From contig CAVVOP010000005.1 of the NCBI GenBank assembly GCA_963749915.1, positions 224,001 through 288,000 of the forward strand: a stretch of 64,000 bases of DNA. Reading direction: 5' to 3'. Origin of the DNA: an uncultured cyanobacterium. GTDB taxonomy: Bacteria; Cyanobacteriota; Cyanobacteriia; Cyanobacteriales; Cyanobacteriaceae. Made by a program: the position numbers and the translations under genes. Positions 1-64,000 of the stretch are shown here, in pieces. How positions within the stretch are numbered: position 1 is the first letter of the stretch; every line of letters begins with the position of its first letter. Under the pieces are notes generated by a model that saw nothing but the letters and a program-made list of their open reading frames with translations, was not told the DNA's origin and did not search any database.

Positions 1-448
1 CGATTACTCCCGTAGCTAATTGTTTATTGTAGCCATAACGAAGCATAATCGGTAAAGAAATTAAACCCATAGCCACAACAGTAGCCGCCACAACTCCAGT
101 GGTGGCCGCCAATAATGCCCCAACGACGACAACAGCTAGGGCTAATCCCCCCCTCATTCTGCCGAATAAAATACCCATTGTTTCTAGTAATTTTTCGGCG
201 ATACCCGTGATTTCTAACATTGACCCTAAAAAGATAAAATAGGGAATAGCGAGGAGGGTATAGTTAGACATGACACCAAAAATTCGCGAAGGCATAGCAC
301 TGAAAAAAATAGGATCAAAAACTCCTAATATTGAACTGATAATGGCAAAAATCAGTGCCACTCCTCCGAGGGAAAAAGCGACGGGATAACCTAATGACAA
401 AAATAGTAATGCCACCACAAACATTAATATTCCTAACCAATCGTACAT
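1..448 (-). CDS. dctM: TRAP transporter large permease subunit (5' part; runs off window start)
   Basis: Manual translation [29 protein letters not shown]...[15 protein letters not shown]...[29 protein letters not shown] matches the DctM signature; alternative in-frame ATG at 469. Confidence 0.85.
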
Positions 449-599
449 AAGTTCATCGAATACTCTCATCACTAACCTATCGGTTATATCATTATTGCCG
501 ATGATTTTTTGTTAAGAATATCATCTACAGGACTAGCAAACAGCAATTACACCCAATACTGCTCGGAAGCGTGCCAAAAAGGTTACTGTGAGGGAAATT

Positions 600-630
600 C
601 AGAATTCAAAATTCAAAATTCAAAATTCAG
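600..630. repeat. Short tandem 7-mer repeat (AAATTCA)n, STRR-like
   Basis: agaattcaaaattcaaaattcaaaattcag seen directly. Confidence 0.7.
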
Positions 631-693
631 ATGAGTTATAATTTCTGTGACACAATTTAAACTCTTACACTAATAATTAGAAGAATTAAGTCT

Positions 694-1233
694 ATGGCTA
701 ATAATTTTAGGGAATGGTCAAAGATTACAGAACAAATACAAAAAAAATCCGTAAACTCTCCTTCATTATGGGATACTCCTCCAGAGGAAGAACAAAAAAA
801 TATTGAGAAAATAAAGAAACAATGGCAGAAAAAACAACATCGAGAATTTAAACGTATTCGCCATGAAGAATCCCAAAATAAAAATATTAAGGTTATTGTT
901 TCTAGTTTCCTTGGTGTAACTTTAATTGCCTTGGCTTTTCCTCATCTTGCTAATTGGTGGCAAATGAAACATAATAGCGTCACGGAATTATCACCTGAAG
1001 AAACACCAGAGGATGGTGGTAAAAAAGGCGGATTTTTAAATAAATTAAAGGCTTTAAAGGAAGACGAAGAAGGAGAAACCAATTCACAAAAACCGCAAGA
1101 AAAAAAAGCGGGTATAGGCGAACAATTAGAGGAAAGTATTGATAGTATAAAACAAAATAGGGATAATTTGAAAAAAGCGATTGATCTTTCCGATGGTAAA
1201 GAAATTAATTTGGAAAGGGAAAAAAATAAATAA
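694..1233 (+). CDS. Hypothetical protein with one TM helix and charged flanks
   Basis: 179-aa ORF; hydrophobic stretch VIVSSFLGVTLIALAF. Confidence 0.6.
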   Translation: MANNFREWSKITEQIQKKSVNSPSLWDTPPEEEQKNIEKIKKQWQKKQHREFKRIRHEESQNKNIKVIVSSFLGVTLIALAFPHLANWWQMKHNSVTELSPEETPEDGGKKGGFLNKLKALKEDEEGETNSQKPQEKKAGIGEQLEESIDSIKQNRDNLKKAIDLSDGKEINLEREKNK

Positions 1234-1305
1234 ACCAGACCTAATTAATTTTTTCAGCAAATCCTAATTAACAATCAAATTTGTAACTCAAAATCCAATC
1301 AATTG

Positions 1306-1563
1306 ATGGCTGACTCAATCATGTATCAAGAAGATGGTTATGTGGTGTTAGAAACCAATCAACCAGAGGAATTAATGACAGAATCGGAGTTGTTGAAGAA
1401 AATAGAGGCAGTTTTGATGAATCAGTCAGATTTACCCCCTGATATAGCCAAATTTGATTCTATTGCTCAACAAGCGGAATATTTATTACACAATTACTGT
1501 GAATTTAATGCCGATGATAATAACTATTTACAATGGTATGTGGTGCGTTGGGAAAAAAGATGA
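1306..1563 (+). CDS. Chlororespiratory reduction protein 7 (CRR7) family, NDH-1 assembly factor
   Basis: MADSIMYQEDGYVVLE...LQWYVVRWEK resembles cyanobacterial CRR7; ATG at 1306. Confidence 0.75.
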   Translation: MADSIMYQEDGYVVLETNQPEELMTESELLKKIEAVLMNQSDLPPDIAKFDSIAQQAEYLLHNYCEFNADDNNYLQWYVVRWEKR

Positions 1564-2018
1564 CTTGTTTTACTAATTTTGCCATTACTTTTTCACCTCT
1601 TTCCGTTGCCGAAGTTTATCAATTAGCCAATAATGCTTCTAATGGTGCGATCGTATTTATGAGTGGTACGGTGAGAAATCGAACGGAAGGAAAACCGGTT
1701 AAATATTTAGAATATCAGGCTTATGAACCGATGGCCATAAAAGTTTTTCAACAAATAAGCGATAGTATTATGCGAAAATGGCAAGACACCAATACCATCA
1801 TCATTCATCATCGTATCGGTAAACTAAAAATAGGAGACATTAGCGTCTTGGTCGCCGTAGGTTGTCCCCATCGAGGAGAAGCCTTTTCCGCTTGTCGCTA
1901 TGCCATTGATACCTTAAAACACAACGCCCCTATTTGGAAAAAAGAATATTTCGAGGATGGTGCTAGTACTTGGGTTAGTATTGGATCTTGTCAAGAATTG
2001 GCTATTAATTTAGAGTGA
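1560..2018 (+). CDS. moaE: Molybdopterin synthase catalytic subunit
   Basis: GAIVFMSGTVR, LEYQAYEPMA, HRIGKL, PIWKKE motifs; ATG at 1560 overlaps the upstream stop (ATGA). Confidence 0.93.
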   Translation: MTCFTNFAITFSPLSVAEVYQLANNASNGAIVFMSGTVRNRTEGKPVKYLEYQAYEPMAIKVFQQISDSIMRKWQDTNTIIIHHRIGKLKIGDISVLVAVGCPHRGEAFSACRYAIDTLKHNAPIWKKEYFEDGASTWVSIGSCQELAINLE

Positions 2019-2191
2019 GTGAGGGAAAGCAGGAGGATAAGTAGAAGGGAGAGGCTAGTGGCAGAATGCAGAATTAAGAATGTAGAATGAAAAGCCTCTA
2101 ATTTTCAAGACTTATACGAATTTAAACCCCCGTTTTATTTAGGGACTTTTCCGCCATTATATTGTTAATTTCTCCAAACCCCGAAATAACC

Positions 2192-3646
2192 CTAATTATC
2201 TACCTCTAAAAAGCCGTTGTAAGCTTCCATACCATGTTCGCCAATATCTAAACCTAAGGATTCTTCTTCCTCAGAAACCCTTAAACCAAGACTAACTTTT
2301 AGTATATTCCAAAATAAAATACTCAAGAATATCATGGTAAAACCGACAGTAACAATACCCAGCAATTGAACTCCTAATAAATCTAAACTTCTGCTGATAA
2401 ATAACCCCGCTATTTCTGGATTATTTGTAATATTGCCATCAGCGAACAATCCTACCGCAATTGTACCCCAAATACCATTTACTAAATGCACGGACACCGC
2501 ACCCACAGGATCATCTATTTTTAAGCTATCTGAAAGGTAAACAGCGAAAACCACCAAAATTCCCGCTAATGCGCCAATAACTGTAGCGTTGGAGTAACTC
2601 ACCATCGAACAACTAGCGGTAATAGCCACTAATCCTGATAAAACACCGTTGATAGTTAGGGATAAGTCGGGTTTTCCTGCTAAAATCCAACTGCTAATGG
2701 TGGCAGTTATCGCCCCTGAAGCCGCTGATAAATTTGTGACTACGGCAATATAGGCAATATCTTCCCCTACCGCCATAGTTGAACCTGGATTAAAGCCAAA
2801 CCAACCAATCCAGAGAATAAAACACCCCAAGGTTGCTATACTGAGATTATGGCCGGGTAATGGTACTATACTGCCGTCTATCTGATACTTGCCTAATCTA
2901 GGACCTAATATAATCGCTCCCATTAATGCACACCAGCCGCCTACAGAATGTACTACAGTTGAGCCGGCAAAGTCATGAAATCCTGCTTTTTGTAACCAAC
3001 CCCCTCCCCAAATCCAATGACCAATAAGAGGGTATGCGATCGCCACTAAAAAAAAACTAAATAAGACGAAATCAATAAACTTAATTCTTTCCGCCACCGC
3101 TCCAGAGACGATTGTCGCCGCCGTGCCGGCAAAAGCCACTTGGAATAAGAATTTTGCTGCCAAAGGGACTCCCGTCCAACTCAAGGCTCTATAAACCCCC
3201 TCATAGGCTTCTCCCATAGCCGGGCTGTTATCGGCTCCTCCAAGGAAAAAGCCTTGTAATCCTATAATGTTATTTCCGTTACCGAACATTAAACCAAAAC
3301 CTACCACCCAAAAAGCAATAGTTGATATGGCAAAAACGATCAAATTTTTGGATAACATATTAACCGCATTTTTTCGGCGACAGAAACCAGTTTCCAGCAT
3401 GGCAAAACCAGCATTCATAAAAATTACTAAAACGGAAGCTAACACCACCCATAAAGTATCTAAACCAACTTTCAACTCTCCTGTAACTAATTGTAAATCT
3501 TGGGAAGGTTTTTGGGCATACACTGCATAACTAGAAGAAAGAAGCAAAATCGCACTTAAAAGGATACAACCTTGCCAACTAGACGATTTTTTTATTCTGT
3601 GAATAATTAATTTAACTTTTTTCTGCTTAGTTTTACTTTTGAACAT
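2192..3646 (-). CDS. amt: Ammonium transporter (Amt family)
   Basis: FMNAGFAMLETG, DFAGSTVVHSVGG, WIGWFGFNPGS, DDPVGAVSVH motifs. Confidence 0.95.
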   Translation of the reverse strand: MFKSKTKQKKVKLIIHRIKKSSSWQGCILLSAILLLSSSYAVYAQKPSQDLQLVTGELKVGLDTLWVVLASVLVIFMNAGFAMLETGFCRRKNAVNMLSKNLIVFAISTIAFWVVGFGLMFGNGNNIIGLQGFFLGGADNSPAMGEAYEGVYRALSWTGVPLAAKFLFQVAFAGTAATIVSGAVAERIKFIDFVLFSFFLVAIAYPLIGHWIWGGGWLQKAGFHDFAGSTVVHSVGGWCALMGAIILGPRLGKYQIDGSIVPLPGHNLSIATLGCFILWIGWFGFNPGSTMAVGEDIAYIAVVTNLSAASGAITATISSWILAGKPDLSLTINGVLSGLVAITASCSMVSYSNATVIGALAGILVVFAVYLSDSLKIDDPVGAVSVHLVNGIWGTIAVGLFADGNITNNPEIAGLFISRSLDLLGVQLLGIVTVGFTMIFLSILFWNILKVSLGLRVSEEEESLGLDIGEHGMEAYNGFLEVDN

Positions 3647-3673
3647 AATTCTCGTCTAAATTTAAACTTTATT

Positions 3674-3716
3674 ATTGTAGAGGATATAGCAGATAAAATT
3701 TGGCATCAATTTTTAC
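3674..3716 (-). promoter_or_regulatory. Putative NtcA-activated promoter of amt
   Basis: Minus strand GTA-AAAATTGA-TGC (near GTA-N8-TAC) at 3716-3703, a 23-nt spacer, then TACAAT -10 at 3679-3674. Confidence 0.6.
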
Positions 3717-3751
3717 AAATATTTGTTTAATTATTCTTTGAAAATATTCTT

Positions 3752-5383
3752 CTAAATTGGCTTATTGTAAATCATAATTAATTGCCTTTGAGGATTATAT
3801 ACCTCCACGGGAATATTATATTGTGTGCTGATATATTGATAGTTTTTCTCAACCTGATTAATATGGGTAATAATTTGCTTTTGTTGCTCATTATTATTAC
3901 TTAAGTTTGTTACCGCCGATAAGGAAGCGATTTTTTGTAAATATCTATCCTTTAAAAAAATTTTTACGCTTTCTTTACTAATATTAAAAGTGCAAATTTC
4001 CTCAATATTTATGCAGATATTATTTAATTCTTTTTTAATTTCCTCTCTTTTGACTGCTTGTTTCAATTCAGATTTCGCCATTTCCAGTTGTTTATTAGCG
4101 TTAGATTCTAAGTCATTTATTTCTTGTTTTACCAAAACTTCTCCAGGAACTTTTTTAAATAAAGAGATAGCTTCTTTCCAGAAAGAAACTGCTTTTGTCC
4201 ATTGATTATTATTCTGAGATTCTGTGGCTAATTTTATTTTTTCTTGAGCCTGATTTTTAATATTTAAAGCCGTTTTTTCCTTATTTATTTTATTTTGAAT
4301 CTGGATGAGTTGTTGTAAATAGTTATTTAAAGTTTTGTCTTTTTCCTGATAAGCATTAGTTTGGGCCGGAATCGACTCTATAGTTTTTATGGCTAATTGC
4401 CAATTTTGTTGTAAGTTTTCTAACCCTAATAAATCAGTAACTTTTCCTTGTTGATTTTCTATATCTATAGCCATATTTCTTCCTTTATTTAAGAGCTCAT
4501 CAGCTTTTTTTTCCTGAATAATTCTCTCATCAATTACTCTTAACTGATTATTATAATTGGCTAATTTATTCTGTTTTAAGGTGTCTAATTCTTCTAGGTT
4601 TATATTATTAAAAATTGCGATAGCTTCCTGGAAAAAACCTTTAACTCTATTCCACTCATCTAAAGATAAAGGAAGATTTTGACTAACAGTTTTAGCTGTA
4701 TTTACTGACTTTAAAGCAACTAATAAATTATCTAATTGTGTAACTTTATCTTGATAATCTTTAATTAATAAATTAGCATTTTCGTGATATCTTGACCAAA
4801 AAGGAATACCTTTTAAATCATTAATTCCGGCCATTAAACCTAACTGTAACTCTTTAATTTTTGCTTCTGTTAAATCCTCTTGAGACTGAGTTTCTAATAG
4901 GCTAGATACAGAATTCTCTGTGGTTGCTATTAACTCACAGTTACCCAAAACACAAGGACGAGTAAAATAATAAATACCGCCAATTGCTCCTAAAGAAATA
5001 ACTCCTAAAATAAAGAGGATAAAACTGACAGAAAAATTAGCAGAATTATATTTTTTACGCTCTTTTAATAACGATTGATTTTCTTTAATGATATTATTTT
5101 TAGTATCATTAGAAATAAAATAGATTTTATTAACATCGTCAAAACTGCGAATTAAAAAATCACCAATAATTTGATACTCATTAATTACCTCTTGAATTGA
5201 ATTAATAATGCTCTTTAAATTATTATCCTCAATATCACTAATTAAAATCACTAAATAATTTTCTTCCTTAAAACAGTTAATTTTAAAAGAGGAATCAAAG
5301 GTTAATTCCTCATTGATAACCTCATTAAATCTTGCTTTTAAAGTGTCATAATCCATATCATTACCGATGGCAGTTTTAATCAT
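3752..5383 (-). CDS. Hypothetical membrane-anchored helical-repeat (TPR-like) protein
   Basis: One TM followed by TRPCVLGNC; repeated W..AI..I..IP helical motifs. Confidence 0.65.
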   Translation of the reverse strand: MIKTAIGNDMDYDTLKARFNEVINEELTFDSSFKINCFKEENYLVILISDIEDNNLKSIINSIQEVINEYQIIGDFLIRSFDDVNKIYFISNDTKNNIIKENQSLLKERKKYNSANFSVSFILFILGVISLGAIGGIYYFTRPCVLGNCELIATTENSVSSLLETQSQEDLTEAKIKELQLGLMAGINDLKGIPFWSRYHENANLLIKDYQDKVTQLDNLLVALKSVNTAKTVSQNLPLSLDEWNRVKGFFQEAIAIFNNINLEELDTLKQNKLANYNNQLRVIDERIIQEKKADELLNKGRNMAIDIENQQGKVTDLLGLENLQQNWQLAIKTIESIPAQTNAYQEKDKTLNNYLQQLIQIQNKINKEKTALNIKNQAQEKIKLATESQNNNQWTKAVSFWKEAISLFKKVPGEVLVKQEINDLESNANKQLEMAKSELKQAVKREEIKKELNNICINIEEICTFNISKESVKIFLKDRYLQKIASLSAVTNLSNNNEQQKQIITHINQVEKNYQYISTQYNIPVEVYNPQRQLIMIYNKPI

Positions 5384-5424
5384 AGTGAATTTAACCAGTG
5401 AATCCTATTTAATTTTTATATAAT

Positions 5425-5724
5425 TTATTTATTTAAGGGAGATATAGTGCGAATTATTTTCAGAATGTTCAACAAAAAAATCTTCTGGCGTAACTCAGAA
5501 TTGATCTGAGGGGGAAAAGGACTTTTTTCTATTTCCTTTTGTAATGAAGCATATTCAGCCATGGTTAAAGGTTTATTATCGAAAGGCGATCGTGCTTCAG
5601 TAATAATTTCTGTTGCTAAAATTTCTTCAGGAATATCATCTTCAGGGGGTAAAGCCGACACCGAAAAATCAAGTATTAAAAGAGTCAATATTAAAGTTAA
5701 ACTGGCGAAAAAAAAGTTAACCAT
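5425..5724 (-). CDS. Small hypothetical protein with signal peptide
   Basis: N-terminal hydrophobic segment then ALPPEDDIPEEILATEIITEARSP, recalled as a cyanobacterial conserved motif. Confidence 0.65.
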   Translation of the reverse strand: MVNFFFASLTLILTLLILDFSVSALPPEDDIPEEILATEIITEARSPFDNKPLTMAEYASLQKEIEKSPFPPQINSELRQKIFLLNILKIIRTISPLNK

Positions 5725-5851
5725 AGGGTATTATAGCGATACTTAAGATCCATAAAAAAAAGCAGTAATCAAAAAAAAATTAATCTTGAGGAAATTTTAA
5801 GCTATATTATACTATTGATCAATCAACTACTGGGAAAGTAAGGAGGTAGCT

Positions 5852-6211
5852 ATTTCAGAACAACTAAATCTGACTGTTAGCCTTAGAGGTACTCGTGAAG
5901 TCAGAAAAAACTGTCAAATCTTTCATTTACTAGGGCAATTAGATGCCTTTTCTGAACCCACCTTCCAGAAGCTGATCTTGGGTTATGTCAAAGAAAGTGC
6001 TAATCAAATCATTTTAGATCTATCTCAGATTGATTTTATTGATAGTTCAGGATTAGGTGCTTTAGTTCGTATTGCGAAACATATTGATACCCTCAAGGGA
6101 AAACTGCAAATAGTCAGTAATCCGAGAGTAACCCAAACCGTGAAAATGGTGAGATTAGAGAAATTTCTTAAACTGAAAAATTCTCTTGATGAAGCACTAA
6201 AAGATATATAG
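5852..6211 (+). CDS. STAS-domain anti-sigma factor antagonist; probable ATT start
   Basis: LDLSQIDFIDSSGLGAL STAS motif; frame open upstream of 5978 (ISEQLNLTVSLRGTREV...GQLDAFSEP); AGGAGG at 5841-5846 then ATT at 5852. Confidence 0.8.
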   Translation: MSEQLNLTVSLRGTREVRKNCQIFHLLGQLDAFSEPTFQKLILGYVKESANQIILDLSQIDFIDSSGLGALVRIAKHIDTLKGKLQIVSNPRVTQTVKMVRLEKFLKLKNSLDEALKDI

Positions 6212-6324
6212 TAATTGCATTTGAACCTAGTTTCCAGCTTTGTTTGTCAAAAAAAAAGACGTTAGAATTACAAAATTTGCCTCCATCTAACTGCCGGAAT
6301 GAGGTTATTCCTTACTGGAAATTT

Positions 6325-6705
6325 ATGTTTAATAGCGAAATATCTGCTTCATCCTTGCAACAAATCCCTCCGGCGTCTTTTGCTTATATCGGTGATGCCG
6401 TATATGAATTATATATCCGTACTAGCTTTTTACTGCCCCCTAAGAAAATCTCAGACTACCATCATAAAGTAGTCGAAAAGGTTAGAGCTGAAACACAAGC
6501 TTGTTATTTACAAATTCTATACCCCCTCTTGACGGAAACGGAACTAAATTGGGTTCGTAGGGGTAGAAATTCCGTTAAGAAATCTCCTCGTCGTTTATCT
6601 TTACAAATCTATCAACAAGCTACTGGTTTAGAAACATTATTCGGATACCTATACATTTGCGATCGAGAAAGACTCTATTTTTTATTATCACAGATTAAAA
6701 TTTAA
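6325..6705 (+). CDS. mrnC: Mini-ribonuclease III
   Basis: FAYIGDAVYELYIR, RRGRN, YQQATGLETLFGYL; ATG 6325 preferred over TTG 6244. Confidence 0.88.
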   Translation: MFNSEISASSLQQIPPASFAYIGDAVYELYIRTSFLLPPKKISDYHHKVVEKVRAETQACYLQILYPLLTETELNWVRRGRNSVKKSPRRLSLQIYQQATGLETLFGYLYICDRERLYFLLSQIKI

Positions 6706-6731
6706 TTTACATAATTATAAATATATTACTT

Positions 6732-7862
6732 TTGGTTAGGGAAAATTTAATTTACTCTTTATTTCCCGCCGAATATCAATTACCAACTCTAAAAAGTATT
6801 ATGTTAAACAAACCATTTTTTGAACCTCCTTTGTTACTAAAAAATGGCCTATTAATGACTTTAAATATAGCTTTTAATTCTTCTGTAAATTGGCACAAAA
6901 ATCTTAATTTATCTCCATTAAATTATCAATCTGTCATCTTTCAAGGGTATCAAAATACTCCTATTTATGCCCAAGTAGCGATTCCGCAAAATGCTAAAAG
7001 TACAATTATTGCAACTTATGGTATAACAGGAGATTTAGAAAATCAGTGGTTTTTACAAATATTAGCTCATAAGGCTTTTAGCCAAAATCATGCCATAATT
7101 TTATTTGATTGGCGATGCCATGGTAAAACAGCAAAATTATCGCCAACGTTAACTTCTGATGGATTATATGAAGGAAAAGATTTTGTCTTAATTGCCGCCC
7201 AAGCTAAAAAAATGGGATGCCCGACACCTTTTTGTTTTATGGGTTATTCCTTAGGGGGAAAATTAGCCTTATGGGGCATGAATGAGAGTAGGTTTATTAT
7301 GGATAATAAAAATTATTCTGACTTAAAAGAGTCTGACATTAAAGGCTGTGCTGTAATCTGTCCTAGCTTAGATGCCAAAAAATCCCTACTTTATTTAATG
7401 AATCATCCTATTTATAAATATTTGGAAAAAGCTATTACTAAAAATCTCAAGAATTTAGCTTTATCTCTTCATAAATATTATCCAAAAGAGTTCGATGTAG
7501 AAGTAATAAATAATATCAATAGTATTTGGGATTTTGATCAAGAATTAGTCATTAAAAAGTTAAATTTTAAAACTGTTGAAGAATACTATCATGCCACTAG
7601 CCCATTAAATTTTTTACCCGATTTAAACAAATCTACATTTATTTTATATGCCCAAGATGATCCCTTATTTTGTCCGAGTATTCTACCTGAATTAATCAAC
7701 ATAGCTAATCAGAATTCGATGATTAATTTATGGTTAACTACCTATGGCGGTCATGTGGGTTATATTAGTAGCAAAAACTGTCAAAATTCTTGGCAGGATC
7801 AAGATCAATGGTATGCTTGGAATAGAATTTTAGATTGGTGGAGTTTACAAACTAGTCGATAA
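6732..7862 (+). CDS. Alpha/beta hydrolase, YheT-like
   Basis: GYSLGG nucleophile elbow, AQDDP, GGHVGY; start uncertain (ATG at 6801 possible). Confidence 0.85.
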   Translation: MVRENLIYSLFPAEYQLPTLKSIMLNKPFFEPPLLLKNGLLMTLNIAFNSSVNWHKNLNLSPLNYQSVIFQGYQNTPIYAQVAIPQNAKSTIIATYGITGDLENQWFLQILAHKAFSQNHAIILFDWRCHGKTAKLSPTLTSDGLYEGKDFVLIAAQAKKMGCPTPFCFMGYSLGGKLALWGMNESRFIMDNKNYSDLKESDIKGCAVICPSLDAKKSLLYLMNHPIYKYLEKAITKNLKNLALSLHKYYPKEFDVEVINNINSIWDFDQELVIKKLNFKTVEEYYHATSPLNFLPDLNKSTFILYAQDDPLFCPSILPELINIANQNSMINLWLTTYGGHVGYISSKNCQNSWQDQDQWYAWNRILDWWSLQTSR

Positions 7863-7974
7863 TTTCCTCTTATAACAGTGGAAAATGATGTCTTCTTCTT
7901 TTAATGTTAATAAAAGTAAAAGATATAAAACCAATTTTAAACATATTCTGTCGAATTAAGGAGCAAATAACAAC

Positions 7975-8433
7975 ATGGTGGCCAATAGAAGTAGAACTTT
8001 TTTAGCGGATTTTCGTGATTTTATCATGCGGGGCAATGTCATTGATTTAGCCGTGGCGGTTATTCTCGGAGGTGCATTTAATGGTATTGTCAATTCCCTT
8101 GTACAAGATATTATCACCCCTGCAATTTTATCTCCTGCCATCAAGGCCGCTGGAGTCGATAAATTATCAGATTTAAGCATTTCTGGCATTAAATATGGTT
8201 TATTTTTATCTTCTGTCATCAATTTTCTGGTTATTGCCTTTTCTATATTCTTGATTATCCGCAGTTTTGAGGCAATGAAAAGAAAATTTATCCGTCATCA
8301 AGAATTGGCAGCAGCAGCAGAAGCAACGGTAGAGGCGGAAGAAGTGAAACCAGAAATTTCGGCTCAGGAAAATTTAACTAAGGCCATTGAAACTCTCACG
8401 GAAGTAATTAACAATAAATCAATAAATAGTTAA
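7975..8433 (+). CDS. mscL: Large-conductance mechanosensitive channel
   Basis: FRDFIMRGNVIDLAVAVILGGAF, YGLFLSSVINFLVIAF. Confidence 0.95.
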   Translation: MVANRSRTFLADFRDFIMRGNVIDLAVAVILGGAFNGIVNSLVQDIITPAILSPAIKAAGVDKLSDLSISGIKYGLFLSSVINFLVIAFSIFLIIRSFEAMKRKFIRHQELAAAAEATVEAEEVKPEISAQENLTKAIETLTEVINNKSINS

Positions 8434-8462
8434 CAATAAGCAATGGACAATTAACAATCAAA

Positions 8463-8918
8463 TTAAAGTGCCTGAATCGTTTTTAAGGCTTCATCTACAT
8501 GGGCTTTAAAATCTAACATGGAATTGAAAATATGACGCACAATGCCTTCTTTGTCTATAACGTAAGTAACTCTACCGGGTAACACAAAAAGAGTGGCGGG
8601 GACATCAAATAGTTTTCTGACTTGGTTTTGAGAGTCGCTTAACAAAATAAATGGTAGTTGATATTTGCTAGCGAACTGTTGATGAGATGCCACGGAATCG
8701 CCGCTAATACCGATAACTTCAGCACCAGCATTGGTAAATACATCATAATTATCTCGAAAAGCACAGGATTCGGCTGTGCATCCTGGGGTGTCGTCTTTGG
8801 GATAAAAATAGATAACTACGGCTTTTTCACCGAGAAACTGACTCAAACTGACGTTTTCTCCTGTTGCTGAAGATAATGTGAAATCTGGTGCACGATCGCC
8901 TACTTTTAAACTTGCCAT
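8463..8918 (-). CDS. bcp: Peroxiredoxin Q / Bcp
   Basis: YFYPKDDTPGCTAESC motif. Confidence 0.92.
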   Translation of the reverse strand: MASLKVGDRAPDFTLSSATGENVSLSQFLGEKAVVIYFYPKDDTPGCTAESCAFRDNYDVFTNAGAEVIGISGDSVASHQQFASKYQLPFILLSDSQNQVRKLFDVPATLFVLPGRVTYVIDKEGIVRHIFNSMLDFKAHVDEALKTIQAL

Positions 8919-9002
8919 ATGATTGAAAATAAATTGCTGAATTGAATTAATTATAATAGAATAGTGTTTCCGTTTCTTTGAGTGGAGATAAAGATAAGTT
9001 TC

Positions 9003-9794
9003 ATGAATTTTACTTTTGCTTCGTTTTACCAGTTTTCGGTATTAGACAACCTCGTTGATTTACAGACTCAATTTTTACAATGGTGCAATGAAAGGCAAAT
9101 AAAAGGCACAATTTTAATTGCGAAAGAAGGAATTAACGCTAATATTGTTGGCAAAAAACAAGACCTAGAAATAGTAATTAATAGCATCAAAAAAACTCTA
9201 CGCTATGAAACATTAGAAATTAAATATGCCATAGTAGAAAGTATCCCCTTTCAAAGGATGAAAGTCAAAATTAAACCAGAAATTATTACCTTTGGGATCC
9301 CCGAAGCTGATCCCAATGTACAAGTTGGTACTTATGTTAAACCTAAAGATTGGAATGATTTAATATCCCAACCCGATGTAAAAGTTATTGATACTCGCAA
9401 TGAGTATGAAGTGAAAATAGGTACATTTAAAAACGCAGAAAATCCTCACATTGATTCTTTTCGAGAATTTAACGACTATATAGATAGTAATTTAAATCTG
9501 GAAAAACACGATAAAGTAGCCTTATTTTGTACAGGTGGAATCCGTTGTGAAAAAGTTACCGCTTTAATGTTAAGTAAAGGTTTTAAAGAGGTTTATCATC
9601 TTCAAGGAGGTATCCTTAAATATTTGGGAGAAATCCCCCCGGAGGAAAGTTTATGGGAAGGGGAATGTTTTGTTTTTGATGAGAGAGTTGCAGTTAAACA
9701 TGGTTTAGAAAAAGGCACTTATAAATTATGTCCTCAAACGGGCGAACCGATGTTACCCGAGTTGGATATAAAATTCATGGATAACGGTAGGTAA
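9003..9794 (+). CDS. trhO: Rhodanese-domain tRNA uridine(34) hydroxylase (UPF0176)
   Basis: GTILIAKEGIN, DTRNEYE, FCTGGIRCEK, CFVFDERV; start ATG 9003 or GTG 8982. Confidence 0.88.
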   Translation: MNFTFASFYQFSVLDNLVDLQTQFLQWCNERQIKGTILIAKEGINANIVGKKQDLEIVINSIKKTLRYETLEIKYAIVESIPFQRMKVKIKPEIITFGIPEADPNVQVGTYVKPKDWNDLISQPDVKVIDTRNEYEVKIGTFKNAENPHIDSFREFNDYIDSNLNLEKHDKVALFCTGGIRCEKVTALMLSKGFKEVYHLQGGILKYLGEIPPEESLWEGECFVFDERVAVKHGLEKGTYKLCPQTGEPMLPELDIKFMDNGR

Positions 9795-9797
9795 TTA

Positions 9798-9833
9798 ATA
9801 ATGGGTAATGAGTAATAGGTAATAGGTAATGGG
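9798..9833. repeat. Short tandem 7-mer repeat (TAATRRG)n
   Basis: taatgggtaatgagtaataggtaataggtaatggg. Confidence 0.7.
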
Positions 9834-9871
9834 TGAATCGAAAGATATTTTCTCTGTTAATTGTTAACGGC

Positions 9872-10753
9872 CTAGTGTTTATCATGAAATCTGATTCCCA
9901 AAAACAGATCATACACGAAACTCCAAAAATTTTTGCCTTTCAATAAATCCAAAGATTGATCGCAACCCTTCGCATCTAACAGTGGTTTAGTGGCATAATA
10001 GGCTGGTTGATATTTATACCAGGGAATAGAAGGCCATAGATGATGTACTAAATGATAATTTTGTCCTAAGATAAGAATGTTTAAAACTGCACCCGGATAA
10101 ACCCTAGCATTTTTCCAGCGATCGCGATCTTTAAAAGGGCGATGGGGTAAATAATCAAAAAATAAACCTAAAGCAATACCTACTACTAAAGCAGGAACAA
10201 ACCAAAAATTCATGACGTAACCGATAAAACCGTAATGAATACCTAAGAAAATCACAGTAAAGAGGAATAAACGACTCAGAAACCACTCTAAAAGCTCATA
10301 TTTACGCCATAATTTTCTTTTAAAGAAAAAAATCTCATGATAGAAAAACCTAGCGGCAATCATCCATAAAGGTCCTCCGGTGGAAACAAAATGATCAGGA
10401 TCATTATCAGGATCATTAACATGGGCGTGATGTTGCAAATGCACTCTGGTAAAAACGGGAAATGCAAAACCTAACATTAAAGCACTACCATGACCAAGAA
10501 TAGAATTGACGAGACGATCGCTATGGGCACTATTATGAGAAGCATCATGGATGACAGTACCAGACATATGCAAAGCTAAAACGTTAGCAGTAAAGCAAAT
10601 CCAATCTCCCCAACCCCATAAAAAATAACCGCAGGTAGATATAGTAATTAATAAAATGGCGGCAATAAACATTAACACATTAGGATTAAATCCCCCCGGT
10701 GCTTTTAGATACTCCCTTGGTACAGATGTCAATACAGGTAAAACCGACTGCAT
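9872..10753 (-). CDS. crtR: Beta-carotene hydroxylase
   Basis: His boxes HDASH, RVHLQHH, HLVHH; N-terminal VPREYLKAPGGFNPN typical of CrtR. Confidence 0.93.
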   Translation of the reverse strand: MQSVLPVLTSVPREYLKAPGGFNPNVLMFIAAILLITISTCGYFLWGWGDWICFTANVLALHMSGTVIHDASHNSAHSDRLVNSILGHGSALMLGFAFPVFTRVHLQHHAHVNDPDNDPDHFVSTGGPLWMIAARFFYHEIFFFKRKLWRKYELLEWFLSRLFLFTVIFLGIHYGFIGYVMNFWFVPALVVGIALGLFFDYLPHRPFKDRDRWKNARVYPGAVLNILILGQNYHLVHHLWPSIPWYKYQPAYYATKPLLDAKGCDQSLDLLKGKNFWSFVYDLFLGIRFHDKH

Positions 10754-10819
10754 TGCTTTTGTTCGCTCCTTCCTTTAAATAAATTATTTTCTTGTGGTAG
10801 TTTACAATATTTTGCTCTT

Positions 10820-10837
10820 GAGGTAAAGTTTTGTAAA
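10820..10837 (-). promoter_or_regulatory. HLR1-like (RpaB-binding) imperfect direct repeat in the crtR/rpaB divergent intergenic region
   Basis: Minus strand TTTACAAA-ac-TTTACCTC versus consensus (G/T)TTACA(T/A)(T/A)-N2 repeat. Confidence 0.4.
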
Positions 10838-10954
10838 CGTTATCTTCATGTAAATAGTTAATGGTGCATGGTTCATAATAGGTGGGATAGTTTCAAATTG
10901 GGATACACTAGATTTTATTAATGTATAATAATGCACTTATAGGGGAAAAAAAAA

Positions 10955-11701
10955 TTGGAAATTCATAAAGAAAAAATCTTAGTGGTAGATGATGAGGCAA
11001 GTATTCGCCGTATTTTAGAAACTCGTTTATCCATGATTGGTTATGATGTTGTCACCGCAGCGGACGGGGAAGAGGCTATAAAAACTTTTCATACCACTCA
11101 ACCGGATTTAGTGGTATTAGACGTGATGATGCCTAAATTAGACGGTTATGGAGTCTGTCAAGAATTACGCAAGGAATCTGATATACCGATCATTATGCTG
11201 ACCGCTTTAGGAGATGTTGCCGATCGCATTACGGGCTTGGAATTAGGTGCAGATGATTACGTGGTTAAACCCTTTTCTCCCAAGGAATTAGAAGCACGTA
11301 TTCGCTCAGTATTAAGAAGAATTGATAAAACGGGAATGGCAGGAATCCCCAGTTCGGGGGTAATCTCCCTTAATGCCATTAGAATCGATACCAATAAACG
11401 TCAAGTCTATAAAGGCGATCAACGTATTCGTTTGACCGGCATGGAATTTAGTCTCTTAGAATTACTTGTAAGTAAGTCTGGTGAACCATTTTCTCGATCA
11501 GAAATTCTACAAGAAGTATGGGGCTATACTCCTGAGCGTCACGTCGATACTAGAGTCGTCGATGTTCACGTATCTCGTTTAAGGGCAAAATTAGAAGAAG
11601 ATCCCAGTAATCCTGAGTTAATTTTGACGGCTAGGGGCACAGGTTACTTATTTCAAAGAATTTTAGAACCCGGAGAAAAAAGAAGTAATATTATTAATTA
11701 A
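10955..11701 (+). CDS. rpaB: OmpR-family response regulator RpaB (Ycf27)
   Basis: EKILVVDDEASIRRILETRLSMIGY, WGYTPERHVDTRVVDVH; TTG start. Confidence 0.95.
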   Translation: MEIHKEKILVVDDEASIRRILETRLSMIGYDVVTAADGEEAIKTFHTTQPDLVVLDVMMPKLDGYGVCQELRKESDIPIIMLTALGDVADRITGLELGADDYVVKPFSPKELEARIRSVLRRIDKTGMAGIPSSGVISLNAIRIDTNKRQVYKGDQRIRLTGMEFSLLELLVSKSGEPFSRSEILQEVWGYTPERHVDTRVVDVHVSRLRAKLEEDPSNPELILTARGTGYLFQRILEPGEKRSNIIN

Positions 11702-11724
11702 TAATTGATAATTGACCTAAAAAA

Positions 11725-12381
11725 ATGGCTCAAAAAGAACAAAATCAATTCATTAAAAATTTACCCCTAATTTCTGGAATTTTAGGCGGTTTTTTACTGA
11801 TGATCAATCGTCTAACCAGTCCCACGGTGTTGGATTCTCAAGCTCGTTCTGATGCTTTGGGAGTGATTCTTTGTGCTATGTTATTATTGGTTAGTATTTT
11901 ACTGGGACAAATCGAATCCGTACCTCCTGAAAGCGTTACTTTGATAGGTGAGGAGGGTATGGAATTTGCTGATAATTTGCCGAAAAATATTACCACAGAA
12001 TTAGCATGGGCAAGTCATCTTATTCTCCATAATACTGTTACTAAATCCATCGTTATTTATTATCAAAATAAAATCTTATTACGGAGGGGGATTTTAGGCA
12101 ATTCTAACACCGTTAAGCAGGGCTCAATTTTGCAAAGAGTGATGGCAACACAAAAACCCGTGTATTTAGTAGACTTAAAACACTATCCAGGAAAGATTGA
12201 GTTTGACTATTTACCTGAGAATATCCAAGGATTAATGTGTTTACCATTAAATGATCGGGGTGCTTTAATGATAGCCACTAATATCCCCCGCAGCTACACT
12301 AAACAAGATGAATTTTGGATTCAAGGCATTGCGGAAAAAATAGCTTTAACGTTAAAGCTTGGTTGCCTTCCTCAACCATAA
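11725..12381 (+). CDS. Cofactor assembly of complex C subunit B (CCB2/CCB4-like, DUF2930)
   Basis: SQARSDALG, ELAWASH, YPGKIEFDYLPEN motifs; two N-terminal TMs plus a GAF-like part; follows rpaB. Confidence 0.75.
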   Translation: MAQKEQNQFIKNLPLISGILGGFLLMINRLTSPTVLDSQARSDALGVILCAMLLLVSILLGQIESVPPESVTLIGEEGMEFADNLPKNITTELAWASHLILHNTVTKSIVIYYQNKILLRRGILGNSNTVKQGSILQRVMATQKPVYLVDLKHYPGKIEFDYLPENIQGLMCLPLNDRGALMIATNIPRSYTKQDEFWIQGIAEKIALTLKLGCLPQP

Positions 12382-12513
12382 AAAAAGGGCGATCGCATTA
12401 TTGCTGATTCTCTTCAATGTCAATATTTATACCTTTTTTGTTTAAAAACTTTTTCTTTACAGTTTGAAGTGCGGAATGTGGGTTAGAATGGACGAAAAAA
12501 TCTTAGTCACAAG

Positions 12514-13626
12514 ATGGTCTTTTTACATTCTCAATTTCTCCATCCTTTAATTCCTCAGGGTCAAAACTCCCAGGCGAATCAGAAGCTGGGAGAAGAAATT
12601 AGTCAAACTCGTCAACAATACTTTGGTCTTTTAAAACAGGAGATTGAAGCCCTTACAGCTCAAAATTCAACTAAGACTCACCAATTACGCAAACAACTGG
12701 ATGCTATACCGACGATTCAAGAGGCTAATAAACAGCGTAGTAAACTACAAGATAAAATGTGGTCCTATACTCAAGCAACCATAGATAACGATCGCAATCG
12801 TCTGATGCAAGCCTATGAAAAATATACTCAGGGGCTAAGTCAATTAGAACTTAATCCAGATTTATTGATTCCTATTCATCAAAGAAAAGTTGAAATCCAC
12901 AGAATGCCCGGTGGTTATCTGAAAAACCAAGGAAAGGGAGATTTTTGGACTGGCGTACTATATGATCATGGAGTCTTCCTTTATGGAAGGGGTTGGTTAG
13001 GTCCTCTTAATGATGAGTTTGGTCACACAATTATCGAACAAGTTTTAAAATCTCACTACCCCCAATTTAATCCCCAACAAATTTTAGATATGGGCTGTTC
13101 TGTTGGTCATAGTACTCTTCCCTACAGCCAAGCTTACCCCACTGCTCAAGTATGGGGTATTGATTTAGGGGCTTCTCTATTACGTTATGCTACTGCTAGA
13201 GCTAATGCACTGGGACAAAAGGTCTATTTTGCCCAACAAAATGCCGAACAAACTGACTTTTCAGACCAGAGTTTTGACCTAATCGTTAGTCATATTCTCA
13301 TGCACGAAGTCCCTAATGTGGCTAAACAACGTATCTTTAAGGAAAGTTATCGTTTGCTCAAAACTGGGGGGATAATGGTGCATTTAGATAGTTTGCTATT
13401 TCTGTCTCCCTTTAGTCCAGTAGCCCTTTATTTTCGAGATACAGAAGCTTATTACAATTCTGAACCCTTTGTAGGTTGTGCTAATTTAGAAGACTTAGCT
13501 AGCTTCGCCCTAGAAGCGGGTTTTGCCCCCGAAAATTGTCAGCAATATCAGGTTTCTGGCTACTATAGTGAGAAAAAGGGTTCAACCGAGCCGAAATGGT
13601 TAGCCTTCTGCGGAGTTAAAAGTTAA
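12514..13626 (+). CDS. Class I SAM-dependent methyltransferase
   Basis: ILDMGCSVGHST, GIDLG, SFDLIVSHILMHE, RLLKTGG. Confidence 0.85.
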   Translation: MVFLHSQFLHPLIPQGQNSQANQKLGEEISQTRQQYFGLLKQEIEALTAQNSTKTHQLRKQLDAIPTIQEANKQRSKLQDKMWSYTQATIDNDRNRLMQAYEKYTQGLSQLELNPDLLIPIHQRKVEIHRMPGGYLKNQGKGDFWTGVLYDHGVFLYGRGWLGPLNDEFGHTIIEQVLKSHYPQFNPQQILDMGCSVGHSTLPYSQAYPTAQVWGIDLGASLLRYATARANALGQKVYFAQQNAEQTDFSDQSFDLIVSHILMHEVPNVAKQRIFKESYRLLKTGGIMVHLDSLLFLSPFSPVALYFRDTEAYYNSEPFVGCANLEDLASFALEAGFAPENCQQYQVSGYYSEKKGSTEPKWLAFCGVKS

Positions 13627-13675
13627 TTAATTTTAGAGTTTTGTCTCCTTCTCAAAAATAGTTATATAACTGTAG

Positions 13676-14260
13676 TTGATTTTGCTTTTGCTCATGAAAA
13701 CACAAGACAAGATTTACTGGAACAAGCTGGCGGAAATCGAAGAACTAAAAGAGTTTTTTGAAGAGGATTTCCCAGGATTTAAAAAGCTCATAGAAGATAA
13801 CATTGGCGAGTTTGAAAAATTTTCTGATGAAGCCCTAGATAAATTTGCCAAATTACGAGTATTAGAAACAACCAACGGTTGCACTCAATGGGCATTTCGT
13901 CGCGGCGATCAAGAATGTTTATCTGTAGAACAGACTCGCGAATGTATGAACCTAGTTATGGGTTTTATGAAACGAGCTGAACTGTATTTCCCCAGTGAAG
14001 GTCTAATTGAATTTGACGACGAGGAAAAAATGTTTATGCGAGCAGTGCAATCTCTTTACACAGATGCATTTAAAAACAATATTAAAGAGTTCAAAAGAAA
14101 ATACTACGCAGCATCCACAGCTCAATTTATTGTTTTTGGGCATGAACGAATGCAACAAGCTATGGCATTAATCAAACAAGATTATGAAACTCTATTTTCA
14201 TCTCATTATATTGAACGGGGACAAAAATATATTGCCCGCTATTTAAAGGGATTTAAATAG
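13676..14260 (+). CDS. Hypothetical protein
   Basis: 194-aa ORF; likely ATG start at 13694; no recognised motif. Confidence 0.6.
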   Translation: MILLLLMKTQDKIYWNKLAEIEELKEFFEEDFPGFKKLIEDNIGEFEKFSDEALDKFAKLRVLETTNGCTQWAFRRGDQECLSVEQTRECMNLVMGFMKRAELYFPSEGLIEFDDEEKMFMRAVQSLYTDAFKNNIKEFKRKYYAASTAQFIVFGHERMQQAMALIKQDYETLFSSHYIERGQKYIARYLKGFK

Positions 14261-14454
14261 ATTTTCACCCATACCCATAAAGTTTTCCATGGAAAAACTG
14301 ATTACCGGAGGAATGGTAAATACAGTAATCAAACTACTCACAGCTGTAACTTCAAAACATCAAAAAACATTAGAATTTGCTGTTATTCTACCTTATTACT
14401 CTAATTAACATATCTCACAGTTTTTTGTTGCACTATCGACAGGATAACAGAACC

Positions 14455-14766
14455 TTAAACCTGGGGAAACTTTCTGACTTGATATTCTAAACTCTCTATC
14501 ATTTGGTACTTTTTCCCTTGCATCTTTTGAGCAAATTGTTTTTCGATTATATTTAGCTCTTCTTGAGAAATATTTTTCCATTCCTCACGAGTTTGCCAAC
14601 GAATGAACATAATAACTTCATCCATTCGGTCAGGATTAAGCCAAACCTCTTTTCCTAAAAATCCTGGGCGAGTTTTCAGTTTATTAGTCCAAATTTGTTG
14701 ATCTATTTCCAGAAATTCTTCTCTTAAATCGGGAGATACTCTAAATTTTAACCATTCAATAATCAT
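14455..14766 (-). CDS. TIGR03792-like / ABM-fold (dimeric alpha-beta barrel) protein
   Basis: MIIEWLKFRV...PGFLGKEVWL...IRWQTREEWK. Confidence 0.75.
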   Translation of the reverse strand: MIIEWLKFRVSPDLREEFLEIDQQIWTNKLKTRPGFLGKEVWLNPDRMDEVIMFIRWQTREEWKNISQEELNIIEKQFAQKMQGKKYQMIESLEYQVRKFPQV

Positions 14767-14837
14767 ATTACAGTTCTTACTTTATTATCTAGCTCTATTC
14801 TTAAGTGTAACGGCTGGATTCTCTCTCGCCCATTAAA

Positions 14838-15614
14838 TTATTTTCCTCTTTGCCTCGCCTCGGTGGTTCTGCGGGTACTGATAATGAGCACCAGGAGTCC
14901 TGCCAGTAACCCAGCCATAATAGCAAGAGTGGGATTTTCCCCCTGCCGGAAGGCGATGGCAACTAAAGCCCAAACAAACACGCCTCCAAAAATACCATCC
15001 CCACGTTGCCAGGTGACTATTACAGCTATAATCGTGCCCAACACCATCATGATAACCGTCCAAACTAGAGGGCTAATTCCCCAACCACTCCAATCTGCTG
15101 CCTCCAGGGCGGAAGCGATGTTGACAATAGTGGCGACGCTAATCCAGGCGAAATAGATGCTGATGGGAAAATTAATCAACCATCTTTGCGGGGAGGGAAC
15201 GTTTGTTAGGTTAATGCCTAAACGCAGGTAGAGGAGAATTAAAGGGACTAAAATTCCGACCATCGCTATAACCGACAGAGCAAATAATTGAGATTGAAAG
15301 AGAAACACCCAGATAATTTGGCTAAAACTGCTGATGGCTAGATAGTAACCCATCTGGTGCAGGCGAGGATTATTGCCTTGAGTTGGCAAAACTTGGTAAA
15401 TAGCCAAACTAATTAATCCTAAATAAATGAGTCCCCAAATAGCAAAGGCATAGTTGGCGGGAATGATCAGTACATTGGGGAAAAAGGTGGTCGAAATTTC
15501 ACCAATTGTCAGTCCATTCAAAGGGGCAACATTAGCCCAGACATTGATGCCAAAAGCAGCTAGAATAGCTAGGAAATTAACCCATTGTCTCAGTCCATCT
15601 TGATTAACTTTCAT
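14838..15614 (-). CDS. TspO/MBR-related tryptophan-rich membrane protein
   Basis: IIPANYAFAIWGLIY, PISIYFAWISVATIVN; multiple TMs. Confidence 0.75.
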   Translation of the reverse strand: MKVNQDGLRQWVNFLAILAAFGINVWANVAPLNGLTIGEISTTFFPNVLIIPANYAFAIWGLIYLGLISLAIYQVLPTQGNNPRLHQMGYYLAISSFSQIIWVFLFQSQLFALSVIAMVGILVPLILLYLRLGINLTNVPSPQRWLINFPISIYFAWISVATIVNIASALEAADWSGWGISPLVWTVIMMVLGTIIAVIVTWQRGDGIFGGVFVWALVAIAFRQGENPTLAIMAGLLAGLLVLIISTRRTTEARQRGK

Positions 15615-15647
15615 GATTTTTTCTAACTCCAGTGAGAGAAATGTTCT

Positions 15648-17096
15648 TTAAATAAACACTTCAGACGTCCAACTGCCATGAAATCCATAGGGAACATGAT
15701 GATTTAAGTGTAATTTAGCGACAACCCTATTAATATTTTCTGCATCTAAAATAACTAAATAAGATCGATGTTTAGAAGCATCATAAACTAAAGAAAGCAG
15801 CCAACCTTGATCTTCTTCATTATTATTATTTTGAGATGGCACAAATATTGGTTCCCCAGCAAATGCTGTTTCTGAAGGATTCCAAACTTGTGTTTTATTT
15901 GATTGAAGATCGAGTTTAATTATATTTTGTAAAGGACCACCACCATCACAAGAATCAGTTACATTCATGTAAAGATAACGATTTTCTTTTCCTACCCAAT
16001 TAGGATTGAGAGAGGGAAATTCACAACCTCTATGATCTAATTTTTTTCTAGTAACAGTTTTTGATTCTAAAGAAACTTGGAATTGATAAATATTACTGGT
16101 GGGAAACTTATCATATTCGATTTTACTCATATCCCCATGGTTCTCTGTAACTTGTGGGAAAAATTCGGAACAGCATGACTGGAAATAAATAGATCCATCT
16201 TTTTCCCAAGCATTACCATGATGAAAACCGAAAAAAGAATCGCTTTCAAGTACAGTTAATTCATTATCTTCATGACGAGAAATGAGAATGATTTTGGCTG
16301 GTTTTGTCGAATCAAAATTAAAACATTGTTCAATGGTTTTAAACCCGAGTAAAAATGGTAGAACCTTCACTTCAAAGGGATGTTGAATAAATATGTAATA
16401 GTTCGGAGTGACTAACATATCATGGAAAAAAGCAAACCCCTCCAGAGGATAAGATTTTTCTTGAACTTTATTGCCTTGTTTATCCAATTCCCAAATAATC
16501 AATTCTTGGTTGGTAATACCTTGAACACCAAAATTAATCAAAGTGTTACCTATGATTTTAGGATGAGCAGAGAAAGATTTCCTGGGTTCTAATAAACCGT
16601 TTAAACTATCCAATCCCATTGTTGCTAAGGTCTTTGGATTTAGTTGGTGGGGCTTCCCTCCTTCCCACATTGCCAGTAATTTCTTACCCCAGTATAAAAC
16701 ATTTGTATTAGCAGCATTTTTGAATTTGGTATCAAATATATTTGCTAACCATCCACCAGGTTTTTGTGTTCCAAAGCCTCTATAAAGAATTTTGCTTGCT
16801 TTTTTTTCTTTGAGATAGCCTTCTGTCTGAACATAGCGATTTTGAAAATGAGCTTTTCCTTGGGATAATGTAATTTGACAAATCATGCCATCACCATCGA
16901 ATATGTGTCCAAATTTTTGCCCATTTACTTCAAATTGTCCTGGTCCATTTCTGAAAAGTGTACCTTCTAGTTCATCAGGAATAATTCCTTCTATATGGTC
17001 GAGCCAATATCGATATTCTTTTACCTGGGATTGATAGCCTTTGGCCCAATTTTCAATTAATGTTTTTTTTCTTGTTGTCGTTTGATCAATAATCAT
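15648..17096 (-). CDS. Carotenoid cleavage dioxygenase (RPE65/ACO family)
   Basis: GTLFRNGPG, HIFDGDGM, FSAHPK, FFHDM, FHHGNAWE, GEPIFVP, HVPYGFHGSW (four Fe-binding His). Confidence 0.92.
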   Translation of the reverse strand: MIIDQTTTRKKTLIENWAKGYQSQVKEYRYWLDHIEGIIPDELEGTLFRNGPGQFEVNGQKFGHIFDGDGMICQITLSQGKAHFQNRYVQTEGYLKEKKASKILYRGFGTQKPGGWLANIFDTKFKNAANTNVLYWGKKLLAMWEGGKPHQLNPKTLATMGLDSLNGLLEPRKSFSAHPKIIGNTLINFGVQGITNQELIIWELDKQGNKVQEKSYPLEGFAFFHDMLVTPNYYIFIQHPFEVKVLPFLLGFKTIEQCFNFDSTKPAKIILISRHEDNELTVLESDSFFGFHHGNAWEKDGSIYFQSCCSEFFPQVTENHGDMSKIEYDKFPTSNIYQFQVSLESKTVTRKKLDHRGCEFPSLNPNWVGKENRYLYMNVTDSCDGGGPLQNIIKLDLQSNKTQVWNPSETAFAGEPIFVPSQNNNNEEDQGWLLSLVYDASKHRSYLVILDAENINRVVAKLHLNHHVPYGFHGSWTSEVFI

Positions 17097-17689
17097 TATT
17101 TACGTGTCATCATTTTTAATAGGGTACTTAAAGCCTTATTTTCTTGAGGATTTACTTGATGATCTAACCAGGCTATTTTTACCGCTAGTGGAAATACTTG
17201 TGCCGCCACATCAGGATTAAGTTTTTGAATAAATTCCACCGATTGAGGAACTTTTAAAGCAGAGTGAATACCCTCTAAAAGGTATTCATCTAGCTCAAGA
17301 GAAATTAGTTGTGGTTTTACCGCTTCCCAACTTACTTTTTCTTCTGAGTGTCCGACTTGTATTAAGTAAGCGAGAAGTCTTATTATTTGTAACTGTTGGT
17401 GCCACTCCATTTGCTCAACCTTCTCTGCCTCAAGATTACTCTTGCGTTCCGAGTGAAGTTTATGAAGAACTTGTTGCCAGTCGGAGACGTTACAGCTATT
17501 TGGCTTTCCCACTCTCAAAGAGACACTTATTGTGTCCTTATCAGATTTAAGATTATTGACTTGAGCACGAATGCCCAAGTAGCCTAACCATTTGACTATG
17601 GTGTCAGTCAAAGTAACTTGTGTTGCTTGAGAATTTGCTAATAATTTAACTTGAGTTTGTACTAAAGGACGAACTATTTGAGATAGCAT
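17096..17689 (-). CDS. Hypothetical protein, possible TerB-like C-terminus; translationally coupled to the carotenoid oxygenase
   Basis: LAVKIAWLDHQVNPQENKAL resembles the TerB LA..IA.AD..V...E motif; stop/start overlap at 17096. Confidence 0.65.
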   Translation of the reverse strand: MLSQIVRPLVQTQVKLLANSQATQVTLTDTIVKWLGYLGIRAQVNNLKSDKDTISVSLRVGKPNSCNVSDWQQVLHKLHSERKSNLEAEKVEQMEWHQQLQIIRLLAYLIQVGHSEEKVSWEAVKPQLISLELDEYLLEGIHSALKVPQSVEFIQKLNPDVAAQVFPLAVKIAWLDHQVNPQENKALSTLLKMMTRK

Positions 17690-17766
17690 ATATGCCTCGC
17701 GATGGTGATTGACGATTTAGTCAGCTTCAGAAATTTAAAATACTTATGAATCAATGCTAAAATATC

Positions 17767-17931
17767 TTAGTAGTCGCTATCAGCTACGCAAATCCCTTTA
17801 CACTTAATCCCGTTATTTGCTGTGCGTCGGCAGTGTGGACACAGTATCTTCTCGTCCTTTTCTCCTCGACACAATTGTTGACGGGTGAGTGCTTCTTGAT
17901 AATCTTGATTACTCCGGGGTGTAAATGTCAT
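17767..17931 (-). CDS. Small Cys-rich protein, 54 aa (CxxC-x9-CxxxC); not in ORF track
   Basis: Manual translation MTFTPRSNQDYQEALTRQQLCRGEKDEKILCPHCRRTANNGIKCKGICVADSDY*. Confidence 0.65.
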   Translation of the reverse strand: MTFTPRSNQDYQEALTRQQLCRGEKDEKILCPHCRRTANNGIKCKGICVADSDY

Positions 17932-17949
17932 GATTTATAGTTGGAAAAT

Positions 17950-17973
17950 GCCCAAGAAACGTTGGTCTTGGGC
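17950..17973 (-). terminator. 8-bp GC-rich hairpin between the hli gene and the small Cys ORF (possible terminator or stabiliser)
   Basis: GCCCAAGA-N8-TCTTGGGC, followed by ATTTT on the minus strand. Confidence 0.45.
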
Positions 17974-18059
17974 TGGAAATAAGGTCAAAACAATTCGCAC
18001 ATTATCAATTAAAAATTCAAAATTTTGGTCAATTTTAATGAATAATTAATACAAATTAA

Positions 18060-18203
18060 TTACATTAAACCTAACTGAGAAAGGATTCCTTGACCAGTTA
18101 CATACTCAGTTACTAAGCCAATAACAAAACCTAGCATCGCTAAGCGACCATTCCAAGTTTCTGCGAATTTACTAAAACCAAATTTAGATTGTTGATTTTC
18201 CAT
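18060..18203 (-). CDS. hliC: High-light-inducible protein (HliC/ScpB-like), 47 aa; not in ORF track
   Basis: MENQQSKFGFSKFAETWNGRLAMLGFVIGLVTEYVTGQGILSQLGLM*; ExxNGRLAM chlorophyll-binding motif; AAGAGG SD upstream; exact hli paralog uncertain. Confidence 0.92.
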   Translation of the reverse strand: MENQQSKFGFSKFAETWNGRLAMLGFVIGLVTEYVTGQGILSQLGLM

Positions 18204-18249
18204 GATGACGAACCTCTTTTAATTTTTATGACTATGTGAAGATGTATTA

Positions 18250-18273
18250 AGTCTAATTGTATATTTTTATAAC
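18250..18273 (-). promoter_or_regulatory. hli promoter: HLR1-like repeat abutting the -10 element
   Basis: Minus strand GTTATAAA-aa-TATACAAT immediately followed by TAGACT. Confidence 0.55.
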
Positions 18274-18406
18274 AATAACTTGACAGGTGTAGATGAGTAG
18301 AAATATCCGAACTGGATTAGCTTAAATGTTTTGCACCATGGTTAAATATAAAGAAGAAACAAATTATGATGGTGGGAGTCTCAACACTGTGATTCCAAAT
18401 TGATCT

Positions 18407-19165
18407 CTAGCCCAACAACTCTTCCGACGAGTCATGGTCATGATGCTGTGAATCCTGTTCAGTTTCAGCCAATAAAACTCGGGCTACATCTGGAAAATGC
18501 TGCCGCATACAGGAATCGCATACCCCATGAGAAAACTCAACATTGGAATATCGTTTTATAAACTTCTCGACTGTTGACCAATAGCCTTTATCGTTACGAA
18601 TACCTTTGCAATACGAGCAAATGGGGATGAGTCCTTCCATCAATTTGATCTTATCTAAAGCATTTGCCAGCCGAGCCGAAGTTCGCTTCAATTCCAACTG
18701 CATAACAACTTGGCGAGCCAGTGCTTCTAGGGTTTTGATTTGATACTCCGATAATTCTCGAGGTTGATGGTCAATAACACAGAGTGTTCCAATCAGATGA
18801 CCATCAGGAGTACGCAAGGGAACGCCTGCATAGAAGCGGATCTTTGGAGCATAGGTCACAAGCGGATTATCATTAAAGCGCTCATCACAAAGCGCATCGT
18901 TAACAATCATGATGCTTTCGCTCAAGATTGCATGTGCACAGAATGAGACATCACGACTGGTTTCGTCAACATTGAGACCCACTTTAGACTTAAACCATTG
19001 ACGGTCTGAATCAACCAGGCTGATAAGGGCAATGGGCACGCTGCAGATAAAGGCAGCAAGTCCAGTAATATCGTCGTAAGCTTGCTCAAAAGGGGTGTCT
19101 AGAATTCTATATTGCCTCAGCGCTTCAAGCCTAGCAGCCTCTAGTTTAGGGACGTTAGCTTCCAT
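18407..19165 (-). CDS. GAF-domain protein with C-terminal Cys/His motif and no kinase domain
   Basis: RLEALRQYRILDT...RFYAGVPL...IGTLCVID GAF domain; C-terminal ICSYCK...FSHGVCDSC. Confidence 0.85.
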   Translation of the reverse strand: MEANVPKLEAARLEALRQYRILDTPFEQAYDDITGLAAFICSVPIALISLVDSDRQWFKSKVGLNVDETSRDVSFCAHAILSESIMIVNDALCDERFNDNPLVTYAPKIRFYAGVPLRTPDGHLIGTLCVIDHQPRELSEYQIKTLEALARQVVMQLELKRTSARLANALDKIKLMEGLIPICSYCKGIRNDKGYWSTVEKFIKRYSNVEFSHGVCDSCMRQHFPDVARVLLAETEQDSQHHDHDSSEELLG

Positions 19166-19986
19166 GGTTTTACTCCGGTGCCGACTTACGATTAGTTTAC
19201 TCTAGAATTGACGACCTGTCGGATATGACAGTGCTTATATGTCCTCACTTTCCTTGGGCTTTTATTATCAGAATCAAATGCTGGGATATTGGCAGCTCAA
19301 ATTATGATTATAAACCTTTGAGTGGCAACGGCGCAAAAAAACAATATTGGCTATATCAATCTAGGCAGATAAATAATCAAGTTTAGAGGAAACCCTTCAG
19401 GATCAGGATAACCGTATGAGTATTAATACTTGTTCTTTACTGCAAGGTAATAGGGGCATTTCTTTAGCTTGATTACGGGTTTCTGTATTTTCGAACTTTA
19501 TTAAAAAGGTTTACAATACTTAACATACCAACGTAATAATTCTTTACAAATAGCTCAGGAGAATCTAAATGTTTATAAGTACTAGCCAAGAGTCTCTCGA
19601 AACTAACTTTAGCCCATCTAAAAGAACAAGCAAATATAACCCTTTGGCTATCTTGTTTTTCTTTATGGGGGTAACACATATTTATAGTTTCTTACAAAGA
19701 GGTGGTAGCCAAGACAAAACTCTTAAGATCAAATCAAATCAAAGAGTATTTTCCCAAACATCGAATATTTTTAGATTTTCTCTTAGTCGCTACTTAAGCT
19801 TTTTACTTCTAGGTGCCTTCGTCGCTGCAATCATGGAAATGGTTAGAACTCTCGTAAAATGAAAACCAAAATCAATTTTAGATTGCTTATTATCAATTTT
19901 CCTGTCCTTGATAATCATTGAAAAGCCATTGCCCATCCTTAAGGGAACGATAATATTTGAATTTATCCTTCTTCCAAGGGAATAAA

Positions 19987-21162
19987 TCAATCACTATTAA
20001 TGGTTAATCGCTCGACTTTTTGGGCAAAAATATTTTTAAAATAATCTTGTCTTTGTTGTGGTGTTTCTGGTCCAAAATTCCAGAGACTTTCATAGAAGAA
20101 AAAAGCCACTCCTCCAAAACCTTTTTCACGGGTAGATTTTATTTGTTGATTAATTAAATCAAAATCGACGGCTCTACCTTTTAAACCTGTTAAAATACCG
20201 GTGGCTGAGGGGATATGATCCTTTGCTAATTGTAAATCCTTTTGCTCTAATTCTCGGTTAAAAGAGTCCATATTATCGCGGTAAATTTGCACAATTAATT
20301 CTTCAATTAAACCCTTTCTTTCCCATTGAGCCCAATCCATTAAAAACTGTTCTTTAGAAAACTCTTGAGGGTTAGGAGAAACAGAAATAATTACATTCTT
20401 TTTGACATCTTTTATCAATTTGAATAATGTTTCCATATAATTAGTAATTTTATCTGATCGCCATTGTATCCATTCAGGATTTGTCGAGTCTAAAGGAGGT
20501 AATTTTCCGTCATGTTCTTGACGATATAATGCCACAGTATAAGGGTCATAACCCAATTCTGAGGGATAACCAAAATGATCATCGACTTGGATGCCGTCAA
20601 TGTCATATTTACTGACAATTTCTGAGATTAAATCGGCGATAAAAGCTTGTACTTGAGGATGTAAAGGATTTAACCACACTCTTTTATGAACATTGCCTTC
20701 TAACCACATCCTACTACCATCCTGTCTTTGGGTTAGCCAATCTGGATGGCGTTTCGCTAATTCTGAATCCGCAGGTGCCATAAAACCAAATTCAAACCAG
20801 GGTATCACCGCCATATTTTTTTTATGACCTTCGATAACAACTTCCTTTAATACATCTCTATTTTTTAGGGCTTCAGTAGGATCGATTTTTATCCCCGTAA
20901 TATTCTCGGCGACGGTACTTGGATATAAAGTATAACCCCAATTCCAGACGCTAGGATAAAGAGTGTTAAAATTTAATTGATGTAAGGTTGCGATCCCATT
21001 TTTTGTTTGCTCAACACTAAACAGTACATCACTATCAATATTAGTTAACCAAACTCCTCGAATTTCTTTATTATTAAGGGTTTGAGTATACCCAAGCTGA
21101 CTCCAACTATAGACAAAAATGATAGTTAGGAAAAAGAGGATAATTAATTTACTAGGTTTCAT
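19987..21162 (-). CDS. Glycoside hydrolase-like family 10 (GHL10/DUF187) protein
   Basis: EIRGVWLTN, IPWFEFG, WLNPLHP, DGIQVDDHFGYP; signal peptide. Confidence 0.88.
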   Translation of the reverse strand: MKPSKLIILFFLTIIFVYSWSQLGYTQTLNNKEIRGVWLTNIDSDVLFSVEQTKNGIATLHQLNFNTLYPSVWNWGYTLYPSTVAENITGIKIDPTEALKNRDVLKEVVIEGHKKNMAVIPWFEFGFMAPADSELAKRHPDWLTQRQDGSRMWLEGNVHKRVWLNPLHPQVQAFIADLISEIVSKYDIDGIQVDDHFGYPSELGYDPYTVALYRQEHDGKLPPLDSTNPEWIQWRSDKITNYMETLFKLIKDVKKNVIISVSPNPQEFSKEQFLMDWAQWERKGLIEELIVQIYRDNMDSFNRELEQKDLQLAKDHIPSATGILTGLKGRAVDFDLINQQIKSTREKGFGGVAFFFYESLWNFGPETPQQRQDYFKNIFAQKVERLTINSD

Positions 21163-21208
21163 TAACAGTTAATAGTTGATAGTTGAATAGTTTATGGTTT
21201 GTTAATTG

Positions 21209-22111
21209 TCAATTGTTAATTGTCAATTTAGTGATCCCTGAATGGATCGGATAAAAAGGTTGATGTAAACTAATTAGATGAGCTAAAGTCTTTTTAAGTT
21301 GGGTACGGGACACGATCGCATCCACAAAACCATGTTTTAAAAGATACTCAGAAGTTTGAAAATCATCTGGTAATTTTTCCCTTAAAGTTTGTTCGATAAC
21401 CCTTCTACCAGCAAAGCCAATGGTGGCACCGGGTTCAGCCAAAATTAAATCTCCTAACATAGCAAAACTAGCGGTAACCCCCCCTGTAGTAGGATGAGTA
21501 AGCACAGGAATATATAATAATTTCCTCTCTCTATGACGTTGTAAAGCCCCAGAAATCTTCGCCATTTGCATAAGACTTAACATACCTTCTTGCATTCTTG
21601 CACCCCCAGAAGCACAAATAATCACCACGGGGAAAGATTTTTCTGTGGCGTGTTCAATCAATCTGGTCAGTCTTTCACCCACCACTGATCCCATACTGCC
21701 ACCCATGAAACGAAAATCCATGACACCCAAAGCGATGGGCAAACCGTCAATTAAACCCGTGCCTGTCTGTACTGCATCGGTGAGAGGGGTCTTAGCGTGT
21801 AATTCTTTGAGGCGATCGCCATAACTTTTACGATCGTGAAAATGAAGGGGATCTGTGGGGATCAGATGGTGATTTAGGGTTTGCCATGTTTTAACGTCGA
21901 TTAATTGTGCAATTCTTTCATCACTAAAAATACGCATATGGTGATCACATTCAAAACATACCATATTATTGGCTTGTAAATCTTTGGTATAGGCCAAAAC
22001 TCCGCACTCAGGACATTTAGTCCACAAACCATCGGCAATCTCTCTTTCTTGTTGGGGTTTTATTTCCGGCTCAGATTTTCTCAAATTATCAAACCAATCT
22101 AATAAAGACAT
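21209..22111 (-). CDS. accD: Acetyl-CoA carboxylase carboxyltransferase beta subunit
   Basis: LWTKCPEC zinc finger, [27 protein letters not shown]. Confidence 0.97.
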
Positions 22112-22369
22112 TTTTTAACAATTAACAATGGACAAACAATTAACTCCGAATGGACAAAGAAACCTTAGCTACTAAAAAACTCTAAACGGGGAACGGGTCA
22201 CCTTACAAGGGTAGTTTTTTTATAAATAGGTGTTGACAATACAAGGAGGACAAGGAAGTGAAAAGCCTATTCTTTGGTTGAGGAATCTTTCCCATCTTCC
22301 AAGTCTCACCTTCCCCCAAATATTAAAAACCTACACCCGAAAGGGAAACTCCGCCTAACTGTTTTTACT

Positions 22370-23203
22370 CTAAGTTTGAGGTTCTAAACGAGCATAGAAC
22401 ACTCCACGAATTTTAACTTCTTCGGGTTCTTCTGCACCTAAGTCAGTGGAAGAAGGTTGCTCACTTTCAAATACCCCTGAAATTTCCCCAGTTTCTTGAT
22501 CTACTTTAGTAATTTGTAAAGAGATTTCACCTTTCATACTTTCAGCCTGTTTGACGTTACTACGGGTGTATTCTTTGCTGTCAGCTCCAGCAGGCAAAGC
22601 CACAGCATTATCATAACCAGAAGTTAAACCACGACCTTTAGGATCTAAGAAAGAAGCTCCACGATAAGAAGGCACTTTAAATTTACCGGAAAAATCAGCA
22701 GAAGTGTTGACGGCGTTGAAACCAGGTTCTGTTTGGGCTACTAATTTTTTAATGGTGAAGAAGAAAGGTACTTGTTCTCCACCAGGCAATAACACTGTAG
22801 CAATTTGGAAATCAATTCCGTCTAGTTCTGTGAAAGTTAAAACACCGTTTTCGTCAGCAGTAAGAGTGCCTCTGATTTGCTCAAGGCTGGTAGTATCTCT
22901 AGTTAAGAGTTTGCCCTGAATAAATTCTGCTTTTTGTCTTTTATTAACGGGTTCTTCTTTAACAAAATATTCTTGTGGTTCTAAGCACATATCTACGACT
23001 GCTAAAGGTTGATCCATAGAAATGGGGATACTACCACGAGTAAACTCAGAAATTTCTGGACATTTATTAGCTAATCCAGTATTAAGAATTTCATCATAAG
23101 TAATTTTATTGGGATCATAAGCCTTAGCAGCATTATCACTACAAGCACCTAAGAATCCTAAACATACAATTAGGAAAGCTACTAATAGGTTGCGAAACCT
23201 CAT
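22370..23203 (-). CDS. psbO: Photosystem II manganese-stabilising protein
   Basis: TGLANKCP, DGIDFQ, PSYRGASFLDPKGRG, GVFESEQPS. Confidence 0.96.
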   Translation of the reverse strand: MRFRNLLVAFLIVCLGFLGACSDNAAKAYDPNKITYDEILNTGLANKCPEISEFTRGSIPISMDQPLAVVDMCLEPQEYFVKEEPVNKRQKAEFIQGKLLTRDTTSLEQIRGTLTADENGVLTFTELDGIDFQIATVLLPGGEQVPFFFTIKKLVAQTEPGFNAVNTSADFSGKFKVPSYRGASFLDPKGRGLTSGYDNAVALPAGADSKEYTRSNVKQAESMKGEISLQITKVDQETGEISGVFESEQPSSTDLGAEEPEEVKIRGVFYARLEPQT

Positions 23204-23650
23204 AATTTGACCTCTCTCAGTTAATCTTTTTTAAATTTTTAATCTTAAGTCGTACTTACTCCCAATTATGATTCCTAATTCAGGGACTAGGATTTAAAAG
23301 AATAAGTGTAGTTAGATTTATCGTGATCTACTTTACCAAATTAAGAGTCTTTATTAAAAAAATATAATGATTCATTCAGAAAAAAGAACTTTTAGCTAAA
23401 AGACGGAAAAGGTTTAAATAACTGGTAAATATCAAGGAAAAATTTTCAATGTTCGATAATTAATGATTTTTAAATTTTTATTAAGTAATTGTTACAAAAA
23501 TTAATCTGTTGCTCGTATTTTGCTGGTATTTATAATAGTTTCATTGTTGTCGGGTTATTCTGGTCAGTCTTTGCCGTTGAGAATACTTTTCGGTTGCGTC
23601 TCTTTTTTCTGATTTGTGTGGCGATCGCTTAATATCAAGAAATATAAGGA

Positions 23651-24877
23651 GTGATAAATATGCTAAAAACTGATTTATTAATTTACCGTTATAGTGGCGA
23701 AACGATTATCCCCAAAAAATTATCTTTACAGCCGAGAATTATTGATTTAGTATTAGAAATAATAGACTGTTTTCAAGATTGTTTAGGTAAAACTCAGGCA
23801 GAATTAGATGAAAAATTACTCAATTTAGAAGCAGATAGTCCAGAATATAAATTAAAGCGTGGTTTAGCCCATCTACTTAAAAATCAATTTGCTCAATTTG
23901 CGATCGTAAGTCCTATTGAACCAACTATATTACGAGAAAAAGTTTTTACTCTCTCGGCGGAGAAAGCGACAATCCCTGCACATAAAAATTATACATTAGA
24001 AGCGATCGCCTCTTTATTGAGTGCAGAATTAAAAAGGGAAGTTTTACCCAGTGAAATCGAAAAGGGTTTATATGCCGACTTACAAGAAAATCGTATTTTA
24101 ACGGAATTTGAAGCACCTACTCCGGAGGCACTAATCCACCGTTACAATTTATCTCAAGTACAAGGGATTTTCTACCGTGCTAGTCATATTATAATTCATG
24201 CTCACCGCAACGATCCTGGAGAATATAAATTACTGTTTCGCTACCTCAAATTATTCCAACTAATTGCTTATATTGAAGGGGATGCCGACACTGGTTTTAC
24301 TATCACCATTGATGGACCTACCAGTTTATTCAAAGCTAGTACTCGTTATGGTTTAGCTTTAGCGAAAATGATACCGGCTTTACTACACGTAAGCAAATGG
24401 AATTTAGAGGCAAAATTGCGTATGAAAGACAACTATGGTAATGGGGAAAAAACTGGCTATTTTCGTCTTGATGATAGTTGTGGTTTAGTCAGTCACTACG
24501 CCAACAATAAAACCTATGATAGTATGCTGGAAGAATCCTTCGCCAATAGTTGGGCAAAATTAAAGACACAATGGTGCTTAGAAAGAGAAGTTGACTTAGT
24601 GCCCTTACCCGGTAGCGTGATGATCCCAGATTTTCGTCTTGTGCATCCTGACGGCAGAGATTTTCTCTTAGAAATTGTTGGTTATTGGCGCCCAGAATAT
24701 TTACAAAAGAAATTCTATCAAGTGCGTCGTGCCGAAGCAACTAATTTGATTTTAGCCGTTTCTGAACGTTTAAATTTAGAAAAAGCAGGAGTTAATTTTC
24801 AAGATTTACCGAATCGGTTAATTTGGTTTAAAAATAAACTCTCTCCTAAAGAAGTATTGGCAATAATTGATAATTAA
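23651..24877 (+). CDS. DUF790 family predicted PD-(D/E)xK nuclease (Bax1-like)
   Basis: LYADL, RYNLSQVQG, IDGPTSLF..STRYG, IPDFRL, LEIVGYWRPEYL. Confidence 0.85.
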   Translation: MINMLKTDLLIYRYSGETIIPKKLSLQPRIIDLVLEIIDCFQDCLGKTQAELDEKLLNLEADSPEYKLKRGLAHLLKNQFAQFAIVSPIEPTILREKVFTLSAEKATIPAHKNYTLEAIASLLSAELKREVLPSEIEKGLYADLQENRILTEFEAPTPEALIHRYNLSQVQGIFYRASHIIIHAHRNDPGEYKLLFRYLKLFQLIAYIEGDADTGFTITIDGPTSLFKASTRYGLALAKMIPALLHVSKWNLEAKLRMKDNYGNGEKTGYFRLDDSCGLVSHYANNKTYDSMLEESFANSWAKLKTQWCLEREVDLVPLPGSVMIPDFRLVHPDGRDFLLEIVGYWRPEYLQKKFYQVRRAEATNLILAVSERLNLEKAGVNFQDLPNRLIWFKNKLSPKEVLAIIDN

Positions 24878-24884
24878 TGATGGC

Positions 24885-24902
24885 TATAGCATTCTTAAAT
24901 AG
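24885..24902. mobile_element. Solo IS630/MITE-like terminal sequence
   Basis: TATAGCATTCTTAAATAG, 16/18 identical to 61318-61335. Confidence 0.35.
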
Positions 24903-25018
24903 TGGTCCGTCAAGATAGTTTTGAGGGACTGGGCGGATTTGAAGAATTCTCCTATCCCTCATTTCAAAATTGATAGACCAGTATTTGTAGTTTTTTAACC
25001 CTTTTCCTTGTACTATGA

Positions 25019-26410
25019 TTACAGTCGAGCAACCCCTGCCTCACGGGCGGCTTGTTGTACGGCAGCGGATACAGTAGTAGCGACTCGGTTATCAAATACG
25101 GAAGGGATAATATGCTCTTTATCTAACACATTAGGTGATACCAAAGAGGCGATCGCCTTAGCCGCTTGAAGATACATTTCCGTAGTTAATGAGGTGGCAC
25201 GACAATCTAAAGCACCTCGGAATAGGCCGGGAAAGGCCAAAACATTGTTGATTTGGTTAGGATAATCACTTCTGCCAGTGGCAATGACGGCGGCGATATC
25301 CTGGATTAATTCGGGTTGAATTTCGGGGATGGGGTTAGCCATAGCGAAAATAATAGAATCTTCTGCCATGGTTTTTACCATCTCAGGGGTAAGAATTTTA
25401 GGAGCGCTAACACCGATAAACACATCGGCATCAATTAAAGCATCTTCCAATAAACCGCCTTTTTTCACCGCAAAAAATTGTTTTTGTGGAGTTAGTTTTA
25501 CTCGATCTTCACTTATAATACCCTGCGAGTCACAAAGTGTAATATGATGACAGTGAGCTTCATTAAGTAACCGAGCGATGGCAACTCCAGCCGCACCAGC
25601 ACCATTGATAACGACTCGGATAGTCTCCATGTCTTTCTTCACAAGTTTGAGAGCATTTATTAATGCCGCAACAGTTACAATTGCTGTGCCATGTTGATCA
25701 TCATGGAAGACGGGGATATTTAATTCCCCCTGTAATCTTTTCTCGATTTCAAAACAACGAGGCGCCGCGATGTCTTCAAGATTAACTCCCCCAAAAACGG
25801 GAGCAATATTTTTGACGGTTTTAATAATTTCTTCTACATCTTGGGTGGCCAAACACACGGGGAAGGCATCAATATCGGCAAATTCCTTAAATAACATGGA
25901 TTTTCCTTCCATGACGGGTAATGATGCTTCTGGTCCTAAATTTCCCAATCCTAACACCGCACTACCATCTGTCACGATCGCTACACTATTACTTTTGATA
26001 GTTAAAGAATATACATTTTCGGGATCTTCATGGATGGCTTTACAAATTCTGCCAACTCCTGGAGTGTATGCCATGGCCAAGTCAGAGGAAGAAGTAATGG
26101 CAATACGGTTTTGAATGTGAATTTTTCCGCCCCTATGGACATCGAAAGTGCGATCACTTACATGGAGAATGTTAACTTCGGCAACGGATTTGATGGCAGC
26201 AACTATTTTTTCTGCGTGTTCAGTACTAGAAGCGTCAATGTGTAACTCTCTTTTGATGGTTTTCAAATTGCGCTCAATGAGGGACACTTGTCCTAAATTA
26301 CCGCCAACATCGGCGATGGCTTTAGTTACTTTTGCCAATGTTCCAGCACGATTCAGTAATTCTAAACGGATTGTTAAACTAAAACTAGAATTAGGGGTTA
26401 AATCTACCAT
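25019..26410 (-). CDS. NAD(P)-dependent malic enzyme with N-terminal ACT domain
   Basis: YTPGVG, VMEGK, NLEDIAAPRCF, FHDDQHGT, GAGAAG, TGRSDYPNQINN. Confidence 0.93.
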   Translation of the reverse strand: MVDLTPNSSFSLTIRLELLNRAGTLAKVTKAIADVGGNLGQVSLIERNLKTIKRELHIDASSTEHAEKIVAAIKSVAEVNILHVSDRTFDVHRGGKIHIQNRIAITSSSDLAMAYTPGVGRICKAIHEDPENVYSLTIKSNSVAIVTDGSAVLGLGNLGPEASLPVMEGKSMLFKEFADIDAFPVCLATQDVEEIIKTVKNIAPVFGGVNLEDIAAPRCFEIEKRLQGELNIPVFHDDQHGTAIVTVAALINALKLVKKDMETIRVVINGAGAAGVAIARLLNEAHCHHITLCDSQGIISEDRVKLTPQKQFFAVKKGGLLEDALIDADVFIGVSAPKILTPEMVKTMAEDSIIFAMANPIPEIQPELIQDIAAVIATGRSDYPNQINNVLAFPGLFRGALDCRATSLTTEMYLQAAKAIASLVSPNVLDKEHIIPSVFDNRVATTVSAAVQQAAREAGVARL

Positions 26411-26638
26411 TTTTTAGGATTTTGTCTTTATCTATATAAATATTCCTAGAATTGTATCCCAAACCATCAATGGCTTTTGATTCTCTTTGTTAAGAAACGA
26501 CTATTTTAGCTCAAAGAACATTTTGTCTAAAAACTGGCAAAATTATCAATGTATGACATCAAAAATTTTTGTAATATAAAATTTTTTAAAGTTCCCTGAG
26601 TTAAAATAATATTAAGTTTTGTAAAGTAAGCTAAAGAG

Positions 26639-27238
26639 ATGATCTTAAAACCCGAAACCACCGTCACAACATGGCATAAACTTCAAGCAATTTGGCAGGG
26701 AGGGGAAGAATTAGTCAAAATCGGCCTGCCCCATAGTCAATTGGCACCAGCATGGCAGATACTATTATTAGGTGATGGTTCACCTACTCGACATTTAAGA
26801 TTATTAACTAGTGAAACCATCGAAGTTGACGTAATTGATATGTCATTGATTGGCAATGATTTAGACAATGCACCAAAAGGCATAGAAAAAGTGCCAAATC
26901 CGAGACTGAGAAGACAGGTATGGTTAAAAACTGCCAGTGGTAAAAGATTAGCCTATGCCGCGTCATGGTGGGAAGCCAGTCACGTTGATGAGTATTTGCA
27001 AAATCGCAGTTTACCGATATGGGAAAGTTTATCTTTGTTACATACGGAGTTATATAGAGATATTCAAGGGATTTATTACGGAAAATCCGAGGCTTTAGAG
27101 AAAGGTTTTGGCGAAAAAGGAAGTTTTTGGGGGAGACATTATCTATTTTGGCATCGAGGCAAACCTTTAACTCTTATTTATGAAGTTTTTTCTCCTTACC
27201 TATCTAAATATTTAGGCAAGTTAAAAATTAGTAATTAA
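26639..27238 (+). CDS. ubiC: Chorismate lyase (Ycf21/UbiC-like)
   Basis: LLLGDGSPTRHL, RRQVWL, YAASWW, WGRHYLF, IYEVFSP. Confidence 0.85.
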   Translation: MILKPETTVTTWHKLQAIWQGGEELVKIGLPHSQLAPAWQILLLGDGSPTRHLRLLTSETIEVDVIDMSLIGNDLDNAPKGIEKVPNPRLRRQVWLKTASGKRLAYAASWWEASHVDEYLQNRSLPIWESLSLLHTELYRDIQGIYYGKSEALEKGFGEKGSFWGRHYLFWHRGKPLTLIYEVFSPYLSKYLGKLKISN

Positions 27239-27329
27239 CTTGTCCACATTCTCCGAAATAAAAAAGCAATTAATCCTAGCTAATCTTTTACTTTTTCATT
27301 GTTCATGGTCAATTATCAATTGTTTATTT

Positions 27330-28688
27330 ATGTTTCAAACCACCCGTCGTCGTTTAGCAATTTGGTACACTACAGTGACGGCGGTATTGTTAATTATTTT
27401 TGCTACGGGAATTTATGGTTATGTTTATAAAACTTTAATTGATAGGATTGATGATACTTTAAAACACGTTATCGAAATTATTGAACCATCTTTAATAGTA
27501 GATGAAGTTAGTGTCGCCGATGGCAAATTTCGGGTTAATTTAGAGGCAAGTTTTTATCAACATCCTAGTGCCACTAATAAGGTAGAAGATGACCATATTG
27601 ATTTGGAATGGTTTAGTCCGAATGGTGAGTTATTATGGGAAACCTTAGAAGCACCTTTACTCATTCCTCTGTCATTTAATTCTGGGGGAAAAACCATTCG
27701 TATTTCTGATGATTATTTATTGCGACAAATCACGAAAAGAGTGGAAATTGGACGTTATGTTTTAGGTTATTTAAGAGTTAGTCATCCCTTATTTGACGTG
27801 GTTAAACCCATTCAAAAATTAATTATTGACTTAAGTTTAGGGATTTTTTTGATGATTATTTCTGTGGCAGGAATCGGTTGGTTTTTGTCGGGTATTGCTA
27901 TTAAGCCTGTCATCGAATCTTACCAAAGTTTAAAGCAATTTACGGCCGATGCTTCCCATGAATTAAGAAATCCTATTGCTACGATAAAAACCAATATTCA
28001 AAGTTTATTATCTTATCCCGAAACTGATGCAAAAATACAAGAAAAACAGTTAAAAATTTTGGAAAGATTAACGGAAAGACTAAATAATTTAGTTAATGAT
28101 TTATTATTTTTAGCACGTAATGATAGCGGTATTGTTAAACCTAATTTTACTCCTATTCCTCTCGATGCTTTATTATTAGAGGTAGTGGAGGAACAAAAAA
28201 TTATTGCTCAACAAAAAAATATTGAGTTATCTTTAAAGATTATCAATGATGACCTAGTATCGGAAAATTTAGAAGAAAATTTGTTCACCATTAACGGAGA
28301 TTGGGCAGAAATTAGTCGTTTATTTACGAATCTTATAAGTAACGCTATTATTCATGGTATCGATGATAAAAATAAGAGTCAGAATTTAATCATCAAAGTC
28401 ATTTTGACAATTATCAAAAAACAACATAAAAATTATTGTCAAGTAGAAGTAAAAGATAATGGTATTGGTATCTCAGATTCTGTTTTACCCCATCTTTTTG
28501 ATCGTTTTTATCGTAGGGATTTTTCCCGTCGTCAAGGCGATGATAACTCCAATTTTAGCACCGGTTTAGGTTTAGCGATCGCCTTAGCCATTGTGGAAAG
28601 TCATCAAGGAAAAATTAGGGTGGAAAGCAGTATCAATCAAGGTAGTAATTTTATTGTTAATCTACCTTCAGTTTACCAATGTCCTTAA
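27330..28688 (+). CDS. Membrane sensor histidine kinase
   Basis: Two TMs; FTADASHELRNP H-box; NLISNA, DNGIG, FDRFYR, GLGLAI; ATG 27330 preferred over TTG 27240. Confidence 0.93.
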   Translation: MFQTTRRRLAIWYTTVTAVLLIIFATGIYGYVYKTLIDRIDDTLKHVIEIIEPSLIVDEVSVADGKFRVNLEASFYQHPSATNKVEDDHIDLEWFSPNGELLWETLEAPLLIPLSFNSGGKTIRISDDYLLRQITKRVEIGRYVLGYLRVSHPLFDVVKPIQKLIIDLSLGIFLMIISVAGIGWFLSGIAIKPVIESYQSLKQFTADASHELRNPIATIKTNIQSLLSYPETDAKIQEKQLKILERLTERLNNLVNDLLFLARNDSGIVKPNFTPIPLDALLLEVVEEQKIIAQQKNIELSLKIINDDLVSENLEENLFTINGDWAEISRLFTNLISNAIIHGIDDKNKSQNLIIKVILTIIKKQHKNYCQVEVKDNGIGISDSVLPHLFDRFYRRDFSRRQGDDNSNFSTGLGLAIALAIVESHQGKIRVESSINQGSNFIVNLPSVYQCP

Positions 28689-28691
28689 TTT

Positions 28692-28979
28692 TTATATTAT
28701 TCCGGCAATAATGTTTTCTAATTCTGTTTTTTCTAGGGTAGTAATAATAAAAACTTCCTGTACACTTTTACCACATCTGGCAATTAATTTATAACCCCCC
28801 CGAATTGGCACAGAAATTTTTAATTTCAGATGAGGAGAATGACTACGAGCTCTACTTAAAACAGCAGGTGTTACAGTCTTAACCCCTTCATAAGTAGCTA
28901 GTTTTTCGAGAATGGGAATCAATCCATCAAGGTGTGTCGAGTGATTCCACACGATTCTACCTTCCGAAGATTTGCTCAT
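28692..28979 (-). CDS. DUF2103 family protein
   Basis: GRIVWNHSTHLDGLIPIL...GGYKLIAR.GKSVQEVF; overlaps the clpS stop. Confidence 0.8.
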   Translation of the reverse strand: MSKSSEGRIVWNHSTHLDGLIPILEKLATYEGVKTVTPAVLSRARSHSPHLKLKISVPIRGGYKLIARCGKSVQEVFIITTLEKTELENIIAGII

Positions 28980-29281
28980 ATAGCCTCCAATGGTGCCATT
29001 GTCAAACCTTCCCGTCTTAATTGTTGATGATATAATTCAGCTTGTTCTAAAGGGCCACTCCACACCAATGCCTGTCCATTAAAGTGGACCTGATTTGTCA
29101 ACTCCCAAGCAAGATCACTGGTCATGTTGGGAATATATTTCACTAAACAATCCGCCACATGATTAAATGTATTAAAATCGTCATTTAATACAATTACTTT
29201 AAAATTAGGATAAGGTTTACGAGTAACCTCACTAGATTTAGTAGGAGCAATAATTGTACTTGCTAAAACTGTCTGAGTCAT
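28976..29281 (-). CDS. clpS: ATP-dependent Clp protease adaptor ClpS
   Basis: KVIVLNDDFNTF, QVHFNGQALVW.GP.EQAELY. Confidence 0.92.
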   Translation of the reverse strand: MTQTVLASTIIAPTKSSEVTRKPYPNFKVIVLNDDFNTFNHVADCLVKYIPNMTSDLAWELTNQVHFNGQALVWSGPLEQAELYHQQLRREGLTMAPLEAI

Positions 29282-29726
29282 ATTAGATCAAAAAAAGTAA
29301 TTTAAACTTAAAGATATTGTTAAATATTATTAAATAATATATCACAAGTTATGATTTTAAGTAGTTAGTTACAACGAGTTATATAATCTCATGGGAGAAG
29401 GAAAAAGAAAAGAAATTGTAGGACAAACTCCTAAGAAATTTAGCCCTACAAGAAAAATGGCAAAATAGCGAAGAATTTTTAAGCATAAAAGTTTCTCAAT
29501 TTATGAGAAGATATTTTTATTCATCCTCTTAAAGGAGAAGATCTAAAAGTAATTAATTATATTCGGGATAATCGACATCAATATCAAAGATAAAACTTAA
29601 TAAGATATCTCTGTTATTAAACTAATAATAAATTGTAATGTCAGTTCGAATTCTTGATTAATCAAGAGATAAAATGCTATAATTTTTAAAAAAAGTTTTA
29701 TTAATCGACAATTAAATTATCAAATT

Positions 29727-31121
29727 ATGACTATTAGTAATAGAATTATTGATGTTCTAAGAAAGGGAAAATCTCAAGAAAAAATTAGAATTCAAGGATG
29801 GGTAAGAACAAAAAGAGAATTAAAAGAATTTACTTTTATAGAAGTTAGTGATGGTTCATCTTTGACTAATTTGCAAGTAGTTTTAAACCAAGATTTACCT
29901 AACTATGAAACTATTATAAAAAGACTCAGCACTGGTTCATCTTTAGTCGTAGAAGGTATATTAGTAGAGTCCCCTGCTAAAGGACAAAGAATAGAATTAA
30001 ACGCTAATTTTATTGAAATATTTGGAGATTGTGATCCCGAAACTTATCCTTTACAAAAAAAACGTCATTCTTTTGAATTTTTAAGAACGATTGGTCATTT
30101 AAGAGGACGAACAAATACTATGGGTGCAGTCATGAGGGTGAGAAATGCCTGTGCAAATGCTGTCCATCAGTTCTTCCAAAATAAAGGGTTTTTATGGGTA
30201 CATACTCCTATTATTACCGCTAGTGATTGTGAAGGTGCGGGAGAATTATTTACCGTAACTAACCTAAATTTAGAAGAAATTTTAGATAAAAAAACAGAGA
30301 AAATAGATTATAAAAACGATTTTTTTGGTCGTCAGACCTACTTAACAGTTAGTGGACAATTAGAAGCAGAAATTATGGCAATGGCTTTTCAAAATGTCTA
30401 TACTTTTGGGCCTACTTTTAGAGCAGAAAATTCTAATACTTCTCGTCATTTAGCAGAGTTCTGGATGGTTGAACCTGAGATGGCTTTTTGTGATCTTGAA
30501 GGGGATCAAAATTTAGCAGAAGAATTTTTAAAATATGTCTTTAAATATGTTTTAGATAATTGTCCTGAAGATCTCGAATTTTTCCATCAAAGAATCAATA
30601 AAACTGTCTTGGATAACGCCGAAAATATTATTAATAAAGAATTTGCCAGAATTACTTATACTGATGCCATTAGTTTATTGGAAAAATGCGATCAAACTTT
30701 TGAATATAAAGTAGAATGGGGCATTGATTTACAATCCGAACATGAACGTTATTTAGCGGAAGAATTATTTAAAAAACCTGTTATTGTCACTAACTATCCT
30801 CAAGGTATAAAAGCCTTTTATATGCGTTTAAATGATGATCAAAAAACCGTTGCGGCAATGGATATTTTAGCCCCAAATATCGGTGAAATTATTGGCGGTT
30901 CACAAAGAGAAGAAAGACTAGATATTTTAGAGTCAAGAATTGCCGACTTAAACATCAACGCCGAAAATATTTGGTGGTATTTAGACTTACGAAGATATGG
31001 TACTGTTCCTCATGCAGGTTTTGGCTTAGGATTTGAACGATTAGTGCAATTTATGACAGGAATGGAAAATATTCGAGATGTAATTCCTTTTCCTCGTACT
31101 CCCATGAATGTTGAATTTTAA
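29727..31121 (+). CDS. asnS: Asparagine--tRNA ligase
   Basis: [40 protein letters not shown]. Confidence 0.97.
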
Positions 31122-31437
31122 TTAAGAATTATTAGATTAAGATTAAAATTAATATTATTCCGATCTAAAATAGATCTAATATATTAGAGATAGTGAATTT
31201 GTCAGGATAAATTTATAATATTAAAGTGTCATTAACTAGCAAATAGTTTAGCCTTAAAAGAAGTTATAGTTGTAAGGATTATTTTGCTATAGTATTTGAC
31301 AAATCTTTATTCCTTAATCTATTAAGTATTATAAAATTATCTCGCAACATATCAAAAATTGATAAACATTGTTACGAACTTCTGACAAAAATTATTTTTA
31401 TTTACATCCAAAAAACCTTAATTAAGGAACTAAAAAT

Positions 31438-32919
31438 ATGGGAAAAGCCACAGGATTTTTAGAGTTTACTAGAGAATTACCCGTTGATAAAGATCCTCTT
31501 GAAAGAATCCAAAACTGGGATGAATTTCACTTACATTTACCCGAAGAAAATCTCCGTAATCAGGGTGCGAGATGTATGGACTGCGGTACGCCCTTCTGTC
31601 ACACTGGTGAACTTATCAGTGGTATGGCTAGTGGTTGCCCTGTCAATAATCTCATTCCTGAATGGAATGACTTGATTTATCGGGGTTTATGGAAAGAAGC
31701 ACTGGATCGCCTTCATAAGACTAACAACTTCCCTGAATTTACTGGTAGAGTATGTCCTGCACCCTGTGAAGGATCTTGTGTACTAGGAATCAACAATCCT
31801 CCTGTTACCATTAAAAACATAGAATGTTCTATTATAGATCACGGTTGGGATCAAGGTTGGGTAACCCCTCAACCCCCTGAAAAACAAACAGGCAAAAAGG
31901 TTGCGATTGTAGGCTCAGGCCCTGCAGGTTTATCCGCCGCCGCACAACTTAATAAGGCTGGACATTCTGTCACAGTTTACGAAAAAGACGATCGCCCTGG
32001 TGGATTATTAATGTACGGGATTCCTAACATGAAACTCGATAAAGAAAAAGTTGTCATGCGTCGTATTCGAGTTTTAGAGGAAGAGGGAATAAAATTCATC
32101 TGTAGCACTGCTATCGGTAAAGATATTCCTGCCGAAACTTTAGTTAAAGAAAATGATGCCGTTATCCTTGCCATCGGTGCAGGAAAACCCCGTGATTTAC
32201 CCATAGAAGGGAGATCACTCAACGGGATTCATTTTGCCATGGATTTTCTTACCGCTAACACCAAAGCCGTTTTAAACAAGAATCAAGAAGGTTTAATTTC
32301 TGCTGAAGGTAAAGATGTCGTTATCATTGGCGGAGGAGATACAGGCACAGATTGTGTTGGTACATCCGTAAGACATGGTTGTAATAGTGTAACCCAGTTA
32401 GAAATCATGCCTCAGCCCCCAGAAATGAGAGCAAAAAACAACCCTTGGCCCGAATATCCTAAAATTTATCGTCTGGATTATGGACAAGAAGAAGCTGCCG
32501 CCAAATTTGGTAATGACCCTAGAGTTTATGTTACAACAGCCACCAAATTTGAAGGAGACTCCCAAGGTAACGTTATTGCCGTGCATACTGTGGAGGTAGA
32601 ATGGGCAAGAGATGATCAAGGGCGTTTTATTCCTAACCCCATAAAAGGTACAGAAAAAAGATTACCAGCCCAATTAGTGTTACTAGCAATGGGTTTCCTT
32701 GGTCCTGAACAGTTATTATTAGAACAGATGGGCTTAGAAAAAGATAATCGTAGTAATATTAAAGCCGAGTATGAAAAATATACCACCAGTATTCCTAACG
32801 TATTTGCGGCAGGAGATTGTCGTCGGGGTCAGAGTTTGGTAGTGTGGGCATTTAATGAAGGCCGTGGTGTCGCCAAAGAGTGCGATCGCTTCCTGATGGG
32901 CTATACGGATTTACCATAG
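31438..32919 (+). CDS. gltD: NADH-dependent glutamate synthase small subunit
   Basis: [42 protein letters not shown]; large subunit gene not adjacent. Confidence 0.95.
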
Positions 32920-32951
32920 AAAATTATCAACCATTTATGTAGTTTTTTGTG

Positions 32952-32972
32952 AGGGCTTTTTGCCCTTTTTTT
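32952..32972 (+). terminator. Intrinsic terminator after gltD
   Basis: AGGGC-TTTTT-GCCCT followed by a T-run. Confidence 0.7.
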
Positions 32973-32981
32973 ATGTTTAAA

Positions 32982-35303
32982 TTAATTAATTTCAATAATT
33001 TCTCCTGCTTCTTTTTCGCTAATATTTCCATCTAATATTTTGTCAAAAAACTCATTTAAAGATATATCAATTCTCACTTGTCTTGTGGATATTGGATGAT
33101 ATTGTAAATTTTCACATAACTTTTTAGCATAATTATAAAGAGTTGAATTTTCTGTGACAAAATTAGTATCATTTTCTCGAAAAGTAAGTAAATAAATGAG
33201 AGTAATTAAAGCATTTTGTAGATAACCTCTATCTCTATCCTCACTAGGATTAAGAGTTAAACTATAGGTAATAATTTGATTAAAATGTTGCTCATAATCT
33301 AAGAATTGATCAGAATTATTAAAATCAAAATACCAGACTAAAATTCTAGCATAACCCCAAAGATAGTTTGCTATTTGATAAAATTGCTTATCTTCTCTCT
33401 CTGAATAAAAACTGAATAAATTGATAAACTTTTTCTGTCTCGATAACGTGCAAGACATCCTCGCCATATTCTGTAAGTAAATTTGAAAATTATTAATATT
33501 TAGTATATTTATTTTATTCTGTTCAAAAATATAATTTAATGACATATTTTTTGTTAAGGCATAACTTTTTCCTAAGAATAATAAAATATCTCCATAAGCA
33601 TTATTAATAGCATTTTTCTGATATTGACTCATCTTTCGTGAAAATCTTTGACTTAATTCCGATAAATTTTTATCCAATAAATTCTCCAATGATTGATAAA
33701 AATTCAGAAAATATTTTTGCTCAAAATTATTATTATCTATATTTAAAATTATCGGTAAAATATTTTGAGTATCTAATCTTAATTGACGAATTTTATCAGC
33801 TTTTTCGAATAAATTAGAAATAGTTAATATGTTTTTCCATAATTCTAATTTGTCTCGTAAAATGTCTTTATTTTGAGCTAATTTTTCAAAGCCTCTTTGA
33901 GAGATTTCTTGACGAAAATCAACAATCTTATCGTAAGGAATATAACCTAAAGTAATTTCTTCTCTATCTACTAAAGAAGATGTTAAAATGCGATCAAATT
34001 GATCAATAATTTCTAATTTTGGGTTTAATCCGGGTTGAAGACGAAAACGAATTTTTATCTTTAATTCTGGTGTTTTCTCAAAATATTGATTGTTAATTTG
34101 ATAAATTTGCTCTTTTTCCGTATCATCATTAATTAAAGGTTGTTCATTCACAGTAAAAGGCAAAGAAACCGTAGGCTTTAACAGAGGAAATTCATTAGTT
34201 ATAATTCCTTGATTATTAAGATATTCTCCATAGACAATAACTTCTTTTTCTCCTTCATAACAAATTTGGGAGGGGAGACTAATTTCCATGTCTTTATCTT
34301 CTCCTTTTCGGCGGACAAAAAAGCTGATATTATCTAAATGTTGCCCATAAAGTGGAAACTGTTTTTTTCTGGTTTCTTTCCAAATATTATCAAAATTATT
34401 TTCCTCTGTTTTAAGAATAATAAACTCATTACTCAGGGCATTATAAATGCTGGATATTTTGCCATAGTTAGTTAAAATAACAAAATGATATTGATCTTGA
34501 TTATTTTTAACAACTTCCCTTAACTTTTCTAGGGGAAAATTTTGCGAAATAATAGCACCTAAATCATTAACATCAAGATTATACTGATAATAGTTATTAT
34601 CTATTTTAATTAGTAAAGGTAAATTGACCGTATTATGATTAATGTGAGAAAAAATATTGATAGCTTTTAGATAATGGATAGTTTCCTGAAGATGACTAAT
34701 ATCGATTTTACATTGATGAATAATTTTATTAGCAATTTTTTCGCAAATATTGTCATAAATATTTTCATAATTAAGATTAAGATTTAAAAATTTATATTTT
34801 TCAAGATTGCGAGTATCAATGATAGGAATAGGATAAGGTGAATTAGGCGAATTTTCAAAAGTTAGGGGAGTAATTTGCTGAGGAGTAAAGCTGTCAAAGT
34901 CATAAATTATTATAGGTTTACCTGATTGGGCATAATTTTTAAATTGATTAGTATAACTCCAATAACGATAGACATTACTATAAAGATAACGAGAATTTAA
35001 TGCTCTTAAAACTAAAGAGTTTGCTTCCCGAATAATAAAAATTTGCTCTGAATTATCGTCATTGATAGAAAATCCTAATTTTTGTTTGATGATAGAGTTT
35101 TCACGAGGTTTTAATTGTTGAGGAAAACTAGAAGTAATAGCAGGAAGCGGCAAAAATTCTCGATGACTATAGGAATGATAAAAGTTTTTATAAGCTAAAG
35201 GTAATGAATGATTATCAGGGATTAATTTTTGGGAGGATTTACCAAAAAGTTCGGCATATTGACAACATTCAAGATAAGATTCAAGGTTAAAAAATCTAGT
35301 CAT
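32982..35303 (-). CDS. 773-aa hypothetical protein of the defence island (possible degenerate Hsp70-like region plus helical repeats)
   Basis: Intact long ORF; central beta-rich segment (LKIKIRFRLQPGLNPKLEI) and helical C-terminus; last gene of the operon. Confidence 0.6.
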   Translation of the reverse strand: MTRFFNLESYLECCQYAELFGKSSQKLIPDNHSLPLAYKNFYHSYSHREFLPLPAITSSFPQQLKPRENSIIKQKLGFSINDDNSEQIFIIREANSLVLRALNSRYLYSNVYRYWSYTNQFKNYAQSGKPIIIYDFDSFTPQQITPLTFENSPNSPYPIPIIDTRNLEKYKFLNLNLNYENIYDNICEKIANKIIHQCKIDISHLQETIHYLKAINIFSHINHNTVNLPLLIKIDNNYYQYNLDVNDLGAIISQNFPLEKLREVVKNNQDQYHFVILTNYGKISSIYNALSNEFIILKTEENNFDNIWKETRKKQFPLYGQHLDNISFFVRRKGEDKDMEISLPSQICYEGEKEVIVYGEYLNNQGIITNEFPLLKPTVSLPFTVNEQPLINDDTEKEQIYQINNQYFEKTPELKIKIRFRLQPGLNPKLEIIDQFDRILTSSLVDREEITLGYIPYDKIVDFRQEISQRGFEKLAQNKDILRDKLELWKNILTISNLFEKADKIRQLRLDTQNILPIILNIDNNNFEQKYFLNFYQSLENLLDKNLSELSQRFSRKMSQYQKNAINNAYGDILLFLGKSYALTKNMSLNYIFEQNKINILNINNFQIYLQNMARMSCTLSRQKKFINLFSFYSEREDKQFYQIANYLWGYARILVWYFDFNNSDQFLDYEQHFNQIITYSLTLNPSEDRDRGYLQNALITLIYLLTFRENDTNFVTENSTLYNYAKKLCENLQYHPISTRQVRIDISLNEFFDKILDGNISEKEAGEIIEIN

Positions 35304-35327
35304 AGTTTTATACTTTCAGTTAGTTAG

Positions 35328-36983
35328 TTAATTAAAAATTTGTTTAAGTTGAGAGATAATTACTTTAATTTCTTCGAGGTTAGTAGTCTTATAGGTTAAG
35401 TCAAATAATGGGTTACGATTAAAAGCAAAATCTTGACTACTTAGATAAGCAATTTCCCTACCAATCAAGACAATTTTGCTATGAAGATGATAAACTTTTT
35501 TGGCTTTTAAGTTACTACTGTTAAAGTTACTATAAAAAATCAGATGAGGAATTTTTCTAAGTAGGTTTACTTGTTGACTATTCGGCATAAAGTTACGAGT
35601 AACAATGATAACTTTATCTTGAGGATTATCGTTAAAGTTTTGTAAGGAGATAGTTAAGTCTTTTTCATATTCACAAGAGTTTAAAAAGCCATTATTTTTA
35701 GGTGATTTAGCCTTATGGGAAATTAAACTTTCGACACGATAACCTTCCGCCGAAGGAGTAGTTTTAGCAATGGTTTCGTGTTGCCAAAGATAATCAAAAT
35801 AGTCGATTAAAAATTGATGTTGCGAGTTATTTTGCCAGATTATTCCTCCTTCAATATTTCGGTTTAAACTTCCTCCCGTCAAATTACATGAACCCAAATA
35901 AGCACCTTGTTCGCTAATATAGGTTTTAAGGTGAAAATTGCCACTGCGAAATCTGACTTTTGCTTTTGTCAAAATTTGTAAACATTCTTGTTTGAGTTGA
36001 TCAGAATGGGCATATTCTGATTTATCATTTTTTTCATCTTCCATGTTAAAATCAACTCGATCTTGCACTTTTTCACTCAAATCTGTTAATATCCAAACTC
36101 CGAAGGGTAACTCTTGACTTTTTTTGGCGATTAAATTGACAATTTCGACATCTTCAAGGCGATAACTACTTATTAATAAAAATTGTTTTGCCTTATCAAT
36201 TAACTCCTCCAAAAATTGACGATGATTACCTTTTTTTATATAAATTTTAGATGAATTAAGAGTTTGATTTTCAATGGTAAAATCAGGAATAATGCCGTAT
36301 TTTTTTTGATAGTTAATCACGAGAAAATTATTGCAGCAAGTTTTCGGATTATTGGTTAAGATTTCTATCGTTTCTTTTTGTTGAGGAGACAATTCTTGAC
36401 GATAAAAAATTGCAAGGCAGTTGTTAGGTAAATAAATAGAAAATTCTTGACTTTTGGTATTTTTAACAAAATTTTCGATGACGGCTAAGGGATTATTCGT
36501 TATAAAAAATTGTAAATAATTAACCGCTATAGTTTTGACATTTTCTAAAATAGGATTGTCTATATTATTAGATAAGTCGAGGTGATAAAAACTTTCGACA
36601 AAATCGATTAAATTGTCAGGAATTTGGGCATCATTAGAATTAAGAGAAAAAGGTGTAAGTTGGCATTGTGATTCAGGAATAAATTGATAACTAAATTTGA
36701 GAGGTTGTAAGTTTTCTTCCGCCGATGTTAACAAAGGAAGCAAAATATTTTTAGTTAGTAAAGAAGAGTTGGTAACTTTTTTGGCTAACAAACCGTTAAA
36801 ACTATTTACCGATAAAATATTTAAGCCAAAACCTTGATAAACTTTCGAGACAGAGTAAATTTTTTCTTCATTGGCAATATGATAAATAGTCTTTACCAAA
36901 TTATCGAGATTCGTTTCCGTCACCGTTTGATTATCAAGAGGATGTTTGCTATATTTACCCTTTATCTTCCAAAATATTTTCAT
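35328..36983 (-). CDS. Phospholipase D-superfamily (nuclease-type) protein with two HxK motifs
   Basis: HLKTYISEQGAYLGSCNLT and HSKIVLIGREIAYLSSQDF; IDKAKQFLLISSY. Confidence 0.8.
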   Translation of the reverse strand: MKIFWKIKGKYSKHPLDNQTVTETNLDNLVKTIYHIANEEKIYSVSKVYQGFGLNILSVNSFNGLLAKKVTNSSLLTKNILLPLLTSAEENLQPLKFSYQFIPESQCQLTPFSLNSNDAQIPDNLIDFVESFYHLDLSNNIDNPILENVKTIAVNYLQFFITNNPLAVIENFVKNTKSQEFSIYLPNNCLAIFYRQELSPQQKETIEILTNNPKTCCNNFLVINYQKKYGIIPDFTIENQTLNSSKIYIKKGNHRQFLEELIDKAKQFLLISSYRLEDVEIVNLIAKKSQELPFGVWILTDLSEKVQDRVDFNMEDEKNDKSEYAHSDQLKQECLQILTKAKVRFRSGNFHLKTYISEQGAYLGSCNLTGGSLNRNIEGGIIWQNNSQHQFLIDYFDYLWQHETIAKTTPSAEGYRVESLISHKAKSPKNNGFLNSCEYEKDLTISLQNFNDNPQDKVIIVTRNFMPNSQQVNLLRKIPHLIFYSNFNSSNLKAKKVYHLHSKIVLIGREIAYLSSQDFAFNRNPLFDLTYKTTNLEEIKVIISQLKQIFN

Positions 36984-37024
36984 AACTTTATCCTTATTTA
37001 ATTTATCAAAAACTTTATACCTTT

Positions 37025-37050
37025 CTTTGCGTCTTTGCGCCTTTGCGAGA
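37025..37050. repeat. Short tandem 8-mer repeat (CTTTGCGY)n
   Basis: ctttgcgtctttgcgcctttgcgaga between the helicase and PLD genes. Confidence 0.7.
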
Positions 37051-37065
37051 AAAAATCTTATAATT

Positions 37066-38460
37066 TTAAATTAAAGTTATATCTCGAATGACATCAAATG
37101 TGTTTTTGTTAAATAAATCTGCAAATACTGAATTTTCATAATAAGTCTTATCTCCAAAAATAATAATCTGATTTTTTCCCCTTGTTAAAGCTAAATGTAA
37201 ATCTTTTTGACTGATTTGATAAGAGTCATTTTTATCACAAATAATTAAAACATTTTCCCATTCTTCCCCATAACATTCTCTGATTAATTTGATATGAGTG
37301 TAAATCCCTAAATTAGCTAATTTTTCTTGTAAAAGATTCCGACTATTTTCGGTAAAAGTAACTACTTGATAATCCTTATTAAAATTAGAGAAGGTATCTT
37401 GCAAAATTGTCAATAATTGCTCATCATTAATAATATCATGCCAAATTAAACAATTTTTTTCTCCCGTAAAACTGTTAACATTCCATTCGTTGAAATTTCC
37501 ATAACTATCATTTCCGTAAATAATCGGTAAAATTTTTAAGGCAAGTTGTGGATTAAGGCGATAATTTTGCTTAATTTCTAAACGATAAGCTGGAGATAAA
37601 CTATAAAATAGCTGATTAAATCTATTCTCTCTATTTGCTAACAACTCCCCGAAGAAAACTAACTTTTCACTATAATTTGCTAAAATTTCGATTGTCTCTT
37701 TCTCTAAGTTATGACTATCATCAGCGATGACTAAATCAAAGGTTGTGTTTTCTAAAAAATTAAGATATTTTTCTTGACAAATTACGGGAATTTTCAGGGA
37801 GTTTATCGCCATTGTTGTTAATTCTTCTAAGGCGGTATCGGAAAGATATTGATAACTCTGTTTTAAATACTCTTTTCTCTCTAATAAATTCCTCGATTGT
37901 TGGATTTTTTTCAATAATAATAGTTGACGAGTTTTACTGCTGTTAGAAAATTCTTTTTCAATTTTTTCGCTTAATACTTTTATATCGTTTTCGTCGAGAA
38001 TATTTAACCATTTTTGCGGATTCATTGCTATTTTTTCAAAAAGACTATCAGGCAAAAAATAATTAGGAGTAAAGTTAAGGTTAGGGTTAGTAAAATTTTT
38101 CTTTAACCATGCTTTAAATAATTGACGATATTCTTGATTATTCCTAATTTCTAAAGGCATTAATTCCAGTTTTTGATAGCGGTTTAAGCTACTTTCATAG
38201 GGAGAAATAATTAAAACTGATTTCTGATTTGCGATCGCAATATTTGCTATATTATGGATTATCTTACTCTTACCACTTCCTGATATTCCTGCGATGGTGA
38301 CTAAAGGAGAGTTAGAAAGACATAATTCTATCGCTTGTTTTTGTTGAGGGTGAAAAGGAAAATTACCGTTATATGTCGGTAAATTTAATGACACTCTTTC
38401 GGGAATAAAACTAAAGGGTTTTTCTATGATTCTGTTGAGTATTTCTAAAGATAAATTCAT
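37066..38460 (-). CDS. SF1 (UPF1/DNA2-like) helicase-family ATPase, compact and divergent
   Basis: QKQAI Q-motif, GISGSGKS Walker A, LVIADDSH Walker B variant, QNYRLNP, GEEWENVLI, LALTRGK. Confidence 0.78.
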   Translation of the reverse strand: MNLSLEILNRIIEKPFSFIPERVSLNLPTYNGNFPFHPQQKQAIELCLSNSPLVTIAGISGSGKSKIIHNIANIAIANQKSVLIISPYESSLNRYQKLELMPLEIRNNQEYRQLFKAWLKKNFTNPNLNFTPNYFLPDSLFEKIAMNPQKWLNILDENDIKVLSEKIEKEFSNSSKTRQLLLLKKIQQSRNLLERKEYLKQSYQYLSDTALEELTTMAINSLKIPVICQEKYLNFLENTTFDLVIADDSHNLEKETIEILANYSEKLVFFGELLANRENRFNQLFYSLSPAYRLEIKQNYRLNPQLALKILPIIYGNDSYGNFNEWNVNSFTGEKNCLIWHDIINDEQLLTILQDTFSNFNKDYQVVTFTENSRNLLQEKLANLGIYTHIKLIRECYGEEWENVLIICDKNDSYQISQKDLHLALTRGKNQIIIFGDKTYYENSVFADLFNKNTFDVIRDITLI

Positions 38461-38509
38461 GTTGTCTGTGATTTTTAATATCTAATGTTTAATTTTTCAT
38501 TATTTGTTT

Positions 38510-40068
38510 TTAAATCAATTTTTTAAGCCAATAACAAATCTTTTTAGTTAATAACGTCACTCCTGTTTCTAAATTTTCCTCGAAAGGATTGGGAATTTTA
38601 ATTAAAGTAATATTAGATAAGTTATCCTCCTCATTGTCATTAAAATCTGTGAGATAAATTACCACTGGAAAATCTGATTGTTGTTTTATATTTTCTAAAA
38701 TTTTGAATGAAGGTTTATGCCAAAAAATCCAAATAGGAATAATCACTGAATCTGGATTTTCTTGAGTATTTCCTAAAAGATGACGGGTAACTTTTAAGGT
38801 TAAATCTCCTTTTCTGATGTCTTGATGACGTTGAATGTCAAAGGAAAAAACCACCGTTTGTAAAAAACAAGATACGGTTAAGGGTTTCTTGTCTAATTCT
38901 TTTAAATATTTGCCATAACTAGGCACATCTAAAATATCTGTATGGTGTCTAAAGGTTTAATATAACTTCCTTCCAGATTCAGTAAACTACCTAATAATAA
39001 AATTGCTACCACATCAATTAAAAGATTGTTACGAAAACTCCAGATTTTTTCCTTCTCACTAAGTCTTTTTAAATAGTCTTGATAGGCTTGATAAAAACTA
39101 CGATAAATAGGATTTTGTTGCAAAACATAGTTAGGTTTTACCGTAAAAGTTGCTGAAACTGGAATTGATTTTACACTTTCTTCTTGACGGAATTTGTTAA
39201 TCGCCCTTTCCAAAGATTTAGCCTCAGAATAACTATCTCGATAATCTCGACAATCTAAGTGTAATAAGTTACAAAAACCTTTTAAAAAACGATTCTCAGG
39301 AGTGTTAAAGTTTTGGTAACGTTTAATACCCATTAATTCCTGTCTCGCCCCAGCTTTTTCTATGGCATTTTTACCCGATTTTTTTACATAATCTCGCAGA
39401 CAATAAGCATCCATTTCTTGAATATTTCCTAATGGCATCATCTCCGCTTTACGATTAAGTTGTGATCTCAATTTTGGTGCAATTAACTCTAATTTATGTC
39501 TTAGTTTATACCTTTTATTTAAGGCTAAAACAAGGGGTAAACGAGCATCTTCTTGACTTAATTTTGCTAAAGAATCAGGAATTTTTAACGGATATAAAGG
39601 GTGTCTATAATCTTCGGATAAAAGAGAAAATAAACTAATAAATAAATTAATAATCTCCGCCGTATTTCTATTACATTTTCCCCCTAACTCTTCTTGTAAA
39701 TTAATAGCTAAATTTTCATCATTAGTAATTTGAGTTTCATCAAAAATATCATCTTCTAAAGTGAGATAAAAAATTTCTCCTTGATTAGTTTCAATTATTA
39801 CAGATTTAGTGACACTTTTATTCGTTTCCCAATCTCTAACTTCTACCCAAGGAAAACCAATTTCATAGACTCCCTCTCCTCTTTCTATTAAAAAGTTATA
39901 TTCCGGTTTTAACTTCTCTTTTTCTAAAACTAACACAGGTCGATCGCATCCTCTTAAATATAAGGAATTATCTGGATTAAATTCCCAAGGGCGATTAAAT
40001 AAATAATCAGTCAAACTAGCATAAAAAAGCATAATTTTAGAAGATATAACTGTAGGATTAATTCTCAA
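38510..40068 (-). pseudogene. DUF2357/McrC-like protein split by a frameshift near 38930 (ORFs 38929-40068 and 38510-38926)
   Basis: PKLRSQLNRKAEMM..IQEMDAYCLR, FNTPENRFLK, KPNYVLQQNPIYR DUF2357-like motifs; abrupt stop at QIF* with the next frame continuing ILDVPSYGKYL. Confidence 0.7.
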
Positions 40069-40107
40069 AACTGAAAAGATTAATAATTGTTAATTATTAA
40101 TTATTAA

Positions 40108-41667
40108 TTAATAAACCATTCCTTTCCATTGAAATTGTCCATATTGCCCTTCACAAGCCTTTTCAAAAGCGCGATTTAAAGGCTCATCTTGCAACTCATT
40201 AATTAGGGTTTTAAGCTCATCTAAATGAGGTTTTACGTTGCTATCTTCTACCATTATGCCCCTCAATTTAGGTAATAATTTTTGTCCAAATTGATCAGCG
40301 ATCGCACTTTTCATGATAGACTGATCATGATGAGCATTAGGATAATTAGCCACATATTTAGCAATACCCTGATAAACTCGATGGGCAAAAGGACGACCCA
40401 ATTGTTCCATAATATTATTAGCACGATCGTACATAATCTTTTACTATATCAGTATGCCCCTGTAGTGGCTCATTAATCCAACCTTTAAAATTATCCCAAG
40501 ACAAGTATTCTGTGGGAATTGGAAGATTATCGTTTCTGTCACCTCTTAACTTTAATTCTGTAGGTCGCCCAAAAGTAAGAACATTTGCTCTATCTAAAAC
40601 CTTATCCGAGAGAGATTGAGTGGTTTCATCCTCATTCATTGTGCCTACAAACAAAAATTCTTCGGGGATTTTCACCCTTCTTTCATTTTGAGGAAGTTTG
40701 ATACTACCGATTTCAATGTCTAAATAAGTAGGTTTATTGCGTCTTGTTTCCAATTTCGAGAGAAAATCACTGAAATAATACTCTACCCTTGCCAAATTCA
40801 TTTCATCTAACAACACCAATACCATACGCCCATTAAAATTATTATCATGCTGATGTTGATAAAGATAGTGCATTAATTCTGTCGGTTTGTATTTCTTTTC
40901 GATATAGTTGTAAAATCCCTGTAAATCTTGGGGTGAATCCCAACGAGGTTGCACTGGTAGCATTACCAACGGTGCACCAATAAATTCGCTGTAGGCTTGG
41001 GGTAATTCGCTTTTTCCCGTGCCACTAATACCTGCTAAAATAACTAAAGCCGAAATATCTTGCACTTTCAAAGAGGTATGAAAAGCCTTAATAATCCTTT
41101 CAGGAAATACTAAACCTTTCTTGTTCAAATAGTTATTAAATTGTGTTAAAAAATCTGTTTCCGAAGCAAAATTTTTAATTTCTTTAGCCTTAATATCTAT
41201 AGAAATTTGTAAAGCTTGAAGAGCTTGTTTTGCACTATTTTCTATATCTTCTATATCTTCTTTTAATTGACAAATTTTCTCTTCTAATTCTTTTATTTTT
41301 ATCTCTCTAAACTCAATTTCCTGCTGTATTTCTTGTTGAATTTGTTTTAATCGTACCTCTTTCCATTCAATTTCTTGTTTGATTTCTTCTTGAATTTGCC
41401 CTAATTTTCTCTCTTGTCGTGTAATTTCGTTCTGATTACGGGCAATATCATCCTCTAAATTTGCCCTTTCAGAATCTAAATTTTCAATTTCACGTTTTAG
41501 ACTCCTTTTTTGTCCTTGAAAAATCATAACTTGTGCCGATAAATCTTCAATTTCAACCCTTAAATTTTCAGCAATTATCGCCTTTCCTTCTGATTCTTGA
41601 ATAACTTGTAAAAGGCGACTTTTTTCTTCTTCTAAACGAGGAATTTCTAACGCTAAATTATTTTTTC
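40108..41667 (-). pseudogene. Coiled-coil McrB-like AAA+ GTPase (NxD type), 5'-truncated by IS ends and frameshifted near 40430
   Basis: Long heptad region; GISGTGKS Walker A; VQPRWDSPQDLQGFYN; LLDEMNLARVEYYFSDFLS; GTMNEDETT..LSDKVLDRAN; C-terminus DRANNIMEQLGRPFAHRV..QKLLPKLRG in another frame. Confidence 0.8.
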
Positions 41668-41995
41668 GTAAGCGTTCAGGGGGTAACGAAATGTGGTAGT
41701 TTAGGGAAATGCAACAAAAGCAACTACTAAAGACTAATTTTTTGTAACCGTTCAGGGAGGTAGCAAATTTCCCTAAACCTAAAAAGCCAAACACCTGATT
41801 GATTCAATAGGGTTTTAGCGAATTATTAGTCTATAAATAAAGTCTGCCCAAAATGGCAAAAAAATATATCAAGGAGGGTAATAGCACTTTTAACTATTAA
41901 AAATAATACGAAAAAAATCATATTGAGCCTAGTTTTCGTACTGATCTCCCTCGATTTAATATAGAGCATTTTTTACGCCCCCCTTGAACAGTTAC
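41668..41995. mobile_element. Nested IS66-like end remnants / MITE without transposase
   Basis: GTAAGCGTTCAGGGGG (41668), GTAACCGTTCAGGGAGG (41744) and inverted CCCCCCTTGAACAGTTAC (41978-41995); flanks of 41744-41995 are AATTTTTT and AATTTTTA. Confidence 0.7.
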
Positions 41996-42207
41996 AATTT
42001 TTATAAGTATATCAAATTGTAAGTACCTTGTCTTATGCTATGCTATTTTGACAAAAAAAATACGCAAGAAAATAACCCTTGTCAAGGGAGCTGATCAAAG
42101 TTACAATAGATGATCTGAATATTCCGTGAACAAAACTGATAGATTCCTGTTCCTAAGGTTTTTGTCTGAATATATTTAATTAAAGTAATCCATATAAGAA
42201 TAAGATA

Positions 42208-42504
42208 GTGGCTAACTCAAAATCTGCACTCAAAAGAATCGCAATCAACGAGCGTAATCGTATGCGTAATAAGGCTTATAAATCTGCGGTTAAAACCCTA
42301 ATGAAAAAATATTTCCAGGCAGTAGAGGCTTATGTTTCTTCTCCTAGTGAAGAACAGTTACAAACCGTACAAAGTTCCATGTCTATGGCTTATAGCAAAA
42401 TTGACAAAGCCGTAAAAACAGGGGTTTACCATAAAAATAACGCCGCTAGAAAAAAAGCTAGATTGGCTAAAGCCTTGAAAAACGTTGTACCTCAAGCCTC
42501 TTAA
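42208..42504 (+). CDS. rpsT: 30S ribosomal protein S20
   Basis: [11 protein letters not shown]...[25 protein letters not shown]. Confidence 0.97.
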
Positions 42505-42624
42505 GATGTCTTTAAAAGCAAAAACAAATTAGCGTTATGATAATTAGTCCCTAGACTTATATCTTTAAGCATGGAAATATAAATGATAACTTGATCATTT
42601 GTAATACTAAAATCACAAACAAGA

Positions 42625-43401
42625 ATGCAACTTATTGATACCCACGTTCATATAAACTTTGATCTGTTCAAAGGGGATTTGGATTCAGTATCTGCCCGTT
42701 GGCAGTCCGCAGGAATTAGTAAATTGGTTCACTCCTGTGTCCATCCTGACGAATTTGAAAGTATTAAACAGTTGTCTTTACAATTTCCTGAGTTGTATTG
42801 TGCCGTAGGCTTACATCCTTTAGACGTCCATAGATGGCAGGGAGAAAAAACCTACCAGCAAATTTTAGCATCTGCTAAATCTCATGGCAAAGTTGTTGCC
42901 ATTGGCGAAATGGGATTAGATTTCTATAAAGACGATCAACAAGAGCTACAAAAAGAAGTTTTTTGGCAACAGTTGACCATCGCACAGCAATTGAATAAAC
43001 CAGTGATTATTCACTGTAGGGATGCGGCTAGTACTCTACAAGGTATTTTGTGTAAATTTATCCACGAAAAGGGAAAAATAACAGGAGTAATGCACTGTTG
43101 GTCAGGAAATCCACAGCAAACCCAATGGTTTTTGGACCTAGGAATGTATATTAGTTTCAGCGGTATTGTTACTTTTAAAAGTGCCAAAATAGTACAGGCT
43201 AGTGCTGCTATAGTACCTAACGATCGCCTTTTAATTGAAACGGACTGTCCTTTTTTAGCACCGACACCTTATCGGGGTAAAAGAAACGAACCTGCTTATG
43301 TACTCAATGTGGCGGAAAAATTGGCTCAAATAAGGGGAGAATCATTGGCGACCATCGCCCGACAAACTTACGATAACGCCTGTAGATTGTTTAATATCTA
43401 A
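42625..43401 (+). CDS. tatD: TatD family hydrolase
   Basis: [33 protein letters not shown]. Confidence 0.95.
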
Positions 43402-43516
43402 TGGGGAATGGGGAATGGGCAGTGGTAAAGATTTTCAGTCTTTTAGCCCTTATAGTCCTCTTATTAACTCCGAACTTCTGAACTCTGAATTTATACGATA
43501 ATCAAATAACCGATAA

Positions 43517-46500
43517 TTGACAACTGATCCTATGAGAACCCAAGAACTGTTACCTGATTTAATCGAAATTCAACGCTCCAGCTATAAATGGTTTTTAGAG
43601 CATGGCATTATTGAAGAACTCAACAGTTTTACACCGATAACCGACTATGCCGGTAAACTAGAATTACACTTTATCGGGGAAAAATACCGACTCAAAGAGC
43701 CGAAATACTATATAGAAGAAGCAAAAAAAAGAGATGCCAGTTATTCCGTTCAAGTTTATGTCCCTACATTATTATTAAACAAAGAGACCGGAGAACGTAA
43801 AGAGCAAGAAGTCTTTATTGGTGACTTACCTTTGATGACCGATAGAGGTACATTCCTGATTAATGGTGCGGAAAGAGTCATTGTCAATCAAATCGTGCGA
43901 TCGCCAGGAGTTTATTTCAAATCAGAATTAGACAAAAATGGTAAAAGAACCTACTCCGCTTCTGTTATTCCCAACCGGGGTGCCTGGTTAAAGTTTGAAA
44001 CCGATAAACACGGCGTAGTGTGGGTAAGAATCGACAAAACTCGTAAAATTTCTGCCCAGGTGTTATTAAAAGCAATGGGATTGAGTGATCGAGAAATTAT
44101 GGATCGTCTCCGTCATCCAGATTTTTATCAAAAAACCCTCGAAAAAGAAGGTAATCCCACCACTGACGAGGCTTTAATGGAACTATACCGCAAATTACGT
44201 CCGGGTGAACCTCCTACCGTAAGCGGTGGTCAAGCATTATTAGAAACCCGTTTCTTTGACCCTAAACGCTACGATTTAGGTAAAGTTGGGCGCTATAAAA
44301 TGAACAAAAAACTGCGTCTTACCGTACCCTATAACCTAAGAGTTTTAACCGTAGAAGATATTTTATGTGTAGTTGATTATTTAATTAACCTTGAATTTGA
44401 TATTGGTAACGTTGATGACATTGATCATCTCGGTAATCGTCGGGTAAGAAGTGTAGGAGAATTGTTGCAGAATCAAGTTAGAGTCGGTTTATCCCGTTTA
44501 GAACGCATTATTCGGGAAAGAATGACCGTAGGAGATCCCAACACCCTTACCCCAGCTGCCCTAGTTAACCCTAAACCTCTAATAGCAGCCATTAAAGAGT
44601 TTTTCGGATCTTCTCAACTATCCCAGTTCATGGATCAAACTAACCCCTTAGCAGAATTGACCCATAAACGCCGCATTTCGGCATTGGGACCCGGTGGTTT
44701 AAGCCGAGATCGGGCTGGTTTTGCCGTGCGAGACATTCACCCTAGCCATTACGGAAGAATTTGTCCCGTAGAAACCCCGGAAGGACCAAATGCTGGTTTA
44801 ATCGGTTCATTAGCTACCTACGCCCGCGTTAACGAATATGGGTTTATTGCTACCCCCTACTATAAAGTCGAAAACGGTAAAGTACGTTGGGATTTACCCC
44901 CAGAATATTTAACGGCCGATGAAGAAGACGACAAAAGAGTAGCCCCAGGGGATTTATCCACCGACGAAAACGGCATTATTTTAGGAGAAAGTGTACCTAT
45001 TCGTTACCGTCAGGAATTTTCCACAACATCTCCCACTCAGGTTGATTATGTGGCTGTGTCCCCGGTACAAATCGTCTCCGTAGCAACCTCCATGATTCCT
45101 TTCTTAGAGCATGATGACGCTAACCGTGCGTTAATGGGATCTAACATGCAACGTCAAGCAGTACCCTTATTAAGGGCAGAACGCCCTCTTGTGGGCACTG
45201 GTTTAGAAGGTCAAGCTGCACGAGATTCAGGAATGGTAATTGTTTCCCGTGACTATGGTACGATTACCTACGCCGATGCTAAAACCATCAAACTCAAAAC
45301 CGATGATGATCGTGAAATTGTTTATAATCTTCAAAAATACGAGCGCTCGAACCAAGACACTTGTTTAAATCAAAATCCTTTAGTAGATGAAGGGGAAGAA
45401 GTCGTTCCCGGACAAGTGTTGGCAGATGGTTCAGCCACCGAAGGGGGAGAATTGGCTTTGGGGCAGAATATCACCGTCGCTTATATGCCTTGGGAGGGTT
45501 ACAATTATGAAGACGCTATTTTGATTAGTGAACGTTTGGTACAAGAGGATGTTTATACCACCATTCACATTGAAAAACACGAAATCGAAGCCCGTCAAAC
45601 AAAATTAGGTCCTGAAGAAATTACCCGTGAAATTCCCAACGTGGGAGAAGATTCCCTTTTGAACCTTGACGAACAGGGTATTATTCGGGTTGGTGCCTGG
45701 GTAGAATCCGGTGATATTCTAGTGGGTAAAGTTACTCCTAAAGGGGAATCGGATCAACCCCCAGAAGAAAAATTATTGCGAGCAATTTTTGGGGAAAAAG
45801 CCAGAGATGTCCGTGATAATTCCTTACGCTTACCTAACGGCGAAAAAGGACGGATTGTTTATGTCCGAGTCTTTACCCGTGAACAAGGGGACGAATTACC
45901 TCCCGGTGCAAATATGGTTGTAAGAGTTTATATCGCTCAAAAACGGAAAATTCAAGTAGGGGATAAAATGGCGGGGCGACACGGTAATAAAGGCATTATT
46001 TCCCGTATTTTGGCAAGGGAGGATATGCCTTATTGTCCTGATGGTAGTCCTGTTGACATTGTCCTTAATCCCTTGGGTGTACCGTCTCGCATGAACGTGG
46101 GTCAAGTATTTGAATGTTTGCTCGGTTGGGCCGGAGAACATTTAGGTTATCGTTTTAAAATGACTCCTTTTGACGAGATGTATGGAGAAGAAGCCTCCCG
46201 CAACACCGTTAACGATTTACTGCGACAAGCGGCGAAAAAACCCAATAAAGAGTGGGTATTTGACGAAAATAATCCAGGCAAAATCCAATTATATGATGGT
46301 CGTACTGGAGAACCTTTCGATCGTCCTGTAACGGTGGGCAAGGCCTATATGCTCAAATTAGTCCACTTAGTTGATGATAAGATCCACGCTCGTTCTACAG
46401 GTCCTTATTCTCTTGTAACTCAACAACCCCTCGGCGGTAAAGCTCAACAAGGAGGACAAAGATTCGGAGAAATGGAAGTATGGGCATTGGAGGCCTATGG

Positions 46501-46798
46501 GGCGGCTTATACTTTACAAGAGTTACTAACCGTCAAGTCCGATGATATGCAGGGCAGAAATGAAGCCTTAAATGCCATCGTCAAAGGTCGAGCGATTCCT
46601 CGTCCGGGTACTCCTGAATCCTTTAAGGTACTTTTGAGAGAATTACAATCCCTAGGATTGGATGTTTCTGTTCATAAAGTCTTAGATGGCAATGAAGAGG
46701 TCGAAATTAACCTAATGGATAGCGGAAACCGTACTCCAAAACGTCCTACTTACGAGAATCTGGCTAGTTTGGGTCAAGATGACGACGACGAATATTAA
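43517..46798 (+). CDS. rpoB: RNA polymerase beta subunit
   Basis: [43 protein letters not shown]; start TTG 43517 or ATG 43532. Confidence 0.98.
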
Positions 46799-46926
46799 TT
46801 AGGAATAAGGAATGGGAAATTTAGAATTGAGAATTTAAAACTTAGAATTAATAAATTCTTCCCCCTCTCCTTCTCTTCCCCTTCTTTTCAGCATCAAGAA
46901 ATAAAATCAACTATCAACTAACAAAT

Positions 46927-49900
46927 ATGGCTACTGAGAAAAAAACCCAGACTTTTTATAATATCGTTATTGATAAAGGGGCACTAAAAAAACTGATTTC
47001 TAAAACTTTCACCGAATATGGATCTGCTCGTTGTTCCTCCGTTTGTGACAAACTCAAAACAATGGGTTTTCGTTATGCCACTCAAGCGGCAGTCTCTATC
47101 AGTGTTGAAGATTTGAAAGTGCCTGAAAGTAAAAAAGCCATGTTGGCCGAAGCGGAAGTTACTATTAAAAATACGATCAATCGCTATGCCAACGGCGAAA
47201 TTACTGAGGTTGAGCGTTTTCAAAAAGTAATTGATACCTGGAATGACACTTCAGAATCCCTTAAAGATGAGGTAGTGCGGAACTTCCGTCAATCTGATCC
47301 CCTCAATTCCGTCTATATGATGGCATTTTCTGGGGCCAGGGGGAATATTAGTCAAGTTCGTCAGTTGGTTGGTATGCGGGGCTTGATGGCTGATCCGCAA
47401 GGGGAAATTATCGATTTACCAATTAAAACCAATTTTCGTGAAGGATTAACTGTTACAGAATATATTATTTCTTCCTACGGTGCCAGAAAAGGCCTAGTGG
47501 ATACGGCATTACGCACTGCTGACTCTGGTTATTTAACCCGTCGTTTGGTGGATGTTTCTCAAGATGTAATTATTCGAGAAACTGACTGCGGTACAACAAA
47601 AGGGGTGACTGCTTTACCAATGAAAGACGGTGAAAGAGTTTTAATTCCTTTAGGTGACCGCCTTTTAGGTCGAGTTTTAGGAGAAGATGTAACAGATCCT
47701 AACACTGGGGAAATAATCGGTATTCGCAATCAAGCTATCGATGCTGATTTAGCCAAAGCCATTGGTAAGGCAGTGGATAAAGTAAAAGTCAGATCCCCTC
47801 TCACCTGTGAAACCGCCCGTTCTGTCTGTCAAAAATGTTATGGTTGGTCATTGGCCCACGGGGATTGGGTAAATATGGGTGAAGCTATCGGTATTATCTC
47901 TGCCCAGTCTATTGGTGAACCCGGTACTCAGTTAACCATGCGTACTTTTCACACTGGTGGGGTATTTACGGGAGAAGTGGCCCAACGTATTACCACCCCC
48001 AAAGCTGGTACGGTTAAATTTGATAAAAAACTCAAAGTCAGAGATACTCGAACCCGTCACGGGGATCAAAAGTTATTAGTAGAAATCTCTGGTAACATTC
48101 TTGTAGGAGAGACTAAGATTAATGTTCCTGCGGGTAGTTTATTAGCCGTCAGAGAAGGAGATATAGTCGTCGTTGATGATTTATTGGCGGAAGTAATGCC
48201 CCAAAAAACGAGATCTACGGAAAGAGTAACCAAAGATGTTTCCTCTGATTTGGCAGGAGAGGTTTATTTTGCCGATATTTCTCCCGAAAGTAAAACCGAT
48301 AGACAGGGCAACACGACCACCACTGTCACTCGTAATGGCTTAATTTGGGTGCTTTCAGGACAGGTTTATAATTTACCTCCGGGTGCTGAACCAGTAGTCA
48401 AAAACGGCGATAAAATTCAAGTGGGTTCAGTGTTGGCGGAAACTAAACTCAGAACCAAAAGCGGTGGTGTTTGTCGTTTTGAAGAGGGTAGTCGAGAAAT
48501 TGAGATTATCACGGCTTCTATCTCTTTAGATCAATCAGATGTTTACCTTGAACATAACGGCATTCAACAACAATATGTTATTCATACAGCCAAGGGCGAT
48601 CGCTTTGCCTTAAAAGTCGTCCCTGGCACCAAAGTCCAAAATAGTCAAGTGGTTGCGGAATTGATTGACGATACTTTCAGAACCAATACTGGTGGTATCA
48701 TGCGTTATGCCGGTTTAGAAACTGGACGCGGCAACCGTAAACAAGGCTATGAGGTCACAAAAGAAGGGACTTTAATTTGGATTCCTGAAGAAAGCCACGA
48801 AATCAATAAAGATATCTCTCTGTTGTTGGTTGAAGATGGTCAATATGTGGAAGCAGGGACAGAAGTAGTTAAAGATATTTTTTGTCAATCGAGCGGTATT
48901 ATTGAAGTCATCCAAAAAAATGACATTTTACGGGAAATCATCATTAAACCCGGACATTTATACATGGATTTAGATCCTGATTACTTAGCCACCATCGAAG
49001 ACGGTGCGATTATCCCTCCAGGTGCACAAATCCCATCGGGATCCGTCACAGAAGATGAATTTTTAGCTGAATTTGTCGATACTAACGAAGGTGTTGGTTT
49101 ATTATTACGCCCCATGAAACAGTATGAGATCTTTAATACCACTGAATCTCCCTCTCAAGAGTCTTTAAACACCGCAGGGGGGACAATCAATCTTCGTCCT
49201 GTATTGCGTATTTTCTTTAAAGATGGTGAGCGAGTTAAGAGTGTTGAAGGTGTGCAACTTGTCACCACTCAGTTAATGCTAGAAACAATAGGGGGGATGA
49301 GTGCCGATATTGAATTAATACCCCATGAAACAGAAGAAGATGGTTTTCGTCTGCAAATTGTGGTGTTAGAATCCGTGATGTTACGCAGAGAATTGGAAAC
49401 GGAAGCGAATATCATCACCCGTGTGTTAGTGGAGGATGGACAAGAAATTGCTCCGGGCGCTGTGGTGGGCACAACAGAAATTCTTTGTTTGGAAAACGGC
49501 ACTATTCAGGGGATTCGAGAAGGTTTAGAAGCTATTCGTCGTATCTTAATAGTCAGAGATGCTGATAACATTGACATTGAATTTGATGTTGATACAAAAT
49601 TACAGCAAAAAGTTGGGAACTATGTTACTCAAAGTGACTATTTAGACGTAGATAAACAAATACCTTTTCCCGAATCTGGGTTAATTACTCATATCAGCAA
49701 GGGAAAACTAATTTTGCGTTATGCTCGTCCTTATCGTGTATCTCCGGGGGCAATTCTTCACATCGAACAGGGAGACTTAGTACAACGGGGAGATAACCTA
49801 GTATTACTTGTATTTGAACGGTCAAAAACTGGGGATATTGTCCAAGGTTTGCCGAGAATCGAAGAATTATTAGAAGCTCGTAAACCCAAAGAACCTGCAC

Positions 49901-50850
49901 TTCTATCACGAAGACCGGGTTTTTGTCAGGTAGAATATCGAGATGATGAAGCTATCGACGTCAAGGTCATTGAGGATGATGGCACTATCTCTGAATATCC
50001 TATCAGTCAAAACCAAAATATTATCGTCAATGATAATCAACGGGTAGAAGTGGGAGAACCTTTAACAGACGGCTTACCTAGTCCCCACGAACTTTTAGAA
50101 GTGTTCTATGAATATTATCAAGAACACATGGGAATGTATGATGCGGCATTAGCGGCATTACAAAAAGCTCAATTATTTTTGGTCAATCAAGTACAAGGGG
50201 TTTATCAATCTCAAGGTATTGATATTTCTGATAAACACATTGAAGTAATTGTCCGTCAGATGACCTCTAAGGTAAGGGTTGATGATGGTGGTGATACTAT
50301 TCGCTTACCTGGTGAATTGGTAGAGTTACGGGAAATTGCCAAGGATAACGAAACCATGTCCATTACTGGTGGTGCACCTATACAATATACTCCTATGCTC
50401 ATGGGTATTACAAAATCTAGTTTAAACACCGATAGCTTTATTTCGGCAGCTAGTTTCCAAGAAACCACGAGAGTCTTGACAGAGGCGGCCATCGAAGGCA
50501 AATCCGATTGGTTACGAGGCTTAAAAGAAAATGTTATTATCGGTCGTTTGATTCCTGCTGGTACGGGTTACAATGCCTATGATCAACATCTCGACTGGGA
50601 TGATCCTGAATCTGATGTATCAAATGTGATTTCTTATAGTGATTCTTGGGAACAAGAGGAGAGTAATTCTTTATCCATGAGTGAAGTTGACGATGCCATT
50701 ATTGACGATCATGTAGCCAGAGTCTTGTCTCCCGATGAGACATTAGTCAGTGGTACATTAATTGATGATTATAGTGATCCTGATGATGATCCTGATGATG
50801 AGGATTTTGATTATGATCAAAATGACAATTACGACTACGATGAGGACTAG
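46927..50850 (+). CDS. rpoC2: RNA polymerase subunit RpoC2 (C-terminal part of the split cyanobacterial beta')
   Basis: [40 protein letters not shown], large SI3 insert, [11 protein letters not shown]; acidic tail. Confidence 0.98.
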
Positions 50851-51015
50851 ATTTAAGTAATAATTAACAATTAACCCACTGTTCGCCTATTTTAGGTCGG
50901 GGTGGGAATAAATTACTATTTCATCTAATCGACAATCAATAAAATTATTAATTGTTCACTACTAATTGTCTTACTATGATATAATCTGAGAGATTTTAAC
51001 CCTATAAATTGAGTA

Positions 51016-52065
51016 ATGGCTGAGACACGCACAAAAATAGCAGTGGATGCAATGGGCGGAGATAACGCCCCTGATGAGATTGTTGCCGGTGCAATCCGTG
51101 CCGCGGCAGAACTTGAAGTCGATATACTATTGGTCGGTGATCCTGAAGCAATTCAGACACAAATAGAAAAACATGGTAACACTATCAACAATATCGAAAT
51201 TGTACCTGCTGATGGTGTTGTCTCTATGGATGAAGAAGCACTTGTGGGCGTTCGCCGAAAACCTAACGCCTCTATTAATGTAGCCATGAGTTTGGTTAAG
51301 AAAAAACGAGCACAGGGGGTTGTCTCTGCGGGACATTCTGGGGCTGCTATGGCTGCAGCTTTACTGGGATTAGGTCGCATTAAAGGGATAGATCGTCCTG
51401 CCATTGGGGCTGTATTCCCTACCATGTACGCCAATAAATCGGTAATTGTTCTTGATGTGGGTGCCAATGTCGATTGTCGGCCTAAATATTTAGAACAGTT
51501 CGCCCTCATGGGATCGATATATAGTAAATATGTTTTAGAGGTTGAGGATCCCAAAGTAGGTTTAGTAAATATTGGGGAGGAATCTAGCAAGGGTAACGAA
51601 TTGGCGAAAGAAACCTATAAATTATTAAGTAGTAACCCTAAAATTTCCTTTCTTGGTAATGCGGAAGGGAGGGATGTACTGTCAGGAGATTTTGATGTAA
51701 TTGTTTGTGATGGTTTTGTTGGTAATGTTCTCCTTAAATTTGCGGAAGCGGTGGGAGAAATCATGTTACAGATTATCAGGGAAGAATTGCCATTCGGGAT
51801 AAGAGGCAAAATCGGTACAGGGATTTTAAAACCTAACCTCAAGCGCATTAAACAAAGAATTGATCACGCTGAACATGGAGGGGCATTACTTCTTGGTGTA
51901 AATGGTGTTTGTATTGTCAGTCATGGTAGTTCTCAAGCTCCTTCGATTTTCAACGCCATTCGTATTGCCAAAGAGGCGATCGGTCATGATGTGTTAGGGA
52001 GAATACAACAAGATCAAAATCTGGACATGGAAAAAGAGTTAGCAGTTGACAGTTATGAGAACTGA
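51016..52065 (+). CDS. plsX: Phosphate acyltransferase
   Basis: IAVDAMGGDNAP, SAGHSGA, LDVGAN, CDGFVGN. Confidence 0.96.
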   Translation: MAETRTKIAVDAMGGDNAPDEIVAGAIRAAAELEVDILLVGDPEAIQTQIEKHGNTINNIEIVPADGVVSMDEEALVGVRRKPNASINVAMSLVKKKRAQGVVSAGHSGAAMAAALLGLGRIKGIDRPAIGAVFPTMYANKSVIVLDVGANVDCRPKYLEQFALMGSIYSKYVLEVEDPKVGLVNIGEESSKGNELAKETYKLLSSNPKISFLGNAEGRDVLSGDFDVIVCDGFVGNVLLKFAEAVGEIMLQIIREELPFGIRGKIGTGILKPNLKRIKQRIDHAEHGGALLLGVNGVCIVSHGSSQAPSIFNAIRIAKEAIGHDVLGRIQQDQNLDMEKELAVDSYEN

Positions 52066-52167
52066 CCATTGATAATTGACAATCGTAGTTTTTACATAAA
52101 AAAAAGGAGTCAATATTAGTTAGTAGTTCACTGTTAATTAATTGTTCATTGTTAAAGGAGTAAATCA

Positions 52168-53169
52168 TTGGAGCAGGTTAAAAAAGGCGTTACTATTATT
52201 AGTAGTGGTTCGGCAACGGCTACCCAGGTGTTGGATAATCACGATTTAAGCAAAATAGTTGATACCTCAGATGATTGGATAAAAACCCGTACAGGTATCA
52301 GAAAACGCCATATTTCCTCTGTTAACTCTCTTAGTGATTTAGCTTCCCAAGCCGCTAAAAAAGCTATTCTTAACGCTGGTTTAACTTCGGCTGATATTGA
52401 TATGATCATTTTGGCAACTTCTACCCCCGATGATTTATTCGGTACTGCCAGTCAAATACAAGGGAAGATCGGTGCCATTAGGGCTGTCGCCTTTGATTTG
52501 ACCGCCGCCTGTTCTGGTTTTGTCTTTGCTTTGATTACGGCCAGTCAATTTATCCGTAATGGAGTCTATGAAAATATTGTCATTATCGGGGCAGATTGTT
52601 TATCCCGTTGGGTAGATTGGAGTGATAGAAATACTTGTGTTTTATTTGGTGATGGAGCTGGGGCTGTAGTCTGTCAAGCTAGTGAAGTTGGCGATCGCCT
52701 ATTAGGTTTTGAAATGTGTAGTAATGGGAAGCTAAACAGTGTTCTCAATTTAGCATATCAAGGGAAAGTAAAAAATATTGGTCATAATAAACAAATTACT
52801 CAGGGCCGATTTGGTAAAATTACGATGAATGGTAGGGAAGTTTATCGTTTTGCGGTGAATAAAGTCCCCGAAGTCATCGAAAAAGCCCTATTTAGAGCGG
52901 ATTTAACCACAGAACAAATAGACTGGCTAATTTTACACCAAGCGAACCAAAGAATTATCGAAGCCGTGGCCGAAAGATTAAGTATTCCCAGTTGGAAGGT
53001 AATTGCTAACCTCAGCGAATATGGTAACACCTCCGCCGCTTCTATTCCCCTCGCTTTGGATGAGGCCATCACCCACGGAAAAATTAGAAATGGTGATACT
53101 ATCATAACTTCTGGATTTGGTGCCGGTTTAACATGGGGTGCAGCAATTTTTCGATGGGGAAATTTTTAA
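52168..53169 (+). CDS. fabH: 3-oxoacyl-ACP synthase III
   Basis: AACSGF, LHQAN, GNTSAAS, GFGAGLTWG; TTG start with AGGAG SD. Confidence 0.96.
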   Translation: MEQVKKGVTIISSGSATATQVLDNHDLSKIVDTSDDWIKTRTGIRKRHISSVNSLSDLASQAAKKAILNAGLTSADIDMIILATSTPDDLFGTASQIQGKIGAIRAVAFDLTAACSGFVFALITASQFIRNGVYENIVIIGADCLSRWVDWSDRNTCVLFGDGAGAVVCQASEVGDRLLGFEMCSNGKLNSVLNLAYQGKVKNIGHNKQITQGRFGKITMNGREVYRFAVNKVPEVIEKALFRADLTTEQIDWLILHQANQRIIEAVAERLSIPSWKVIANLSEYGNTSAASIPLALDEAITHGKIRNGDTIITSGFGAGLTWGAAIFRWGNF

Positions 53170-53223
53170 CCATTGACAATTACTATCAAAAGAATTAAAA
53201 CCATTATTTGTTAACCTGCAATT

Positions 53224-55092
53224 ATGACAACTACCACAGCAGAAATTAGATGTGTCAATGGAAGATGTAAGGCCTTGAATCTTTTAGAAAATACATTTTG
53301 TCATAGTTGTCAAACCCCTCTGATTAAACGTTACTTGCGAATTGGGGGAACATTAACTAAAGAGTATCACAGAGGAGAATTAATAGAAAATCGTTTTTTT
53401 GTTTGTCTGCCCAATGTTGTCATTGACACAAAACCGGGTCTAATGCCCATTTTCCCCGAAAATGTCCCTGATGATATGACTGCTTATTTAAAACTTTTTT
53501 CCCATCGTTTACATATACCTCAAATTTACGGTTACATAGACAAACAATATTCTGCTTGCTTATTAGAATATGAAAGCATACCCCTTGATGATAAAGGGAA
53601 TTTAATCTATCCTCAGTTATTTCCGAATATTGAATTGAGTTTGTTTTCTGCTTCGGCTTTAAGACAGGTAAATTGGTTATGGCAGATGGTGCAATTGTGG
53701 AAACCTTTAGCCAAACAAAAAGTATTATCCAGTTTATTTTTAGGGAATAATATTAAAGTCGCCGGTGGAATCCTTAAGTTAATGGAATTAAAATTCGATC
53801 ATAATACTAACCCTAATTTACAAGATTTAGGAAATTTATGGGCAGATTGGTTTCCAAAATTAAACCCCTTAATTCAAGATATAATGGGGAAAATTATTTT
53901 ATCTTTGCAGCAAAATTTTTTTGATAAACCTGATCAAGTTTTAGGAATTTTCGATCAAGTTTTATATATTTTGGGTAATAGCTATTATCAAAGAAAATAT
54001 CAAATAATTACTGCAACTGATCCGGGTAAAAAAAGAGTTAACAATGAGGATTCTTGTTATCCCAACCCTAATAATCTTAAGAAGACTAGGTCAAGCTTAG
54101 AAACTTTAGCCATAGTTTGTGATGGTTTAGGAGGGCAAGATGACGGTGAAATTGCGTCTAATATGGCTATCAAAATTATCCAAAAGGAACTAGAAAATTC
54201 TTATAAAAAAACCTTAAAAGAAACCTTACAAAATAAACATTGGACTCCTTTAATTGATGCAGAAAAAATTTATAATGCTGTGTCTAAAGCTAATGATAAA
54301 ATTACCAACATTAACAATACTAAAAAACGTAAAGATAAAGAAAGAATGGGAACTACGACTGTCATCACGATGGCGATCGCCCATGAAATATATTTGGCTC
54401 ATGTGGGAGACTCCCGTATTTATTGGATTACAGAAAATAGTTGCCATCAAGTAACGTTAGATGATGATTTAGCCACAAGACAAGTACGATTAGGCCATAG
54501 TTTTTATCGAAAAGTGATCACAAATCCCCGAACAGGCTGTTTATTACAGGCTTTGGGTATGAATTATTCCAGTAGTTTAAAAGTCCATATTCGGCGATTT
54601 ATTTTGGATGAAAATTCCGTGTTCTTATTATGCTCCGATGGATTATCCGATTATAATCGAGTGGAACAATATTGGCAATCAGAAATATTACCGATCATAA
54701 AAGAAGAAATAAACATAGAAGAAGGGGTGAAAAAAATCCTTGATATAGGCATTAACAAAAATGGACATGATAACGTAACAATCGCATTGCTTCACTGTCA
54801 ATTAGAGGAAAAAAAACCTGATGATCATGAAGGGAAATTATCATGGCAATATTTGCAAAAAATAATCCCCGATTTACCTCAACCAAAAGGAGAAATTAGA
54901 TTAGATAAAGCGAAAAATGTTAAAAATAATTTTCTGACCAATACTCAATTTAACCAATCGAAAATAATCTTAATAATGGGCTTAATTGTCATGGTTTTGG
55001 GAATCCTATTCTGGCATCAAAATAAATCTTCCCAAAACAAATCTATGATTAATGACCAATTAGTCGTTAGGGCAATCAGTTTTGATCTGTAA
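53224..55092 (+). CDS. PP2C-family Ser/Thr phosphatase with N-terminal zinc ribbon, kinase-like remnant and C-terminal TM
   Basis: NNEDS, VCDGLGG, MGTT, HVGDSR, LCSDGL, GHDNVT; N-terminal Cx4C...Cx2C. Confidence 0.9.
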   Translation: MTTTTAEIRCVNGRCKALNLLENTFCHSCQTPLIKRYLRIGGTLTKEYHRGELIENRFFVCLPNVVIDTKPGLMPIFPENVPDDMTAYLKLFSHRLHIPQIYGYIDKQYSACLLEYESIPLDDKGNLIYPQLFPNIELSLFSASALRQVNWLWQMVQLWKPLAKQKVLSSLFLGNNIKVAGGILKLMELKFDHNTNPNLQDLGNLWADWFPKLNPLIQDIMGKIILSLQQNFFDKPDQVLGIFDQVLYILGNSYYQRKYQIITATDPGKKRVNNEDSCYPNPNNLKKTRSSLETLAIVCDGLGGQDDGEIASNMAIKIIQKELENSYKKTLKETLQNKHWTPLIDAEKIYNAVSKANDKITNINNTKKRKDKERMGTTTVITMAIAHEIYLAHVGDSRIYWITENSCHQVTLDDDLATRQVRLGHSFYRKVITNPRTGCLLQALGMNYSSSLKVHIRRFILDENSVFLLCSDGLSDYNRVEQYWQSEILPIIKEEINIEEGVKKILDIGINKNGHDNVTIALLHCQLEEKKPDDHEGKLSWQYLQKIIPDLPQPKGEIRLDKAKNVKNNFLTNTQFNQSKIILIMGLIVMVLGILFWHQNKSSQNKSMINDQLVVRAISFDL

Positions 55093-55150
55093 GATTTTGG
55101 TGAGACTAGAACATCAGTCCAGTCGAATGATTCTCAACCAAAGTTTGTTT

Positions 55151-55750
55151 TTAATTTCTTTTCCTTGTTTTGTTGTTCACTTTTTTGGCGTTTTGACCAA
55201 CAGTTTTTTGACGACGAGAATCAATCGCCTTTGATTTATTAACCTTTTTTCTCCCCGACTTTAACCAACTATCAATATTATCTGCTACAGAATGACTCAT
55301 AGCCCCTAATTCTAAACCAATAAAGAAGGATAATACCTCTCGCCAATATTCATTTTTTATCACTTTATAACTATTCACCATAAAATTTTGCCAATGCCAC
55401 CCAAAACCAAAAATTAATTGTGCGATCGCCACTAAAAAAATTGCGAGGATAAATAAAATAAGACCGAGATAGAAGACACGGATAATAGTACCAATCATAA
55501 AGCCGTGAGAAAAAAAAGAACGATGCTTGAGACTTTTTTGGTAGGGAAGCCAAATCGACTGAAAAAACCGCCAACGTTGATATTGTATTGAATAAATATC
55601 TAAATCAGGACCAAACATCAAACCACTAAAGATAAAGGCGATACTGGCTAATAAAGCTAAATCTGAGCGTTTAGTTAAGAGGAGAAAAGTTGTCAAAACA
55701 AAGGGCAGACAAAGCCAGGTTATTAGATCATGATTTTTTCCGGAAGGCAT
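55151..55750 (-). CDS. DUF2227 family putative metal-binding membrane protein
   Basis: MPSGKNHD, FGPDLD, HRSFFSHG, SHSVAD. Confidence 0.85.
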   Translation of the reverse strand: MPSGKNHDLITWLCLPFVLTTFLLLTKRSDLALLASIAFIFSGLMFGPDLDIYSIQYQRWRFFQSIWLPYQKSLKHRSFFSHGFMIGTIIRVFYLGLILFILAIFLVAIAQLIFGFGWHWQNFMVNSYKVIKNEYWREVLSFFIGLELGAMSHSVADNIDSWLKSGRKKVNKSKAIDSRRQKTVGQNAKKVNNKTRKRN

Positions 55751-55799
55751 CTTGCATTTTAAAAAAGTAGTTGTTATAATGGTCAGTGGCTGTTGTTAA

Positions 55800-55871
55800 G
55801 GGCGATTAGCTCAGTGGTAGAGCGCCTGCCTTACAAGCAGGACGTCACTGGTTCAAATCCAGTATCGCCCA
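55800..55871 (+). tRNA. trnV: tRNA-Val(TAC)
   Basis: GGGCGAT...ATCGCCCA acceptor stem, AGCTCAGTGGTAGAGC D-arm, CCTGC-CTTACAA-GCAGG anticodon arm, GTTCAAATC T-loop; CCA not encoded. Confidence 0.97.
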
Positions 55872-56145
55872 TTTTAGAATTAAGATTTTCACTTAGTTAG
55901 GATAGCTACATTATTTATTATTTTGTCAAACCAATTTTAATCCATCTGAAGACGATCCTCGGGAATTTTTTCAAGATTTGTTAACAGTCAAAACTTCTTG
56001 GTCTTTACGCTTATTCAACAGTTGCGTTGTTTTCTTTGTCTTGTTCCATCGAAAAATACTTAAACTCGAGTTATTTTTAATATTGCCCGTTGCCCAAAAG
56101 TATTATAAAATGTGAGATTGTTTATAATTCTTCGGAGTTTTACTA

Positions 56146-56241
56146 ATGTCTGGACTAATTGCTTATATCGGATTTCTTGGTGGTTTTTCCGTGATTGCTT
56201 TAATCTTATATTATGGTTTCCGTGCCATTAAATTTCTTTAG
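56146..56241 (+). CDS. petL: Cytochrome b6f subunit PetL, 31 aa; not in ORF track
   Basis: MSGLIAYIGFLGGFSVIALILYYGFRAIKFL*, single TM with a PetL-like ending; GGAG SD upstream. Confidence 0.85.
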   Translation: MSGLIAYIGFLGGFSVIALILYYGFRAIKFL

Positions 56242-56305
56242 ATTTGAAGGTTATTTTTTAGTATCAATTTATTATTACATATATACTGCTGAAGCCGTCT
56301 TACCC

Positions 56306-56323
56306 CAATACTCTTCGGTTAAG
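56306..56323. mobile_element. Solo IS4-family-like terminal inverted repeat
   Basis: CAATACTCTTCGGTTAAG resembles IS4-type ends as recalled; no partner end or transposase seen. Confidence 0.35.
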
Positions 56324-56613
56324 GCTAAAATTTATGTTGTGAGGCGAATTAAGAATTAAGAAACAGTTTAATTCTACATTTTAAATTCTTCATGTCTTTA
56401 TTCTAAATTACCCTCCAGAGAGTCGTTTTCGGGCAAATCCCTCGCAGTATTGGGGTTTCCCTTTCTTTATACTTTGCGGTTTTCCCTGAGTATTGTTACT
56501 CATTTCGACCAACGTACACATCCCCTGCTATGTTCGCGGACACAGAAAGAGTTCATTGATATAAAATAAAAATAACGATAACGATAACGATGTCACCCTG
56601 GGGAAAATAGGTC

Positions 56614-57174
56614 ATGAAGGATTTAGATAAATATTATTTAATACTTGAATTACCACAAAATTCGACCAGAGAGGAAATTAAAAATGCCTACAAAAAATTA
56701 GCTAGAAAATGGCACCCTGATAATTTTGTCGGTAATTTAACACAACAAAATTTAGCCAATGAAAAGTTTATAAAAATTAGCGAAGCCTATCAGATATTAA
56801 TTAATGAAAATGAAAGTTTGAAGTCTGAAAATTTATCATCAGAATTAAAAACTAATATTGAAGGAGATGTTTCCCAATATTATTATCGCTTAGGAGTGTT
56901 AGCTGCTGAAAAGGATGAATGGCAAGAAGCAATCCATTATTTTAATAGTGCAATAAAAATTAATAATAACTTTACTGAAGCTTATTTTTATCGAGCAACA
57001 GTCTTAGAAAAACAGGGATTTAATTTGAGAGCAAAAGCAGATTATAGTAGATTTAATCGGTTAAAACTAAAACTTAATAAGAAAAAATATCAAGGTTATA
57101 ATATTAATTATAATTATCAATCATCGAGAGTTAATTTTGTTAAAAATAGGCCCAATATTAAACTTTTTTTTTAA
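56614..57174 (+). CDS. DnaJ-domain protein with TPR
   Basis: YYLILEL...AYKKLARKWHPD J-domain; YYRLGV..AIHYFNSAIKIN TPR. Confidence 0.88.
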   Translation: MKDLDKYYLILELPQNSTREEIKNAYKKLARKWHPDNFVGNLTQQNLANEKFIKISEAYQILINENESLKSENLSSELKTNIEGDVSQYYYRLGVLAAEKDEWQEAIHYFNSAIKINNNFTEAYFYRATVLEKQGFNLRAKADYSRFNRLKLKLNKKKYQGYNINYNYQSSRVNFVKNRPNIKLFF

Positions 57175-57440
57175 TGTTCTGTCTAGGATTTTTTATCGTC
57201 CTATTATTTTTCCGTCGGTAAAGGTTTACTATCCTGAATATCAGCCAATATTTTTTATGGCTCTTCTAGAGTAGCTGTGGTTAAATAATATAAAATAATT
57301 GCTACAAAGCTTGTATTATAAAAACATTAGCAATTTTTTATTAACTAAAAGAAAAGTTAGCTATCGTTTAGATTATAATAATTTTAAAATACAATGAGAC
57401 TCCCCATAAATTTTTCCTATTTATCATTAACTATTTAAAC

Positions 57441-59024
57441 ATGGCAATAGCAATTGATTTTGGTACAAGCAACACAGTAATAACTCGTATCAGTAAAATA
57501 ACGGGAGAAACAGAAATTATTAAATTAGGCAATATTGCCCAAAATAATCCGAAGACACCGCCATTAATTCCTAGTTTGGTATATGTAAATAACGCTCTAG
57601 AAGAAAATATAATTATCGGGCAAAAAGTTAGAAATAAAGGATTAGATGTGAATAATAATCCCCGTTATTTTCGTAATTTTAAGAGGGGAATTGGGACAGA
57701 AATACAGGGATTTTTACCCCAATTAGAAGGCAAAAATATCAGTTTTGAAAATATCGGTCGCTGGTTTTTAATGGGCATTTTAAGAGAATTAAAAGAGACT
57801 CCAGATAGTTTAATTTTAACTGTTCCCATTGATAGTTTTGAAAATTATCGTCATTGGTTAACAGGTATTTGTGAACAGTGGAATATAGATCAAATTAGAA
57901 TTATTGATGAACCAACGGCGGCGGCTTTAGGTTATGGTACCCAAAATGATAATTTATTGTTAGTGGTGGATTTTGGTGGCGGTACCATCGACTTTTCTTT
58001 GGTGGAATTAGACCTAGGAAAAAGCAAACAAGCTCAAGGTTTCATCTTAAAATGGGGAGAAAAATTATTAGGACAAAATTCTGCCCAAAAAACAAAATTA
58101 GCTAAAGTAATCGCTAAAACTGGCACTAATTTAGGAGGTTGTGACTTAGATAATTGGATTTTAGATTATTTTCACACTAATCAAGGGGTTGTTAAATCTT
58201 CCCTTACCACACGACTTGCGGAAAGATTGAAAATTCAGCTATCCAGTCAAAAAACTGCCCAAGAAGTTTTTTTTGACGATCGCACCCTAGAGACTTATGA
58301 TTTACGGCTAGACAGGGTTAAATTTGAGCAAATCTTGACCGAAAACCTTTTTTTTGACAAATTAGATCAATTAATAGATAACGTCTTACAACAGGCAAAA
58401 CGTGGCGGTATCGATATTATTGATATTGATAAAGTTTTATTAGTCGGTGGTAGTGGACAAATTCCTGCGGTACAAAAATGGCTACAAAAATATTTTCCCT
58501 TGGAAAAAATTAAAAGCGATCAACCTTTTTCTGCCATCGCCATGGGGGCTTTAAAATTAGAACAAGGTTTACAGGTCAAAGATTTTCTGTACCACAGTTA
58601 TGGCATTCGTTACTGGAATCGTCGCCAAAAACGTCATGATTGGCATACTATTATCCCCAGTGGACAACCTTACCCTATGACGAACCCCATTGAGTTAACT
58701 TTAGGTGCATCGGCAGAAAATCAACCGAGTATTGAATTAATTATCGGAGAGTTAGGAGAACAAAACACCAGTACTGAAGTGTATTTCGATGGCGATCGCC
58801 TTATCACCCGTAACCTAACTCAAGGAGATAAGAAAGTGCAACCCTTGAACGATAACAAGGGAGGAAAAACTATTGCCAGATTAAATCCCCAAGGCACACC
58901 TGGAAGGGATCGCATTAAAGTATTATTTATGGTAGATGAAAAAAGATCATTAAAAATTACCGTCGAAGACTTACTAACCAACGAGACATTATTAGATAAC
59001 GTGATGGTAGCTAATTTATCCTGA
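57441..59024 (+). CDS. Hsp70-family protein (non-canonical DnaK-like)
   Basis: AIDFGTSNT, DEPTAAAL, VDFGGGTID, LVGGSGQIP. Confidence 0.9.
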   Translation: MAIAIDFGTSNTVITRISKITGETEIIKLGNIAQNNPKTPPLIPSLVYVNNALEENIIIGQKVRNKGLDVNNNPRYFRNFKRGIGTEIQGFLPQLEGKNISFENIGRWFLMGILRELKETPDSLILTVPIDSFENYRHWLTGICEQWNIDQIRIIDEPTAAALGYGTQNDNLLLVVDFGGGTIDFSLVELDLGKSKQAQGFILKWGEKLLGQNSAQKTKLAKVIAKTGTNLGGCDLDNWILDYFHTNQGVVKSSLTTRLAERLKIQLSSQKTAQEVFFDDRTLETYDLRLDRVKFEQILTENLFFDKLDQLIDNVLQQAKRGGIDIIDIDKVLLVGGSGQIPAVQKWLQKYFPLEKIKSDQPFSAIAMGALKLEQGLQVKDFLYHSYGIRYWNRRQKRHDWHTIIPSGQPYPMTNPIELTLGASAENQPSIELIIGELGEQNTSTEVYFDGDRLITRNLTQGDKKVQPLNDNKGGKTIARLNPQGTPGRDRIKVLFMVDEKRSLKITVEDLLTNETLLDNVMVANLS

Positions 59025-59115
59025 GATAGCAACAGGGCAAACCCCTTTAAATTTTATTGAGCCAAAAATAAAGATGCCAAAGTAAAAAAGCCGATATTTT
59101 AATCAATCTTCTTTT

Positions 59116-59304
59116 ATGAATAGAAAAACTCGGAAAATAAATAAAAGTTTACGTTTATTAATCATTATTTTCACACCTCTAACTCTAATTTTGTATTTAT
59201 TAAGGGGATTTGGTTTACTCGGTTTTTTACCCGGTGGAATATTATTATTCCTTATGATCACTTCTGTTTTTATCTTGATTGGTTTTTTAACCTCACTTCG
59301 ATGA
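59116..59304 (+). CDS. Small membrane protein
   Basis: 62 aa, two hydrophobic segments around YLLRGFGLLGFLPGG. Confidence 0.6.
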   Translation: MNRKTRKINKSLRLLIIIFTPLTLILYLLRGFGLLGFLPGGILLFLMITSVFILIGFLTSLR

Positions 59305-59323
59305 AATCAAAGGTAGAATTTAA

Positions 59324-61171
59324 CTAACTGTCCATAACGCAGACTACCCGAAAGCCGATAAAGTTATAGTTAGAGTCAGGGGCATAATTTCCTCTTTTTG
59401 CACTGCGACAGTAATCTGATGATAGTGACCATGAGCCTCCCCTTACCACTCTTGCTTGATTGGCTATAGAAGTATAAAAAGCCGATCCATTTTTCGGTTT
59501 ATGAATATAGTTATTAGCGTAATGATCTTCGCACCATTCCCAAACATTACCGTGAAAATCATATAAACCGAAAGGATTGGGGTAAAAGTTACCTACTGGG
59601 GTGGTTTTTTTCTCGAATTTATCCGTATTTTTTTTATTTTCATCATTTTGTGCATTATAGTTGGCAAGATCTGGGATAATGCTTTCTCCGAAAAAGAAAG
59701 GAGTTTTTGTATTGCCACGACAGGCATATTCCCATTCTGATTCCGTTGGAAGACGATAAGTTCTTCCTGTATATTTACCGAGACGTTTACAAAATTCTTG
59801 GGCATCTAACCAAGATACTTTTTCTACGGGTAAGTTATCTCCTTTATAAAAAGAAGGGTTATTTTTGATGGGGCGATTGACTTTTGGAAAAGATGATACT
59901 ATCCGCCATTGTAATTGAGTAATGGGATATTTACTCACATAAAACGACCCTAGTTTGACTAAATGTTGCGGATTTTCGTCTTTATCCCTACCATTTTCGC
60001 TGTTACTCGATCCCATCATAAATGATCCAGAAGGAATAAATATCATATCAAGGTTGACCCCCTCTCCAATATATTCCACAAAAAATTGCCTTGTTATGGT
60101 GACAACATTTTTTTTGATATTGGACATTAAACCAAATAATTTTTTTTCTGCATCAATGGTAATTGTTTCAAAAGTAAATTCCTCGATGACGGGATAATTA
60201 GTTTTTGGCTTAGTAATGCTCGGAGGTGCAGTGACAGATGATTTATTTTGAATGATGGTTTCTTCATTTTCTACTGCACTGGGCAAAAGAGGAAGTGCTT
60301 TTTCTGGAGTAATCTGTTTTTGTTGTGTTGTCTCATTGCTAATGATTATCCGATTTTTTTTAAATAGTTGGAAAAAATCTCGCAAATATTGGGGGCGTTC
60401 TTCCTGTTGTAATTCCATACCCTTAATAATAGCCTGGTTGAAGTTATCGCTAATATCTGAATTGAATTGCTGGGGAGGGATTAAATTTTTATATTCTCTG
60501 AATTTGGCGGAAGTTGGTAATTGAGCAGTAACTAAGACATAAAGTGTGGCGGCTAAGGAATAAATATCTGTACAAGGTCTAATTCTGCCATTTTTACCTA
60601 ACTGTTCCGGAGATAAAAAGCAATCTGTCATGGCATTTTGATTTTTCCTCGGTGCTAAGCCGAAGAGTTTCACAGCCAATCCATAATCCCCTAAAATCGG
60701 CTCTTGAGTATTTTTGTCAATGATAATATTTTGTGGTTTAACATCTTGATGAATACATTTATTTTGATGCAAAATATTGATAGCTGTACCTATTTTCGTA
60801 ATCAATTTTAAAGCTTCATCGGGTTCAAATTTGCCGTGATAATCAACATATGTCGCTAAATCTGCTCCATGGAGATAATCCATTACCATGTAGGAATCTT
60901 CGTCTTCTAGGAATACTTGGGGATAGAGATTGATAATATGGGGATTTTGACAATTATTGGCTATCTGTTCTGCTTGTTGAATTAATTTCTGTTCTGATAT
61001 TTGCCCATTTTCTTGAGATTGCCAAAACATATTAATAGTTTTGATGGTAACTAATTGAGCACTTTTGGTATCTTTAGCTCGATAATAAAATCCCGAACCA
61101 CTTCTTGGCAAAATAGATTCAATTACATATTGACCATTATTTAATTGTTTTCCCTTTTTCCAATTGCTCAT
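59324..61171 (-). CDS. Ser/Thr kinase-like domain fused to an FGE-sulfatase (SUMF1) domain
   Basis: HQDVKPQN, DYG, SPEQ, DIYSLAATLY; FMMGS, RLPTESEWEYACR, GNVWEW, RGGSW, GFRVV. Confidence 0.9.
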   Translation of the reverse strand: MSNWKKGKQLNNGQYVIESILPRSGSGFYYRAKDTKSAQLVTIKTINMFWQSQENGQISEQKLIQQAEQIANNCQNPHIINLYPQVFLEDEDSYMVMDYLHGADLATYVDYHGKFEPDEALKLITKIGTAINILHQNKCIHQDVKPQNIIIDKNTQEPILGDYGLAVKLFGLAPRKNQNAMTDCFLSPEQLGKNGRIRPCTDIYSLAATLYVLVTAQLPTSAKFREYKNLIPPQQFNSDISDNFNQAIIKGMELQQEERPQYLRDFFQLFKKNRIIISNETTQQKQITPEKALPLLPSAVENEETIIQNKSSVTAPPSITKPKTNYPVIEEFTFETITIDAEKKLFGLMSNIKKNVVTITRQFFVEYIGEGVNLDMIFIPSGSFMMGSSNSENGRDKDENPQHLVKLGSFYVSKYPITQLQWRIVSSFPKVNRPIKNNPSFYKGDNLPVEKVSWLDAQEFCKRLGKYTGRTYRLPTESEWEYACRGNTKTPFFFGESIIPDLANYNAQNDENKKNTDKFEKKTTPVGNFYPNPFGLYDFHGNVWEWCEDHYANNYIHKPKNGSAFYTSIANQARVVRGGSWSLSSDYCRSAKRGNYAPDSNYNFIGFRVVCVMDS

Positions 61172-61317
61172 TTATACTAAAACTTATTTTTCCACTGCTC
61201 CAATAATAAATAATAATAGTATTCCCGCCTCATTCAATTTTTATTTCTTTAGCTTCTTTTTCTTCCTTTTCCCATTGGACTCTTTTTTTTGTCCGATCCA
61301 TCTAATCCTATTTTTAC

Positions 61318-61343
61318 TATAGCAATCCTAAATAGGTTGTGAA
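61318..61343. mobile_element. Solo IS630/MITE-like terminal sequence
   Basis: TATAGCAATCCTAAATAGGTTGTGAA; related copy at 24885. Confidence 0.4.
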
Positions 61344-61759
61344 CCATTAAATAATAGTTAATAATTCCTAAACTGTTATCAGTTCTATATTCCAAATTTT
61401 AAACTGGCTAAAATATCACAATTCATTAGCCGCTGTAGTGTGCTAAATTGTCATTAACCCTACATTCCACACATCTTCATACATCGTTACACATCTTCAG
61501 ATTGTTCAAGATATTTTTAGGAAAAACCGCCATTAGAGAAATCTATGATCATAAATTTCTCATTATCTTCTCAGAAAAAATTATTTATGTTGCAATTTCT
61601 CATTTTTCTGAAAGTGGATAGTCATAGCTATAATGCCTACAATAAAAGGATCACAGCAGATCTATTAGTAAAAGTTATTGCTTAAAAGTTAAGAACTGCG
61701 GAATTTGGGAACATTAGGTTATATTTTAAATCGTTTCCTATTAAGTCTAAAGAACAATC

Positions 61760-63850
61760 ATGACAATTCTCACGGTTACAAATACAAAAGATAATGGTGT
61801 AGGGTCACTCAGAGCGGCAATGGCTACGGCTCAGACTGGCGACACTATTACATTTGCCTCTAATCTTGCAGGGCGGACAATTACCCTGACAACGGGTGAA
61901 ATTGCTGTTACTAAAAGTCTGAAGATTGACGCGTCTGCGGCTCCTAACCTCCGCATCAGTGGCAATAATAAAAGTCGGATTTTCTCCATCGAAAAATCCT
62001 CCAATGTCTCCATTAAAGGATTAACATTCATCAACGGTCGTGCCGTTGTAGAAGGAACTGGCATTGGTCAGGGGGGTGCCATTAAAGTTAAAGACTACAG
62101 CAAGTTAACCGTTGAAAACAGCACCTTTCGGAGTAATGTTGCCGAGCGGGGTGGGGCCATTCAAGTGGGCTATGGTGGCTCTACAACCGTGCTCAATAGC
62201 ATTTTTGACAGTAACGATGGCTCCATGGCAAAAGATGGCTTCAGTGCGGGTGCCATCGCAACCTCCGGGGCCGGTGGCTCTAATGGGGCGGGCAAACTCG
62301 TGATTAAGGGCAGCAAGTTCACCAATAACAAAGGTGTAGTTGGTGGTGCTGTCTACGTTTTGCTCGGTCCATTAACCATCGAAAACTCAACTTTTAGCAA
62401 CAATCAGAGCTCGAAAGAAGGAGGTGCTGTTTTCACCGATGGTGCCAGTGGCAATGCTTTTGGCGATGATTTAGGTGGAACCACAACAATTTCGGGTAGC
62501 CGATTTGAAGGAAATAAATCGGTAGCTGGCGGTGGTGCACTCTACCTCTGGGGACACACCAACGACGAGTACATCATAAAAGACAGCACTTTGGTTGGCA
62601 ACTCTGTAACCCGGGGCGGGCCAAATAACGTCGGACGGGGGGGGGCGATCCAGCTATCAGGCGGTAACCTTACCCTTGACAGCACAACGATTGCCCGCAA
62701 CACGTCGCCCGTGCAAGGTGGAGGGTTATGGGTCAATAACAACAAAAGTACTGCATCTGTCGATATTATAAACTCCACCTTTTCCGAGAACACCGCCGAG
62801 CAAGATGCTGGCGGCGGAATATACTTCTTAGTGTCAGACACAAAACGTGTCCAAATCACCAATTCGACCCTGGTAAACAACCGGGCTGGAAGGGATGCAG
62901 GAGCTATCTGGACCAGTGGTAAAACCCGGGATGTGACCCTGAAAAACACTCTGTTTGCTGGGAATACGGCAACCAATACCCGACAAGGCAATACTAACTT
63001 CCAATTAAAGGATGGCGGAGGTAATTTTGTCGAAACCCTGGCGGGCAATAAAGGACCCAGCGTAACGGCCACGGCTGAGTATGTGGGTGACTTGAAACTA
63101 GGACCAGTGCAGTTAATCGGTGACGATCTGGTGCATCCCTTGCTAGCGGGCAGTCCTGCTATTAATACGGGGGTCAGCGGTGCACCTACGACGGATCAGC
63201 GGGGCGTTTCGCGAGAGGGTAAACCCGATGCCGGTGCTTACGAATTCACCACCGTACCGGGTAATCTCACCCTCATCGCTGCCACGGGCAACGACTCCCT
63301 CATCGGTGCCACGGGCAACGATTACCTCAACGGTCTTGCGGGTGACGACTACCTCAATGGTCTCGCGGGTAACGACTCCCTCATCGGCGCCACGGGCAAC
63401 GATTACCTCAACGGTGGCACGGGTAACGACTCCTTATACGGTGGTGCGGGCAAAGACTTCCTGCTAGGCTCCTCTGGCAATGATCTAATCACCGGTGGTG
63501 ACGGCACTGATACTATGAATGGCGGTGCTGGCTCTGATAAATTTCGTTTCCCAAACGTTACCCATAGTAGGGCGGGTATTTCCCGTGACATCATAACAGA
63601 TTTCATCACTGGCGTTGATGATATCGATCTGTCGGCAATAGATTCAAACTTAAGTGTTGCAGGCAATCAGACTTTTACCTTTATAGGTACAGGCAGTTTT
63701 ACCGGTGTTGGTGACGGAGAAGTACGTTACTATCAACTTGGTGGGGATACCATTATTCAGGTGGACAGACAGGGTAACGGTATAAGTGCAGAAATGGCAG
63801 TCCAACTCACGGGTTTAATTAATCTTGTAGCAGGTGATTTCATCCTCTAA
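61760..63850 (+). CDS. Secreted beta-helix (GGAI/FxxN repeat) protein with RTX Ca-binding repeats and a serralysin-like C-terminus
   Basis: VTNTKDNGVGSLRAA, repeated F..N...GGA(I/V), GSPAINTG..DQRG..PDAGAYE, GGxGND nonapeptides, terminal GDFIL. Confidence 0.88.
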   Translation: MTILTVTNTKDNGVGSLRAAMATAQTGDTITFASNLAGRTITLTTGEIAVTKSLKIDASAAPNLRISGNNKSRIFSIEKSSNVSIKGLTFINGRAVVEGTGIGQGGAIKVKDYSKLTVENSTFRSNVAERGGAIQVGYGGSTTVLNSIFDSNDGSMAKDGFSAGAIATSGAGGSNGAGKLVIKGSKFTNNKGVVGGAVYVLLGPLTIENSTFSNNQSSKEGGAVFTDGASGNAFGDDLGGTTTISGSRFEGNKSVAGGGALYLWGHTNDEYIIKDSTLVGNSVTRGGPNNVGRGGAIQLSGGNLTLDSTTIARNTSPVQGGGLWVNNNKSTASVDIINSTFSENTAEQDAGGGIYFLVSDTKRVQITNSTLVNNRAGRDAGAIWTSGKTRDVTLKNTLFAGNTATNTRQGNTNFQLKDGGGNFVETLAGNKGPSVTATAEYVGDLKLGPVQLIGDDLVHPLLAGSPAINTGVSGAPTTDQRGVSREGKPDAGAYEFTTVPGNLTLIAATGNDSLIGATGNDYLNGLAGDDYLNGLAGNDSLIGATGNDYLNGGTGNDSLYGGAGKDFLLGSSGNDLITGGDGTDTMNGGAGSDKFRFPNVTHSRAGISRDIITDFITGVDDIDLSAIDSNLSVAGNQTFTFIGTGSFTGVGDGEVRYYQLGGDTIIQVDRQGNGISAEMAVQLTGLINLVAGDFIL
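63272..63460 (+). repeat. 27-bp tandem repeats encoding RTX nonapeptides
   Basis: About seven units of CTCA(T/A)CGG..CACGGG(C/T)AACGA.T.C. Confidence 0.85.
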
Positions 63851-64000
63851 CTACTCAAGTTGATGAATAAAAGAATCAATACTTTTATCGAATCTTCTCA
63901 ATAAGTTATGGGAAAATTTAAGTCTGGGGGAACTCACCGAGAATAGTTAAACTCGTGTTTTAGCATTTTGACAGACGGTGGATTAAGCCATCATCTTAAT

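Follow-up and report, generated by a model that had tools for sequence, protein, structure and literature searches.

The window, i.e., the whole 64,000-nucleotide stretch of cyanobacterial DNA analysed here, contains what we judge with a probability of roughly 0.85 to be a Type III-C CoCoNuT operon (cnuB-C-H-E-D) that was inactivated recently and that sits in a variable slot between gltD (31438-32919) and rpsT (42208-42504). Its five co-oriented genes lie on the minus strand at positions 32982-41667. That the block belongs to Type III-C is almost certain, based on domain content, fold matches, gene order, clade membership, and an accession link to a locus in the paper describing the subtype; the block represents a subtype already published, in decayed form, rather than a novel kind of system.

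Intergenic gaps within the block measure 24-82 bp, and its GC content is 0.292 compared to 0.375 for the genome, with none of the 1114 8.7-kb windows across the genome being as low; the earlier note's description of five co-oriented, tightly spaced, very AT-rich genes between gltD and rpsT is thus borne out. However, seven open reading frames are present rather than five, because cnuB and cnuC are each split by a frameshift. The five-gene island proposed in that note therefore stands as to the genes and their orientation, but the copy is pseudogenised, a point absent from the note. Between gltD and rpsT, there is no further open reading frame of at least 70 amino acids, hence no TerY-P triad. 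Promoter and terminator scans gave 65 sites (47.6 expected) and 5 sites (3.7 expected), respectively.

One of the two broken genes is cnuB (40108-41667, minus strand), a pseudogene for a coiled coil followed by an McrB-like GTPase (Pfam AAA_5, E 1.5e-7). Its GTMNEDE motif is of the NxD type, as noted earlier from MNEDE, and recurs in 15/15 intact relatives. The gene is read as two frames, 40418-41794 and 40108-40434 (458 + 108 aa; 618-937 aa in the 15 intact relatives), owing to a +1 insertion at 40430 relative to loci L015 and L016. Approximately 350-420 5' codons are missing, with the break falling exactly at an IS66 end; DNA similarity to L015/L016 ends at 41667 and the IS66 end motif starts at 41668. 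Abutting this point is the left end of an IS66-family element (41668-41743, plus strand), matching at 85-87% the element ends on contigs C14, C17, C19, and C21, of which the C19 element encodes a DDE_Tnp_IS66 product (E 3e-36). Other mobile-element remnants occupy 41744-41998 (unstranded): another end motif of IS66 type at 41744, plus two stretches that match sequence flanking a DDE_Tnp_1_3 transposase remnant at C5:371413-372421. Neither 41668-41998 nor the start of the 458-aa frame (~42 codons) belongs to the operon; both are insertion-sequence remnants. Profile searches gave coiled-coil-type matches over approximately residues 45-210 of this frame, corresponding to no more than the final portion of the coil in the relatives; the long N-terminal coiled coil previously ascribed to the GTPase is thus present, but mostly deleted in this copy, with the start of the frame being an insertion-sequence remnant. 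When five intact CnuB proteins were searched against the genome by tblastn, the block was the single match site, and their N-terminal part found no match across all 34 contigs. An IS66-linked deletion has stripped cnuB of its start, its hydrophobic N-terminal segment, and most of its coil, presumably together with the operon promoter. Given this 5' deletion and the frameshifts in cnuB and cnuC, the system is most likely off in this genome.

The adjacent cnuC pseudogene (38510-40032, minus strand; DUF2357, E 7e-9; McrC-like) is divided into pieces at 38929-40032 and 38510-38926 (367 + 138 aa) by a +2 insertion at ~38940. Its relatives measure 506-538 aa, and it is 82-86% identical to single-frame relatives of 506 aa. 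No PD-(D/E)xK catalytic motif is conserved in the displayed alignment rows, inspected by eye, in agreement with the earlier reading of an McrC-like protein lacking these residues. The remaining three frames are intact. The 464-aa product of cnuH (37066-38460, minus strand) is SF1 helicase-like (Viral_helicase1, E 7e-10; AAA_19, E 7e-5), and a 16-sequence alignment reveals Walker A (GISGSGKS) followed by a helical insert, a degenerate Walker B (IADDSH), and motif VI (LTRGK). The Walker B acidic pair DE is kept in 1/16 sequences and is degenerate in the other 15; the lack of a canonical Walker B weakens the case for an active helicase step. Assignment of CnuH to the UPF1 clade relies on weak matches (AAA_12, E 0.04; TIGR00376, E 2.5e-4, below cut-off). 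The protein ends shortly past motif VI, with neither a fused Vsr nuclease nor an extra gene (CnuA) in the block. For cnuE (35328-36983, minus strand; 551 aa), PLDc_2 matches the first PLD domain (E 1e-14), and both PLD-type HxK motifs (H351 and H501) occur in 15/15 aligned sequences; CnuE is the likely nuclease, as had been suggested. No HEPN match was detected in this effector at E values up to 1.

The 773-aa protein, previously listed as unknown, is CnuD (32982-35303, minus strand), with a predicted Hsp70-like region followed by HEAT/ARM repeats (~470-770). Its AlphaFold model (pLDDT 89.5) retrieved only Hsp70-family structures among the top Foldseek ranks, with the best being DnaK (4jn4, E 1.1e-8). 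The C-terminal region matched importin beta (4xrk; VIA, Z 12.7, rmsd 4.5, 256 aligned), and HEAT/ARM matches in general reached Z 10-14 over ~472-766, which is supportive only; Z scores near 13 are common among helical repeats. Profile scans of CnuD (Pfam, PADLOC, NCBIfam) returned nothing significant, i.e., it was identified by fold search alone. A full-length homologue, MBD2152462.1 (P0043; 39% identity, 100% cover), is three accessions away from MBD2152459.1, given as the III-C CnuC representative in the available text of PMC11090510. Judging from the accession numbers, the two would be adjacent, with a spacing that agrees with the C-H-E-D order.

Type III-C CoCoNuTs, as described in the portion of Bell et al. 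(eLife 2024, PMC11090510) drawn upon here, are mainly cyanobacterial. They consist of CnuB, a CnuC whose PD-(D/E)xK domain is inactive, CnuH, a CnuE carrying two PLD domains, and an Hsp70-like/HEAT CnuD encoded by its own gene; the subtype is further characterised by an Ig-like sandwich at the N-terminus of CnuC, which retains the inactive nuclease fold, and by a distorted wHTH at the N-terminus of CnuE. The block shares with Type III-C the five genes, the NxD coiled-coil GTPase, the DUF2357 CnuC without a catalytic motif, the SF1 helicase, the double-PLD effector, the separate CnuD, the absence of TerY-P, and the cyanobacterial host; every III-C feature tested was found, which upholds the original reading of a CoCoNuT-like system. 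It differs from a functional copy, with five intact frames, in the cnuB deletion and the frameshifts in cnuB and cnuC. In a CnuB tree retaining 165/165 candidates, with tips free of type labels, the window CnuB and those of 15 loci fall in one clade (32/165 tips; support 0.889, FastTree); the names of 10 outgroup CnuB-like proteins indicate no type. KIF35900.1 is presumably an H. byssoidea accession. It appears in the available text of PMC11090510, and in a look-up of seven named CnuC homologues it was not listed under the H. byssoidea match.

Other known systems share fewer features with the block. CoCoNuTs of Types II and III-A have an NxD coiled-coil CnuB, CnuC, a UPF1-like CnuH, and a CnuE effector, but their effectors are HEPN rather than PLD proteins, their CnuH is longer (SPB/RTL/OB domains), and TerY-P is usually adjacent, whereas the block has no TerY-P frames; in Type III-A, CnuD is moreover fused to CnuC. 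Type III-B likewise has a separate CnuD and an inactive PD-(D/E)xK domain in CnuC, but its helicase carries a fused Vsr nuclease and its CnuA is encoded separately, both features being absent here, and its hosts are mainly alphaproteobacterial. Canonical McrBC of E. coli K-12 pairs an AAA+ GTPase with a McrC-family partner; its NxxD motif, methylcytosine-binding domain, and active McrC nuclease are not seen in the block. DISARM was also considered and rejected, with DrmC scoring 41 bits against a cut-off of 133 and no other Drm matches.

An undescribed CoCoNuT subtype, as the earlier note had supposed from the gene order, could account for the 773-aa protein without significant profile matches and for PADLOC system-specific models recognising the GTPase alone (PDC-M26A, E 3e-54). 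Against this, all tested defining III-C features are present and the CnuD homologue maps beside the representative locus of the paper, making a new subtype scarcely credible; the exact match to published Type III-C (available text of PMC11090510) refutes the supposition by the note's own reckoning, in which a match to a described subtype would remove the novelty. Regarding the lesions in the III-C operon, these are very probably genuine, although an operon intact in the organism and broken by assembly or sequencing error has some points in its favour. Near-identical environmental contigs lack both frameshifts: the 40430 insertion is absent from X1 record 7 (differing at 1 further letter over 547) and X2 record 13, and the two bases near 38940 are absent from X1, X2, and X6. 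Furthermore, the 41667 junction coincides with a repeated element, a setting in which assemblies may be mis-joined. Among the matches listed, no contig spans this junction. Yet the cnuB 5' part is missing from every contig, the insertion-sequence remnant is merely 78-88% identical to other copies over longer matches, both indels lie outside homopolymers, the long neighbouring genes have unbroken frames, an IS66 end marks the limit of the deletion, and 6/17 related blocks are likewise broken; error is thus an unlikely explanation.

Alternatively, cnuH, cnuE, and cnuD might be retained as a working module without CnuBC, as their frames are intact and their motifs kept. We consider this improbable to a still greater degree than assembly error: an intact H-E-D set with cnuB and cnuC cleanly absent was seen in 0/24 other loci, where the contig permits a view, the region upstream has been replaced by insertion-sequence remnants, and with lesions this recent, intact frames need no selection.

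Beyond the window, 24 other loci were gathered via cnuD matches; all five genes are intact in 11, at least one gene is broken or a remnant in 6, contig ends truncate 4, and cnuD remnants alone persist in 3. The B-C-H-E-D order is found in 17/17 loci holding the block (11 intact plus 6 damaged), all cyanobacterial. Counting its own genome, cnuD occurs in 12/61 and 20/401 genomes, and in 3/7 within the genus, while at an empty site (G002/L046) a stretch equal to window positions 32987-42052 is missing; the gltD-rpsT interval is a variable slot, and the spread of the system is patchy. The closest intact locus, L016, is 71-84% identical. Values of dN/dS relative to L015 and L016 are 0.15-0.31, indicating that purifying selection acted on the genes during most of their past. 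On the other side, these values exceed those of gltD and asnS (0.05-0.07). The block documents how a defence operon beside rpsT was lost in connection with IS66, and points to 11 intact orthologous loci in which Type III-C could first be tested; our literature search found no experiment on any system of this type. In Pseudomonas, protection by a Type II-like CoCoNuT covered RNA phages as well as one of two named DNA phages, according to the available text of 10.64898/2026.04.06.716636.

For the intact system, a mechanism can be predicted following Bell et al. (available text of PMC11090510). CnuB would assemble into a GTPase ring of the McrB type, borne on a long coiled-coil stalk and stimulated by CnuC, which may bind nucleic acid via its dead nuclease domain. 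CnuD would recognise a phage-derived or stress signal, and CnuH would deliver nucleic acid to CnuE, in which two HxK half-sites would build one PLD-type nuclease site cutting RNA (or DNA), leading to phage restriction or cell arrest. Intact III-C is probably an anti-phage nuclease system; RNA is slightly favoured over DNA as its target.

Our analysis adds two leads at the level of the family: CnuB may carry a membrane anchor, and CnuH has a degenerate Walker B. Neither is mentioned in the available text of the Type III-C description (PMC11090510). Tentatively, and with odds somewhat short of even, intact Type III-C may be a membrane-tethered machine in which CnuH, rather than unwinding, serves the PLD nuclease as an adaptor. 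In that case, the GTPase ring might be suspended from the plasma or thylakoid membrane by a coiled stalk several hundred residues long, and tethered CnuB could act at the phage entry site or at membrane-bound translation. The membrane segment pertains to the family; the window copy has lost it. In PMC11090510, as far as its text is available, Type II/III CnuB proteins are described with coiled coils only, and 0/6 "transmembrane" passages concern them; CoCoPALM, described there as having an NxD GTPase with a transmembrane and coiled-coil N-terminus like that suspected for intact III-C CnuB, features signal-peptidase-family pilus factors, none of which lie between gltD and rpsT. For L016 CnuB, folding residues 1-200 from the single sequence gave a continuous helix at 59-199, with 11-54 unmodelled (pLDDT <50). 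The N-terminus of intact CnuB is uncharged, Gly/Ala-rich, and hydrophobic, with 19-residue hydropathy of at least 1.5 in 14/15 intact loci. Immediately outside the clade, 106/112 long CnuB-like proteins carry a strongly hydrophobic N-terminal segment (0/112 for a control stretch); under a stricter two-helix criterion, the segment is retained in 11/18 in-clade and 18/112 outside proteins (at least 600 aa).

The interval between gltD and rpsT holds seven minus-strand ORFs that correspond to five genes, cnuB-cnuC-cnuH-cnuE-cnuD; the five-gene block proposed in the earlier note (window 32982..41995) is real, but it reads as seven ORFs in a broken copy. Its GC content is 0.292 against 0.375 for the genome, with none of 1114 same-size genome windows equally low. 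Profile searches detected AAA_5, DUF2357, SF1 helicase and PLDc_2 domains, with no significant Pfam match for the 773-aa protein, and the only strong PADLOC match was PDC-M26A on the GTPase.

Type III-C CoCoNuTs, as described in the examined text of PMC11090510, are mainly cyanobacterial and encode a coiled-coil NxD GTPase (CnuB), a CnuC with an inactive PD-(D/E)xK domain, a helicase (CnuH), a CnuE with two PLD domains, and a separate Hsp70-like/HEAT CnuD, without TerY-P. The locus fits this definition at each tested point. The GTPase motif, GTMNEDE, is identical in 15/15 aligned intact relatives, and the PLD protein carries two HxK motifs in all 15 aligned sequences. The 773-aa protein, previously listed as unknown, is CnuD: its structure model (pLDDT 89.5, from a 64-sequence alignment) resembles DnaK and other Hsp70s in fold comparison (best E 1.1e-8), and its C-terminal 300 residues resemble HEAT/ARM proteins, for example importin beta (256 aligned residues, Z 12.7, rmsd 4.5). 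A full-length homologue, MBD2152462.1 (39% identity, E 1e-165), is numbered three after MBD2152459.1, the III-C CnuC representative in PMC11090510, the spacing expected for C-H-E-D; this numbering suggests that the two genes are neighbours. In a 165-domain GTPase tree with unlabelled tips, the window GTPase and 15 locus CnuBs fall in one 32-tip clade (support 0.889). The locus is a real but broken member of published Type III-C; the earlier note's CoCoNuT assignment is correct, and the suggestion of an undescribed subtype gives way to agreement with the examined III-C description in every tested feature.

With the L015 and L016 loci as reference, cnuB carries a single additional base at 40430, and cnuC carries two near 38940; none lies in a homopolymer. 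Among environmental contigs from 4 of 17 listed runs, near-identical pieces lack the former (sets X1 and X2) and the latter (X1, X2 and X6); both frameshifts are thus either private to the source genome and recent, or errors. Similarity to intact cnuB ends at 41667, and the missing 350-420 codons were found in none of the source genome's 34 contigs. Position 41668 begins an element end motif whose genomic copies elsewhere precede an IS66 transposase, with further element remnants up to 41998, which points to an IS66-linked adjacent deletion that would also have removed the operon promoter. Since the deletion is bounded by an insertion sequence and neighbouring genes are unbroken, the lesions are very probably real.

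We found cnuD in 12/61 and 20/401 genomes searched (source genome included). Of 24 loci fetched through cnuD matches, and hence selected for cnuD, 11 have all five genes intact, six keep the block but with one or more genes disrupted or present as remnants, four end at contig ends and three are cnuD remnants only. Checking of the order in these other cyanobacterial loci gave B-C-H-E-D in all 17 blocks, intact or damaged. Neighbours vary by genome, only L015 having asnS-gltD in common with the window, and in congener G002 (L046) gltD adjoins rpsT, window 32987-42052 being missing. Against L015 and L016, dN/dS is 0.15-0.31 for block genes versus 0.05-0.07 for gltD and asnS. Breakage is frequent in this cnuD-selected sample: six of 17 blocks (L015, L017, L020, L032, L037, L039) and three remnants (L023, L040, L041), besides the window copy. 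Transposase-like ORFs resembling by eye the source genome's IS66-type ORFs interrupt cnuE at L020:9868-11320 (G030), and the degraded block at L037:3714-5207 (G226) has the 5' end of cnuD duplicated in tandem.

Intact III-C CnuBs begin with an uncharged, Gly/Ala-rich hydrophobic segment ahead of the coiled coil (L016:12696-15509 and 14 others), with hydropathy of at least 1.5 in 14/15 and at least 1.6 in 12/15; a single-sequence fold gave no confident model of this segment. The intact CnuBs are 618-937 aa long, and the coiled coil seems to account for the variation. A hydrophobic N-terminal segment also occurs in 106/112 long CnuB relatives outside the clade (control, 0/112), some of which could be CoCoPALMs, for which PMC11090510 describes a TM segment. 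In aligned CnuH sequences, Walker A and motif VI are kept, and the canonical Walker B DE occurs in only 1/16. The text examined of PMC11090510 mentions neither the hydrophobic start nor the degenerate Walker B; its figures or Type III tables could show them.

In PLD nucleases, two HxK motifs make one active site. In line with predictions in PMC11090510, an intact III-C locus would most likely use CnuB-CnuC as GTP-driven motor and scaffold, CnuD as sensor, and a CnuH-CnuE unit whose paired PLD half-sites would cleave nucleic acid upon infection. Our literature search found no experimental tests of Type III-C. Protection by a Type II-like locus is reported for PP7 and LeviOr01, which are RNA phages, and for the DNA phage MPK7, with MP29 not restricted (10.64898/2026.04.06.716636, part examined); PMC12458937 adds a Type IV and, in the text examined, says nothing on III-C.

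The slot upstream of rpsT differs in content in each of six congeners (L043-L047, L048), with an SspB homologue at L048:2961-3908 (G005; PADLOC E 6e-125), and may be a defence hotspot. Elsewhere in the source genome, G000:C8:932499-936685 resembles a CRISPR-Cas locus by eye, with ORFs that we take to be Cas10-, Cas1- and Cas2-like; between them lies a remnant of a repeat shared with window 41738-41907.
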